Program-made: the position numbers and the translations under genes | IMG/VR virus record: IMGVR_UViG_3300002061_000002 | Coordinates: 1 to 32,187 of that record | Length of the DNA stretch: 32,187 nt | Direction: 5' to 3' (one strand) | From: a virus | Shown here: in pieces, positions 1-32,187 of the stretch | How positions within the stretch are numbered: position 1 is the first letter of the stretch | Layout of the letters: every line of letters starts with the position of its first letter | The notes under the pieces: generated by a model | The model's input: only the letters and a program-made list of their open reading frames with translations | Database searches by the model: none | Told to the model about the DNA's origin: nothing

Positions 1-49
1 AATGTGATGGTACGACGGGTCTAGGTAGGCTTTTTTAAAGTGATTGTTA
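1..49. repeat. Terminal direct repeat, left copy, identical to 32139..32187
   Basis: Base-by-base comparison: aatgtgatggtacgacgggtctaggtaggcttttttaaagtgattgtta occurs at both window ends. Confidence 0.97.
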
Positions 50-624
50 AACCACGGGTTACCAATCTTAATGAGGAAGTTATCGGGGTTGTCACCAATC
101 ATACGGTAAATCTTGGCTTCATCGCTGTCGCTAATTAGGCCTGCCTCGTCCATAATCAAGTTAGGACTACCAAACCCCATAGTAGTGGTGGCTGCAAACG
201 TACGTACCTCTCCACCCCTTAAAAAGGTAATGTGGTCACGGCTCCGACGCTGTGTCATTTGCTCGGTTTTGATTGTCTTAGCTTCTACCGCCAGTAACTT
301 GCTGATTACAGGGTCGTTTACGCTAAATTGAATTGCGTAGTCCATGATGATTTGTGCCTGCTCTTTGGTAGGCGCTACAATTACCCACGGCTCACGTTTT
401 GTCGCTGCTCGGATAGCTACACACGCTCCGATAATCATAGACTTACCGTATCGAGTATGTGCCATGATGTGCACCTTTTTCTTTCCGTCTGGTGCCTCAC
501 GGTAAATAATTGGGGTAGCAATATCTATCTGCCCTGGGGTGATGTTTTCGTTTAGGTCGATACCCTCCTTGGTGACAAGGTTAAACGTGCCTAGAATATC
601 TACAATCGGTGTTTTATTTGTCAT
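1..624 (-). CDS. terL: Terminase large subunit, N-terminal ATPase part. The ORF runs off the window start and continues at 32138. The full ORF, 624->1 plus 32138->31323, is 479 aa.
   Basis: Manual translation from the ATG at 624 gives MTNKTPIVDILGTF... It has a Walker A-like AHTRYGKS and a Walker B-like NLIMDEAG. The frame is continuous across the 49-bp overlap. There is an ATGA start/stop overlap with ORF 621..806. Confidence 0.85.
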   Translation of the reverse strand, partial: MTNKTPIVDILGTFNLVTKEGIDLNENITPGQIDIATPIIYREAPDGKKKVHIMAHTRYGKSMIIGACVAIRAATKREPWVIVAPTKEQAQIIMDYAIQFSVNDPVISKLLAVEAKTIKTEQMTQRRSRDHITFLRGGEVRTFAATTTMGFGSPNLIMDEAGLISDSDEAKIYRMIGDNPDNFLIKIGNPWFNNHFKKAYLDPSYHHI

Positions 625-806
625 ACAACAAAAGGTAGCGGTGCATTCTCATAAAATCCATTTTCCTCTGTGATTTTTTCTAACATACCTAACCCCTTGG
701 CCTTTTTCTTTAGTTCTTTCATCTGCCGCGGCGTTAGCACTATGTAGTAAGTACTACTTACAATCATGTCTATAAACATCTTGTCGTACTTAGTTGTTTT
801 GTTCAT
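621..806 (-). CDS. Hypothetical protein (61 aa) immediately upstream of terL
   Basis: ORF-track entry. Its stop overlaps the terL start (ATGA). It sits where small terminases often do, but no motif was recognised. Confidence 0.5.
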   Translation of the reverse strand: MNKTTKYDKMFIDMIVSSTYYIVLTPRQMKELKKKAKGLGMLEKITEENGFYENAPLPFVV

Positions 807-1233
807 ACTTGGCTATTTCATCCTCCATAAACTCCACTTCGGCAGTAGTGAATGTATGGCGGTATTTGTTTAGTAACTTGCGACTAGCTGTGTAGATAAT
901 TGTTTGCATAAGCTGGTTACGCTCTTGCTTGTCTTTTTCTTTCTCTATATCGTCTCGCTCGTCATAGGCACGTACTAGCATTTGGTCAATACGTATATGT
1001 GTTAGTTCGATATGGTTTTTCATGTGCCACCCGCCTAAAGTATTGCCTTTCATAAATAAATCGCTGTCTGAGTCGCGTAGCTGCGCGACTGCCTCTGTAT
1101 GTGCTGTCTGAATACTAAAAGCCGCTACCGCTGCATTGTAAATACACACCTCACCCTGGGGGCTTTGGGCGTGCAAGCTAACAAAGTAGATAGCGGGCTG
1201 GGTTGTTTGTTGTGGCTCGTTAAAACTGAGCAT
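790..1233 (-). CDS. Hypothetical protein with the start re-assigned to ATG 1233 (147 aa). The ORF-track start, GTG 1344, would read through a tRNA-like gene.
   Basis: The open frame is 790..1344. Codons 17-36 of that frame coincide with a complete tRNA-like fold (1235..1293). The first ATG after the fold is at 1233 (MLSFNEPQQ...). Confidence 0.5.
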   Translation of the reverse strand: MLSFNEPQQTTQPAIYFVSLHAQSPQGEVCIYNAAVAAFSIQTAHTEAVAQLRDSDSDLFMKGNTLGGWHMKNHIELTHIRIDQMLVRAYDERDDIEKEKDKQERNQLMQTIIYTASRKLLNKYRHTFTTAEVEFMEDEIAKYEQNN

Positions 1234-1234
1234 A

Positions 1235-1293
1235 CGCGTATGGTGTGAATCGAACACACGCACCAGCGGCTCTACCATCTGAGCTACATACGC
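1235..1293 (-). ncRNA. tRNA-like RNA with no anticodon arm (58 nt plus discriminator)
   Basis: The minus strand reads GCGTATG TA GCTC AGATGGTA GAGC CGCTGGTGC GTGTG TTCGATT CACAC CATACGC G. This gives a perfect 7-bp acceptor stem and a 4-bp D stem with a canonical GG loop. The T stem is a perfect 5 bp with a TTCGATT loop. Only 9 nt sit where the anticodon arm and variable loop belong. Confidence 0.6.
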
Positions 1294-1319
1294 ATATAGG
1301 TTGGCGTTGTGGTGGACTG

Positions 1320-1370
1320 TATATCTCACGCCTAGAGTCTCCACTCTCTACCTATACGTCACTCCTAAGT
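1320..1370 (-). repeat. Two tandem copies of the motif TAGG(A/C)GTGA(C/G)(G/A)TAT. A third copy is at 1681..1698.
   Basis: The minus strand has CTTAGGAGTGACGTATAGG (1351..1370) and CTCTAGGCGTGAGATATAC (about 1320..1338). Compare CTCCTAGAGTGACGTGCGT at 1681..1698. Confidence 0.5.
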
Positions 1371-1387
1371 TTGCCGCCATCTTCCTT

Positions 1388-1404
1388 ACCGGGTCGCGAC
1401 CGGT
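1388..1404 (-). other. Hairpin with a 5-bp stem and 7-nt loop (ACCGG TCGCGAC CCGGT on the minus strand)
   Basis: Inverted repeat read directly from the sequence. It lies between the two tRNA-like genes. Confidence 0.4.
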
Positions 1405-1438
1405 TCGTACACAATGAGTGCTCGCTTATTTATGACTG

Positions 1439-1461
1439 GCTAGCCACGGCTGTAGGCTAGC
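1439..1461 (-). other. Hairpin with a 7-bp stem and 9-nt loop (GCTAGCC ... GGCTAGC)
   Basis: Perfect 7-bp inverted repeat read directly, 3 nt downstream of tRNA-like gene 1465..1549. No U-tract follows. Confidence 0.45.
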
Positions 1462-1464
1462 TTA

Positions 1465-1549
1465 TGGTACACGGCTGAATCGAACAGCATTTCCCGGTTC
1501 AAGTGTGGCCACACGGCCGGGCGTCTTACCAACTTAGACGACTAGTACC
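1465..1549 (-). ncRNA. tRNA-Gln-like RNA with a 12-nt palindrome interrupting the anticodon loop
   Basis: The minus strand reads GGTACTA GT CGTC TAAGTTGGTAA GACG CCCGG CC[GTGTGGCCACAC]TTGAA CCGGG AAAT GCTG TTCGATT CAGC C GTGTACC A. The D arm and anticodon stem resemble bacterial tRNA-Gln. The loop is 19 nt. The acceptor base has mismatches at 6:67 and 7:66, and the T stem at 49:65. Confidence 0.5.
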
Positions 1550-1680
1550 GTACATACCGGGTATAGCGTTGCATATTAGACAATCAACCCCGTAGAGTGT
1601 TTAGCCTGGTCGCTATCGCATATACCTAGTATGTAATGAGGGTTTTGTCCGGATTGTCCCTTATAAAGCGCCTAACAAGT

Positions 1681-1698
1681 ACGCACGTCACTCTAGGA
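1681..1698 (-). repeat. Third copy of the TAG(G)AGTGACGT motif, at the upstream edge of the non-coding island
   Basis: The minus strand has CTCCTAGAGTGACGTGCGT. It shares AGTGACGT plus TAG with the 1351..1370 copy. Confidence 0.45.
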
Positions 1699-1720
1699 GA
1701 AATGTGCCGGGGCGCCGGTA
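1697..1720 (-). terminator. Possible weak intrinsic terminator after ORF 1723..2268
   Basis: The minus strand has TACCGG CGCC CCGGCA followed by CATTTCTCC. The stem is 6 bp including one G-U pair, and the T-tract is modest. It starts 2 nt after the stop codon. Confidence 0.35.
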
Positions 1721-1722
1721 GT

Positions 1723-2268
1723 TTATTCTCCTGTTTCTTCCTCTGCCTTAGCTTTTTCCTCCTCAATTTTCTTTGTAATCTTTTCTCGGTACGCGTCGGT
1801 TACGCCAAACGGCTTACCATTACGCTGCCCCCAGTTCTCTGGGTTGAGTCCGCATTTTTCACAAGCTGTACCCTCCTCGTTTAGGACGTGTTCACAGTTA
1901 GCTCGCATGTGTAGGTTATCGGCCATAGCTTCGTGCCATGCTTTCATTTTGGCCTCCTTTTTCTTGCGGTAAGGTCGTAGTACGGTCATTGCTCGTGCAA
2001 TCGTAGGTACTTTCGGGTCGGTAAGCATTTCGGCTCGAATTTCTACCGCTGCCATCTGACATAGTGCGGTGTACCGTCGCATAAACTCCTCTCCAATTTC
2101 CTGGGCTTGTTTCTGAATATCCTCGTCTAGCTTGCGTAGAGTCTTTTTGTCTGGTTTGTTAGCCCCCGGCATTTCGTAGGTGTGTTTGCGGTCTTGCATT
2201 TCCGCTAAACGGTCGCGGTTGCTTTCTAGTAGTTGGTCGCTCCACCCCTCTTTGTTTTTGTCGGTCAT
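1723..2268 (-). CDS. Hypothetical protein (181 aa), Lys/Glu-rich, with CEHV...CEKC cysteines near the C-terminus
   Basis: ORF track. Tightly packed with its neighbours on the same strand. Confidence 0.65.
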   Translation of the reverse strand: MTDKNKEGWSDQLLESNRDRLAEMQDRKHTYEMPGANKPDKKTLRKLDEDIQKQAQEIGEEFMRRYTALCQMAAVEIRAEMLTDPKVPTIARAMTVLRPYRKKKEAKMKAWHEAMADNLHMRANCEHVLNEEGTACEKCGLNPENWGQRNGKPFGVTDAYREKITKKIEEEKAKAEEETGE

Positions 2269-2273
2269 AGTGT

Positions 2274-2624
2274 TTATATTATATCATCCTTATTTTTCTT
2301 GCGATTGTGTATAAGTTCGCTGCGGCAGTATTTATACAACATCTTTATAAATTCTACGTGTATGTCGCTTACTAAGCGTCGGGCAGTTTCTCTGTCTTCT
2401 ATGCCAAGTGTATTTAATACCATAGTTCGTTCTAACGACTCTTTACCACCATTTGAATATCCTGGGGTAAATCCTACTGTTACTCGTGTGTGGTTGGGTG
2501 AGTTATCGACTGACTGTAAGTTAAAATGTAAGTCACTCATTCCGTATAAGTCTCTATACTTGTCGTATAGCTCCTGTATTTCATACATTAAAGAATCACG
2601 GACTATTTTAGGTGGTGTAAGCAT
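2274..2624 (-). CDS. Hypothetical protein (116 aa)
   Basis: ORF track, co-directional and tightly packed. Confidence 0.65.
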   Translation of the reverse strand: MLTPPKIVRDSLMYEIQELYDKYRDLYGMSDLHFNLQSVDNSPNHTRVTVGFTPGYSNGGKESLERTMVLNTLGIEDRETARRLVSDIHVEFIKMLYKYCRSELIHNRKKNKDDII

Positions 2625-2626
2625 AA

Positions 2627-2812
2627 CTACATAATTTTGTTAAACATTGCGTGTAATTCGCGCCGTAAGACTGTTTCTGATACTTCGGTGCCCTCCCCAG
2701 TGTCCATATTCTCTACCCAAAAACGCTTTTTATAGCGCATAGGGCTGATTCCTATGTTTAGGATTATCACCTCTGGGCTGCCGTGGGGTATTGCGTCGGT
2801 AATTTTTTGCAT
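2627..2812 (-). CDS. Hypothetical protein (61 aa)
   Basis: ORF track. TAG-T-ATG junction with the upstream gene. Confidence 0.55.
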   Translation of the reverse strand: MQKITDAIPHGSPEVIILNIGISPMRYKKRFWVENMDTGEGTEVSETVLRRELHAMFNKIM

Positions 2813-2813
2813 A

Positions 2814-3278
2814 CTATCCAGGAATCATGTTATCGAGCTTTTTAAGTATGCTGTTTAGCGTCTCTCCTGTCTCACCCATAGGGTCGTCACGTTCTACCTC
2901 TTTAGCGTACTCTAGTAGTACTTTTAGGTCTGCCCCTTTACCGTGTTGGATGGTGTTTAGCATTACTGCGTAGATAGCGTCGCCTATCTCACCTTTAAAG
3001 TAGCGGCGTCGTATCTTGCTTACTTTGTTTACGTAATCGTCTGTACGTTTGAATTTACTTAGTCGCGCTTGGTCTATGTTGTGCTCTTTGGCAAACTCTC
3101 CTTGGTTTTCTATCGGGTTATTGTCTGCGTCTTTGAATACTTGCCCCCGTACTGGTGTAGGTAGTGCCATAAACTCACAAAATAGCTCTAGTGTAGCCTC
3201 GTGCTTACTAGTTGTTACAGGCCTTTGTTTTTTGGCTTTTTTTGGTGCTGTTTTCTTTGTGGTTTTTTTTGTTGCCAT
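2814..3278 (-). CDS. Basic DNA-binding-type protein, possible small terminase subunit (154 aa)
   Basis: It has a Lys-rich N-terminus (MATKKTTKKTAPKKAKKQ) and an HTH-like segment (GEFAKEHNIDQARLSKFKR). It is the first gene after the late-type promoter motif and lies upstream of terL. The assignment rests on position and composition only. Confidence 0.35.
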   Translation of the reverse strand: MATKKTTKKTAPKKAKKQRPVTTSKHEATLELFCEFMALPTPVRGQVFKDADNNPIENQGEFAKEHNIDQARLSKFKRTDDYVNKVSKIRRRYFKGEIGDAIYAVMLNTIQHGKGADLKVLLEYAKEVERDDPMGETGETLNSILKKLDNMIPG

Positions 3279-3302
3279 AGTTGATTTATAAGGGTTTTGT
3301 AT

Positions 3303-3338
3303 GTCTTACTATAACACTTAGTAAGTGTACAAAATGTT
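3303..3338 (-). promoter_or_regulatory. Late-type promoter-like region. Minus strand: AACATTTTGTA-N14-TATAGTAAGAC, with extended -10 TGTTATAGT and a 7-bp inverted repeat at 3305..3325.
   Basis: Both 11-mers recur at 31280..31313. The TGnTATAGT element and the CTTACTA/TAGTAAG inverted repeat were read directly. Confidence 0.5.
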
Positions 3339-3856
3339 TACTCTCTACCCCATGTTATACGATTGTCTGTGATATGTACGCGGTCTTGGTTTTTCCAGTC
3401 ATTCTCGTAGTCTGGGTCTGCATAAAGTGTCGGGTATAAATCGGGGGCGTAGTCCTTACCGTCGTCTCTTTGTACAATAATCTCGCCGTCGTCTACGTAC
3501 CTGACGATAGTACTTGGGATTCCTCCATGCCATATCTTTTTACCTACTAGTTGCTCTTTCCAGGCTGGTAAGTTTGGGATTCCAATTAGTTCAAAGTGAC
3601 ATTGCAGTTCGTGTAGCCCCTTACTTAGTAGCATTAGCGCTCTTTCTGGTTTTCTACAAAACTCTTTGAGTACACAGTCTCCGTTAAGGTAGATCATTAC
3701 GTACCCACCTTTGCGGTACTCGTTTCCGCTTATTTCACTTTCTTTTAAATAAGTTTCTGGTTCGTATACCAGTTTCCACTCGGTGTAATGCCCTGCAAAC
3801 GGTATGCCGTTAATTTCGTGTCTACCTGTTTCGTTGTTAAATACAATATTTTTCAT
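3338..3856 (-). CDS. Hypothetical protein (172 aa)
   Basis: ORF track. TAG-T-ATG junction upstream. Confidence 0.7.
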   Translation of the reverse strand: MKNIVFNNETGRHEINGIPFAGHYTEWKLVYEPETYLKESEISGNEYRKGGYVMIYLNGDCVLKEFCRKPERALMLLSKGLHELQCHFELIGIPNLPAWKEQLVGKKIWHGGIPSTIVRYVDDGEIIVQRDDGKDYAPDLYPTLYADPDYENDWKNQDRVHITDNRITWGRE

Positions 3857-3857
3857 A

Positions 3858-4070
3858 CTACCCCTCGCAAGCTACACACACGTTTGGTGCTTTGGTGTCT
3901 GTTTTTTCCTCTGCTAGTAAATCCTCTACTAGTGCTAGTTCTTGTTCTGGTAACCCTCCACCTTGTGAAAAGTCTGCGTGTGCTGCGTTTTCTGCCTCTG
4001 CCAGGCTTTCGGCCTCTACTAGTACTGAGGCTCGGTAGGTTACTTTTGCTGTTACTTCGTAAGTTTTCAT
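3858..4070 (-). CDS. Small acidic hypothetical protein (70 aa)
   Basis: ORF track. Rich in Glu, Ala and Leu. Confidence 0.55.
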   Translation of the reverse strand: MKTYEVTAKVTYRASVLVEAESLAEAENAAHADFSQGGGLPEQELALVEDLLAEEKTDTKAPNVCVACEG

Positions 4071-4075
4071 AGTGT

Positions 4076-4240
4076 TTAATCTACTGGTAATCCTAAGTGA
4101 AATTTAATAGCGTCTTGGCACTCTATGTACCCTTGGTCACGTAAGCCTGCTAGTGTCTTTAGGTCATTTTCGGTGTAAGCTCCGTTTGCGACAATTCTAT
4201 CTAGCATGGCTTTTACTTTGTTTTCTTGGGTAGGTTCCAT
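4076..4240 (-). CDS. Small hypothetical protein (54 aa), not in the ORF track
   Basis: Manual translation gives MEPTQENKVKAMLDRIVANGAYTENDLKTLAGLRDQGYIECQDAIKFHLGLPVD*. It exactly fills the gap between two genes, with a TAG-CC-ATG junction. Confidence 0.5.
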   Translation of the reverse strand: MEPTQENKVKAMLDRIVANGAYTENDLKTLAGLRDQGYIECQDAIKFHLGLPVD

Positions 4241-4242
4241 GG

Positions 4243-4575
4243 CTATTTAGCTAGACTTTTAATTAGTTCGTTCTCTGCAATCTTGGCGGTCATTGCCTGG
4301 TGGTCTTGTAGGCGTTTGGTAGCGTCTTTGGTTGCTGCTTTTAGGGCGTCAAATACGTCTTGCCACCCCTGCATGTATTCTAGGCCTCGTTTGGTAAAAA
4401 CATACTTTTTCGCCTCGGCTGACTCTGGGCTATGTGGTTTAAACTCTACTAGGTTGATGTGCCCGTTCTGGTAGTCGATGTGTACGTTTATGATAGTTTC
4501 TTGCACCTCACCTTGGTGGAAAAAAGCGTATGTTTCTGACGTTCTAATTGATTCTGGTTTTTTCATATTATTCAC
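4243..4575 (-). CDS. Hypothetical protein (110 aa)
   Basis: ORF track. Confidence 0.65.
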   Translation of the reverse strand: MNNMKKPESIRTSETYAFFHQGEVQETIINVHIDYQNGHINLVEFKPHSPESAEAKKYVFTKRGLEYMQGWQDVFDALKAATKDATKRLQDHQAMTAKIAENELIKSLAK

Positions 4576-4813
4576 AGTGTCTAAAAATTTTAATCCCTTG
4601 GCTAGTTGGTACGGCTAGATATTCATAGTTGCCGGGGTCTTGCTCTACGATGGTAAAGTCTCCGTTACCGTTTGTAGGTATTTCACACAGTCCAGTGTGT
4701 TGCTCTACTTCCTCGGCTGGTTCTGTGATGTAGCCCATAACGATGCCTAGGTGAAAGATAGATACCAGGGCGCCAATAGCTATTAGGGCGTATAAACAAG
4801 TTCGTAGTGTCAT
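4568..4813 (-). CDS. Small membrane-anchored protein (81 aa)
   Basis: N-terminal hydrophobic helix LYALIAIGALVSIFHLGIVMGY. Confidence 0.6.
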   Translation of the reverse strand: MTLRTCLYALIAIGALVSIFHLGIVMGYITEPAEEVEQHTGLCEIPTNGNGDFTIVEQDPGNYEYLAVPTSQGIKIFRHCE

Positions 4814-5181
4814 ACTCGAGTAAAGGTTAAAAGATGTAAGTGTATGTGCGTCGGTACTGTACGGTTTTGCATGGTGTTCTCCATGGTGGCGTCGTAGTTC
4901 TCGTTAATATATTCACGTACTACAGCGTCTAGTTCCTCTGCGGCTGCGTCACTTACGTCCTCAAACGAGGTGTACACGTCACGAGGTACGAGCATGTGGT
5001 GGGTGTCTGTAATTGCGTCATATGGGTAGTCGTTCTCTACAATCACCCAGTAATCAAACTCTTTTACGATAGTCACGTAATCTGGGTCACTCAAAAACCC
5101 TACTGGGTACTTTGGTGCGTTCTGGTATCGCTCCCATGTTTCCGGCTTTCGTAGTTTTGTCGGCATACTACTTCTTTCCAT
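4810..5181 (-). CDS. HIT (histidine triad) family protein. The real start may be the second ATG (MPTKLRK).
   Basis: C-terminal HxHxHxx motif PTHIHLHLL. Upstream there is NDYPYD and HHMLVPRDV, as in HIT and Ap4A-phosphorylase-like proteins. Confidence 0.6.
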   Translation of the reverse strand: MERSSMPTKLRKPETWERYQNAPKYPVGFLSDPDYVTIVKEFDYWVIVENDYPYDAITDTHHMLVPRDVYTSFEDVSDAAAEELDAVVREYINENYDATMENTMQNRTVPTHIHLHLLTFTRV

Positions 5182-5184
5182 AGG

Positions 5185-5469
5185 CTATACTCGTTTACGC
5201 TTACCTTGTGCTATGTCGCTTTCGATTTTAGCAAACACTTGGCGTAGTACCTCGGTGTGGTTTGTATCGTCGAGGTTTAGTGTAAGGGTAGTACCGTCCT
5301 GCATGAGGATGGTAGATAGATTTTCTACTACATCTACCGTCTGCCCCTCTTTGTTTACGCGCTGGTCTACCATTTGTCGTGACTCCTGTACTGCAATACC
5401 ACCTAGCTCGGTGACTACTGCGTTTAGTTCGGTGTCTTTTCCGTCTGGTAGTGGGTTTTTAGTTGGCAT
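5185..5469 (-). CDS. Hypothetical protein (94 aa)
   Basis: ORF track. Confidence 0.65.
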   Translation of the reverse strand: MPTKNPLPDGKDTELNAVVTELGGIAVQESRQMVDQRVNKEGQTVDVVENLSTILMQDGTTLTLNLDDTNHTEVLRQVFAKIESDIAQGKRKRV

Positions 5470-5474
5470 ACTTG

Positions 5475-6515
5475 TTACTTTTTAAAGACTAATACGTCGT
5501 GGTGTGCGGTCGCTGTGGTTTGTGACTCTACGAGTGCTCGCACTTTGTTGGTAATGGCTACCTCTTTGTTTTTTGCGAATAATAGTACCCGATGGTGTTT
5601 TTGCTCTAGCGTTTCCGGGTGGGTTTGTGAGAAAAAACCATACGGGTGCACTACCACAATCTCCTCGTGTAGTTTGTACCCTGCGGTAGTCATCATCTCG
5701 ACTACATGACTGGCAAGGTGTTGCAACACGCCGTCACTGTCTCTATGGTTGCGTACCTCAATTATAGCATGTCCGTTAAGGTCTAGGTGTTGATAACTTT
5801 GTGCTAAAACGTCAAGCGGTGTCTCGTTATTTACCTCGCAAAACACTATATCTACTCCCTCGTCTGGCTCGGTGACGTACTCGTATCCTAACGTGCTGCA
5901 TACCTCCTCATGCACGTAGTCGTGAGTGTATGGGTTGTGTATCGTAGCTCCGTCTTTGGCGTACCAGCTTGCTAGCACTTCTAGGAGTACTGGGTCGGTG
6001 TCGCTCTTTACGTCGATGTAGTTAAACCACTCTTTTTTACGGTTTTTCCAGTAGGTTTGGTTAGTGTCTAGGATACTAAACGGTGCCACAGTTCGCTTAG
6101 TTAGCAGCTTGCTTTTATCTTGTAGATTCTGCTTGTCTAGCAGTTTGTTTACCTCTTTGTCTTTAAACCCAGTGTAGGCGAGTCGTCCTTTTTCTTTCAG
6201 TTCGGCTAGTAGGTCGGTTAGGCTTCCGTCGTCAAACTTACCGCCAATTTTGTTTAGTGCGATATTTAGCTCTTTCTCGCTATCTTTGTCTAGGTCGAGC
6301 ACTACGCATGGCACCTCTTTTAGGTTTAGCTGCCGGGCTGCCTCGGTGCGCTGGTGGCCGCCTATGATGGTGTTATCTTGGTTTACTATAACTGGGTCAA
6401 TAAAACCGTAACGCTCTATACTGGCTTTTAGTTTTTTCATTTCGGTACTACCGATTTTGCGCGGGTTGTAGTCCGCTTGCTTTAGCTCTGTTATCGGTAG
6501 GTTTTTAATCTGCAT
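5475..6515 (-). CDS. ParB-like nuclease-domain protein fused to a degenerate DNA-methyltransferase-like domain (346 aa)
   Basis: The N-terminus has DYNPRKI...GGHQR, the ParB/Srx fold signature. The C-terminal half follows the layout I recall for ParB-fused N6/N4 methylases (FSILDT..YWKNRKKEW, DPVLLEVLASWY, HHRVLLFAK). However, NPYTHDY replaces DPFAGGS and CEVNN replaces the (D/S)PPY motif. Confidence 0.6.
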   Translation of the reverse strand: MQIKNLPITELKQADYNPRKIGSTEMKKLKASIERYGFIDPVIVNQDNTIIGGHQRTEAARQLNLKEVPCVVLDLDKDSEKELNIALNKIGGKFDDGSLTDLLAELKEKGRLAYTGFKDKEVNKLLDKQNLQDKSKLLTKRTVAPFSILDTNQTYWKNRKKEWFNYIDVKSDTDPVLLEVLASWYAKDGATIHNPYTHDYVHEEVCSTLGYEYVTEPDEGVDIVFCEVNNETPLDVLAQSYQHLDLNGHAIIEVRNHRDSDGVLQHLASHVVEMMTTAGYKLHEEIVVVHPYGFFSQTHPETLEQKHHRVLLFAKNKEVAITNKVRALVESQTTATAHHDVLVFKK

Positions 6516-6927
6516 TATTTTTACTTAGAATATTAGTAATGTTTTTGCGATGTGCGTCGATACGTTTCTGCATTGCTGGGGTTATTGGTTTTTCCTTTGG
6601 TGGTTCTAGTTTCTTTTTGTGTTCGTCTATCTGTAGTTGCTTCCAGCGCTCGTGCCGTAATACTCCTCTTTGTTTACTGTCGTACCAGGTACCGTCGCGT
6701 ATGTACGCCTTTGGTTGTTTTGCGTCTATGTAGGCCTTGTAGTCTTCCTCGGTAGCTATCTTGCTAATATCGACGGCATTTATACCTTGTGGTATGTCAC
6801 GTCCTTTTGGGGTAACAATTAGTCGGCCGCCTTTTATCCATTCCTCAAAGACTGCCTTGTACGTATCTTCTCGGTAGGTTAGCTCGGTGATTGTGCCGTT
6901 GCGCTCGATGATGTAAAAGTATTTCAT
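6505..6927 (-). CDS. Hypothetical protein (140 aa)
   Basis: ORF track. Confidence 0.65.
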   Translation of the reverse strand: MKYFYIIERNGTITELTYREDTYKAVFEEWIKGGRLIVTPKGRDIPQGINAVDISKIATEEDYKAYIDAKQPKAYIRDGTWYDSKQRGVLRHERWKQLQIDEHKKKLEPPKEKPITPAMQKRIDAHRKNITNILSKNNAD

Positions 6928-7346
6928 ACCCCTACTATTTCACAATAAGCCTGGTAAAATTCCTCGCTTTGGTTCTCTCCGTCTTTGGTGAGGTTGTAGT
7001 CTAGCCAATGGTCGTCGTCAAAGTTAATACAAATTGACAGTCGTTCATGACGTAAGCATACATTGTCTAAATCACCCCAAGCACTCTCTATCCCCCTCAA
7101 CCAATGCTCTAGGTGTGGGGTGTGTCCGATGATTTTTTTAATTACTTTTCTGTTTACCTTTCGGTCGCTATCAATACAGTTGTAATACGGGCCATCAGTA
7201 ATTTTATTATCTAAGATAGGGTACTCACGATCGATAACCTCTCTACCTATATCGTGGTGCAATTCAATGACACAACCTCTACCCAACTCCATCAGCTCTG
7301 GGCAGACATTTCTAACGTGGTCTAGGGCTTTTTGTTTGTAGTTCAT
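6924..7346 (-). CDS. Hypothetical protein (140 aa)
   Basis: ORF track. Confidence 0.65.
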   Translation of the reverse strand: MNYKQKALDHVRNVCPELMELGRGCVIELHHDIGREVIDREYPILDNKITDGPYYNCIDSDRKVNRKVIKKIIGHTPHLEHWLRGIESAWGDLDNVCLRHERLSICINFDDDHWLDYNLTKDGENQSEEFYQAYCEIVGV

Positions 7347-7501
7347 TTTATTTTACGTTTACGTACTGGGTCGTACTTGGTAAGGTGCCAGCCTCCGGTG
7401 TTCTCGTCGTAGTAGATGCGTAGGTATTTTACCCCCTCTCTCATGCGTTTGTTTCTGGCTGTCTGTGCGTCTTTCTTGGTTTTGTATAGATACTTCCCCA
7501 T
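7343..7501 (-). CDS. Small basic hypothetical protein (52 aa), not in the ORF track
   Basis: Manual translation gives MGKYLYKTKKDAQTARNKRMREGVKYLRIYYDENTGGWHLTKYDPVRKRKIK*. It has a TAG-T-ATG junction upstream and an ATGA overlap downstream. Confidence 0.5.
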   Translation of the reverse strand: MGKYLYKTKKDAQTARNKRMREGVKYLRIYYDENTGGWHLTKYDPVRKRKIK

Positions 7502-7502
7502 A

Positions 7503-8180
7503 CTAACCTTGTATAACACTAAAACTTTTCTGATTCTGTTTAGCTTGGTCTTTTTTCTTTCTACTCCAGCTAAGTACTACGGCGTAGTAATCTGTGTATG
7601 GTTTGCCGCGTTTGTTTGGTATATACGTACTCACTTGGTCGATAAGGTCGTCTCGTACTTCCGGTGTAAGTTTGTCACCTAGCTTGGTGTACTCCTCCTC
7701 GCTTAATTTGACGTTACCTAATTCACCATACACACCACGCACTACTTCTATACTCTTATCTTCTCTACTCTCCTCTACTCTTATCTTATCTTCTCTAGCG
7801 TGACGGGCGTCACGTAAGGGTGTGTTGCTCTCGTCACGTTTCCTGTCTCTGTAGTTTTTCGACCTTTCGGCGCTAGAAAGCTGGCTATTTTGTCGTTTTT
7901 CGTAGTTTTTTATCAGTAAGTCTGTGTCGTTTACGTAGGCTACTAGGCCTGCGTTTTCGAGTCTTTGGGTAAACCCCTCGGCTCGTTTCCTGTCATTATC
8001 TTCTAGCTGTGTTAGTCGTATAATCGTCCGTTCATCGTAGTGTGACACTACCCCGTTTCGTTCGTCACGTTGCGACGTGACGCATAGTAGGGTGATGAAA
8101 CATAATCGGTCTATAGGGTCTAGTTGTATTATCTTTGGGTCACCTAACCATTTATGGTAGTAAAATTTAAACCATTCCAT
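7503..8180 (-). CDS. Replisome organizer / DnaD-like replication initiation protein (225 aa)
   Basis: The N-terminus, MEWFKFYYHKWLGDPKI..L....R..FI.LL, matches the phage replisome-organizer/DUF1376 style. The C-terminal part is DnaD-like (YTDYYAVVLSWSRKKK). The gene contains iteron-like repeats. Confidence 0.55.
   Translation of the reverse strand: MEWFKFYYHKWLGDPKIIQLDPIDRLCFITLLCVTSQRDERNGVVSHYDERTIIRLTQLEDNDRKRAEGFTQRLENAGLVAYVNDTDLLIKNYEKRQNSQLSSAERSKNYRDRKRDESNTPLRDARHAREDKIRVEESREDKSIEVVRGVYGELGNVKLSEEEYTKLGDKLTPEVRDDLIDQVSTYIPNKRGKPYTDYYAVVLSWSRKKKDQAKQNQKSFSVIQG
7744..8082. repeat. Candidate replication-origin repeats inside the organizer gene
   Basis: A G-free tract at 7744..7797 contains the direct repeat TACTCTTATCTT(ATCTT)CTCTA twice. 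CGTCACGT occurs at 7808, 7832 and 8063, and its complement at 8075. There are palindromes at 7799..7814 (CGTGAC GGGC GTCACG) and 8063..8082 (CGTCACGT TGCG ACGTGACG). Confidence 0.4.
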
Positions 8181-8205
8181 TGCATACTTGTTATTTTATA
8201 ATGTT

Positions 8206-8664
8206 CTAATTATCACCCTCGGGTGTTTCGTTTGGCAAGGGGATAACTAGGTCTAGGTCGGTAGCCGCCCAGACTCTTACGCGTTCTACGTACTCCTCAA
8301 ACTCGATAGTATTTAGCGCCTCTGTACTGCCTCCCTTGGTTATTTCGGGGCTAAACTCACTTGCTACTGGGTTATGTAGTATTTTCATCTCCTCGTGTAT
8401 TTCCTGGGGCGTGTGGCCTGTGTGTGCTGCTATGTCAGCCACCACTACCGCCCAGTAGTAACCGTTCTGGTTACCACGCTTTGGATCGGCTCCGGTGCTT
8501 CGGGGCTTGTAGTACTTTTTGCTGTATATCCAGATTTTATCGCCGGGCTGGTAGTTGTTGTCTAAGTATATCTGCCATGCGGCTGGGTAATCGAGGCGAC
8601 TCTTTAAGGTGCCGTTTACCGTGTCGATAGTCGCTATAAAGCTGTGCATGTTTTTAGTACTCAT
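8206..8664 (-). CDS. NinB/Orf-like recombination mediator-type protein (152 aa)
   Basis: PRS...GNQNGYYWAVVVADIA..TGHT..EIHEEMK and STEALNTIEFEEYVERVRVWA parallel lambda NinB (RS.DQN..LW...GD... and STS....EF.ELLE.I.AF). This comparison is from memory. Confidence 0.45.
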   Translation of the reverse strand: MSTKNMHSFIATIDTVNGTLKSRLDYPAAWQIYLDNNYQPGDKIWIYSKKYYKPRSTGADPKRGNQNGYYWAVVVADIAAHTGHTPQEIHEEMKILHNPVASEFSPEITKGGSTEALNTIEFEEYVERVRVWAATDLDLVIPLPNETPEGDN

Positions 8665-9419
8665 ACTTTAAATAGTTTTTTTAGGTCGCGTTCTTTTTCT
8701 AGTTTTTTAAATACATGCTCGTATTCTTTACCTGCATGAAATTTATAGTGGCACTCTATACACACTAGTATTAGGTTTCTGTCGTTATGTAGTTCCGGGT
8801 GTCTAGGGTACTGGCTAGCAAAATATATATGGTGTACTTCATGTCTCGCTGTACCCATAGCGTTTATTTTGCATACTTCGCAAAAAGCGTACTCATGCTT
8901 CTTTATAAATTGTTTTCGGTAACGTCGGCACTCGTTTAAATGCTTATATGCTACTTTACTTTTACGGTTCTGAAAATTAGCGTGTGTATATTTTCCATTT
9001 TTAAAGTTAGGGTTATTTTTACCTACTCTTTTTTCTGCGTTGTATTTATACTGGCACTCTAGGTTACAAAACTTAGTTACATATAGTGCATTACCCGTAA
9101 AACTTTTACTGCATTGTTTACACTTTCTCTCTACTATTTTGTTTTTTCTCCGGTCTTCGCTTGCTTTTGTTATCTGCCTGGTTAGCTCGTAACTACAATC
9201 TGGGCTACAAGTTTTTTTATTTGTTTGGGTTCCACTAGTTATAGTAAAACTTTCGCCACATATCTGACATGCTTTTGTTTTAGCTTTAAAGCCGTAGTTA
9301 TCTTTAGCTGCACATTCTTTATTACAGTATTTTCTACTGCTCATTCTGCTAGGCGGTACTCTAAACTCGGTTTTACATACCTTACATTTTTTAGTTTTTA
9401 TGCTATATACTTCTGGCAT
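8661..9419 (-). CDS. HNH endonuclease with three N-terminal CxxC...(F/Y/T)C(S/N)xxC zinc-ribbon repeats (252 aa)
   Basis: The repeats are CKVCKTEF..YCNKEC, CQICGESF..TCSPDC and CKQCSKSF..FCNLEC. The C-terminal HNH core is HEVHHI....HNDRNLILVCIECHYKFH. Confidence 0.8.
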   Translation of the reverse strand: MPEVYSIKTKKCKVCKTEFRVPPSRMSSRKYCNKECAAKDNYGFKAKTKACQICGESFTITSGTQTNKKTCSPDCSYELTRQITKASEDRRKNKIVERKCKQCSKSFTGNALYVTKFCNLECQYKYNAEKRVGKNNPNFKNGKYTHANFQNRKSKVAYKHLNECRRYRKQFIKKHEYAFCEVCKINAMGTARHEVHHIYFASQYPRHPELHNDRNLILVCIECHYKFHAGKEYEHVFKKLEKERDLKKLFKV

Positions 9420-9423
9420 AGGC

Positions 9424-9855
9424 TTATTCTGGTGGCTCCTCGTTATCCATTTCCTCGTCGTGCGGTACCTCGCGTCCGTCTTCGGTTGGGTCGTCTAGGT
9501 CACTGGTTACCTCAACATAATTTTTAGCCCCTGCCTTTTTTAGCTCCATGGTAATAACATTACCGGGCGCGAAACTACCCATACGTTGTATTAGGTATGT
9601 AGGCTCGTTATTATCATCATTTAACTTAGTTTCGTAGCGGTGTGGCTTGCCGTCTAGCAGCACGTTGTACCGCATGTAAAACTTTTCCTGGTTGTCTTTA
9701 GGGTCAATCTTCTTAATTATTTTGTCGTCTACTAGCTCTACTGTTTTAGCGCCTAGGGCTTTTACGCCTCCTCCGGGTAGCTTTTCCCCTAGCCGTAGCT
9801 TAGGGTATAGCTTTGCCTTGGCTAGTATTTCGGTTGTGTTTTTTAGTCCGTCCAT
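9424..9855 (-). CDS. Possible single-stranded-DNA-binding or annealing protein (143 aa)
   Basis: It has a strongly acidic C-terminal tail (DDPTEDGREVPHDEEMDNEEPPE), as in many phage SSBs. It lies between the nuclease and the HNH/NinB genes. No diagnostic motif was seen. Confidence 0.3.
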   Translation of the reverse strand: MDGLKNTTEILAKAKLYPKLRLGEKLPGGGVKALGAKTVELVDDKIIKKIDPKDNQEKFYMRYNVLLDGKPHRYETKLNDDNNEPTYLIQRMGSFAPGNVITMELKKAGAKNYVEVTSDLDDPTEDGREVPHDEEMDNEEPPE

Positions 9856-9857
9856 GG

Positions 9858-10028
9858 TTATAAATTATCTTGTAAGCTAACTAAGCTACGCTCTACGTTA
9901 TCTAGTTCGTCGTAGGCTTTTTCTGCATTTTCTAGTGCTGCTTTTGCCTCGGATATTGCGTCGGCTGCCCATTCTTTTGCTGTTGTTACTTCTTCCAAGA
10001 CACTAGTTATTTCGTTTGCAATGTCCAT
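9858..10028 (-). CDS. Small coiled-coil hypothetical protein (56 aa), not in the ORF track
   Basis: Manual translation gives MDIANEITSVLEEVTTAKEWAADAISEAKAALENAEKAYDELDNVERSLVSLQDNL*. It has a TAG-T-ATG junction upstream and a TAA-CC-ATG junction downstream. Confidence 0.5.
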   Translation of the reverse strand: MDIANEITSVLEEVTTAKEWAADAISEAKAALENAEKAYDELDNVERSLVSLQDNL

Positions 10029-10029
10029 A

Positions 10030-10974
10030 CTACTTTTTGTTAGTAACTTTCTTTTTTGGTTTTGGGTCTACTACTGGCTCTGTCGGTGTAGTTTCTACCT
10101 CTGCTAATGGTACGTCGTCGGCTGTTACTTCTGCCTCCATGGCAATAATAGGTAAATCACCTAAGTTAATCTCTATCGGGTAATCACGCTGGTGCACAGT
10201 CACATTACTACATTCATTTTCCCAGATAGTCTTAGCCGCTAAGTATAGGTCGTACTTGTAAGTCATAGGTGTATACTTCCACCCACGTTTATTACGCTTG
10301 TAGCCTATCTGCAAAATAGCTATCTCTGCTATCTCGGTTCCAGCTAGGTCTAGCGCTCGTTTATAGGCACTTAGTTGTAGCTCATGCTCTGGCCATGTGT
10401 TCTGTCCACTTTTTAGGTCTACAATAATGTTTTTGCCGTCTACGTTTAATACCAGGTCGACCGTTCCTGCGTAGTTATCCTCGTCATTCCATACAGTAAT
10501 TTCGCTAGCTATTACTGATACTTCATGTTTGCTACATAGGTCTTTATACCAGTCGGCAAACGTCATAATGCCGTAGTATTCCTCTACAGTTAGTGGTCGA
10601 ATTTCACCCGTTTTTACATCGGTGTACTCGCCATCCATTTTTATAGATTCTCCTGCTAGTAGGTCTTCTGCTCCTTTGTGCATAGCACTACCTTTACTCC
10701 CGGCAGCGTCTTTAATAGCCTGACTTTCGTCCCAACCTTTTTTAGCCAGCCATTTAAAAAACTCTACTCCTTTTGGGTACTTACTCGTTACCCACGTCAC
10801 GCTTGGTACGTAGTCGTAAGTCGGTAGTTTAGTTTTAGGGTCTTCTCCTTGTTTGCAGTACCATCGTTCGTCGTATGTAGTGACTTGGACAATACCTCGT
10901 TTTTCATCAACTGTGCGTACTTGTTTTTCCATTTTTAGTTTTAATGAATTTGATAAGGTCGCTACCTTTAACAC
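10030..10974 (-). CDS. PD-(D/E)XK (RecB/Cas4-like) nuclease. The start is uncertain: GTG at 10974 or ATG at 10932.
   Basis: GTVDLVLNVDGKNIIVDLKSGQ matches the D...(D/E)xK core. The downstream QLSAYKRAL is the QxxxY motif typical of this family. Confidence 0.7.
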   Translation of the reverse strand: MLKVATLSNSLKLKMEKQVRTVDEKRGIVQVTTYDERWYCKQGEDPKTKLPTYDYVPSVTWVTSKYPKGVEFFKWLAKKGWDESQAIKDAAGSKGSAMHKGAEDLLAGESIKMDGEYTDVKTGEIRPLTVEEYYGIMTFADWYKDLCSKHEVSVIASEITVWNDEDNYAGTVDLVLNVDGKNIIVDLKSGQNTWPEHELQLSAYKRALDLAGTEIAEIAILQIGYKRNKRGWKYTPMTYKYDLYLAAKTIWENECSNVTVHQRDYPIEINLGDLPIIAMEAEVTADDVPLAEVETTPTEPVVDPKPKKKVTNKK

Positions 10975-11152
10975 GTATCGTGGTACCTTTGCCCTCGCCT
11001 AGAATTAGGGCATTTATGATACGCTCCTCCTCGGGTTTGTTACTGTCCTGTTGGACGAGCATACGTAGTGTTGGGTAGCTGGTTGCGAATGGCACCATCT
11101 TATGTCGTGCCACCTCGCTTAGGCTGTAATATTTTTCTTCTTTGATTTGCAT
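10907..11152 (-). CDS. Small HTH DNA-binding protein, excisionase/MerR-like (81 aa from the ATG at 11152)
   Basis: YYSLSEVARHKMVP is an HTH-like N-terminus. It is the first gene after the palindromic promoter. The ORF-track start at 11170 is TTG. Confidence 0.5.
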   Translation of the reverse strand: MQIKEEKYYSLSEVARHKMVPFATSYPTLRMLVQQDSNKPEEERIINALILGEGKGTTIRVKGSDLIKFIKTKNGKTSTHS

Positions 11153-11174
11153 ACTTGTTTTTAGTTGCAATACA

Positions 11175-11197
11175 CTATTTGTATCACATACAAATAG
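11175..11197 (-). promoter_or_regulatory. Early promoter with a perfect 23-bp palindrome, CTATTTGTAT-CAC-ATACAAATAG. The extended -10, TGATACAAA, is at 11178..11186.
   Basis: Palindrome read directly. It shares the TGTGATACAA core with sites at 12663 and 15154. It is intergenic, 23 nt upstream of the ATG at 11152. Confidence 0.55.
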
Positions 11198-11215
11198 ATA
11201 CCGCCAGTGGATAAC

Positions 11216-12649
11216 TTAACCCTTATTTTTAGCCACAATTTTACGCACCAGGTCGGCGGTAATATCTCCTCCTGTGGCTTCTCCTCCCTCTAATATCTCG
11301 TCAATTACTTTCTGTTTTACCTCTAATAAATCTGCTATGTCTTGGTCTACTGTATTCTCGGCTAAGTAGTAGTGTACGTTCACTTGTTTGTGCTGCCCGA
11401 TACGGTGCGCCCGGTCTTCTGCCTGTGCGTTTTGCGCTGGCGTCCATGCCATGTCGGCAAACAAAACAGTATTAGCAGCGGTGAGGGTGAGTCCTACTCC
11501 GGCTGCTTGTATGTTGCCGATAAATACAGGGGTATCTCCCTCCTGTATAGCGTCTACTGACGCGGTACGGCTCCTCATGTCGTCGCTACCAGTTAGCGTA
11601 ACGCTCTTTATCTTTTTAGCTTGCAGCTTACGTTGTAGCGCACTAATTGTATCGTTATACCCACTAAACACGAGTACCTTTTCCCCCTGCTCTACAATCT
11701 CTGATATGTCCTCTACCATGCGGTCTATCTTACCTGTGCTGGCTAGTTGTTTAAGTTTTCCTAGTTCGATAAGGTGTCGCGCCATCTGTGCGTTTACCAT
11801 TTTACGTTGACTGACTTTTGGGTCACTTTCTAAATAATCAATATAGTTTTCCCACGCATCGTTGTATTTTTTACGGTACTCGTCTGATAGCTGGACGGAT
11901 ACGGTGTCTACAATCTTGGCTGGTATTTTGTCCCCTAGTTCATCTTTGGTGCGACGTAGATACACGGGCATTAGTTTTAGAGATAGCTCGTTTAGGTTGC
12001 TAGCCCCGGTAGTTTTTAGAAACTGCATTTTACGTTTTACAGGCTTACCGTACTTATCGGTAATAACTCGCCCTCGTGAGTCGAGCATATTTTTATAAAA
12101 AACAATTTCTTGTGCGTCGCAATACCGGTGTACAAACTTCCACCAGCTTTGCCCTAACTCATGGTCTATGGCTTCCAGTAGGGTAAATAGCTCCTCTGGC
12201 CGGTTCATTATCGGGGTACCAGTTAGTAGGTACAGGTGCTCTAGCTGTTTTGCTAAACGTAACGCTGTTTTCGTTCGTTTTGTGCCTTTGTTTTTGATGT
12301 AGTGCGCCTCGTCGTATATACCTACCTTGGCACGTAAATTATCTATATGACGCTCAAGAATATCATAGTTGATTATCGACCATACAATATCGCCGCCATC
12401 CTGATACGTGTAAGCCTTACCACCGTCGTATATATTGACGGTATCTGTTACCCCGGCTGCTACAATCTCTCTCGCCCAGTTTTCTTTTAGGCTAGCAGGG
12501 CATACTATTACTTTATCTAAATGTACAGTGTTAGCAGCTAATATAGCACTGTAAGTCTTACCCAAACCCATGCAATCGGCTAATATAGCTTTTTGTTTTT
12601 CCCGTAAAAAGTCGCGGGCTTTTTCTTGGTGTTTAAATGGTGTTCTCAT
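11216..12649 (-). CDS. SNF2/RAD54-family DEAD/H helicase-ATPase (477 aa)
   Basis: Motif I is DCMGLGKT, motif II IYDEAHYIKN and motif III LLTGTPIMNRPEELF. Motifs V and VI are GNIQAAGVGLTLTAANTV and QAEDRAHRIGQ. Confidence 0.93.
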   Translation of the reverse strand: MRTPFKHQEKARDFLREKQKAILADCMGLGKTYSAILAANTVHLDKVIVCPASLKENWAREIVAAGVTDTVNIYDGGKAYTYQDGGDIVWSIINYDILERHIDNLRAKVGIYDEAHYIKNKGTKRTKTALRLAKQLEHLYLLTGTPIMNRPEELFTLLEAIDHELGQSWWKFVHRYCDAQEIVFYKNMLDSRGRVITDKYGKPVKRKMQFLKTTGASNLNELSLKLMPVYLRRTKDELGDKIPAKIVDTVSVQLSDEYRKKYNDAWENYIDYLESDPKVSQRKMVNAQMARHLIELGKLKQLASTGKIDRMVEDISEIVEQGEKVLVFSGYNDTISALQRKLQAKKIKSVTLTGSDDMRSRTASVDAIQEGDTPVFIGNIQAAGVGLTLTAANTVLFADMAWTPAQNAQAEDRAHRIGQHKQVNVHYYLAENTVDQDIADLLEVKQKVIDEILEGGEATGGDITADLVRKIVAKNKG

Positions 12650-12662
12650 GTCGGTATTTATA

Positions 12663-12685
12663 TTTGTATCACATATATTTTATCA
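12663..12685 (-). promoter_or_regulatory. Early promoter upstream of the SNF2 gene, with extended -10 TGATACAAA at 12663..12671
   Basis: The minus strand has ATATATGTGATACAAATATAA, 13 nt upstream of the ATG at 12649 and directly after a terminator. Confidence 0.5.
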
Positions 12686-12690
12686 CGTAA

Positions 12691-12721
12691 GGAAAGAAAG
12701 TACCCCTGTGTATAGGGGTAC
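12691..12721 (-). terminator. Intrinsic terminator
   Basis: The minus strand has GTACCCCT ATACAC AGGGGTAC followed by TTTCTTTCC. The stem is a perfect 8 bp. It lies 22 nt after the stop of ORF 12744..12899. Confidence 0.7.
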
Positions 12722-12743
12722 AGTTTTATGCTCGATAGTCGCC

Positions 12744-12899
12744 TTATTTTTTAGACTCTATCTCGTTGCGACGTTCTATGTCCCATAAGTTGGCGCACGT
12801 AGCCGAGCAAAACATTTGGCCAAACTTTTGGTAAAACCATCCGTTACGCTTATCCTCGGGGGTAATTTCTTCGCGACAGTGTTTGCATTTACAAGCCAT
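12744..12899 (-). CDS. Small zinc-ribbon protein with the CxxC...FCSxxC motif (51 aa), not in the ORF track
   Basis: Manual translation gives MACKCKHCREEITPEDKRNGWFYQKFGQMFCSATCANLWDIERRNEIESKK*. The upstream stop abuts the start as TGA-ATG. It is a paralog of 12900..13118. Confidence 0.6.
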   Translation of the reverse strand: MACKCKHCREEITPEDKRNGWFYQKFGQMFCSATCANLWDIERRNEIESKK

Positions 12900-13118
12900 T
12901 CAGTGCTCCCGGTGCAAGATTGGAACGTATGTAAGGGTACGACGCCATTTGTTGCGGCACGCTTGGCTGCAAAAATGATCTTCGTGCGTCACGCTTCCGA
13001 CGCGGATAACGCCAGGGATACGCTGGCTGTACGGAAAAGTATTGTCACATTCACCGCACGTCGTCTGCCCTAGCAGTTCGTCGTCGCTCGGTGGTAGGTC
13101 AATCGGTAGTTGCTGCAT
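12900..13118 (-). CDS. Small zinc-ribbon protein with the CxxC...FCSxxC motif (72 aa)
   Basis: CGECDNTF...HFCSQACRNKW, the same module as the repeats in the HNH protein. Confidence 0.6.
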   Translation of the reverse strand: MQQLPIDLPPSDDELLGQTTCGECDNTFPYSQRIPGVIRVGSVTHEDHFCSQACRNKWRRTLTYVPILHREH

Positions 13119-13227
13119 GATATGCCCTCACTTTCTGTAAATAGAGTCGCCAAGCCTGGCGTACTGGTTTCATTGTGTAGCGCTTTTTCTTGCGCCGCCT
13201 AAGTTGTGATTTTGTGAGACGGTGCAT
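13051..13227 (-). CDS. Possible very basic small protein (58 aa). It overlaps the start of 12900..13118 by 68 nt in another frame.
   Basis: AAAGGAGG sits 5 nt upstream of the ATG at 13227. This is one of only two Shine-Dalgarno-like sequences I noticed in the genome, and the better spaced of the two. Translation gives MHRLTKSQLRRRKKKRYTMKPVRQAWRLY... The long overlap makes the true extent uncertain. Confidence 0.35.
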
Positions 13228-13257
13228 GTCGCCTCCTTTCAAGGTACTCCCACTACA

Positions 13258-13275
13258 ATAATATCACACGGTCAA
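13258..13275 (-). promoter_or_regulatory. Early promoter variant with extended -10 TGATATTAT at 13258..13266
   Basis: The minus strand has GACCGTGTGATATTATTGTAG. It shares TGTGATA with the other early sites and lies upstream of the SD-led ORF at 13227. Confidence 0.45.
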
Positions 13276-13277
13276 TG

Positions 13278-13709
13278 TTACTTGATTGTGGATATAAACG
13301 TCTTTAGGTTGCTGTATAGCTTCTCCTGCTCCTCTGGTGTTAGTTTTGGTTTCATGTAGTCGTAGTACTGGCGTGCAAACGCTTTGTAGTCTCCACGACT
13401 GTAGTACTTGTTTGCTGGCTGTATGTCGGCTACCTGCTCGGTGTCTACCTCCATACCTTTTACTGTGACTACGTACACTGTGTGTTTTCGTCCGTCGATT
13501 TTCTTGTCTCCGTTTTCAGTAAGCATACCTAGGTCGCGTAGTTCCCCTAGTCGTGGGTGTATTACGTTGCTCGGCTGCCCGGTAGCGTTCATTACATCCT
13601 TAGCTGTACCCTCTGCTAGGTGCTGCATTACTTTTAGTACCTGTACCTGTCGTTTACGTAGGTTTGGCTTTACTTCGTCGTTCCAGGCCTCTAGGCTGTT
13701 TTTGTGCAT
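13278..13709 (-). CDS. Winged-helix (MarR-like) DNA-binding protein, 143 aa from the ATG at 13709. It is a candidate transcription regulator.
   Basis: RKRQVQVLKVMQHLAEGTAKDVMNATGQPSNVIHPRLGELRDLGMLTENG has a wHTH pattern. The start was chosen at the TAG-T-ATG junction rather than the ORF-track start at 13769. Confidence 0.55.
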   Translation of the reverse strand: MHKNSLEAWNDEVKPNLRKRQVQVLKVMQHLAEGTAKDVMNATGQPSNVIHPRLGELRDLGMLTENGDKKIDGRKHTVYVVTVKGMEVDTEQVADIQPANKYYSRGDYKAFARQYYDYMKPKLTPEEQEKLYSNLKTFISTIK

Positions 13710-13710
13710 A

Positions 13711-14073
13711 CTATTTTTGATTATTCTCTGTGGTAAGAGCGTGTAATGTAAGCAGCTCATCAACTGCATTACAGTGTCCTTGTGTTGTACCGTCCATTTT
13801 TTTCTGGGCTTTCTTGATAGTTTTGCTTATTTTCCTCTGTAACTCCTCCACCGCCTGTTGTTTTTCTGCTTCACACAGCTTTCTGTGCCACTCCCACATT
13901 GTCGTTTCTAGTTCCTCAACATCACGCAAAACCATATCTTGATAAAAGATGTAACCTTTGTCATATCCAGTGCCAGCCGTTTCAGATAGTTTTAGTGGTA
14001 TGTGCTGCACTACTTGGTGAAGTAAGTGCAAAAACTCCTCTTTCTCCTCTACTCGTTTTGATGGTTGTGTCAT
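13711..14073 (-). CDS. Hypothetical protein (120 aa)
   Basis: ORF track. Confidence 0.6.
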   Translation of the reverse strand: MTQPSKRVEEKEEFLHLLHQVVQHIPLKLSETAGTGYDKGYIFYQDMVLRDVEELETTMWEWHRKLCEAEKQQAVEELQRKISKTIKKAQKKMDGTTQGHCNAVDELLTLHALTTENNQK

Positions 14074-14252
14074 ACATTTATAGCATTAGCCGTCATGACC
14101 ACGGTGCCGGTCAACCTATCGTTTACCCGGGCTTTGTGGCCGCTAGTAATAATCTTTTTTACGCCGGTAAGTACTGTCTTTTCATTATCTGTTTCACTTA
14201 CTGACTCCCACAATCCGTCGTACTTTTGTATCTGGTATCGTTTAGTCGACAT
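14070..14252 (-). CDS. Hypothetical protein (60 aa)
   Basis: ORF track. Confidence 0.5.
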   Translation of the reverse strand: MSTKRYQIQKYDGLWESVSETDNEKTVLTGVKKIITSGHKARVNDRLTGTVVMTANAINV

Positions 14253-14403
14253 ACCTACTTACAATTAGTTGACTGTCACTCTGTGGCTGGTAATAGTTTT
14301 TGGCGATACGTCGCGCGTGTCGCTCGCTCCAGGCGTAGATAATCACTCGTGCTGGGTATTTAGCCACGCCGTATACGAACGCTAGATACGGTTTTTTTAG
14401 CAT
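14242..14403 (-). CDS. Possible small protein (53 aa), not in the ORF track
   Basis: Manual translation gives MLKKPYLAFVYGVAKYPARVIIYAWSERHARRIAKNYYQPQSDSQLIVSRYVD*. It fills an otherwise empty gap. Confidence 0.35.
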   Translation of the reverse strand: MLKKPYLAFVYGVAKYPARVIIYAWSERHARRIAKNYYQPQSDSQLIVSRYVD

Positions 14404-14518
14404 GTTTTACTTTTAGTTTTTTAATCTCTCCTTGGTTGCCTCGGTATAGGTGGCTAGTCTCGCACCGGTTATAAAGTCCGGCCATGAGATTGTTAGTTTC
14501 GTCGATTCTAATTCCCAT
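14360..14518 (-). CDS. Possible small protein (52 aa), which competes with 14242..14403 through a 44-nt overlap
   Basis: Manual translation gives MGIRIDETNNLMAGLYNRCETSHLYRGNQGEIKKLKVKHAKKTVSSVRIRRG*. Confidence 0.25.
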   Translation of the reverse strand: MGIRIDETNNLMAGLYNRCETSHLYRGNQGEIKKLKVKHAKKTVSSVRIRRG

Positions 14519-14825
14519 ACTGTTCTGCTAGTTCTTCGTAATCAACAAACGGGCTATCGTCTAGTAAGGTTTGTAGCTCTCCGTTTACTTCTCGCATTGC
14601 TTCTTGGCGATACTTTTCTAAATCCATTTCTTTACGCTCCTCTCTAATTTCGTGGGCGCGTTCCTCTAGTTGTTCTGGTAGTGTCGGGCAGATTTGTGGT
14701 GTCTCGTTGTAATAAGTTTCTGCGGCAGCCGCGTCAACCATTTTCACTGTGTTGTATGTCATTAGTCCTGCTACTCCTGTGGCTGCTAGCGCCCATAGTA
14801 GTAGGTATTTGTTAATGTTTTTCAT
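14508..14825 (-). CDS. Membrane-anchored or secreted small protein (105 aa)
   Basis: The N-terminus, MKNINKYLLLWALAATGVAGLM, looks like a signal or anchor sequence. Confidence 0.6.
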   Translation of the reverse strand: MKNINKYLLLWALAATGVAGLMTYNTVKMVDAAAAETYYNETPQICPTLPEQLEERAHEIREERKEMDLEKYRQEAMREVNGELQTLLDDSPFVDYEELAEQYGN

Positions 14826-14836
14826 GTTATGTGGGG

Positions 14837-15052
14837 TTAGTTATATTGTTCGATGTAATTGTTTTCCACTTCTCCCGTACCTCCACAATCCGGGCAAGTT
14901 TCTACGTCAACGGGTGCTCGTAGGTGTGGTTCGCTTGGGTCTACTGTCCCTAGCGTGTATAGCTCGCCTACGCCGTCGCATGTTAGGCACTTACGCATGT
15001 TGCATAAGTTTATGTAGCTGTCGCTGCATGTTGATAAAGGTTGGTACACCAT
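14837..15052 (-). CDS. DnaJ-type zinc-finger mini-protein with two CxxCxGxG motifs. An alternative start is the ATG at 14998.
   Basis: CLTCDGVG and CPDCGGTG match the DnaJ cysteine-rich repeat. It is among the first genes after the early promoter. Confidence 0.6.
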   Translation of the reverse strand: MVYQPLSTCSDSYINLCNMRKCLTCDGVGELYTLGTVDPSEPHLRAPVDVETCPDCGGTGEVENNYIEQYN

Positions 15053-15122
15053 TACGGTGTGTGCGGTCTACTATTTTTACGCGCTGTAGACTGCTTGGGC
15101 GCATGTCGTGATATTTTTTCAT
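14991..15122 (-). CDS. Possible leader ORF (43 aa), not in the ORF track
   Basis: Manual translation gives MKKYHDMRPSSLQRVKIVDRTHRNGVPTFINMQRQLHKLMQHA*. Its stop overlaps the ATG at 14998 of the zinc-finger ORF (ATGCGTAA). Confidence 0.25.
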   Translation of the reverse strand: MKKYHDMRPSSLQRVKIVDRTHRNGVPTFINMQRQLHKLMQHA

Positions 15123-15153
15123 AAGCGTACTTGTTACTGTTACTTACTCCGTA

Positions 15154-15179
15154 ATTGTATCACATACAAAACTTGTCTA
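15154..15179 (-). promoter_or_regulatory. Leftmost early promoter, with extended -10 TGATACAAT at 15154..15162 inside the palindrome TTGTAT-CAC-ATACAA (15157..15171)
   Basis: The minus strand has TAGACAAGTTTTGTATGTGATACAATTAC. It lies just downstream of the late terminator and upstream of the first early ORFs. Confidence 0.55.
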
Positions 15180-15204
15180 CCACACTTTTCACAAAACTGG
15201 GGAT

Positions 15205-15236
15205 AAACAAAAAACACCCTTTTGGGCGTTTTTTGC
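15205..15236. terminator. Bidirectional intrinsic terminator ending the late/lysis operon
   Basis: AAAAAACACCC TTTT GGGCGTTTTTT. A GC stem is flanked by an A-tract and a T-tract, so a U-tract follows on either strand. It lies 16 nt after the holin stop. Confidence 0.8.
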
Positions 15237-15251
15237 GATTTGAAATTGAGC

Positions 15252-15524
15252 CTATTTACCGAGGCTGCCTAGAATATCGTGTACGTAGTTGCTGCCTCGT
15301 CCGATGATAATACCACTGATGATGTAGTTTGCTAGCGGCCATGCTGTTGCTAGTCCGGCCATGCTAGGTATGTCTACCTGGTAAGCTACTGCCGTAAATA
15401 CACCAATGACGAGTGCAACGTATTTTAGCGCTACTCGTGGTAGCCCGTCGCTTTCGCCTGCAATGTAGTTAATAAGTCCCTCTACAAACGTAGCTAGGAA
15501 AATGATACCAATGATTGTCTCCAT
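15252..15524 (-). CDS. Holin-like membrane protein (90 aa)
   Basis: Hydrophobic helices (IIGIIFLATFVEGLINYI, VALVIGVFTAVAY, LANYIISGIIIG) with a charged C-terminus. It is adjacent to the lysin gene. Confidence 0.6.
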   Translation of the reverse strand: METIIGIIFLATFVEGLINYIAGESDGLPRVALKYVALVIGVFTAVAYQVDIPSMAGLATAWPLANYIISGIIIGRGSNYVHDILGSLGK

Positions 15525-15550
15525 GTTACTTATGATTTTTATACTACTAA

Positions 15551-15584
15551 GGTGGGGGCACGTTACCGACTACGCACCCCCGCC
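15551..15584 (-). other. GC-rich hairpin between the lysin and holin genes
   Basis: GGTGGGGG pairs with CCCCCGCC (8 bp including one G-U pair) around an 18-nt loop. There is no U-tract. Confidence 0.4.
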
Positions 15585-15592
15585 TCAAAAGT

Positions 15593-16702
15593 TTAAAACT
15601 CTTTGAGGGGGTCACGGGTGTACTCTTTCCATTTTGCACCAAAGTCTGTCGGTAAGCTGGTGCGTGGTGTTGGGTCTTTAGCCCATACCTCTATGTGTGA
15701 GTGAATACCCAGTATCAGTCCTGTATCTCCTACTACTCCGATAACCTGGCCTGCGTCGTACTTTCCTCGCTCTCCTATGTCGTCTAGGTGAATGGCTACG
15801 AGCCACCGGTTGCTACGATACTTGTATACCACATAGTAACCAAGGGTGTTAGTGTATCCAGTTTCTACTAATTCTCCGGTTGCTGGTGCGTAAATCTCTG
15901 TACCCATAGGGCTAGCGTGGTCTACGCCGATATGGTGTCCAGTAGTTGGATACAGGCTCGGGTTGTAGTTAGCGTAGTCCTGGGTGACTGACTTACCCCA
16001 GTCCTTTAATGGCTTTACGAGCTTGCTCTGTTTTGCGAGTAGTAGCTGGTAATACTTTAATACTAGTTGCAGTACTTCTAGTAGTAGGTCTTTCTTGTAT
16101 TCCTTTTCTAGGCTTGGTAGCTGCTCCCATGGCATGGCGTTCCAGTAATCAAACGGGCGTGGTTTGCGTACCCAACGTCGGTGTTTTCCTGTCTTGTCTT
16201 TTTTGCTGTTAGCGTAGCCGTAAAAGTAGAAGTGGGTGTTATCGTGCCCTAGGTTAAATATCTCGTCTAGGCCATGTACTAACTCATGCCACTCTCGTAG
16301 GGTGGACTCGGTAAAGTTCTCCTGTATCAAGTCTTCGTACTTGTCTAATATCTCATAGTCTACGGTTCCTGGGCGCCCGTAAGTAATAATCTGCCCGTCT
16401 ACGTTACGGCTCTGCCCGTACAGTGAATCTCGTAGCCCTAGTTCGTGCCATTCATCCTCTGTTAAAGTGAGGTAAATAGTATGGTACCCCGGCTCTGATA
16501 CGTACTCTTTTAAGCTACGTTCTGCTATATCATGGTCGCTTTCCAGTTCTAGGTTACCTAGCACGTCTGGTAATGTGCGATAATCGTTTTTAATCTCTAG
16601 TACTCCTGGTATCTCTAGTAGTCTGGTAGCTCGCTCTCGCTCTGCTTTTTGCGCTGGTGTAAACGCTATTGTACTTACATATAGTCGGCGTAATGTTTTC
16701 AT
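15593..16702 (-). CDS. Two-domain peptidoglycan hydrolase: an N-terminal HExxH-containing domain plus a C-terminal M23 (LytM) peptidase (369 aa)
   Basis: The M23 motifs are HHIGVDH, GDTG and HSHIEVW. An HELVH (HExxH) motif lies mid-protein. Confidence 0.8.
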   Translation of the reverse strand: MKTLRRLYVSTIAFTPAQKAERERATRLLEIPGVLEIKNDYRTLPDVLGNLELESDHDIAERSLKEYVSEPGYHTIYLTLTEDEWHELGLRDSLYGQSRNVDGQIITYGRPGTVDYEILDKYEDLIQENFTESTLREWHELVHGLDEIFNLGHDNTHFYFYGYANSKKDKTGKHRRWVRKPRPFDYWNAMPWEQLPSLEKEYKKDLLLEVLQLVLKYYQLLLAKQSKLVKPLKDWGKSVTQDYANYNPSLYPTTGHHIGVDHASPMGTEIYAPATGELVETGYTNTLGYYVVYKYRSNRWLVAIHLDDIGERGKYDAGQVIGVVGDTGLILGIHSHIEVWAKDPTPRTSLPTDFGAKWKEYTRDPLKEF

Positions 16703-16736
16703 ATTTTTGTAATTATTTCTTTATAAATATTTTATG

Positions 16737-17240
16737 TTATTGGCAGTTCGGGGGGGCACTGTCAACCCGAAAAAAATTGCTTTCTGTGGTAAACACTATC
16801 GTATTAAACGGTATTGTTATTATTACTTTTTCTTTTACTTGGTACTCACCTGGTGGGATAACCGCGTTATATGTCATGTTTACCGATGCAATGTCGTCCT
16901 CTTCCCATTGATAAACTGCCTCCCACCCTCTAGAGTCAATTTCTATCCCGTTTTTGTCTACAACTTCTCCTATACCTCTTGCCTCTAAGGATCGGTTACG
17001 ACTGTACCAGTCTGGTAAAAACGGGTATATTTCTCGCTCTATTTCTGATTTTAAGACATAGTGTCCTGCATCATCTAGACAAACCTCTTTTACAAATACC
17101 CCACGATGGTCAATAAACCATACGGTAGGCATAATGTTATTAAATGCAAACGCAAAACCCTCTAGCAAAAGTAGGCCAGAAATACCTAACAATACTAGGT
17201 TTAGAATGTAACTTTTAAGTGTGGGGTGTTCTCCGTACAT
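16737..17240 (-). CDS. N-terminally membrane-anchored protein (167 aa)
   Basis: Transmembrane helix ILNLVLLGISGLLLLEGFAFAF followed by a soluble domain. Confidence 0.6.
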   Translation of the reverse strand: MYGEHPTLKSYILNLVLLGISGLLLLEGFAFAFNNIMPTVWFIDHRGVFVKEVCLDDAGHYVLKSEIEREIYPFLPDWYSRNRSLEARGIGEVVDKNGIEIDSRGWEAVYQWEEDDIASVNMTYNAVIPPGEYQVKEKVIITIPFNTIVFTTESNFFRVDSAPPNCQ

Positions 17241-17241
17241 A

Positions 17242-17610
17242 CTATTTTTTTGCTGTTGTAGTTACCCGTACTGATTGTAGTACTTTTACTAGGTTAATAC
17301 CTAACAGGTCACCAACGGCAGCACTACCGATAGCGTCAAAAAATATATTAAGGCTTCCGGTACCTGTAGATATTAGGTAGGCATGGGCTACTAGCCACGT
17401 AGTTCCTACTACAACCGACACTGCTTTTTGAGCAATAAATACTGGGTCTTTTTCTCGGTATGCTACCGCTGTGTATACTCCCATGACAAAACCAACGGTC
17501 AAACCGACTATAAGTGCTAGCCCTATTTGTATTGACAGTTCTCCGAACATAAGATATATACTAAGATATGTTACAGCTATTACTGCTACTGGTAGGCTTA
17601 TACGTTGCAT
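17242..17610 (-). CDS. Multi-pass membrane protein (122 aa, about 4 transmembrane helices)
   Basis: Four hydrophobic segments. It lies in the lysis-proximal block. Confidence 0.6.
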   Translation of the reverse strand: MQRISLPVAVIAVTYLSIYLMFGELSIQIGLALIVGLTVGFVMGVYTAVAYREKDPVFIAQKAVSVVVGTTWLVAHAYLISTGTGSLNIFFDAIGSAAVGDLLGINLVKVLQSVRVTTTAKK

Positions 17611-17672
17611 ACGTGGTTATTGTTACCATGTTTGTGATTGTGTCGGCTTTTATCATGTCGGTACGTGAGTAT

Positions 17673-19790
17673 TTATTGGGCTAGTAGTTGCTCGATGTAC
17701 TTACGCAATACCGCCGCCTTTTCCGGGGCGCTTTGCTCTACTGCGTCCAGCGCTGCATTACCTAGTGTCCCCGTAGGGCTGTCGGCAAAGTTACGTAGTC
17801 CCCTAAATTTACTTAGGGTTTCGCTATTAGCTTGTGCGACCTGTCCCGCTAGACTGTTACGTCGTGACGGGTAGATTTGATTTACAATAGTGCTAAAGTA
17901 CGCCTGATTAGTTAGTGTTTCCTCTCCAGCTTCTATACCTAGCTTGGCTAGGCCATCGTCTAAGCTGGTTACTAGGTCGAGGGCGTTTTCTGGTGCATTG
18001 CCATATAGCTGTCGCAAGCGGGTAGCGACACGCTGCTCTAGTACTTCGTCTGCTACTTGGCCTCGGGTAAACTTCTTACCTAGGATACTGTCGATACGGT
18101 CGAGTGATGTGCGTGCGTTAGCAAACCGTGTGTTTGCCTCGTTATACGCTTTAAACGTATCGTCAAGTTGTGTATCCATGAGTCGTCGCAAGGTTTTTAC
18201 CTTGCTACTAGCCGACCCGCTAAGTCCACCATCGTTATTGCCAAAGTCCACTAACTCGTCGAGCTGTGCTTTAAAGTTGTGTACCTTGCCTGCTTGTGAG
18301 TTACCCTGTAACTGCGTTGCTTTACGGTGTGCTTTTTTGAGTATGGTCTGAGCGCTAGATACGTCTTCGTATCGGCTACCTTTAAAGAGTAGGGTGCCGT
18401 CGTCTGCTACTCGTACACCATCATCGGATAGGCTTAAGAGCCAGTCGTCGTAGACTGACTGGGTATTGAGCTTTTTACCCGCTAGTTGTTCACGTACTAC
18501 CTTGCTGATGTTTGCTCCAGCTTCTCGCTCGGCTGCTCGTAGTCGTTTAATCTGGTTAGTGGCGGTCTTTCCTACTACCATTTCTGGTCGTTTCTGTGCG
18601 GCTGCTTGTGGGTTGTTTGCTACCTCGTCTGCAATGTCGAGCATTTTAACGTAAGCCTTTTTGTCTGCGGTGGTACCACTTTTAATCATTGCTACGTCTC
18701 CTGCGTCTACTCCTGTGGCTCGTACTAGACGTTTTGCGTCCACGTCACTAACCACACGACCTTTATTGTCGTATTTGAATAATGCAGTCTCGGCGTTAGG
18801 TGTACCTGCTCGTTGTACTACTGTATCTACTTCGTCTCCTACCTCCTCGGCGGCTTCGGTAGCTGCTTTTTTGATACGTTCTACAAACGGTGCGTTACTA
18901 TCTGCGAATTTACTCTCTATTTCTGCTCTAAAGTTAGCCCGGCCTTGCCTAAATCCAGTAATGCTACCGAGCACTCCACCTGCTACACCACCAGTTACCC
19001 CACCTAGTGCGGCACCTCCGGCCGCTTGTCCTACAACACTTCCTAAAGTTGCGTCTTCTTCTCCTATTCCTTGTGCTGTACCTTGTATAGCACCAAAGAT
19101 AGCACCACCTTTGGCACCAATTTTAGCGCCTTGTAGTGCTCCCTGGGCTGCACCTGCAATACCGCTAGTAGCTCGCGTAAGCTGCGGCACAACGGTGTTT
19201 GTAGTGAGGCCTGGTAGCTGGTTGCGTAATCCGGCTGCTACGTTGCCTTTTGCAAGCTGCCCGGCGCCTGCGGTTGCTCCTCCGTAGCTACCAAAACTAG
19301 CAATAGTACCAACGGTACCTATAGCGCTTTTAACTACGTCACGGTTTGATACGCCTAGGTCGGCCATATCTGTCATATCTGCATTATAGATACGATTAGA
19401 TTCTTGACTCTGTGCTAAGGCACGTTCTAGGCGAGTTGTATCCCTGCCCTCTGCGCGGTTCTTTTTGATAGCTTCAATTAGTTGTCGTTCTGTTTCCTGG
19501 TTACGCCGGTTATCTTCCTCTCGTAGACGTTCGTTCCGTGGGGCGTTAATGGCGGCTGCAATACCTTTTCCTAACCCCTCTGTCATAGTCATTTTACCCA
19601 GCCCAAAAACCACCTTTTCAATAAGGCTACGCTCCTCTGGGTCTGCGTTAGGGTCTTGCCTGTTTTGTTCGGCATATCCCTCTAGTTGGTGTCCCTGTTG
19701 TCGTAGGGCAGCCACAACGCCCGCTGGTGTAGTACCCGCTGGTGCGTTTTGTATGATCTGCTCCACCTCTTTTCGTTGTAGATATGCCAT
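17673..19790 (-). CDS. Large virion protein with a Gly/Ala-rich central zipper, tape-measure-like or internal/ejection protein (705 aa)
   Basis: It carries GGATAGAGQLAKG...GAKIGAKGGAIFGAIQGTAQG...GGAALGGVTGGVAGGVLGSITG. Its size and position fit the tail/ejection block. Confidence 0.5.
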   Translation of the reverse strand: MAYLQRKEVEQIIQNAPAGTTPAGVVAALRQQGHQLEGYAEQNRQDPNADPEERSLIEKVVFGLGKMTMTEGLGKGIAAAINAPRNERLREEDNRRNQETERQLIEAIKKNRAEGRDTTRLERALAQSQESNRIYNADMTDMADLGVSNRDVVKSAIGTVGTIASFGSYGGATAGAGQLAKGNVAAGLRNQLPGLTTNTVVPQLTRATSGIAGAAQGALQGAKIGAKGGAIFGAIQGTAQGIGEEDATLGSVVGQAAGGAALGGVTGGVAGGVLGSITGFRQGRANFRAEIESKFADSNAPFVERIKKAATEAAEEVGDEVDTVVQRAGTPNAETALFKYDNKGRVVSDVDAKRLVRATGVDAGDVAMIKSGTTADKKAYVKMLDIADEVANNPQAAAQKRPEMVVGKTATNQIKRLRAAEREAGANISKVVREQLAGKKLNTQSVYDDWLLSLSDDGVRVADDGTLLFKGSRYEDVSSAQTILKKAHRKATQLQGNSQAGKVHNFKAQLDELVDFGNNDGGLSGSASSKVKTLRRLMDTQLDDTFKAYNEANTRFANARTSLDRIDSILGKKFTRGQVADEVLEQRVATRLRQLYGNAPENALDLVTSLDDGLAKLGIEAGEETLTNQAYFSTIVNQIYPSRRNSLAGQVAQANSETLSKFRGLRNFADSPTGTLGNAALDAVEQSAPEKAAVLRKYIEQLLAQ

Positions 19791-19791
19791 A

Positions 19792-21501
19792 TTACCGGTT
19801 TAAGTTTAAGCCACTAACGTATGAATTATCTGCGGCTGTTGGCTGTGCGCCTCCTGCGCTAGCGTTTTGCTGCCCGCTAACTCGCGCGATAGTTTCCTCA
19901 ATTGGGTTTACCCCGTATAAGTCCCAGTATGCGTTAGCACTAGCAACACGCAAACCGTTGAGGGCTACCTGTCGTGATTGTGCTTTTTGCGCCAGTGTAT
20001 CGGCTGTGTCTCCTGGTTGTGGGAAATACGTTAGTCGGTCGTTTGCAAACTCCTCTGGTGGGATAGCTGCACCTGAGTCTCGACGTAGACGTGCCTCGGT
20101 AAAGGTTCGTTGTGCCTGCTCGTATCGTTCTTGGTTTTGTGTTAGGAGTAGTGGCATATCAAACGCTGCCATCTGTGCCTGTCCAATTAGTCCAGTTTTG
20201 GCTATACCTGCCTCTAGTTCGTCTAGGTTTGTAACGGCGTCGGCCATACGTTGAAAGAATAGTAAACTACTACGCTCTCCCTGGGTAGGCGCTTTTGGTG
20301 GGGCTGTCCCGGCAATAGTGTTACCTGCTTCATCTAGTCGCAATACTGGCACCTCTACTGCGTTTGCTGCAATCTGAGCCGCTGCGTCTGCTCGTTCGTT
20401 AGCCTCGATACGTAGTTGCTCGTCTCGACGTGCGTCCAAAAAGTCCGGTACGTTTCGTAGTCCCTCACTAACTCGGTCGGTTACCTGTAGTCCTTCTCGT
20501 CGTTCTGCCTCGTTTAGTAGGTAGTTTAGGCGGTTGGTGTTTAGTTCTCGCTCTAGGTTTCGGTCGCTGATAACACGGGTAAGACTGTTTTCGATTTGTG
20601 TTACGCCGCTGTTGTATCGGTCGAGTAGTTGCTGCCGTTCGTTAATATCGTTACTAATATCTGCGAGGGCTAGGTCTGCTGCATTAGCTAGACGACCGCG
20701 TCGACTTGCGCTACTTAGCCATGGGTTACCTTTAATTTCTCCCTCTACTTTTACAAAGTCGTCTCGCTTTTGGTTGATAACATCGTCAATACCAGAAATA
20801 TCTTTTTTTAGGCTACTGATTCCACTTTCTTTGTAGAGTCGGTCGTAAATATCCTCGGTAGTTTCTTGTGGTACGGCAAAAACTTGGTTGGTTAATGCGT
20901 CTACGCCCAAGTCTTCACGGATAGCAGCGCTGTCGACCGACCCGAGGCCTGCGTTTGCGTTGACTAGGTTAGTGTACTCACTAAGTGACATACCGGACTG
21001 TCCCGCCTTACGAGCTAGGTCTGCTAGTTCATCTGGGCTTAGTCGGTCTGGGTCGATAGCCTGGCCGGTAATAGCTGGGTCGTATGTAGTAGTACTAGGT
21101 ACACTTTGCTGTACTGTTGCGACTGGTGAGCGTGTCGGTGTAGGCGCTGGGGCTGGATTGTTTACACTTGTAGGTGTAGGGGCAGTAGCTCGGGTGGGGG
21201 TGCCTTGTAGCTGCCCGTTAGCTCCTATACTCATGCCTGAAAAGGCGTTACTAAACGCTGGGTTTACTGGTGTATTGAGGCTATTAGACATGCTGCTTTG
21301 TAGCATTTGGCTAATAGTGTTTTTACCGGTAAGAGATTCTAGTTTGGTGTCTACCGGGTTGGCACTAAGGCTTAGCTGACTACGGTCTACATAGCGGTTA
21401 CTGCTCTGGTCATTTGGGTTGTAATTACTATTTACCACGACTGGGCTGTCGCTTGTAAAAGCATCTTTTATGTTGCCCCCGATACGTTTGAAAAAATCCA
21501 T
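19792..21501 (-). CDS. Large virion-associated protein with a Pro/Thr-rich linker and a coiled-coil C-terminal half (569 aa)
   Basis: ORF track. It has an ATAPTPTSVNNPAPAPTPTRSP linker and a TAA-T-ATG junction with the next gene. Confidence 0.5.
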   Translation of the reverse strand: MDFFKRIGGNIKDAFTSDSPVVVNSNYNPNDQSSNRYVDRSQLSLSANPVDTKLESLTGKNTISQMLQSSMSNSLNTPVNPAFSNAFSGMSIGANGQLQGTPTRATAPTPTSVNNPAPAPTPTRSPVATVQQSVPSTTTYDPAITGQAIDPDRLSPDELADLARKAGQSGMSLSEYTNLVNANAGLGSVDSAAIREDLGVDALTNQVFAVPQETTEDIYDRLYKESGISSLKKDISGIDDVINQKRDDFVKVEGEIKGNPWLSSASRRGRLANAADLALADISNDINERQQLLDRYNSGVTQIENSLTRVISDRNLERELNTNRLNYLLNEAERREGLQVTDRVSEGLRNVPDFLDARRDEQLRIEANERADAAAQIAANAVEVPVLRLDEAGNTIAGTAPPKAPTQGERSSLLFFQRMADAVTNLDELEAGIAKTGLIGQAQMAAFDMPLLLTQNQERYEQAQRTFTEARLRRDSGAAIPPEEFANDRLTYFPQPGDTADTLAQKAQSRQVALNGLRVASANAYWDLYGVNPIEETIARVSGQQNASAGGAQPTAADNSYVSGLNLNR

Positions 21502-21504
21502 ATA

Positions 21505-22212
21505 CTAATAACTACGAATACTAAAGTTGCCTCGACGATAGCCGCCGTTGTCTTCCTGCATAATATCCAGGTGCTCCCATGCTGTCGTTTCTGTGTTCTT
21601 GTACTCTGACTGCCGTAACTGCTGGCTAGTCCACTCGTTACGTGACATAGCAATAGCGTCGCTGATAAGCGCCTTGCCTCGGTCGTAATGACTACCTCGT
21701 CCTTTCATGAGCGCCAAACCGTTTGAGTACATGTATAGCGCCTCACTAAGCACGTTCTGATTGTAGAAAATGTGTTTATCGGTGTCGTCCGTCATTTCCC
21801 CTGGTGTCTCATGTCCCCATGCGTGTACGTTGTCTGTACCATCTGTAGTCGGTACAGGAAAGATAAATAGACGACGGCCAAAGTCACTGTAATATCGGTC
21901 GGTGCTATTTGGGTTTGATTCCTTTAATCTTTCTAGTTCGCGGAAGTTAATTTTCTTATGCTCTTTGCCATCCACTTTTAGTAGAAAAACACTGTCGGTA
22001 CGAATATCATCCCAGTAGTCGTAGTATTCTTGGCCAGCCTGGGTGCTACGTTTCTTAGCTTTTTGTACTTCCTGCCATGGGTACAAGTTGGCCAGTGTTC
22101 GATGTGCTCGGTTAATAAACCGATTTAGAATAGTCTCGGTGTAAAACACGTCGGTAGCTTCGACACTTAGGTCGTCTTGTAGTGCTTGGCGCAATTCTCC
22201 TAGTGTTTCCAT
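21505..22212 (-). CDS. Structural protein, possibly a head-tail adaptor (235 aa)
   Basis: Assigned from position and from the general N-terminal pattern (LGELRQALQDDL...ILNRFINRAHR). This is weak evidence. Confidence 0.35.
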   Translation of the reverse strand: METLGELRQALQDDLSVEATDVFYTETILNRFINRAHRTLANLYPWQEVQKAKKRSTQAGQEYYDYWDDIRTDSVFLLKVDGKEHKKINFRELERLKESNPNSTDRYYSDFGRRLFIFPVPTTDGTDNVHAWGHETPGEMTDDTDKHIFYNQNVLSEALYMYSNGLALMKGRGSHYDRGKALISDAIAMSRNEWTSQQLRQSEYKNTETTAWEHLDIMQEDNGGYRRGNFSIRSY

Positions 22213-22253
22213 ACTTTAAATTATAAGTGTTCTAGTAACATTTTAAAAGGCAG

Positions 22254-22490
22254 CTATGTTAATGACGAGTAACGCCACGCTGAGTTTTTTTCGTCGTACA
22301 CGTACAGTCGGTAGGTTGAGCCACTAACGTAAATAACAATACTCTCGTAGTAATCACGCGGGGCGCGGGTTGGTACGCTACTGACAACCCTAAAACCTTG
22401 CCGGATTTGCTCGGTGCGCTGCTCGTCTGGGATTTGATTAGCGGGGCTGTTTAGCTTTTCCCCTAGTTTTGTTTTATTCACCTCCCTCAT
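22254..22490 (-). CDS. Hypothetical protein (78 aa)
   Basis: ORF track. Confidence 0.5.
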   Translation of the reverse strand: MREVNKTKLGEKLNSPANQIPDEQRTEQIRQGFRVVSSVPTRAPRDYYESIVIYVSGSTYRLYVYDEKNSAWRYSSLT

Positions 22491-23937
22491 ACCATATTGT
22501 TATTTTACGCACTCCTACAGCGCCGCTTGTCCAGGTGTGTAAGTACTGAAAAACGTCAGTGTATACGTTGCAGTCGATACGAGTTTTACCTACCGCACCG
22601 TATTTAGTGTGTGTTACCTGGCGTAGGGTTACCTCTGTGCCATCTTGTTGAATGTGCCCCACACTAAAATCGTCCCCTGATTCTAGGGTTTCGTGTTCAA
22701 TTTCAATACGGCGCACCCATGCGTGCTGGTCAAAACGGATTTTATTACTCGCCCACTTACAGCTACCTCCTGTGTCGTCTAAGTCTAGCTGCACCCCTAC
22801 CAGGGTGCCGTCCCAGCGTTCACCTTGGTATCCATATATACCAACATCTTTATTACCGATGTTAAATACCATGTGCACTATATCCATGTCGTCCCCTGCG
22901 TCAAACGGGTGCCACATAATTGTGCCGCCTCCTACGTTACCCACCGCTAGTACTTTGTTTCCATCTGGTACAAGTAAGTGCCCTTGGTGCGTAATGGTAC
23001 CGTGAATAGTAAATATAAGCCCCTCACGCACGTTACTACTTGCACTGTCTGGTAAATCAATATTGAGGTGATACAGTTTTTCTACGTCTCGTCCGTTGAA
23101 AATACCTAGCCACTCGCCGCTTGTTACGTAGATAGTACCTCCGATGTACCAACAACCTTGTACTTCCTGAGTCATTTCTAGCTCGTCAGTAAACTCTAAA
23201 TCTATGGTGTTAATGTAATACACCCTAAATTTACTAGCTGCACTTTCTCCAGCGTTGTCACGTACTGCGCCAAACAAAATAAGGTCGCGCCCGTTAGGGT
23301 GTTTTAGCCCTGCGGTTACCATAAAGTCTGGTGGTAGCGTTAGTGCGTTTTCCTGTGAGCTACTACCATCCCATATGTGTATTTCATTTTCTGTACAGAT
23401 ATACAGCGTGTCTTCTACGACTACCAGTACTTTTTTATCACTACCAAGTGATGCATGTCCGCGCGCACTAGTCCACCAGTTGGAGTCGTGACTACTATAG
23501 CCGCCTAGGCCGTCAATGTTAATTAACGCTACGTTTTCATCTCCCGCGATATAAATATCTGATTGAAACGAGATGCCGTCTTCTTCTCCATAATTACGAA
23601 ACTCAATATTACTTGAGTTTATTGTCCCCTCGTCTTCCATAACATTAGGGCTGGTGTGCCCGTAGGGGTTATTCTCGTCGTCAATCAGTACCCCAAAGAT
23701 ACTATTACTAGACGAGCCTGCCTCTGGGCTTTTTACATACAATACCGGTTCTCCAGTTGGCAAAAAATCGCTACCGCTTTCTCGTAGCGAATACAGGTCT
23801 TGTGGGTACAAAATATCACCCGTAAACTCCTGCAAGTTGTGGCCACCGTACAACGGGCTGTAACCTCCGTCTTCGATTCCGTCGGCGGTACTAATTCCTG
23901 CTCTCCATGTTTTGTAGTCTAGGGTAATTTGTTGCAT
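22474..23937 (-). CDS. Tail/baseplate-type structural protein (487 aa)
   Basis: Assigned from size, beta-rich composition and position next to the fibre gene. Confidence 0.45.
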   Translation of the reverse strand: MQQITLDYKTWRAGISTADGIEDGGYSPLYGGHNLQEFTGDILYPQDLYSLRESGSDFLPTGEPVLYVKSPEAGSSSNSIFGVLIDDENNPYGHTSPNVMEDEGTINSSNIEFRNYGEEDGISFQSDIYIAGDENVALINIDGLGGYSSHDSNWWTSARGHASLGSDKKVLVVVEDTLYICTENEIHIWDGSSSQENALTLPPDFMVTAGLKHPNGRDLILFGAVRDNAGESAASKFRVYYINTIDLEFTDELEMTQEVQGCWYIGGTIYVTSGEWLGIFNGRDVEKLYHLNIDLPDSASSNVREGLIFTIHGTITHQGHLLVPDGNKVLAVGNVGGGTIMWHPFDAGDDMDIVHMVFNIGNKDVGIYGYQGERWDGTLVGVQLDLDDTGGSCKWASNKIRFDQHAWVRRIEIEHETLESGDDFSVGHIQQDGTEVTLRQVTHTKYGAVGKTRIDCNVYTDVFQYLHTWTSGAVGVRKITIWYEGGE

Positions 23938-23941
23938 AGGC

Positions 23942-25117
23942 TTATACGTATAGGTCGCTCCATGGTGTACCGACGCTAGCTGGGGTAACCATGCTAAATA
24001 CAGCCGTTAGTGGGCTTACGGTAAATACTGCGTCACGTTCTGCAATCACAGACGTATTTACCAGTGAGAACGTAGCGCTAAGTGGGGTTGTGCTTACCTG
24101 TGTGCCAGTCTCTATAGAAAATGACTGTAGACTAAACGTCGCACTAAGTGTCGTAGCTGATGCTGTTACGTCCACACCTCCTGTAGTGGTAACTCCTGCG
24201 GTTGGGATACTGAATGTCGCTGATAGCACCCCGCTAGATACAGTAGCGTTTCCGTCGGTAGATATGCTGGCGGCTGGTATGCTAAAAGTAGCCGTTAGTG
24301 GCGTGCCACTGGCTTGGGTGCCAGTTGTTACGCTGTGACTTGGGATGCTAAATGTAGCGGATAACACAGTACTAGATACTGTAACTCCACCGCCTCCACC
24401 ATCGTCATAGTTCAACGGCGTACCGCTATTGTATACATCTTGTACGTCGGTTGTTGTCTTTACAACATTCCAAACGCTTACGTGCTTCATCCTTCCTGCA
24501 AAATAAGCAGTACTGTCCGAATAGTTACCCCGTCCTAAAGAAAATTCAGAAGCGCTATTTAACGTAGGAGTCGAGCCACTGGTATTAGTACTGTTTACTA
24601 CTTCTGAGCCATTTTTATAAATTTTAATTGTACGAGTAGAGTTGTCGTATGTAATCATTAGGTGTACCCAGTTTGATACGTCCCCCGATGCGGCAAACGG
24701 CGAGCTGGTACGAATATTGTCCTTACCAGAAGAATTACCGAACGAAACTTCTAAGTCGTTATCAAAATCGTTAAAATTAAAATTGTAAGACTCATTAGTC
24801 CCCGTTTCTGCTTTCTTACCCATGATACCCATTGACTGTTTGGTTGCAGTACTAGGTAACCTGTCCATTTTGTACCAGGCTGACATTGTAAAATCAGTCG
24901 GCTCTAACCCAGACTGTGCGGCGTCTGTGATAGATAAATATTCACTGTTTGAATCGTCAAAAACAGCTACGGTATCACTGCCATCTGTTGTAGATGTAAC
25001 TGTGTTGTTATCGGTAAGGTCGTTACTGCCATGGCTATCAAAACGAGTCCCAGACGCCTCGTCCAAAATCCAGTGTGACACTAGGCCAGTTCCGTGGTCG
25101 TTTTTAATATCTGCCAT
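23942..25117 (-). CDS. Tail fibre/receptor-binding-type protein: a LamG (concanavalin-like) domain, a Gly5 linker and six tandem L(S/T)A(T/V)FS repeats (391 aa)
   Basis: LamG-like features are FTMSAWYKMDRLP, WVHLMITYD and FAGRMKHVSVWN. DDGGGGG is followed by repeats starting at aa 252, 274, 298, 324, 346 and 370. Confidence 0.6.
   Translation of the reverse strand: MADIKNDHGTGLVSHWILDEASGTRFDSHGSNDLTDNNTVTSTTDGSDTVAVFDDSNSEYLSITDAAQSGLEPTDFTMSAWYKMDRLPSTATKQSMGIMGKKAETGTNESYNFNFNDFDNDLEVSFGNSSGKDNIRTSSPFAASGDVSNWVHLMITYDNSTRTIKIYKNGSEVVNSTNTSGSTPTLNSASEFSLGRGNYSDSTAYFAGRMKHVSVWNVVKTTTDVQDVYNSGTPLNYDDGGGGGVTVSSTVLSATFSIPSHSVTTGTQASGTPLTATFSIPAASISTDGNATVSSGVLSATFSIPTAGVTTTGGVDVTASATTLSATFSLQSFSIETGTQVSTTPLSATFSLVNTSVIAERDAVFTVSPLTAVFSMVTPASVGTPWSDLYV
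23978..24385 (-). repeat. Six degenerate tandem coding repeats (66-78 nt, 22-26 aa) in the fibre gene
   Basis: The protein motifs are LSATFSIP, LTATFSIP, LSATFSIP, LSATFSL, LSATFSL and LTAVFSM. At the DNA level the unit atgctaaa(t/a)(a/g)tagc(c/g)g recurs. Confidence 0.8.
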
Positions 25118-25118
25118 G

Positions 25119-25859
25119 CTACGTAATGGTTATATTATATTCCTGTAAATCATCTGCTAAGTTGCGAGACGAGCCATACAGTTTGTTTGTTGCCTCGTCT
25201 ATTGCAATGCCGTTGTATAGGTCTAAGCCTACGGTACTAATTTCCTGGTGTAGGACTAACTCGCTACCTGTCCAGCGCCATACGTCTACGTGTCCTCCTG
25301 ACGTATGCTCTACACCGAACATATACTCGTTGTACCACGCTAAACCTGAGTAGTGTGGTGAGCTGATATAGGTGTTGCCTGTACCAATATCGTGCGTTGC
25401 GACTACCGTCGAAAAGTCCTCGCTTACTTGGTACACATTGCTATTACTGTTTGCAGTAATCCACCAGTGCCCGTGTGCGTAGTCTATGGCTACTCCATAG
25501 ACTACGGTGCTCGGTATGTTTATAGCTTGCTCGAAATTTAAGTCTAGGTCGTATACTCGTACTTCACCTGACGCCGTTGTCGGGGTACGGATACTGTACA
25601 CTTTGCCATTATGGACACACCCGTCTTGCATTGTGTTAGAGAAAGTACCCTGGTTACTGATAGTAGTTAGGGTAGTCCCCGCTCGGTTGATTTTCTTTAC
25701 TTGGCGTGAGCCTGAGTTATTGCTAAACCCGTAAAACATGTCGTTTACTGGGTCGTAGCCACATCCTTGCGGTTCTCCTGCAAAGTTTCCCCCAATTCCT
25801 CCCACATGACTAAGTGAGAAAGTTATGAGGCTTTTTCTTTCGGTTAGAATTTGTACCAT
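25119..25859 (-). CDS. Structural protein, beta-propeller-like (246 aa from the ATG at 25859)
   Basis: The ORF-track start, GTG 25898, would read through a strong hairpin, so the ATG at 25859 (MVQILTERKS) is preferred. Confidence 0.5.
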   Translation of the reverse strand: MVQILTERKSLITFSLSHVGGIGGNFAGEPQGCGYDPVNDMFYGFSNNSGSRQVKKINRAGTTLTTISNQGTFSNTMQDGCVHNGKVYSIRTPTTASGEVRVYDLDLNFEQAINIPSTVVYGVAIDYAHGHWWITANSNSNVYQVSEDFSTVVATHDIGTGNTYISSPHYSGLAWYNEYMFGVEHTSGGHVDVWRWTGSELVLHQEISTVGLDLYNGIAIDEATNKLYGSSRNLADDLQEYNITIT

Positions 25860-25878
25860 AATGTCGGTTTTGCGTTTG

Positions 25879-25921
25879 CCCCTCGTCCCTACCCACACCG
25901 TAGTATGGGTAGAATGAGGGG
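25879..25921 (-). other. Strong two-tier hairpin between structural genes
   Basis: On the minus strand, CCCCTC pairs with GAGGGG (6 bp) around an inner CTACCCA/TGGGTAG stem (7 bp). There is no U-tract. Confidence 0.5.
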
Positions 25922-25928
25922 CTAACGC

Positions 25929-26351
25929 CTAGTTAAGGTTGAGGATACCCTCGCTACCCCACTGAATGGTAAAGTCACCGGCGGTACTAGCTTGGTCGCT
26001 AGTAAAGTCGATAAAACCAATAAGTAGGCTAGTTGCTGCCGAGCCAGTATCTTTGTAGATAACTGCTCCACGCGCTGTGATAGTACTGGCGCTCCAGGTT
26101 ACGTCGTCTGCATCGAATACACCCTCGTCGTCTGTCGTGTCTGTCGTGACGGCTGTGTTTGCAAGCGTTTCGCCTCCTGCTGTGTAACCAGTACCGGTAA
26201 CTTCGTTCGTTACATCCGCAAAGTCCTGGTGGGTGTCTGCGTTAGGTGTGTATGAGCTAGTTACGAGCGCTACTTTAATAGTGTCCGTATCTAGGTCGAT
26301 ACTGCCGTTCATGATGTTAGATTTGAACGAATTGTATACTACGTCTGCCAT
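25929..26351 (-). CDS. Virion protein of unknown role (140 aa)
   Basis: ORF track. It lies in the capsid-proximal structural block and is rich in Thr, Asp and Gly. Confidence 0.6.
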   Translation of the reverse strand: MADVVYNSFKSNIMNGSIDLDTDTIKVALVTSSYTPNADTHQDFADVTNEVTGTGYTAGGETLANTAVTTDTTDDEGVFDADDVTWSASTITARGAVIYKDTGSAATSLLIGFIDFTSDQASTAGDFTIQWGSEGILNLN

Positions 26352-26373
26352 GGTAGGTAGGTATGCTTATCTG

Positions 26374-26556
26374 TTAATCAAGCGACTCTCGTTGCTCGCG
26401 GCGTACCGCCAGTTCGTCGACAACTGCGTCAACACGAGCTTTTAGGCTTTTTCGTTTTGCCTTTAGCTTGTTGATACGGTCATCCAACCATGCCGGGTCT
26501 GCCTGTACGTTGCGGGGTTCCCGTGGGGTTCCGCGCTGAATTACTGCGTTTGTCAT
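26374..26556 (-). CDS. Small coiled-coil protein (60 aa)
   Basis: ORF track. Confidence 0.5.
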   Translation of the reverse strand: MTNAVIQRGTPREPRNVQADPAWLDDRINKLKAKRKSLKARVDAVVDELAVRREQRESLD

Positions 26557-26594
26557 AGTGAAAGTAATTATTTACTTATCGTTTACAAGGGGTT

Positions 26595-26618
26595 AAAGCC
26601 AGCCGCTTGGCTGGCTTT
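26595..26618 (-). terminator. Hairpin or partial terminator directly after the major capsid gene
   Basis: AAAGCCAGCC GCTT GGCTGGCTTT forms a perfect 10-bp stem, 13 nt after the capsid stop. Confidence 0.55.
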
Positions 26619-26631
26619 TCCCTTATGTCCG

Positions 26632-27720
26632 TTAGACTGTGTATCGTAGGACTGCAAGGTTCTTGCGACGTTCGTCGGCAACCTTTGCACCGTAGATATT
26701 GAGTCCCTTGTACGCTTTACCGAAGTTAGCGTGTAGGTCTTCGATACCTGTTTCGGTAAATGCCATCGCAAAAGTGATAGCTTTCTTGTGACCTGCAACG
26801 GCGTAGAATCCGTCTGTGTTGTCACCGTTGACCTGCTCGTTTTCGTACAAGTCCATACCAGCGATACGTGTGATACGTCCGTTAGTAGTTCGGTCTTCAC
26901 CTTGCTCGGTGTCACGTACGATAACGCTTGCACTTTCTAGTACCTGCATAAAGTTTGACTCGACAACTACGAAACGATCTTTCTTAGGTGTCTTTGATGA
27001 GTTTAGCTTCTGCTTTAGTGCGAGAAGTTGTGCGTGTGCGTTAGACGCGTCTACAGTGATAGCACTAGCGGCTTCAATTTCGTATGAGGCACCTGCTGAG
27101 ATAGCGCCACCTGTGTACGCGCTTGTTACATCATCCTTATCATCTTCGATAACGATGCTTGTGTTTGACGCTCGTGAGGCAATACGGTACCACACTGAGT
27201 GTCCTGCTGCCTTGAATCCGAGGCCTACCATTGCTGCTGTAAAGGTAGTACCTGAGCCGGTTACTGCACCAGTTGAGGTTGTTACTTCTACTGTACCAGT
27301 AGTGTATGAGGTTCCGACTCGGTTACCTGCGGCACAGTCGTCTTTACCTACACCGAGTACAAACGTATCTACAGCCTCCTGTAGTTCTCCAGCCTTTTCA
27401 ACCATGAGGGTTGATTCTGGGTCTTCTACGTATGACTTGAATACGTCTACTGACTTGATACCGAAGTAGTAAGCCTTTTGCTGGTCAGTGTTCAGTGTTG
27501 CTTCACTTTCTTCTACGTTACCGAGGGTAAGGTCGCTACCTGTGTAGTTCTGTAGTCCTTGGTCTTCTGTAAAAGTAAGTACGTTGAGCTTGCTGCTCTT
27601 TCCGCGAATTTCCCCCTCATACTCATCATTGGTAATCATTGGGGTAACCGCTGTTTCGTAAAACTTTACCAACGCGTTTGCGGCAAAAGTTTCTGCGAGA
27701 TTAGTTCCGTGGCTGTCCAT
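26632..27720 (-). CDS. Major capsid protein (362 aa)
   Basis: Assigned from size and from its position after the portal and scaffold genes. The sequence style recalls P22/N4-type coat proteins (LNVLTF, ATLNTDQQKAYYFGIKSVD). It is followed by a strong hairpin. Confidence 0.75.
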   Translation of the reverse strand: MDSHGTNLAETFAANALVKFYETAVTPMITNDEYEGEIRGKSSKLNVLTFTEDQGLQNYTGSDLTLGNVEESEATLNTDQQKAYYFGIKSVDVFKSYVEDPESTLMVEKAGELQEAVDTFVLGVGKDDCAAGNRVGTSYTTGTVEVTTSTGAVTGSGTTFTAAMVGLGFKAAGHSVWYRIASRASNTSIVIEDDKDDVTSAYTGGAISAGASYEIEAASAITVDASNAHAQLLALKQKLNSSKTPKKDRFVVVESNFMQVLESASVIVRDTEQGEDRTTNGRITRIAGMDLYENEQVNGDNTDGFYAVAGHKKAITFAMAFTETGIEDLHANFGKAYKGLNIYGAKVADERRKNLAVLRYTV

Positions 27721-27768
27721 GGTTTGGGTTGGTTAATTACTACGTGTTAAGTAACCTCCCCAGCCTGT

Positions 27769-28599
27769 TTACTCGTTGACAATGCGTAGCTTTTTAGATT
27801 GTACAAGTTGTGCGTATCGCCGTGGGTCTTCCTTTCGTAGCTTAGTAGCTTCGTCTGGTGTTACCTCGGTTATGCCACTTCCTGGTGCAATCTCTTTAGC
27901 TCCTGCGGTAGTACTTTCTCCACCCTCTGGGGTCGGTGTCGGGGCTGGTGCTTGGTTCTCCATAGCAAACATTTTTGCTAGGGTGTCCATGTTTTGTACT
28001 CCTAGATTGTCTTCGCGGTAGATAAACTCTCGAAAAGCGTCTTTATCAAGGTCTTTATACTCATCCTTTGCGGTAAGTTCCTTGATTTGGTTGTCGGTCT
28101 GCTGGCGGTCGTACATTTCTGCCACTTGCCGCTTTAGCGTCTCTACATCCTGGTATGCCTGACGTGGGTTAATCACCATAGCTTGCTCCTGCGGACTGAG
28201 GCTAGAAAAGCCTGGTATCTGCTGGGCTGCGTCTTGTACTGTAAGGGGCTGGGTTGGTGTTGGAGTAGCGGGTGCTACTGCCTGTGGCGCTGGGGCAAAC
28301 GGGTTGCCTGTCTTTGGGTCGTAACCGAGACTTTTTACTAGGTCGTTTAGGCGTAATGCTTCGTCACGACTGGCGTTAAACTTGTCTGTGGCTACATAGC
28401 CCTCCGGGGCGCCTCCCTCCGGTGTGTTTCGCATAGCTGGTGCTTGCGGGGTTACCCCCGTTCCGTCCTGTGGGTTGGGCTGGCCGCCGTCCACTGGTAC
28501 AGGGTTTGGGGTGCTACTCGCTGGTGCCGTAGTAATTGGCTGTTCACCTGTGCTCGCTGTTGGTTCTGGTGCTGGTGCACCGGTTGTTGTTGGTTCCAT
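27769..28599 (-). CDS. Scaffolding protein (276 aa)
   Basis: It lies between the portal and capsid genes. It has a Pro/Ala/Thr-rich N-terminus and a charged helical C-terminus. Confidence 0.5.
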   Translation of the reverse strand: MEPTTTGAPAPEPTASTGEQPITTAPASSTPNPVPVDGGQPNPQDGTGVTPQAPAMRNTPEGGAPEGYVATDKFNASRDEALRLNDLVKSLGYDPKTGNPFAPAPQAVAPATPTPTQPLTVQDAAQQIPGFSSLSPQEQAMVINPRQAYQDVETLKRQVAEMYDRQQTDNQIKELTAKDEYKDLDKDAFREFIYREDNLGVQNMDTLAKMFAMENQAPAPTPTPEGGESTTAGAKEIAPGSGITEVTPDEATKLRKEDPRRYAQLVQSKKLRIVNE

Positions 28600-28609
28600 A
28601 TGGTTTATT

Positions 28610-28645
28610 CCGTTCTAGGTTTGGCTAGTGCCGTCTAGGGTTTGG
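28610..28645 (-). repeat. Two direct 15-mers upstream of the scaffold gene
   Basis: CCGTTCTAGGTTTGG (28610..28624) and CCGTCTAGGGTTTGG (28631..28645). Confidence 0.5.
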
Positions 28646-28672
28646 TTTAAGTCGGTAAATATGTAATGTGCT

Positions 28673-28792
28673 CTACTTCTTCCCGTTTGGGTTCTTCCAG
28701 TCGCAAGACTTGCTCGGTTGCTTGTCTGCATATGCCTTGGTTCCGGTTGGTGTCGCCTTTGTGGCTGGCGCTGCCTTTTTGCCGTATTTCAT
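28673..28792 (-). CDS. Possible small Lys-rich protein (39 aa), not in the ORF track
   Basis: Manual translation gives MKYGKKAAPATKATPTGTKAYADKQPSKSCDWKNPNGKK*. It has a TAA-CCT-ATG junction upstream. Confidence 0.3.
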   Translation of the reverse strand: MKYGKKAAPATKATPTGTKAYADKQPSKSCDWKNPNGKK

Positions 28793-28795
28793 AGG

Positions 28796-29161
28796 TTACT
28801 CGTTGTCGTTAGCTTCGAGCGCTGCTACTAATTCTGGTTTTTTGCCAGTTGACGGTAATCCTCGTGCCTCTAGTTCTTCTTTTAACTGAGCTACCGTCAT
28901 AGAGTCGTAGTCGTCCTGAGATTCCTCGCCGTCTTCTGTATCTGTTTCCTCCTCCTCGGTTACTTCTTCCTCTGTTTCCTCCTCGTCTACTTCTGTACAG
29001 TAGTCCTCGATTTGGTCTGCTGTAAGGTAGTCCTGACGACCGCGCATAAATGCTCGTTCTGTGTTCGTAAGGTGTCCTGGCTCCATAGCACAGATACGCT
29101 CTAGCTCCTGGCGTGTTGCCTTGTCTAGTTCACTTACTGGAAGTGGGCTTTTTTTACTCAT
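28796..29161 (-). CDS. Acidic protein with a C-terminal SAP/Rho-N-like DNA-binding motif (121 aa)
   Basis: A poly-acidic tract (EVDEEETEEEVTEEEETDTEDGEESQDDYD) is followed by MTVAQLKEELEARGLPSTGKKPELVAALE. Confidence 0.6.
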   Translation of the reverse strand: MSKKSPLPVSELDKATRQELERICAMEPGHLTNTERAFMRGRQDYLTADQIEDYCTEVDEEETEEEVTEEEETDTEDGEESQDDYDSMTVAQLKEELEARGLPSTGKKPELVAALEANDNE

Positions 29162-29483
29162 GGTTTAAAAGATTTTTTATGTGGGCTTCTAATTGCTGCC
29201 GTCCCTTATCTGGTGCCACTATGAGGGCATATATGTCGTCATAGTTGGCAAGTCGGGCAGTTAGATACAGTGCGGCGCGGTCGTCACCATTTTGTACAGC
29301 TTCTCGCAAGTCTTTGGCGAGTTGCACTTGTTGTGTTTCCACAAACTTTCGCATAGTCTCTACCGTTGTCTCGGCTTCGTAAGCGACTACCCACTCGTCG
29401 TAGGTCTGTCGTTCCTCGTCACTGAGCTGGGTAAAATCTTGTACGCCTAGCTTATCGAGATACTGTCTAAAAAGTGCTTTCAT
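29154..29483 (-). CDS. Hypothetical protein (109 aa)
   Basis: ORF track. Confidence 0.6.
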   Translation of the reverse strand: MKALFRQYLDKLGVQDFTQLSDEERQTYDEWVVAYEAETTVETMRKFVETQQVQLAKDLREAVQNGDDRAALYLTARLANYDDIYALIVAPDKGRQQLEAHIKNLLNHE

Positions 29484-29510
29484 GCCTATTTATATGGTAT
29501 CTAATATGTC

Positions 29511-31259
29511 TTACACCTGCAATACAGGTGACTGTGCATTAGTATCCTGTACTGCCGGTACTTGCGGTTGTTGTGCTGCTGCTATAGCTTCTGGGGCTTG
29601 ATTTAAGCCTTGTGTTACCTCATTTAAACTCTGTTCTGCTCGTTCAATCTCCTCCTGTTCAATCTCCTCTGCTTCCTGTGGAGAAAGGTCGAGTAATTGA
29701 ATAAGGCGACGCTGTTCTGCCTTTAACATTGCGTTGTTTTCTGGGAAAGACTGACGTGCTGCCCGTAGTTTTGATATTTCGTCTGCTGTTTCTACTACGC
29801 TCTGGGCTTTGTCGATGATTGTTGTCTCGTAACCGTTGGCACTGCGAATATCCTCTATGCCTATTTCTAGTCCTACGAGTGCCCCGTCGTCTGGTCGCTT
29901 TTTGTATAGGGTTAATTTTTTATCACCCATGTTTGCCTCGACCATCGCGTACCACTTGCGTACTAGACGCTCGTAAGCTGCATTGTAGAGTGGGGCAATA
30001 TCGTTTGTACGTTCTAGGGCGTTGTTTACTGCAATTTCAATCTCACCGAGTGTACGTTTTACGTCTTCTACCGCACCCTTTTCGATAGCACCGGTAGCGC
30101 TAGCTCGTTCGGCCATACCTACTAAGAATTGAATATCCTTTAGCGTACCGCCTAGGTCTGGCACCTCTACGCTCTGGTATACGTCCTTTGGCTTGCCTGG
30201 CACACCGTACCAGCCCCATGGTCGTGGCTGCCATTTTTGTGGCTTAAATCCTTCGATTGTACTGTCGTACATGTTCATACCAAACCCGCGTAATGTACGG
30301 TTTTCAAGGTACTGGCTAATCCAGGTATTGATAGCTTTGTTTGGGATACGGATAATATCGGCAATACTATCGCTCCAGTAGTCTGTGCTTTCTAGGTCTT
30401 CCGCCCATGTCTCAAACGGGTAAAACTCTACACCCAATACTTCGATTTGTGGCGCTGCTCGTAGGATGTGCTTACTGTCTGCACGAACAATGTAGTATTT
30501 TACGTACTCTTTTTTGCTGTTGTCGTATACGTAAGTGTGGCAGTACTGTAGGTGTACCATCTTGTCGAGGTTTCCTAGCTTCTCTATGTCGATGTACCCC
30601 ATTTCGCGTAGGCGCTCTTGCTTGCGTGAGTAGTTGCTGTCGTTACCGTAGTTACGGGTACCCTGGTAATCAGTACGTACCTTTTCTCGGGCTTCTCGGT
30701 CAAACCGTGGGTTACGGATAACCTCATGGAGTGGCTTAAATACGTTGTCACGTACAACGTAACGGGCAGTTTCAATATCGTATGGGCTGACTCCAGGGTC
30801 AACAATCATGTCGTAGGTGTCTTCTACGTTGAATTTAACCAGGTAGTTATAATCTAGGTCTATCTCTAGTCCCATATGTCCACGTCCGTATAGGTAACAG
30901 TTCTTTTTGTCTACGCGTGTCTTTAGTTTCAACAGGTCGTGTTTTGCAGCCTCGTTAAACAACGCGTTTACTTTAATCTCTTTGTCTAGGTCGCCGTCTC
31001 GGTTTTCAAACCGAGCGTATATTTCTCCGTTAGTCTTTGCACCGATTGTTTTAATCGTCTCTTTCATTAGCGGCACGTTCATCGCCTGCCTCTGGGTAAG
31101 GCGGTTGGTGCGTACTTTGTCTCGGTATAGTGAGTAGTTTTCGTTAAACGCGTTTTCGCGTCGGCGTCGGTATTTAAGTCCCGCCTCTACTTCGGCGTTT
31201 AACTTATCGTTTAGGTGGTCAAGTCTTACGTTGCTTGGTAGTCGAATTGGTTTAGACAT
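29511..31259 (-). CDS. Portal protein (582 aa)
   Basis: It lies immediately downstream of terL. The size and the acidic, Gln-rich C-terminal tail are typical of portals. Confidence 0.7.
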   Translation of the reverse strand: MSKPIRLPSNVRLDHLNDKLNAEVEAGLKYRRRRENAFNENYSLYRDKVRTNRLTQRQAMNVPLMKETIKTIGAKTNGEIYARFENRDGDLDKEIKVNALFNEAAKHDLLKLKTRVDKKNCYLYGRGHMGLEIDLDYNYLVKFNVEDTYDMIVDPGVSPYDIETARYVVRDNVFKPLHEVIRNPRFDREAREKVRTDYQGTRNYGNDSNYSRKQERLREMGYIDIEKLGNLDKMVHLQYCHTYVYDNSKKEYVKYYIVRADSKHILRAAPQIEVLGVEFYPFETWAEDLESTDYWSDSIADIIRIPNKAINTWISQYLENRTLRGFGMNMYDSTIEGFKPQKWQPRPWGWYGVPGKPKDVYQSVEVPDLGGTLKDIQFLVGMAERASATGAIEKGAVEDVKRTLGEIEIAVNNALERTNDIAPLYNAAYERLVRKWYAMVEANMGDKKLTLYKKRPDDGALVGLEIGIEDIRSANGYETTIIDKAQSVVETADEISKLRAARQSFPENNAMLKAEQRRLIQLLDLSPQEAEEIEQEEIERAEQSLNEVTQGLNQAPEAIAAAQQPQVPAVQDTNAQSPVLQV

Positions 31260-31279
31260 ATCTAAAAAGAGTGGTGCCG

Positions 31280-31313
31280 GTCTTACTATATATTATAAGA
31301 CTTACAAAATGTT
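31280..31313 (-). promoter_or_regulatory. Late-type promoter-like region. Minus strand: AACATTTTGTA-N12-TATAGTAAGAC, with an inverted repeat at 31280..31301.
   Basis: Both 11-mers are identical to those at 3303..3338. A TTGCCT-N16-TATAAT arrangement is also present. It lies between terL and the portal gene. Confidence 0.5.
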
Positions 31314-31322
31314 AGGCAAGGG

Positions 31323-32187
31323 CTAAAAGTTTAGTTCTGGGTAAAACGGTTCTACCCCTCCAGTGTCTTCTACAGTCTGTACTACGGCTTTCGGTTCGTC
31401 TGGTGTAAACGTGTACGTAAACGCGTCGGCTACACCTAGGTCGTAGATATTGTAGTACTTAGATAGCTCGGCCTTGCTTACTATCTGTATCTTTCCTTTA
31501 CTGTTTACCTTGTATTTAAGCGCCATTAGGTTTTTCCATTTCTCGTCGCGCTCTAGTTTACCTCCTGCCTTTATCCATTGCGCCCCTTGCCACGCCATGT
31601 ATGCACGTTGGTTAGCAAACGCGTCTGGCTCTAGTCCCTGGGGTAGCTTTGCGTTTTTTGGTACGGGTAGCCCGCTGTTAATTGGTACCAGTCGCCGTTT
31701 TGTTTCCTTAGCGTCTTCCAGCTTACGCACAGTACCACTACCTACTCCCTGTTTATCTACTCCTAGCTTAGTACTGGCCTTGTCTCCGATATTGCTTTTT
31801 AGTGCTACGTCTCCGGCAAACGATAGTACGTCTGTTCCAAAGTTGTAATGGGCTATCTGGGCTAGGTTTGTACTACGGTTCACAATCACACTAGCGTTAC
31901 TACCGCTGTCTGCCGGGTCTGCCCCGGTTACGTGTTCACCCATGTGCTCGGTAGTGGTGGTCATAGCCCCCTCTATCATGCTGTGAGTGTATAGCGGTAA
32001 GTAGCCGTGTTCGTCCTTGTCTTCGTCGTCTGGGAAGTGGTTTAAGTACAGACACTCGTAGTGCGGCTTTTCCTTTACGCTGTTGTGGTGATCTTCGGTT
32101 ACTCGTCCCTCTTTGATGCCCTGGTATACGTCGATGTTAATGTGATGGTACGACGGGTCTAGGTAGGCTTTTTTAAAGTGATTGTTA
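31323..32187 (-). CDS. Terminase large subunit, C-terminal nuclease part, continuing from 1..624 across the window junction
   Basis: The frame is open to the window end (…NNHFKKAYLDPSYHHINIDVYQG...). The last 49 nt duplicate 1..49 in the same frame. GADPADSGSNASVIV is a nuclease-type motif. The ATG at 31979 in the ORF track is internal. Confidence 0.85.
   Translation of the reverse strand, partial: NNHFKKAYLDPSYHHINIDVYQGIKEGRVTEDHHNSVKEKPHYECLYLNHFPDDEDKDEHGYLPLYTHSMIEGAMTTTTEHMGEHVTGADPADSGSNASVIVNRSTNLAQIAHYNFGTDVLSFAGDVALKSNIGDKASTKLGVDKQGVGSGTVRKLEDAKETKRRLVPINSGLPVPKNAKLPQGLEPDAFANQRAYMAWQGAQWIKAGGKLERDEKWKNLMALKYKVNSKGKIQIVSKAELSKYYNIYDLGVADAFTYTFTPDEPKAVVQTVEDTGGVEPFYPELNF
32139..32187. 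repeat. Terminal direct repeat, right copy, identical to 1..49
   Basis: Base-by-base identity. Confidence 0.97.

Follow-up and report, generated by a model that had tools for sequence, protein, structure and literature searches.

A tRNA-like gene without an anticodon arm in a phage packaging-operon leader: orthology to tRNA-Ile(UAU) and counterparts in other phages and prophages

What use could a phage have for a gene that is shaped like a tRNA and cannot decode? The question is raised by positions 1235..1293 (minus strand) of the 32,187-nt stretch of viral DNA analysed here (hereafter the window), where the sequence itself, a match to the Rfam tRNA model and orthology to tRNA-Ile(UAU) all point to a 59-nt tRNA-like gene without an anticodon arm. 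About 50 nt at one end of the window recur at the other, which makes it a complete, circular phage genome of ~32.1 kb. All of its genes lie on the minus strand, and those for a terminase, portal, major head protein, endolysin-like peptidase, helicase, exonuclease, HNH endonuclease and ParB/methyltransferase are recognisable.

A tRNA body in front of the packaging genes

Read on the minus strand from 1293 to 1235, the element is GCGTATG-TA-GCTC-AGATGGTA-GAGC-CGCTGGTGC-GTGTG-TTCGATT-CACAC-CATACGC-G. It resolves into the 5' strand of the acceptor stem (1293-1287), U8 and A9 (1286-1285), a D arm (1284-1269), a 9-nt linker (1268-1260), a T arm (1259-1243), the 3' strand of the acceptor stem (1242-1236) and the discriminator G1235, followed by T1234 and an ATG at 1233-1231. 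All 16 pairs of the 7-bp acceptor, 4-bp D and 5-bp T stems are Watson-Crick, the loop residues are canonical (U8, A14, G15, G18, G19, A21, T54-T55-C56 and A58), every base involved in tertiary contacts is intact, and the linker ends in C, the usual partner of G15. The gap between the D and T arms measures 9 nt, compared with 22-23 nt in a tRNA; as the anticodon arm is lost, the element cannot decode. Acceptor pair 3-70 is G3-C70 and not G3:U70, and no CCA is encoded. The sequence and its fold agree exactly with the sequence-only reading of this locus, which had described a tRNA fold with three perfect helices and a 9-nt connection between the D and T arms.

The same reading had held that such helices and loop residues exceed what chance would produce, and had suggested searches with ARAGORN and Infernal. 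The covariance search bears the claim out: the Rfam tRNA model (RF00005) aligns to the element over model positions 1-71 with 44.5 bits, against a gathering score of 29 (E = 3e-8). It finds the acceptor stem, the D arm and the T arm with its T-psi-C loop, and treats the anticodon arm as a deletion, setting 5 nt against 18 model positions, with neither the 5-bp anticodon stem nor the 7-nt loop present. A functional tRNA was therefore rejected as the identity of the element: the Rfam threshold is passed, but the defining anticodon arm is absent. ARAGORN, on the other side, called neither a tRNA nor a tmRNA in the window, and a whole-window Rfam search with default filters missed the element, whose match emerges solely from a search of a short slice under relaxed filter settings. 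Standard annotation would consequently overlook it. A covariance model built from armless elements (R1; the class is described below) gives the element 66.4 bits, a score to be read with the window sequence being part of the R1 training set, and its folding energy is only mildly unusual (z = -2.1).

The element sits at the 3' end of the sole large non-coding region of the genome (1234..1722, minus strand), which the ORF map, synteny and the tRNA calls in relatives mark as the leader of the packaging operon. It is followed by an ORF of 147 aa in the small-terminase position (790..1233, minus), whose ATG at 1233 stands 1 nt past the discriminator, then by a small ORF (621..767, minus), which public gene calls give as 48 aa and which measures 61 aa if begun at an ATG further upstream, and by terL. 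Positions 1..624 (minus) hold the 5' part of terL; the gene, for a large terminase of 479 aa, runs on past the circular junction at the opposite end of the window, as its uninterrupted frame-1 translation shows. The last gene before the leader encodes 181 aa (1723..2268, minus), and relatives carry a gene of 178-184 aa at the same place. Pfam and PHROG gave no match for the product of the 147-aa ORF, the proteins flanking the element had no IMG/VR relatives and no PHROG or Pfam family, and a megablast of the locus against INPHARED returned no match. The tight spacing between tRNA and AUG may merely reflect the compactness of phage genomes.

Several other structures mark the minus strand of this leader. 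Alignment A5, which covers four phages, shows conservation of a GC-rich hairpin directly past the stop codon of the upstream gene (CCGG-CGCC-CCGG, 1707..1718), and strong conservation of a block at 1639..1685 (TGCGTACTTGTTAGGCGC ... GACAAT..CGACAAAACCCT) that contains a possible hairpin (AGGG/CCCT) with a conserved loop; the block is possibly a promoter or a regulatory RNA. A further conserved hairpin at 1439..1461 (GCTAGCC-TACAGCCGT-GGCTAGC), with the conserved loop motif CAGCCGU, covaries in its stem (GTAGGCC/GGCCTAC in relative L142, GCTAACC/GGTTAGC in L143) and also forms in the computed folds of the leader. Where relatives carry tRNA-Leu(UAG) or other tRNAs, the window holds tRNA fragments (1474..1540): a D-arm-like hairpin at 1540-1522 (CGTCT-AAGTTGGTA-AGACG) and a 4-bp T-arm-like hairpin at 1488-1474 (GCTG-TTCGATT-CAGC), which contains the second GTTCGATTC motif of the window. 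We considered a second armless tRNA-like element at 1560..1465 and rejected it, as it has no Rfam match and reaches only 5-6 bits with R1 when filters are off; the stretch is best read as decayed tRNA fragments. No other tRNA was found in the genome by ARAGORN or by the whole-window Rfam scan.

Near the element, no sigma-70-type promoter or intrinsic terminator was found on the coding strand, and no terminator separates the element from the 147-aa ORF. The phage does not use Shine-Dalgarno sequences, and the leaders of its other genes are A/T-rich and unstructured. The 147-aa ORF is the only gene whose AUG abuts a folded, GC-rich structure, and when the entire leader is folded, the acceptor helix can gain ~4 bp from its flanks and so overlap that AUG. 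The idea that the whole 490-nt leader forms an unusually stable RNA was also considered and is unsupported (z = -0.3).

Origin from tRNA-Ile(UAU) and the codon record

The TerL protein of the window has 235 homologues, some of them with the Pfam Terminase_6N domain, in a family whose members have genomes of 32-36 kb and come from metagenomes of aquatic and aquifer sites; one TerL relative is binned with a Candidatus Moranbacteria MAG. We compared these relatives through the sequence that precedes TerL or the 146-aa gene, where the equivalent of the leader is a tRNA array consisting of Leu-UAG, with or without Tyr and Ser, and then Ile-UAU. Among the relatives that carry a tRNA at the position of the element, it is an intact tRNA-Ile(UAU) in 10 of 10 loci from at least seven distinct phages (L265, L266, L267/L268, L269-L271, L275/L276, L142 and L143), with Rfam scores of 59-77 bits and TerL proteins 55-74% identical to that of the window where measured. 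The anticodon loop, CUUAUAC, is invariant in all ten, and all ten arrays are headed by tRNA-Leu(UAG). Other relatives have only a tRNA-Leu (L272/L273) or no tRNAs (L278-L283) upstream of the 146/147-aa gene.

Aligned to these tRNAs, the element shows one clean gap of 14 nt that spans the anticodon stem-loop, and this alignment identifies it as the orthologue of the phage tRNA-Ile(UAU) minus exactly its anticodon arm. Element and tRNAs have in common their position, strand and leader context, the acceptor/D/T architecture, a score above the Rfam tRNA threshold and the lack of an encoded CCA, which holds for all ten relatives. The element differs in missing the 14 nt of the anticodon stem-loop, and hence in being unable to read AUA, in its discriminator, which is G instead of A, and in the lower AUA use of its genome. 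The distance from discriminator to AUG is 1 nt in the window, 2-5 nt in nine of the ten tRNA-bearing relatives (five distinct spacers) and 15 nt in L143. This conserved spacing is a further argument against fresh decay: the tRNA body already stood at the very point at which the downstream message would need its 5' end.

The comparison also bears on the start of the downstream gene. Homologues of the 147-aa protein are 146-147 aa long and their alignments begin at M1, which corresponds to ATG 1233; public gene calls start the ORF at the same codon. The true start is thus ATG 1233 and not GTG 1344, as the sequence-only reading had suspected when it proposed that the GTG start mistakes an RNA gene for protein. 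That reading had further asked whether related phages might preserve the upstream stretch as amino acids. As the stretch is a tRNA gene in the relatives, it is not conserved at that level.

Codon usage tracks tRNA content across the phage family. In four relatives with both tRNA-Ile and tRNA-Leu (L265, L267, L269 and L275), AUA accounts for 0.95, 0.90, 0.72 and 0.78 of isoleucine codons and CUA for 0.89, 0.78, 0.76 and 0.74 of leucine codons, and within TerL alone AUA takes 39/41, 27/32, 22/36 and 25/33 of isoleucine codons, respectively. The corresponding values are 0.64 for AUA and 0.51 for CUA in L272, which has tRNA-Leu only (TerL 18/28), 0.51 and 0.12 in L278, which has no tRNAs (TerL 24/45), and 0.31 and 0.52 in the window with its armless Ile remnant (TerL 6/37). 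The AUA share of isoleucine is therefore 31% in the window, compared with 72-95% in relatives with tRNA-Ile. A shift this large needs many substitutions, so decoding of AUA by a phage tRNA was probably lost long ago, and on the codon record the element is probably not a case of fresh decay.

A tRNA-Ile could nonetheless have been inactivated recently, by a neutral or slightly harmful deletion that left no function behind and is too young for decay to have set in. Hairpins are prone to deletion, the orthologues are intact tRNAs, and in an R1 search of the phage family the window carries the only armless version, in a phage that is known as a single genome from one metagenomic source. AUA (19-21 per 1000 codons) and CUA (about 36-38 per 1000) are still in use, and codon usage could have shifted first, with the deletion following only very recently. 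The fall of AUA to 31% of isoleucine codons, down to 6 of 37 in TerL, points instead to an old loss of decoding. Moreover, the neighbouring tRNA position has decayed beyond detection whereas the element keeps all 16 of its Watson-Crick pairs, and elsewhere in the class (described below) armless elements demonstrably endure, with compensatory changes and with conservation above that of the flanks. In the lineage of the window itself, where no armless relative is found, the signs of such maintenance are indirect: the codon shift and the contrast with the decayed neighbour. We therefore regard recent inactivation as unlikely, although it deserves serious weight. The null option of the sequence-only reading, a decaying tRNA gene with an internal deletion, accordingly survives in part: its origin stands, with tRNA-Ile(UAU) as the source and a clean 14-nt deletion as the event, while 'decaying' is disfavoured by the codon shift off AUA, the perfect structure of the remnant and the maintenance of armless genes in other phages.

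Armless elements in other phages and prophages

We searched for comparable elements with a single narrow pattern, a common D arm and a T loop too close together to accommodate an anticodon arm, and obtained matches in 56 IMG/VR contigs and in 84 stretches of bacterial and archaeal genomes. Once N-containing assembly artefacts and a separate Bacteroidota class were removed, the set comprised 50 distinct armless elements from phages and prophages, each with a T arm and with no fewer than 6 of the 7 acceptor pairs formed. We define the class by a 7-bp acceptor stem, U8 and A9, a D arm, a linker of 7-13 nt ending in C48, a T arm and a discriminator, on the strand of the neighbouring genes; the window element, with its 9-nt linker ending in C and its orientation along its neighbours, has this composition. 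A linker of 8 nt is the commonest among the 50 (21 elements), followed by 9 nt (9 elements). C48, the last base of the linker, is present in 31/31 aligned sequences and was not part of the search pattern. The stems covary strongly: their cells are 99.6% paired, against about 41% with slid partners, in a set that was pre-filtered for pairing (43 of 57 raw matches passed), and in the same pre-filtered set eleven pairs have changed on both sides. Compensatory changes among the armless relatives comprise C1-G72 to G1-C72 and C5-G68 to A5-U68.

Between lineages the elements are 90-100% identical and their flanks 50-85%. For instance, L005 and L041 have elements that are 100% identical between flanks of 83% and 60% identity, L016 and L023 have elements that are 92% identical with flanks of about 53%, and L004 and L064 have elements that are 95% identical with flanks of about 50%. 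The hosts range over Actinomycetota, Lactobacillales, Proteobacteria and Bacteroidota to a methanogen MAG, and the copies in genomes lie beside phage genes. Upstream of class members stand genes of the end of the early region, and small terminase, large terminase and portal are over-represented among the same-strand genes downstream, a layout as in the window. The next ORF in other armless lineages is often 11-90 nt off or further, so that one cis mechanism for the whole class is not established. No shared partner protein beside the elements emerged from an all-against-all BLASTP, the Microbacterium-type element had no match in INPHARED, and a metagenome scan with a pattern that was too narrow returned one unrelated element only, without a paired acceptor stem.

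The class reaches into cultured phages. Polaribacter phages Danklef_1-5 carry a perfect 58-nt armless element (MT732458, 43546-43603), annotated as 'tRNA-OTHER' with the anticodon Undet(NNN), and an ORF starts 13 nt downstream of it. This element lies outside the R1 training set and scores 76.6 bits with the model. It has the architecture of the window element but belongs to an unrelated phage and differs in its acceptor sequence and in a linker of 8 instead of 9 nt. A contig of an Oleispira MAG (L062) shares with Danklef an identical 42-nt core between unrelated acceptor stems. The paper that describes the Danklef phages merely counts tRNAs and does not discuss the armless element, and our full-text literature search met with no account of tRNA-like genes that are naturally armless in phages.

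A Streptococcus porci prophage has an armless element (L025/L076) whose counterpart in Streptococcus phage Javan565 is a full tRNA-Phe(GAA). Together with the Ile origin of the window element, this correspondence indicates at least two independent origins of armless elements. These comparisons place the window element in a class of armless tRNA-like genes that recurs in phages and prophages and is polyphyletic. Beyond membership, the balance is even on a broader reading, in which the element has a function and stands for a widespread, polyphyletic and hitherto undescribed kind of non-decoding, tRNA-shaped phage RNA maintained by selection. On this reading phages would repeatedly convert their own tRNA genes, stripping them of decoding either by loss of the arm or by replacement of the anticodon loop with a tetraloop. 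The products would serve as cis RNase P/Z punctuation that gives late mRNAs a short leader or none, as trans decoys for host factors binding the tRNA elbow or acceptor end, or as both.

Possible roles and known counterparts

Several roles had been put forward by the sequence-only reading, and among them a processing site for RNase P and RNase Z appears to fit the anatomy best. The reading we prefer is a retained, non-decoding function with a cis processing signal in the packaging-operon leader as its main role, to which we assign a probability of about one half. The leader would be co-transcribed with the downstream genes, and its RNA is predicted to fold into the tRNA core. RNase P would cut 5' of G1293 and a tRNA 3' endonuclease after G1235. 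CCA-less precursors have their 3' ends cut by RNase Z, and as the element encodes no CCA, RNase Z would be the enzyme at this end. The resulting mRNA would start with U-AUG, a nearly leaderless message for the 147-aa protein, the small ORF and TerL; left uncut, its AUG would lie against, and partly inside, a stable helix. The freed 59-nt RNA may gain CCA and tRNA modifications, and a further role in trans could exist.

The element might alternatively work mainly in trans, the excised, CCA-tailed armless RNA acting as a decoy or sponge that titrates a host factor binding the elbow or acceptor, for example a tRNA-targeting defence toxin, while itself staying out of translation. The parts that are retained are those read by elbow- and acceptor-binding proteins, the class occurs in phages of many host phyla, and its core is highly conserved while acceptor stems vary freely, as between Danklef and L062. 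Some members have G3:U70 together with A73, and L040 also encodes CCA, in keeping with alanine identity. We consider this role improbable, however. The search for a conserved partner protein came up empty, none of the neighbouring genes was conspicuous for a link to defence, within the window we could recognise neither a sigma-70-type promoter nor a terminator belonging to the element itself, and literature support was not found; a decoy would also leave the conserved 1-5-nt spacing to the AUG unexplained.

That the 14 nt were removed from a normal tRNA-Ile by an assembly or sequencing artefact is very improbable. The genome was assembled from a metagenome, and N-containing collapsed tRNAs do exist in some MAG assemblies, but no long repeat flanks the arm to permit an assembly collapse, the public scaffold has the identical sequence, genome-wide codon usage is consistent with the absence of a decoding tRNA-Ile(UAU), and armless elements also occur in the genomes of isolates, among them the five Danklef phages, each sequenced independently. 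Slimmest of all is the chance that the frame open from GTG 1344 makes the stretch an N-terminal coding extension, yielding a 184-aa protein, as the 146-147-aa homologues all start at the equivalent of ATG 1233 and the relatives have a tRNA gene without coding sequence in its place.

Current views of phage tRNAs centre on the supply of codons and on evasion of anticodon nucleases. A recurrent class in which the body is kept and the anticodon given up would imply that tRNA shape itself is of selectable value to phages, and this value may lie in transcript punctuation, in the formation of mRNA 5' ends or in factor binding. The phage family of the window offers a natural experiment, in which AUA ranges from 95% down to 31% of isoleucine codons with tRNA content and the member that lost decoding has kept the fold. 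There are consequences for annotation as well: armless genes escape ARAGORN and filtered Rfam searches, are labelled 'tRNA-OTHER' when they are caught, lead to over-extended ORF starts, and inflate or deflate the tRNA counts of phages. If the preferred cis-processing role is true, the element would be the first counterpart in a bacterial virus of the t-elements of plant mitochondria, and a compact natural part for the production of leaderless mRNA.

Several known tRNA-like structures resemble the element in part. An attP site or tRNA-fragment origin was rejected, as the element has a D arm and the two strands of the acceptor stem. The tRNA-like domain of tmRNA likewise combines an acceptor stem and a T arm without an anticodon arm, and it is recognised by tRNA enzymes (PMC3985003). 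The window element differs in having a true D stem and no mRNA-like domain, and in joining its acceptor strands via a 9-nt linker where those of tmRNA are about 300 nt apart; a tmRNA-like identity was rejected on its G3-C70 pair in place of G3:U70, the lack of a tag ORF and the lack of any tmRNA call by ARAGORN or Rfam. The tRNA-like domain of the bacterial Y RNA YrlA, which undergoes modification, cleavage by RNase P and CCA addition (PMC4201824), keeps the D arm, T arm and elbow and also has no decoding arm. YrlA is permuted, with a closed 'acceptor' hairpin, and its two RNA ends form a Ro60-binding helix, whereas the ends of the window element form its acceptor stem; YrlA is moreover encoded beside rsr, the Ro60 gene. 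Among the annotated proteins of the window, covering part of its ORFs, there was no Ro60, and the flanking genes had no family match. With this difference in topology and no Y RNA match in Rfam, YrlA was rejected as the identity of the element. The separate Bacteroidota chromosomal class with D and T arms was likewise considered as YrlA, for which Rfam gave no confirmation.

Two further systems bear on the proposed role. Synthetic pre-tRNAs with a deleted anticodon arm and substrates of the pAT type have the architecture of the element, and the anticodon stem-loop is dispensable for their recognition and cleavage by RNase P (PMC4975455); those are laboratory constructs, whereas the gene in the window occurs naturally and many phages carry relatives of it. 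The t-elements of plant mitochondria, such as that of Arabidopsis thaliana nad6, are degenerated tRNAs without an anticodon arm that mimic the acceptor stem and T arm, stand directly at the end of an mRNA coding region and are proposed to direct cleavage there by RNase P and/or RNase Z (PMC5499578). The window element has no sequence relationship to them, and its cleavage is a prediction. Its D arm and elbow are perfect, which makes it much less degenerate than they are, and it is encoded in a bacteriophage rather than an organelle. It thus falls outside the t-element family, although by analogy it may work like one.

Conserved structure in the leader and codon usage across the family

The leader, the non-coding region upstream of the packaging genes including terL (window 1234-1722, minus strand), carries several conserved elements besides the armless tRNA-shaped gene. 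The best-conserved non-coding stretch of the phage family is the leader start, at window 1639-1685 (minus strand), which reads TGCGTACTTGTTAGGCGC...GACAAT..CGACAAAACCCT and may fold into a (G)TAGGG/CCCTA(C) hairpin with a conserved loop; ahead of it, directly past the upstream stop codon, lies a conserved GC hairpin (window 1707-1718, minus strand). We consider the 1639-1685 block a candidate promoter or regulatory RNA. A further hairpin with the loop motif CAGCCGU is kept at window 1439-1461 (minus strand) and in the related phages L142 (~159-181) and L143 (~131-153), and its 7-bp stem covaries among the three phages (GCTAGCC/GGCTAGC, GTAGGCC/GGCCTAC and GCTAACC/GGTTAGC).

Across the whole window and the family members L265-L278, codon usage tracks the tRNA content of the phage. 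Where tRNA-Leu(UAG) and tRNA-Ile(UAU) are present, CUA makes up 74-89% of Leu codons and AUA 72-95% of Ile codons; CUA falls to 12% of Leu codons in a family member without tRNAs, and AUA and CUA usage in the window is intermediate to low for the family. On the coding strand there is a strong enrichment in A and depletion of T.

Look-alikes and a different chromosomal tRNA-like element

Many MAG assemblies (UBA and bog, fen and palsa sets) contain a short N run that replaces the anticodon region of otherwise normal tRNA genes (L066, L075, L077, L081, L085, L091, L102, L104, L109, L111, L113, L122, L126, L131-L133, L137 and L139), and these genes mimic armless tRNAs in pattern searches, a trap for any census of the armless class. 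Within the window, the covariance model built from armless elements gave a weak match at 9789-9826 (plus strand; 16.1 bits, E ~0.01), which lies on the non-coding strand within the gene at 9424-9855, consists only of an acceptor-like helix and a D-arm-like hairpin, and is probably a chance match.

A different short tRNA-like element occurs on Bacteroidota chromosomes, including those of Chitinophagaceae, Spirosoma, Larkinella and Flavobacterium (L060, L065, L068, L069, L072, L073, L080, L082, L084, L086, L096, L103, L124, L127, L129 and others). Its layout comprises a D arm, an 11-13-nt linker starting with AACAG, a T arm and then a hairpin, and it lacks a paired acceptor stem. A tentative assignment to YrlA was not confirmed by Rfam, which returned only a partial tRNA match. 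At L103, the element sits directly 3' of an array of seven tRNAs.

tRNA-shaped genes with an abnormal anticodon arm

Scanning IMG/VR for intermediate spacings between the D and T arms returned at least 120 loci (L145-L264). Many among the matches listed are full tRNA-shaped genes in which the "anticodon arm" consists of a 4-5-bp stem topped by a loop of 3-5 nt (for example L229, L213, L170, L152, L151, L260, L246, L262 and L167), and among these listed matches the capping loop is frequently UUCG- or GNRA-like, as in CTTGA-TTCG-TCAAG, CTAAG-GAAA-CTTAG and CTAC-GCAA-GTAG. Phages thus appear to carry a spectrum of non-decoding tRNA-shaped RNAs. Separately, the more distant family member L277 has, at the leader position, a tRNA-Val(AAC) together with a "tRNA-???" (1609-1682) whose acceptor, D and T arms are normal and whose anticodon region is abnormal, with a stem of ~4 bp closing a 10-nt loop.

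Armless elements and tRNA genes in other phages

An identical 42-nt core, spanning U8 through the T arm and including the linker TTTAGGTC, is found in the armless elements of Polaribacter phage Danklef_1 (L284, 1501-1558) and of an Oleispira MAG (L062, 1205-1262), although their acceptor stems are wholly unlike (GGGGAAG/CTTCTCC versus AGTACTG/CAGTGCT); the hosts belong to different phyla. In the viral contig L031, an armless tRNA-like element (11561-11618, 43.2 bits) lies ~75 nt downstream of a permuted tmRNA (11194-11484; Rfam tmRNA_permuted, 108 bits; tag ANDSDYGQALKAA), and its acceptor helix can be extended with the flanks to ~16 bp (AAGGGATCGGATTCGG / CCGAGTCCGATCCCTT).

In Streptococcus phage Javan565 (L285, MK448806), two apparent tRNA genes, both missing from the GenBank annotation, lie at ~2553-2700, flanked on one side by a hypothetical gene and on the other by the portal gene; one is Phe-GAA and the second directly follows it.

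Some armless elements contain a G3:U70 pair (L005/L041, L040/L067, L074 and L121), which in L005/L041 and L040/L067 is combined with discriminator A73; the L040/L067 element also encodes CCA (GGGCACG...CGTGTCC-A-CCA). G3:U70, A73 and CCA are the acceptor features of alanine identity, which makes it conceivable that some armless members are aminoacylated.

Follow-up and report, generated by a model that had tools for sequence, protein, structure and literature searches.

In this study, we describe a disabled tRNA gene in a phage of ~32 kb. The gene of 85 nt, termed element A, lies on the minus strand at positions 1465–1549 of the 32,187-nt stretch of DNA that was analysed (the window). On balance, we favour the interpretation that element A is a Gln-type tRNA gene without decoding ability, which persists as a relic in a conserved tRNA cassette and probably continues to be transcribed and excised by RNase P and RNase Z. 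Twelve extra bases swell its anticodon loop and element A is thus unable to read codons. Ordinary tRNAs are found at the same spot in related phages. Therefore, element A is most likely a disabled leftover tRNA, rather than a spliced tRNA or a purpose-built mimic. Taken by itself, the finding is of modest significance and illustrates cleanly how a self-pairing loop expansion can disable a phage tRNA and yet leave the core of the L-shape intact.

The tRNA layout of this region had been recognised in a preliminary description, and direct reading of the minus strand gave exactly the sequence described there: GGTACTA-GT-CGTC-TAAGTTGGTAA-GACG-CCCGG-(CC GTGTGGCCACAC TTGAA)-CCGGG-AAAT-GCTG-TTCGATT-CAGC-CGTGTACC-A, with the anticodon loop in parentheses. 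The better register, as drawn by ARAGORN after deletion of 12 nt from the loop, combines an 8-bp acceptor with a 4-bp T stem and restores U8, A14 and G26. The acceptor 5' strand GGTACTAG (1542–1549) then faces CGTGTACC (1466–1473), with six Watson-Crick pairs and tandem U.U and A.G mismatches, and A1465 serves as discriminator. The D arm GTCT-AAGTTGGTA-AGAC (1523–1539) carries A14, G18G19 and A21, is preceded by U8 and C9 (1541–1540) and followed by G26 (1522), and is nearly identical to the D arm of the tRNA-Gln of phage D29. The anticodon arm (1493–1521) consists of a 5-bp stem, CCCGG/CCGGG (1517–1521 with 1493–1497), and a 19-nt loop (1498–1516). In the T arm GCTG-TTCGATT-CAGC (1474–1488) a 4-bp stem closes a canonical T loop with T54, T55, C56 and A58. 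All of these arms are read on the minus strand. The tertiary core is complete in the 8/4 register (U8, A14, G18G19, A21, G26, T54-T55-C56, A58, G53:C61), 10 of the 12 layers of the acceptor/T helix are paired, and both the T loop TTCGATT and the GG of the D loop are present. Of the stem mismatches noted earlier, U.U and A.G in the acceptor stay and the one at 49:65 vanishes in this register, as does the anomalous G8. Thus, the defects of element A beyond its loop are the two acceptor mismatches, a C at position 33 under any deletion and a T stem of only 4 bp.

The loop itself was confirmed to hold a perfect 12-nt palindrome, GTGTGGCCACAC, which lies mid-loop at 1503–1514 and reads the same on both strands. 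At minimum free energy, element A folds into a cloverleaf whose anticodon arm is lengthened, as the palindrome zips into an irregular continuation of the anticodon stem: the 19-nt loop becomes a 2x5 internal loop and a 4-bp helix capped by a 4-nt loop. As had been stated earlier, no usable anticodon loop is encoded. A 7-nt loop with U33 is absent, the loop being 19 nt long and self-pairing, and C occupies position 33 after every 12-nt loop deletion.

Standard detection tools do not recognise element A. ARAGORN at default settings found zero tRNA genes in the whole window, and Rfam, run at the gathering score and also at E<=10, gave no match to element A. ARAGORN called the gene only at the relaxed setting -ps80 or once the 12 nt had been deleted, when a default call of tRNA-Gln(TTG) was obtained. 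As a control, every 12-mer across the window was deleted in turn and both strands of the resulting 32,055 constructs were searched with ARAGORN. Only 8 of these deletions gave a tRNA call, all of them starting at 1498–1505, inside the loop of element A, which shows that the tRNA-likeness is specific and not a chance match. The isotype is less clear. Deletion offsets 1–3 yield Gln-UUG and offsets 4–8 yield His-GUG, and since it is arbitrary which 12 nt are counted as the insert, the assignment to Gln depends on an arbitrary choice. The best database matches of the body are tRNA-Gln genes of D29-like phages, at a weak E=0.6. The body thus appears to resemble tRNA-Gln weakly, a Gln anticodon is read only at the first three offsets, and the isotype is ambiguous as judged from the sequence. 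More generally, as Gln and His are equally obtainable here, deleting an insert and finding a tRNA does not establish an isotype.

It is the genomic context that decides between the interpretations. Element A is found in slot 1 of a conserved cassette with which the packaging genes begin. In this cassette a conserved upstream motif precedes tRNA 1, which is followed by a hairpin with the loop ACAGCCGT, a spacer, tRNA 2 and then the start codon. In L007, L010, L012, L014, L016, L030, L044, L117 and L120 a tRNA-Leu(UAG), tRNA-Ser(GCU) or tRNA-Tyr(GUA) is followed by tRNA-Ile(UAU), and downstream of these pairs come the 147-aa gene and terminase, as in the phage described here. L118 is arranged likewise: slot 1 reads Tyr-GUA by eye without an ARAGORN call, and Ile-UAU is called. 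Turnover of the cassette is quick, with Leu, Ser or Tyr in slot 1 depending on the relative and degenerate copies in L015 and L118. No tRNA-Gln was found in slot 1 of the relatives examined, and element A is therefore a replacement rather than a strict ortholog. The closest relative shares 79% terminase identity, and none is close enough to show a palindrome-free version of the element, so that an insertion of the 12 nt is what we infer. A simple pseudogene, with an ordinary tRNA-Gln in relatives and decay in this copy, had been considered before. Intact tRNAs at the syntenic slots and the additional defects of element A agree with it, but none of these tRNAs is a slot-1 tRNA-Gln.

The RNA around element A seems to be functional, given the clear structural selection on the flanking hairpin. 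This hairpin, GCTAGCC-TACAGCCGT-GGCTAGC (1439–1461, minus strand), begins 4 nt after element A and was identified by alignment with relatives, in which it directly follows the slot-1 tRNA and is joined to a homologous spacer. It is 100% paired in 5 phages, with compensatory changes at 6 of the 7 pairs and an invariant loop ACAGCCGT. Upstream, sequence comparison revealed the conserved motif TCCTAGAG..GCGTACTTGTTAGGCGC (1668–1698, minus strand), whose 17-nt core matches exactly a sequence upstream of the tRNA-Leu of L117; we propose it as a putative promoter or operator for transcription of the cassette. A G+C-rich hairpin found by a consensus scan just past the stop codon of the 181-aa gene (1705–1720, not assigned to a strand) resembles a terminator and would set the upstream operon apart from the cassette. 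The same type of scan gave no intrinsic terminator between element A, element B (the downstream tRNA-like element in slot 2) and the ATG. The 147-aa gene (790–1233, minus strand) lies upstream of the large terminase gene; its homologs align from residue 1 and it is also called on the source contig. Since the genome barely uses Shine-Dalgarno sequences (before 6 of 53 genes only), their lack in front of this gene is uninformative. When the 476-nt leader was folded in one piece, no significant overall structure was obtained (z = -0.09).

The preliminary description had also reported a second tRNA-like element without anticodon downstream of element A, and this element is real. Element B (1235–1293, minus strand) stands 171 nt from element A and scores 44.5 bits with the Rfam tRNA model (gathering score 29), in which 5 nt stand in place of 18 anticodon-arm positions. 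Alignment to the tRNA-Ile(TAT) genes of L030, L007, L117 and L118 identifies it as the ortholog of the tRNA-Ile(UAU) of the clade with a 14-nt internal deletion, by which the anticodon was lost together with the 3' strand of its stem. The other three stems (acceptor, D and T) are perfectly paired. Elements A and B share an identical 9-mer, GTTCGATTC, which is unlike the T loops of relatives. With the loss of the tRNA-Ile(UAU) anticodon, AUA usage has fallen accordingly: ATA makes up 0.36 of the Ile codons in this phage, the lowest value among close relatives, versus 0.63–0.98 in relatives that keep tRNA-Ile(UAU). This coincidence represents a small natural experiment on the co-evolution of phage tRNAs and codon usage.

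These observations can be combined into the following scenario. In this lineage, the slot-1 anticodon loop would have grown from 7 nt to 19 nt, the extra bases pairing with each other as a palindrome, so that the anticodon arm would become a rod that displays no anticodon. Slot 2 lost its anticodon by the 14-nt deletion. Both elements appear to keep the acceptor/T-arm helix and the elbow of D loop and T loop, the part that is recognised by RNase P and RNase Z. As these parts are retained, the transcript of the packaging genes probably still includes elements A and B, which would then be excised from it. Cleavage at the 3' end of element B would then free a nearly leaderless mRNA of the 147-aa gene. 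Element A would have no evident purpose of its own and would be a tolerated relic or, at most, part of a processed leader, and the 12 nt would stay in its RNA. The two adjacent acceptor mismatches may impair recognition by RNase P and RNase Z, which weakens the processing step for element A.

The position of element B deserves attention in this respect. The ATG of the 147-aa gene (1233–1231) begins 1 nt past the discriminator of element B (1235), and in at least 13 distinct relatives the terminal tRNA ends 0–5 nt before the ATG of an ORF, counted from the ARAGORN 3' end. An encoded CCA is absent from the tRNAs of all these relatives. L001 carries a second, independently reduced armless element, a 47-nt minihelix, which likewise adjoins an ATG. 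Two lineages thus keep an anticodon-less tRNA shape exactly at the junction of tRNA and start codon. The scanner demanded an intact T arm and acceptor, and the impression that only the anticodon domain is lost is therefore partly an ascertainment effect. Judged by sequence, the end of element B 1 nt before a start codon, like the terminal tRNAs of relatives, suggests a tRNA-style punctuation. Element A itself adjoins no coding sequence and is followed by the hairpin, the 171-nt spacer and only then element B.

In plant mitochondria, non-decoding tRNA-like structures called t-elements have been proposed to direct RNase P and RNase Z in cis and thereby to set the ends of mRNAs, in the sense of the model of mitochondrial tRNA punctuation (Forner et al., 2007; PMC1920247). 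It is tempting to speculate that element A, element B and the L001 minihelix are equivalents of t-elements in bacterial viruses, in which the shape is still needed and decoding is not. The host RNase P and RNase Z would cut the tRNA-containing packaging precursor to give a nearly leaderless mRNA, and the self-complementary loop of element A might add dimerisation or block anticodon-directed enzymes. We put this forward as a tentative proposal. The likeness is that element B and the L001 element adjoin a start codon, as do real tRNAs in relatives. However, the host here is bacterial, cleavage of elements A and B is a prediction, element A is followed by a conserved hairpin instead of a coding sequence, and both elements are recent derivatives of identifiable genes of tRNA-Gln type and for tRNA-Ile(UAU). 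If cutting by RNase P and RNase Z sets the 5' end of the mRNA, this would be a case of tRNA punctuation in a bacterial virus, and it would explain why tRNA relics persist in compact genomes.

An intact core in the largest non-coding region of the genome could also mean that element A is under selection for some other function. Together with element B, it might be a tRNA-shaped non-coding RNA with a new role in trans, either as a sponge or decoy that attracts those host factors or toxins of defence systems which recognise the acceptor end or the elbow of tRNAs, or as a dimer joined through its loop. Every invariant of the tertiary core is kept and only the anticodon domain is altered, the cassette holds two anticodon-less elements with a third, independent one in L001, elements A and B have the 9-mer in common, the 489-nt non-coding region with both elements is the largest in a tightly packed genome, and, within an open loop, the 12-nt palindrome might base-pair between two molecules. 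Nevertheless, we consider such a role unlikely. Searches of the viral, metagenome and genome collections returned no homolog of element A that has this loop: an exact-pattern scan of viral contigs that allowed a variable loop returned none, the 19-mer of its D arm is absent from the viral collection and from 185,579 genomes, and neither megablast nor blastn revealed a relative of this region among annotated phages. The search of metagenomic phage genomes that had been suggested earlier thus yielded no homolog with or without the palindrome. The aberrant slot-1 element of L015 (4011–4091), which starts with GTTGCAAC, was rejected as a second case of a palindrome in the loop. It is a poor tRNA with a weak anticodon stem and a different, unstructured lesion, and neither palindrome removal nor any other clean deletion rescues it, which argues against a recurrent design. 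In addition, element A has two acceptor-stem mismatches, a single 14-nt deletion accounts for element B, and no partner protein is encoded nearby. Literature searches on tRNA punctuation in phages and on tRNA decoys that lack an anticodon gave no specific result and no precedent for such a decoy.

At the other extreme, element A might be a fully neutral pseudogene without any role, for which processing does not occur or does not matter and which merely awaits deletion. The intact tRNAs in relatives, the several independent defects of element A and the quick turnover of the cassette, with its degenerate copies in L015 and L118, are in agreement with this possibility. We judge it rather improbable, however, as the core is intact, 10 of 12 helix layers are paired and the flanking hairpin is under clear structural selection. 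Moreover, phage genomes as a rule purge useless DNA.

The palindrome could, alternatively, act at the DNA level, as an operator, packaging or restriction-modification site for a dimeric protein that came to lie in a dead tRNA gene by chance. This perfect dyad includes TGGCCA and lies ~270 bp in front of the 147-aa gene and terminase. GGCC is under-represented genome-wide (O/E 0.55), yet occurs twice inside element A, and the phage encodes a ParB-N/methyltransferase-like protein and an HNH nuclease. However, the palindrome is single-copy in the window even with one mismatch allowed, and no near-copies or half-sites occur elsewhere in the window. Perfect 12-nt palindromes are found in the genome at chance level (5 observed versus ~6 in shuffles), so that a repeated operator was rejected. 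Relatives carry ordinary tRNAs and no such palindrome at the equivalent place, and no binding protein can be assigned. A DNA site is therefore, in our view, quite improbable, and the palindrome is special solely in being centred in the anticodon loop.

Least probable is the removal of the 12 nt, as a mini-intron or otherwise, to give a mature tRNA-Gln(UUG) or tRNA-His(GUG). It is true that ARAGORN at default settings calls a tRNA whichever 12 consecutive bases of the loop are removed, and that the 8-bp acceptor with A73 resembles the phage (8/4) tRNA-His (PMC5389517), with GUG on the 5' side of the loop. However, the fold of a 2x5 internal loop and a 4-bp helix is not a bulge-helix-bulge (BHB), and the BHB motif, with two 3-nt bulges and a 4-bp helix, cannot be drawn by hand around the insert. 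Furthermore, 12 nt are far below the size of a self-splicing intron, with ~200 nt or more for a group I core, and Rfam gave no intron match, which confirms the earlier opinion that the insert is neither a group I nor a BHB intron. The intron mode of ARAGORN calls element A only at a very relaxed threshold, together with obvious false positives nearby. Neither a splicing endonuclease nor an RNA ligase was detected among all ORFs of at least 180 aa, and the host is bacterial. Every product would carry C33 instead of U33 and retain the tandem acceptor mismatches, the partner tRNA, element B, is irreparably deleted, and codon usage reveals no special demand for CAA or CAC. Compared with intron-containing tRNAs (archaeal BHB, bacterial group I), element A shares extra loop nucleotides and a tRNA call that is restored by in-silico deletion, but its insert of 12 nt lies 5' of or across the anticodon and not at 37/38, it forms no BHB, and a bacterial host and the lack of an enzyme separate it further. 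The alternatives that had been offered originally, a deliberately non-decoding gene or one dependent on an unknown excision, are both disfavoured by the intact tRNAs in relatives, the further defects, the 14-nt deletion in element B, the drop in AUA, the lack of splicing and ligation enzymes and the bacterial host.

A disabled leftover tRNA is best compared with the tRNA pseudogenes and partial tRNA genes that have been discussed for prokaryotes (PMC9897764). Like these, element A is tRNA-derived, carries a disabling lesion and is not called by standard detectors, and relatives have intact tRNAs at the same locus. It differs in that the lesion is a self-complementary 12-nt expansion at the exact centre of the loop and not a truncation by an integrating element, and in that the core of the L-shape is untouched and lies inside a conserved, apparently transcribed cassette. 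With the (8/4) tRNAs and allo-tRNAs, which include a phage (8/4) tRNA-His with A73 and of which some are thought to be unused in translation (Mukai et al., 2017; PMC5389517), element A shares twelve layers arranged as an 8-bp acceptor and the 4-bp T stem GCTG/CAGC, the A73 and the origin from phage or metagenome. In contrast, it has neither a long variable arm nor a Sec-like D arm, it has two acceptor mismatches, and its 19-nt loop is without counterpart. Anticodon-less tRNA-like domains (the tmRNA domain, the bacterial Y RNA YrlA and mascRNA) also combine an acceptor/T-arm with an elbow in the absence of an anticodon, but element A gives no Rfam match, forms a full cloverleaf and has no mRNA-like or Ro-binding module.

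The phage encodes a Peptidase_M23 cell-wall hydrolase, which indicates a bacterial host and ruled out an archaeal one. A host search via genome contigs returned only MAG bins of mixed taxonomy, in which the matches are probably binned phage contigs. An integration site (attP) in element A was also considered and rejected, with no integrase among the ORFs of at least 180 aa and the D-arm 19-mer in 0 of 185,579 genomes. No relatives of the upstream 181-aa protein were found in viral contigs. The clade comprises phages of ~30–36 kb from environmental metagenomes, mostly of freshwater and groundwater. A second copy of the phage described here (32,257 nt) was identical in 10 of 10 tested proteins.

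Element A, the tRNA-shaped gene with a 12-nt palindrome in its anticodon loop, is encoded on the minus strand (window 1549..1465) and reads GGTACTAG-TC-GTCT-AAGTTGGTA-AGAC-G-CCCGG-[CC GTGTGGCCACAC TTGAA]-CCGGG-AAAT-GCTG-TTCGATT-CAGC-CGTGTACC-A. On reading the minus strand, all items listed for A in the preliminary description were found at their coordinates. The palindrome (1503-1514) forms the centre of the anticodon loop and occurs once in the window, also with one mismatch tolerated. Perfect 12-nt palindromes are as frequent in the genome (5) as in shuffles (~6); the palindrome as such is at chance level and is notable solely for its location in the middle of an anticodon loop. With default settings, ARAGORN detected no tRNA across the entire window, and Rfam gave no match at A, neither at the gathering score nor at E<=10. 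The comparison with and without the 12 nt, proposed in the preliminary description, was run with ARAGORN (default): A is uncalled as encoded and is called as tRNA-Gln(TTG) after their removal. As a control, each possible 12-nt deletion over the window was made, and only 8 of the 32,055 constructs yielded a tRNA call, with deletion starts at 1498-1505. Therefore, the rescue together with this control places the tRNA ancestry of A beyond chance.

In the ARAGORN drawing, repaired A has an 8-bp acceptor (G-C, G-C, U-A, A-U, C-G, U.U, A.G, G-C) followed by U8 and C9. Its D stem is GTCT/AGAC, with G26 next in line; the anticodon stem has 5 bp, the variable loop 4 nt and the T stem 4 bp. The tertiary-core invariants are complete in such an 8/4 register (U8, A14, G18G19, A21, T54-T55-C56, A58, G53:C61). 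The G8, the absent position 26 and the 49:65 mismatch reported previously all vanish, and the tandem U.U/A.G acceptor mismatches persist. The (8/4) tRNA-His of phages has an 8-bp acceptor followed by the base A (Mukai et al., PMC5389517); A is like (8/4) tRNAs in its stack geometry and unlike them in its loop. The earlier assignment to Gln fits the body, which resembles tRNA-Gln: among 50,697 phage records it matches only D29-like mycobacteriophage tRNA-Gln genes, at a weak E=0.6, and their D arm is nearly identical to that of A. By the anticodon the isotype is ambiguous, as the choice of the 12 nt taken as the insert is arbitrary: with deletion offsets 1-3 the loop becomes ACTTGAA or CCTTGAA (Gln-UUG), with offsets 4-8 it becomes CCGTGAA, CCGTGTA or CCGTGTG (His-GUG), and C33 is present in every product. 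Judged from its sequence, A is a tRNA-derived gene of apparent Gln type, with a weak likeness of its body to tRNA-Gln. Folded as encoded, A gives an MFE cloverleaf. Its palindrome pairs across the loop, lengthening the anticodon stem irregularly up to a four-base cap, and in this predicted fold no anticodon is displayed.

The window is an essentially complete genome (source contig 32,193 nt) of a tailed phage of a bacterium, encoding a head protein, a helicase, an exonuclease, a ParB-N/methyltransferase-like protein, HNH and Peptidase_M23, with the whole gene set on the minus strand. The largest non-coding region of this genome (1722..1234) contains A and is flanked by a 181-aa gene and by a 147-aa gene lying upstream of the large terminase gene. 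Relatives were gathered from protein, metagenome, viral and genome collections with a terminase fragment and the 147-aa protein as queries. Those at 54-79% terminase identity share a single layout: a class II tRNA, a hairpin, a ~100-nt spacer, tRNA-Ile(UAU) and the start codon of the next gene. In relatives the first position (slot 1) is held by Leu-UAG, Ser-GCU or Tyr-GUA, and in none of them was a Gln-type gene found there. Their spacers are homologous to that of the window by alignment. The hairpin directly 3' of slot 1 (window 1439-1461, minus strand) aligns with L030 ~252-279, L007 ~213-240, L117 ~153-178 and L118 ~131-156; all five phages have the loop ACAGCCGT unchanged and a stem paired at 100%, in which 6 of 7 pairs have changed on both sides. 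It is not followed by a U-tract and is therefore not a classical terminator; possibly, it is a protein-binding or processing site. Further upstream, the non-coding motif TCCTAGA..GCGTACTTGTTAGGCGC (window 1668-1698, minus strand; L117 1-29) is a candidate promoter or operator of the cassette. Its 17-nt core GCGTACTTGTTAGGCGC (window 1668-1684) is identical in L117, where the flanking protein is just 56% identical, and GACAA..GACAAAACC follows in the window, L117 and L001. The shared layout, hairpin and motif thus put A in slot 1 of an RNA-coding cassette that is conserved and evidently functional.

Element B, the armless tRNA-like neighbour (1293..1235, minus strand), scores 44.5 bits with the Rfam tRNA model despite its absent anticodon arm. 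Alignment to the tRNA-Ile(UAU) genes of L030, L007, L117 and L118 shows B to be this clade gene minus 14 nt of its interior, lost in a single deletion. The loss covers the anticodon plus the 3' strand of its stem; pairing is perfect in the acceptor, D and T stems that are left. A single nucleotide lies between the discriminator (1235) and the ATG (1231-1233, minus strand) of the 147-aa gene, and conservation of the encoded protein begins at residue 1. The final tRNA of a cluster ends 0-5 nt ahead of an ORF's ATG in at least 13 distinct relatives (loci include L001 1023-1095 and 8652-8700, L007 310-385, L009 3098-3184, L010 4773-4849, L015 4211-4287; further L012, L014, L020, L030, L044, L056 and L117), and none of the junction tRNAs of relatives was found to encode CCA. 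With such proximity, no encoded CCA and no space left for a leader, a (near-)leaderless mRNA might be made by tRNA 3' processing, by analogy with mitochondrial punctuation. B, and possibly A, would then work like plant mitochondrial t-elements or mitochondrial tRNA punctuation (PMC1920247); A, unlike such punctuation marks, does not lie at the end of an mRNA. Full-text searches of the open literature yielded no phage report of punctuation of this type or of tRNA decoys lacking an anticodon. A 47-nt minimal tRNA-like element in L001 (8652-8698) ends 1 nt before the terminase ATG and consists only of a 7-bp acceptor, the small hairpin ATTG-TCTGG-CAAT and the T arm GCCGG-TTCAAGT-CCGGC. It is a second, independent anticodon-less tRNA shape at a start codon.

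A is unable to present an anticodon as encoded, stands where relatives have working tRNAs, and has a cassette partner that is also disabled. Codon usage fits lost decoding, both cassette tRNAs of this phage being disabled: 63-98% of Ile codons are ATA in relatives with tRNA-Ile(UAU) versus 36% in the window (49% in L001; 50% in L088, a phage without tRNA), and up to 90% of Leu codons are CTA in relatives with tRNA-Ile(UAU) and tRNA-Leu(UAG) versus 48% in the window. We favour, with some reserve, the interpretation that A is an unspliced, non-decoding relic that is probably still processed. Its intact syntenic homologs and disabling lesion qualify it as a tRNA relic or pseudogene. Because no terminator intervenes, cassette and packaging genes would share a transcript from the conserved motif upstream, and host RNase P and RNase Z might still recognise the kept acceptor/T-arm helix and elbow. 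Uncleaved, B would place the start codon directly behind a stable structure; cleaved, the mRNA would be nearly leaderless, and cleavage would give a reason for keeping B. A comparable reason is not seen for A, which would most simply be a tolerated relic or a kept part of a processed leader.

An unlikely alternative is that A is a selected trans-acting tRNA-shaped RNA, a decoy or dimer. The intact core and the three anticodon-less elements of the clade speak for it, but there is no conserved design, the aberrant slot-1 element of L015 has another, messy lesion, and homologs of A were not found in viral, metagenome or genome collections. That A is a fully neutral pseudogene seems quite improbable given the clear structural selection on the flanking hairpin, and a DNA-level binding site in the palindrome is very doubtful, as this sequence occurs singly and palindromes of its length are about as frequent in the genome as expected by chance. 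That the 12 nt are excised from the RNA is highly improbable: A fits neither known type of spliced tRNA, as it lacks a BHB motif and its insert is too short for a group I intron, the host is bacterial, no splicing endonuclease or RNA ligase was found among the phage ORFs of at least 180 aa, and all products carry C33. The mimic-or-excision interpretation of the preliminary description is unsupported. A also fails as a canonical tRNA (no Rfam match or default ARAGORN call, 19-nt anticodon loop) and as an attP site (no integrase among the same ORFs). As a disabled tRNA gene A is of a known kind, with an unusual lesion; experimentally, the clade-wide tRNA/start-codon junction and the tRNA shapes retained there are worth pursuing.

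Several further observations were made. An irregular hairpin of ~85 nt (window 1551-1635, minus strand; z = -3.06, with 1 of 200 shuffles folding equally well) ends 1 nt before the 5' end of A and is not present in L117, where the motif-to-tRNA distance is ~36 nt versus 119 nt in the window. ARAGORN missed two slot-1 tRNAs of relatives, one with a disrupted anticodon arm (L015 4011-4091; an 8-nt loop 'acat' at relaxed threshold) and a Tyr-GUA tRNA with no GG in its D loop (L118 ~52-128); judged from these, turnover and decay of the cassette seem fast. In more distant relatives (L056 461-533, L107 1094-1166) a suppressor-type tRNA, anticodon UUA, stands 5 nt ahead of an ORF, and L001 (1023-1094) has a class-I-shaped tRNA, anticodon CAA for Leu codon UUG, that abuts an ATG directly; these may reflect recoding or unusual identities. 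Another perfect 12-nt palindrome, CATACGCGTATG (window 1231-1242), comprises the 3' acceptor strand of B and G-U-AUG, and therefore the start codon could pair with the 3' strand of B in an alternative hairpin. The T-loop 9-mer GTTCGATTC is identical in A (1477-1485) and B (1247-1255), with differing T loops in relatives, and the palindrome halves GTGTG/CACAC of A (1503-1514) equal both strands of the T stem of B (1243-1259), which could reflect chance, concerted evolution or templated mutation. A Shine-Dalgarno-like sequence precedes only 6 of 53 genes, and leaders are A/T-rich. Across the window GATC is strongly avoided (8 observed versus ~55 expected, O/E 0.15) and GGCC moderately (O/E 0.55); together with the scarce Shine-Dalgarno sequences and the leaders, this hints at the host and its restriction systems.
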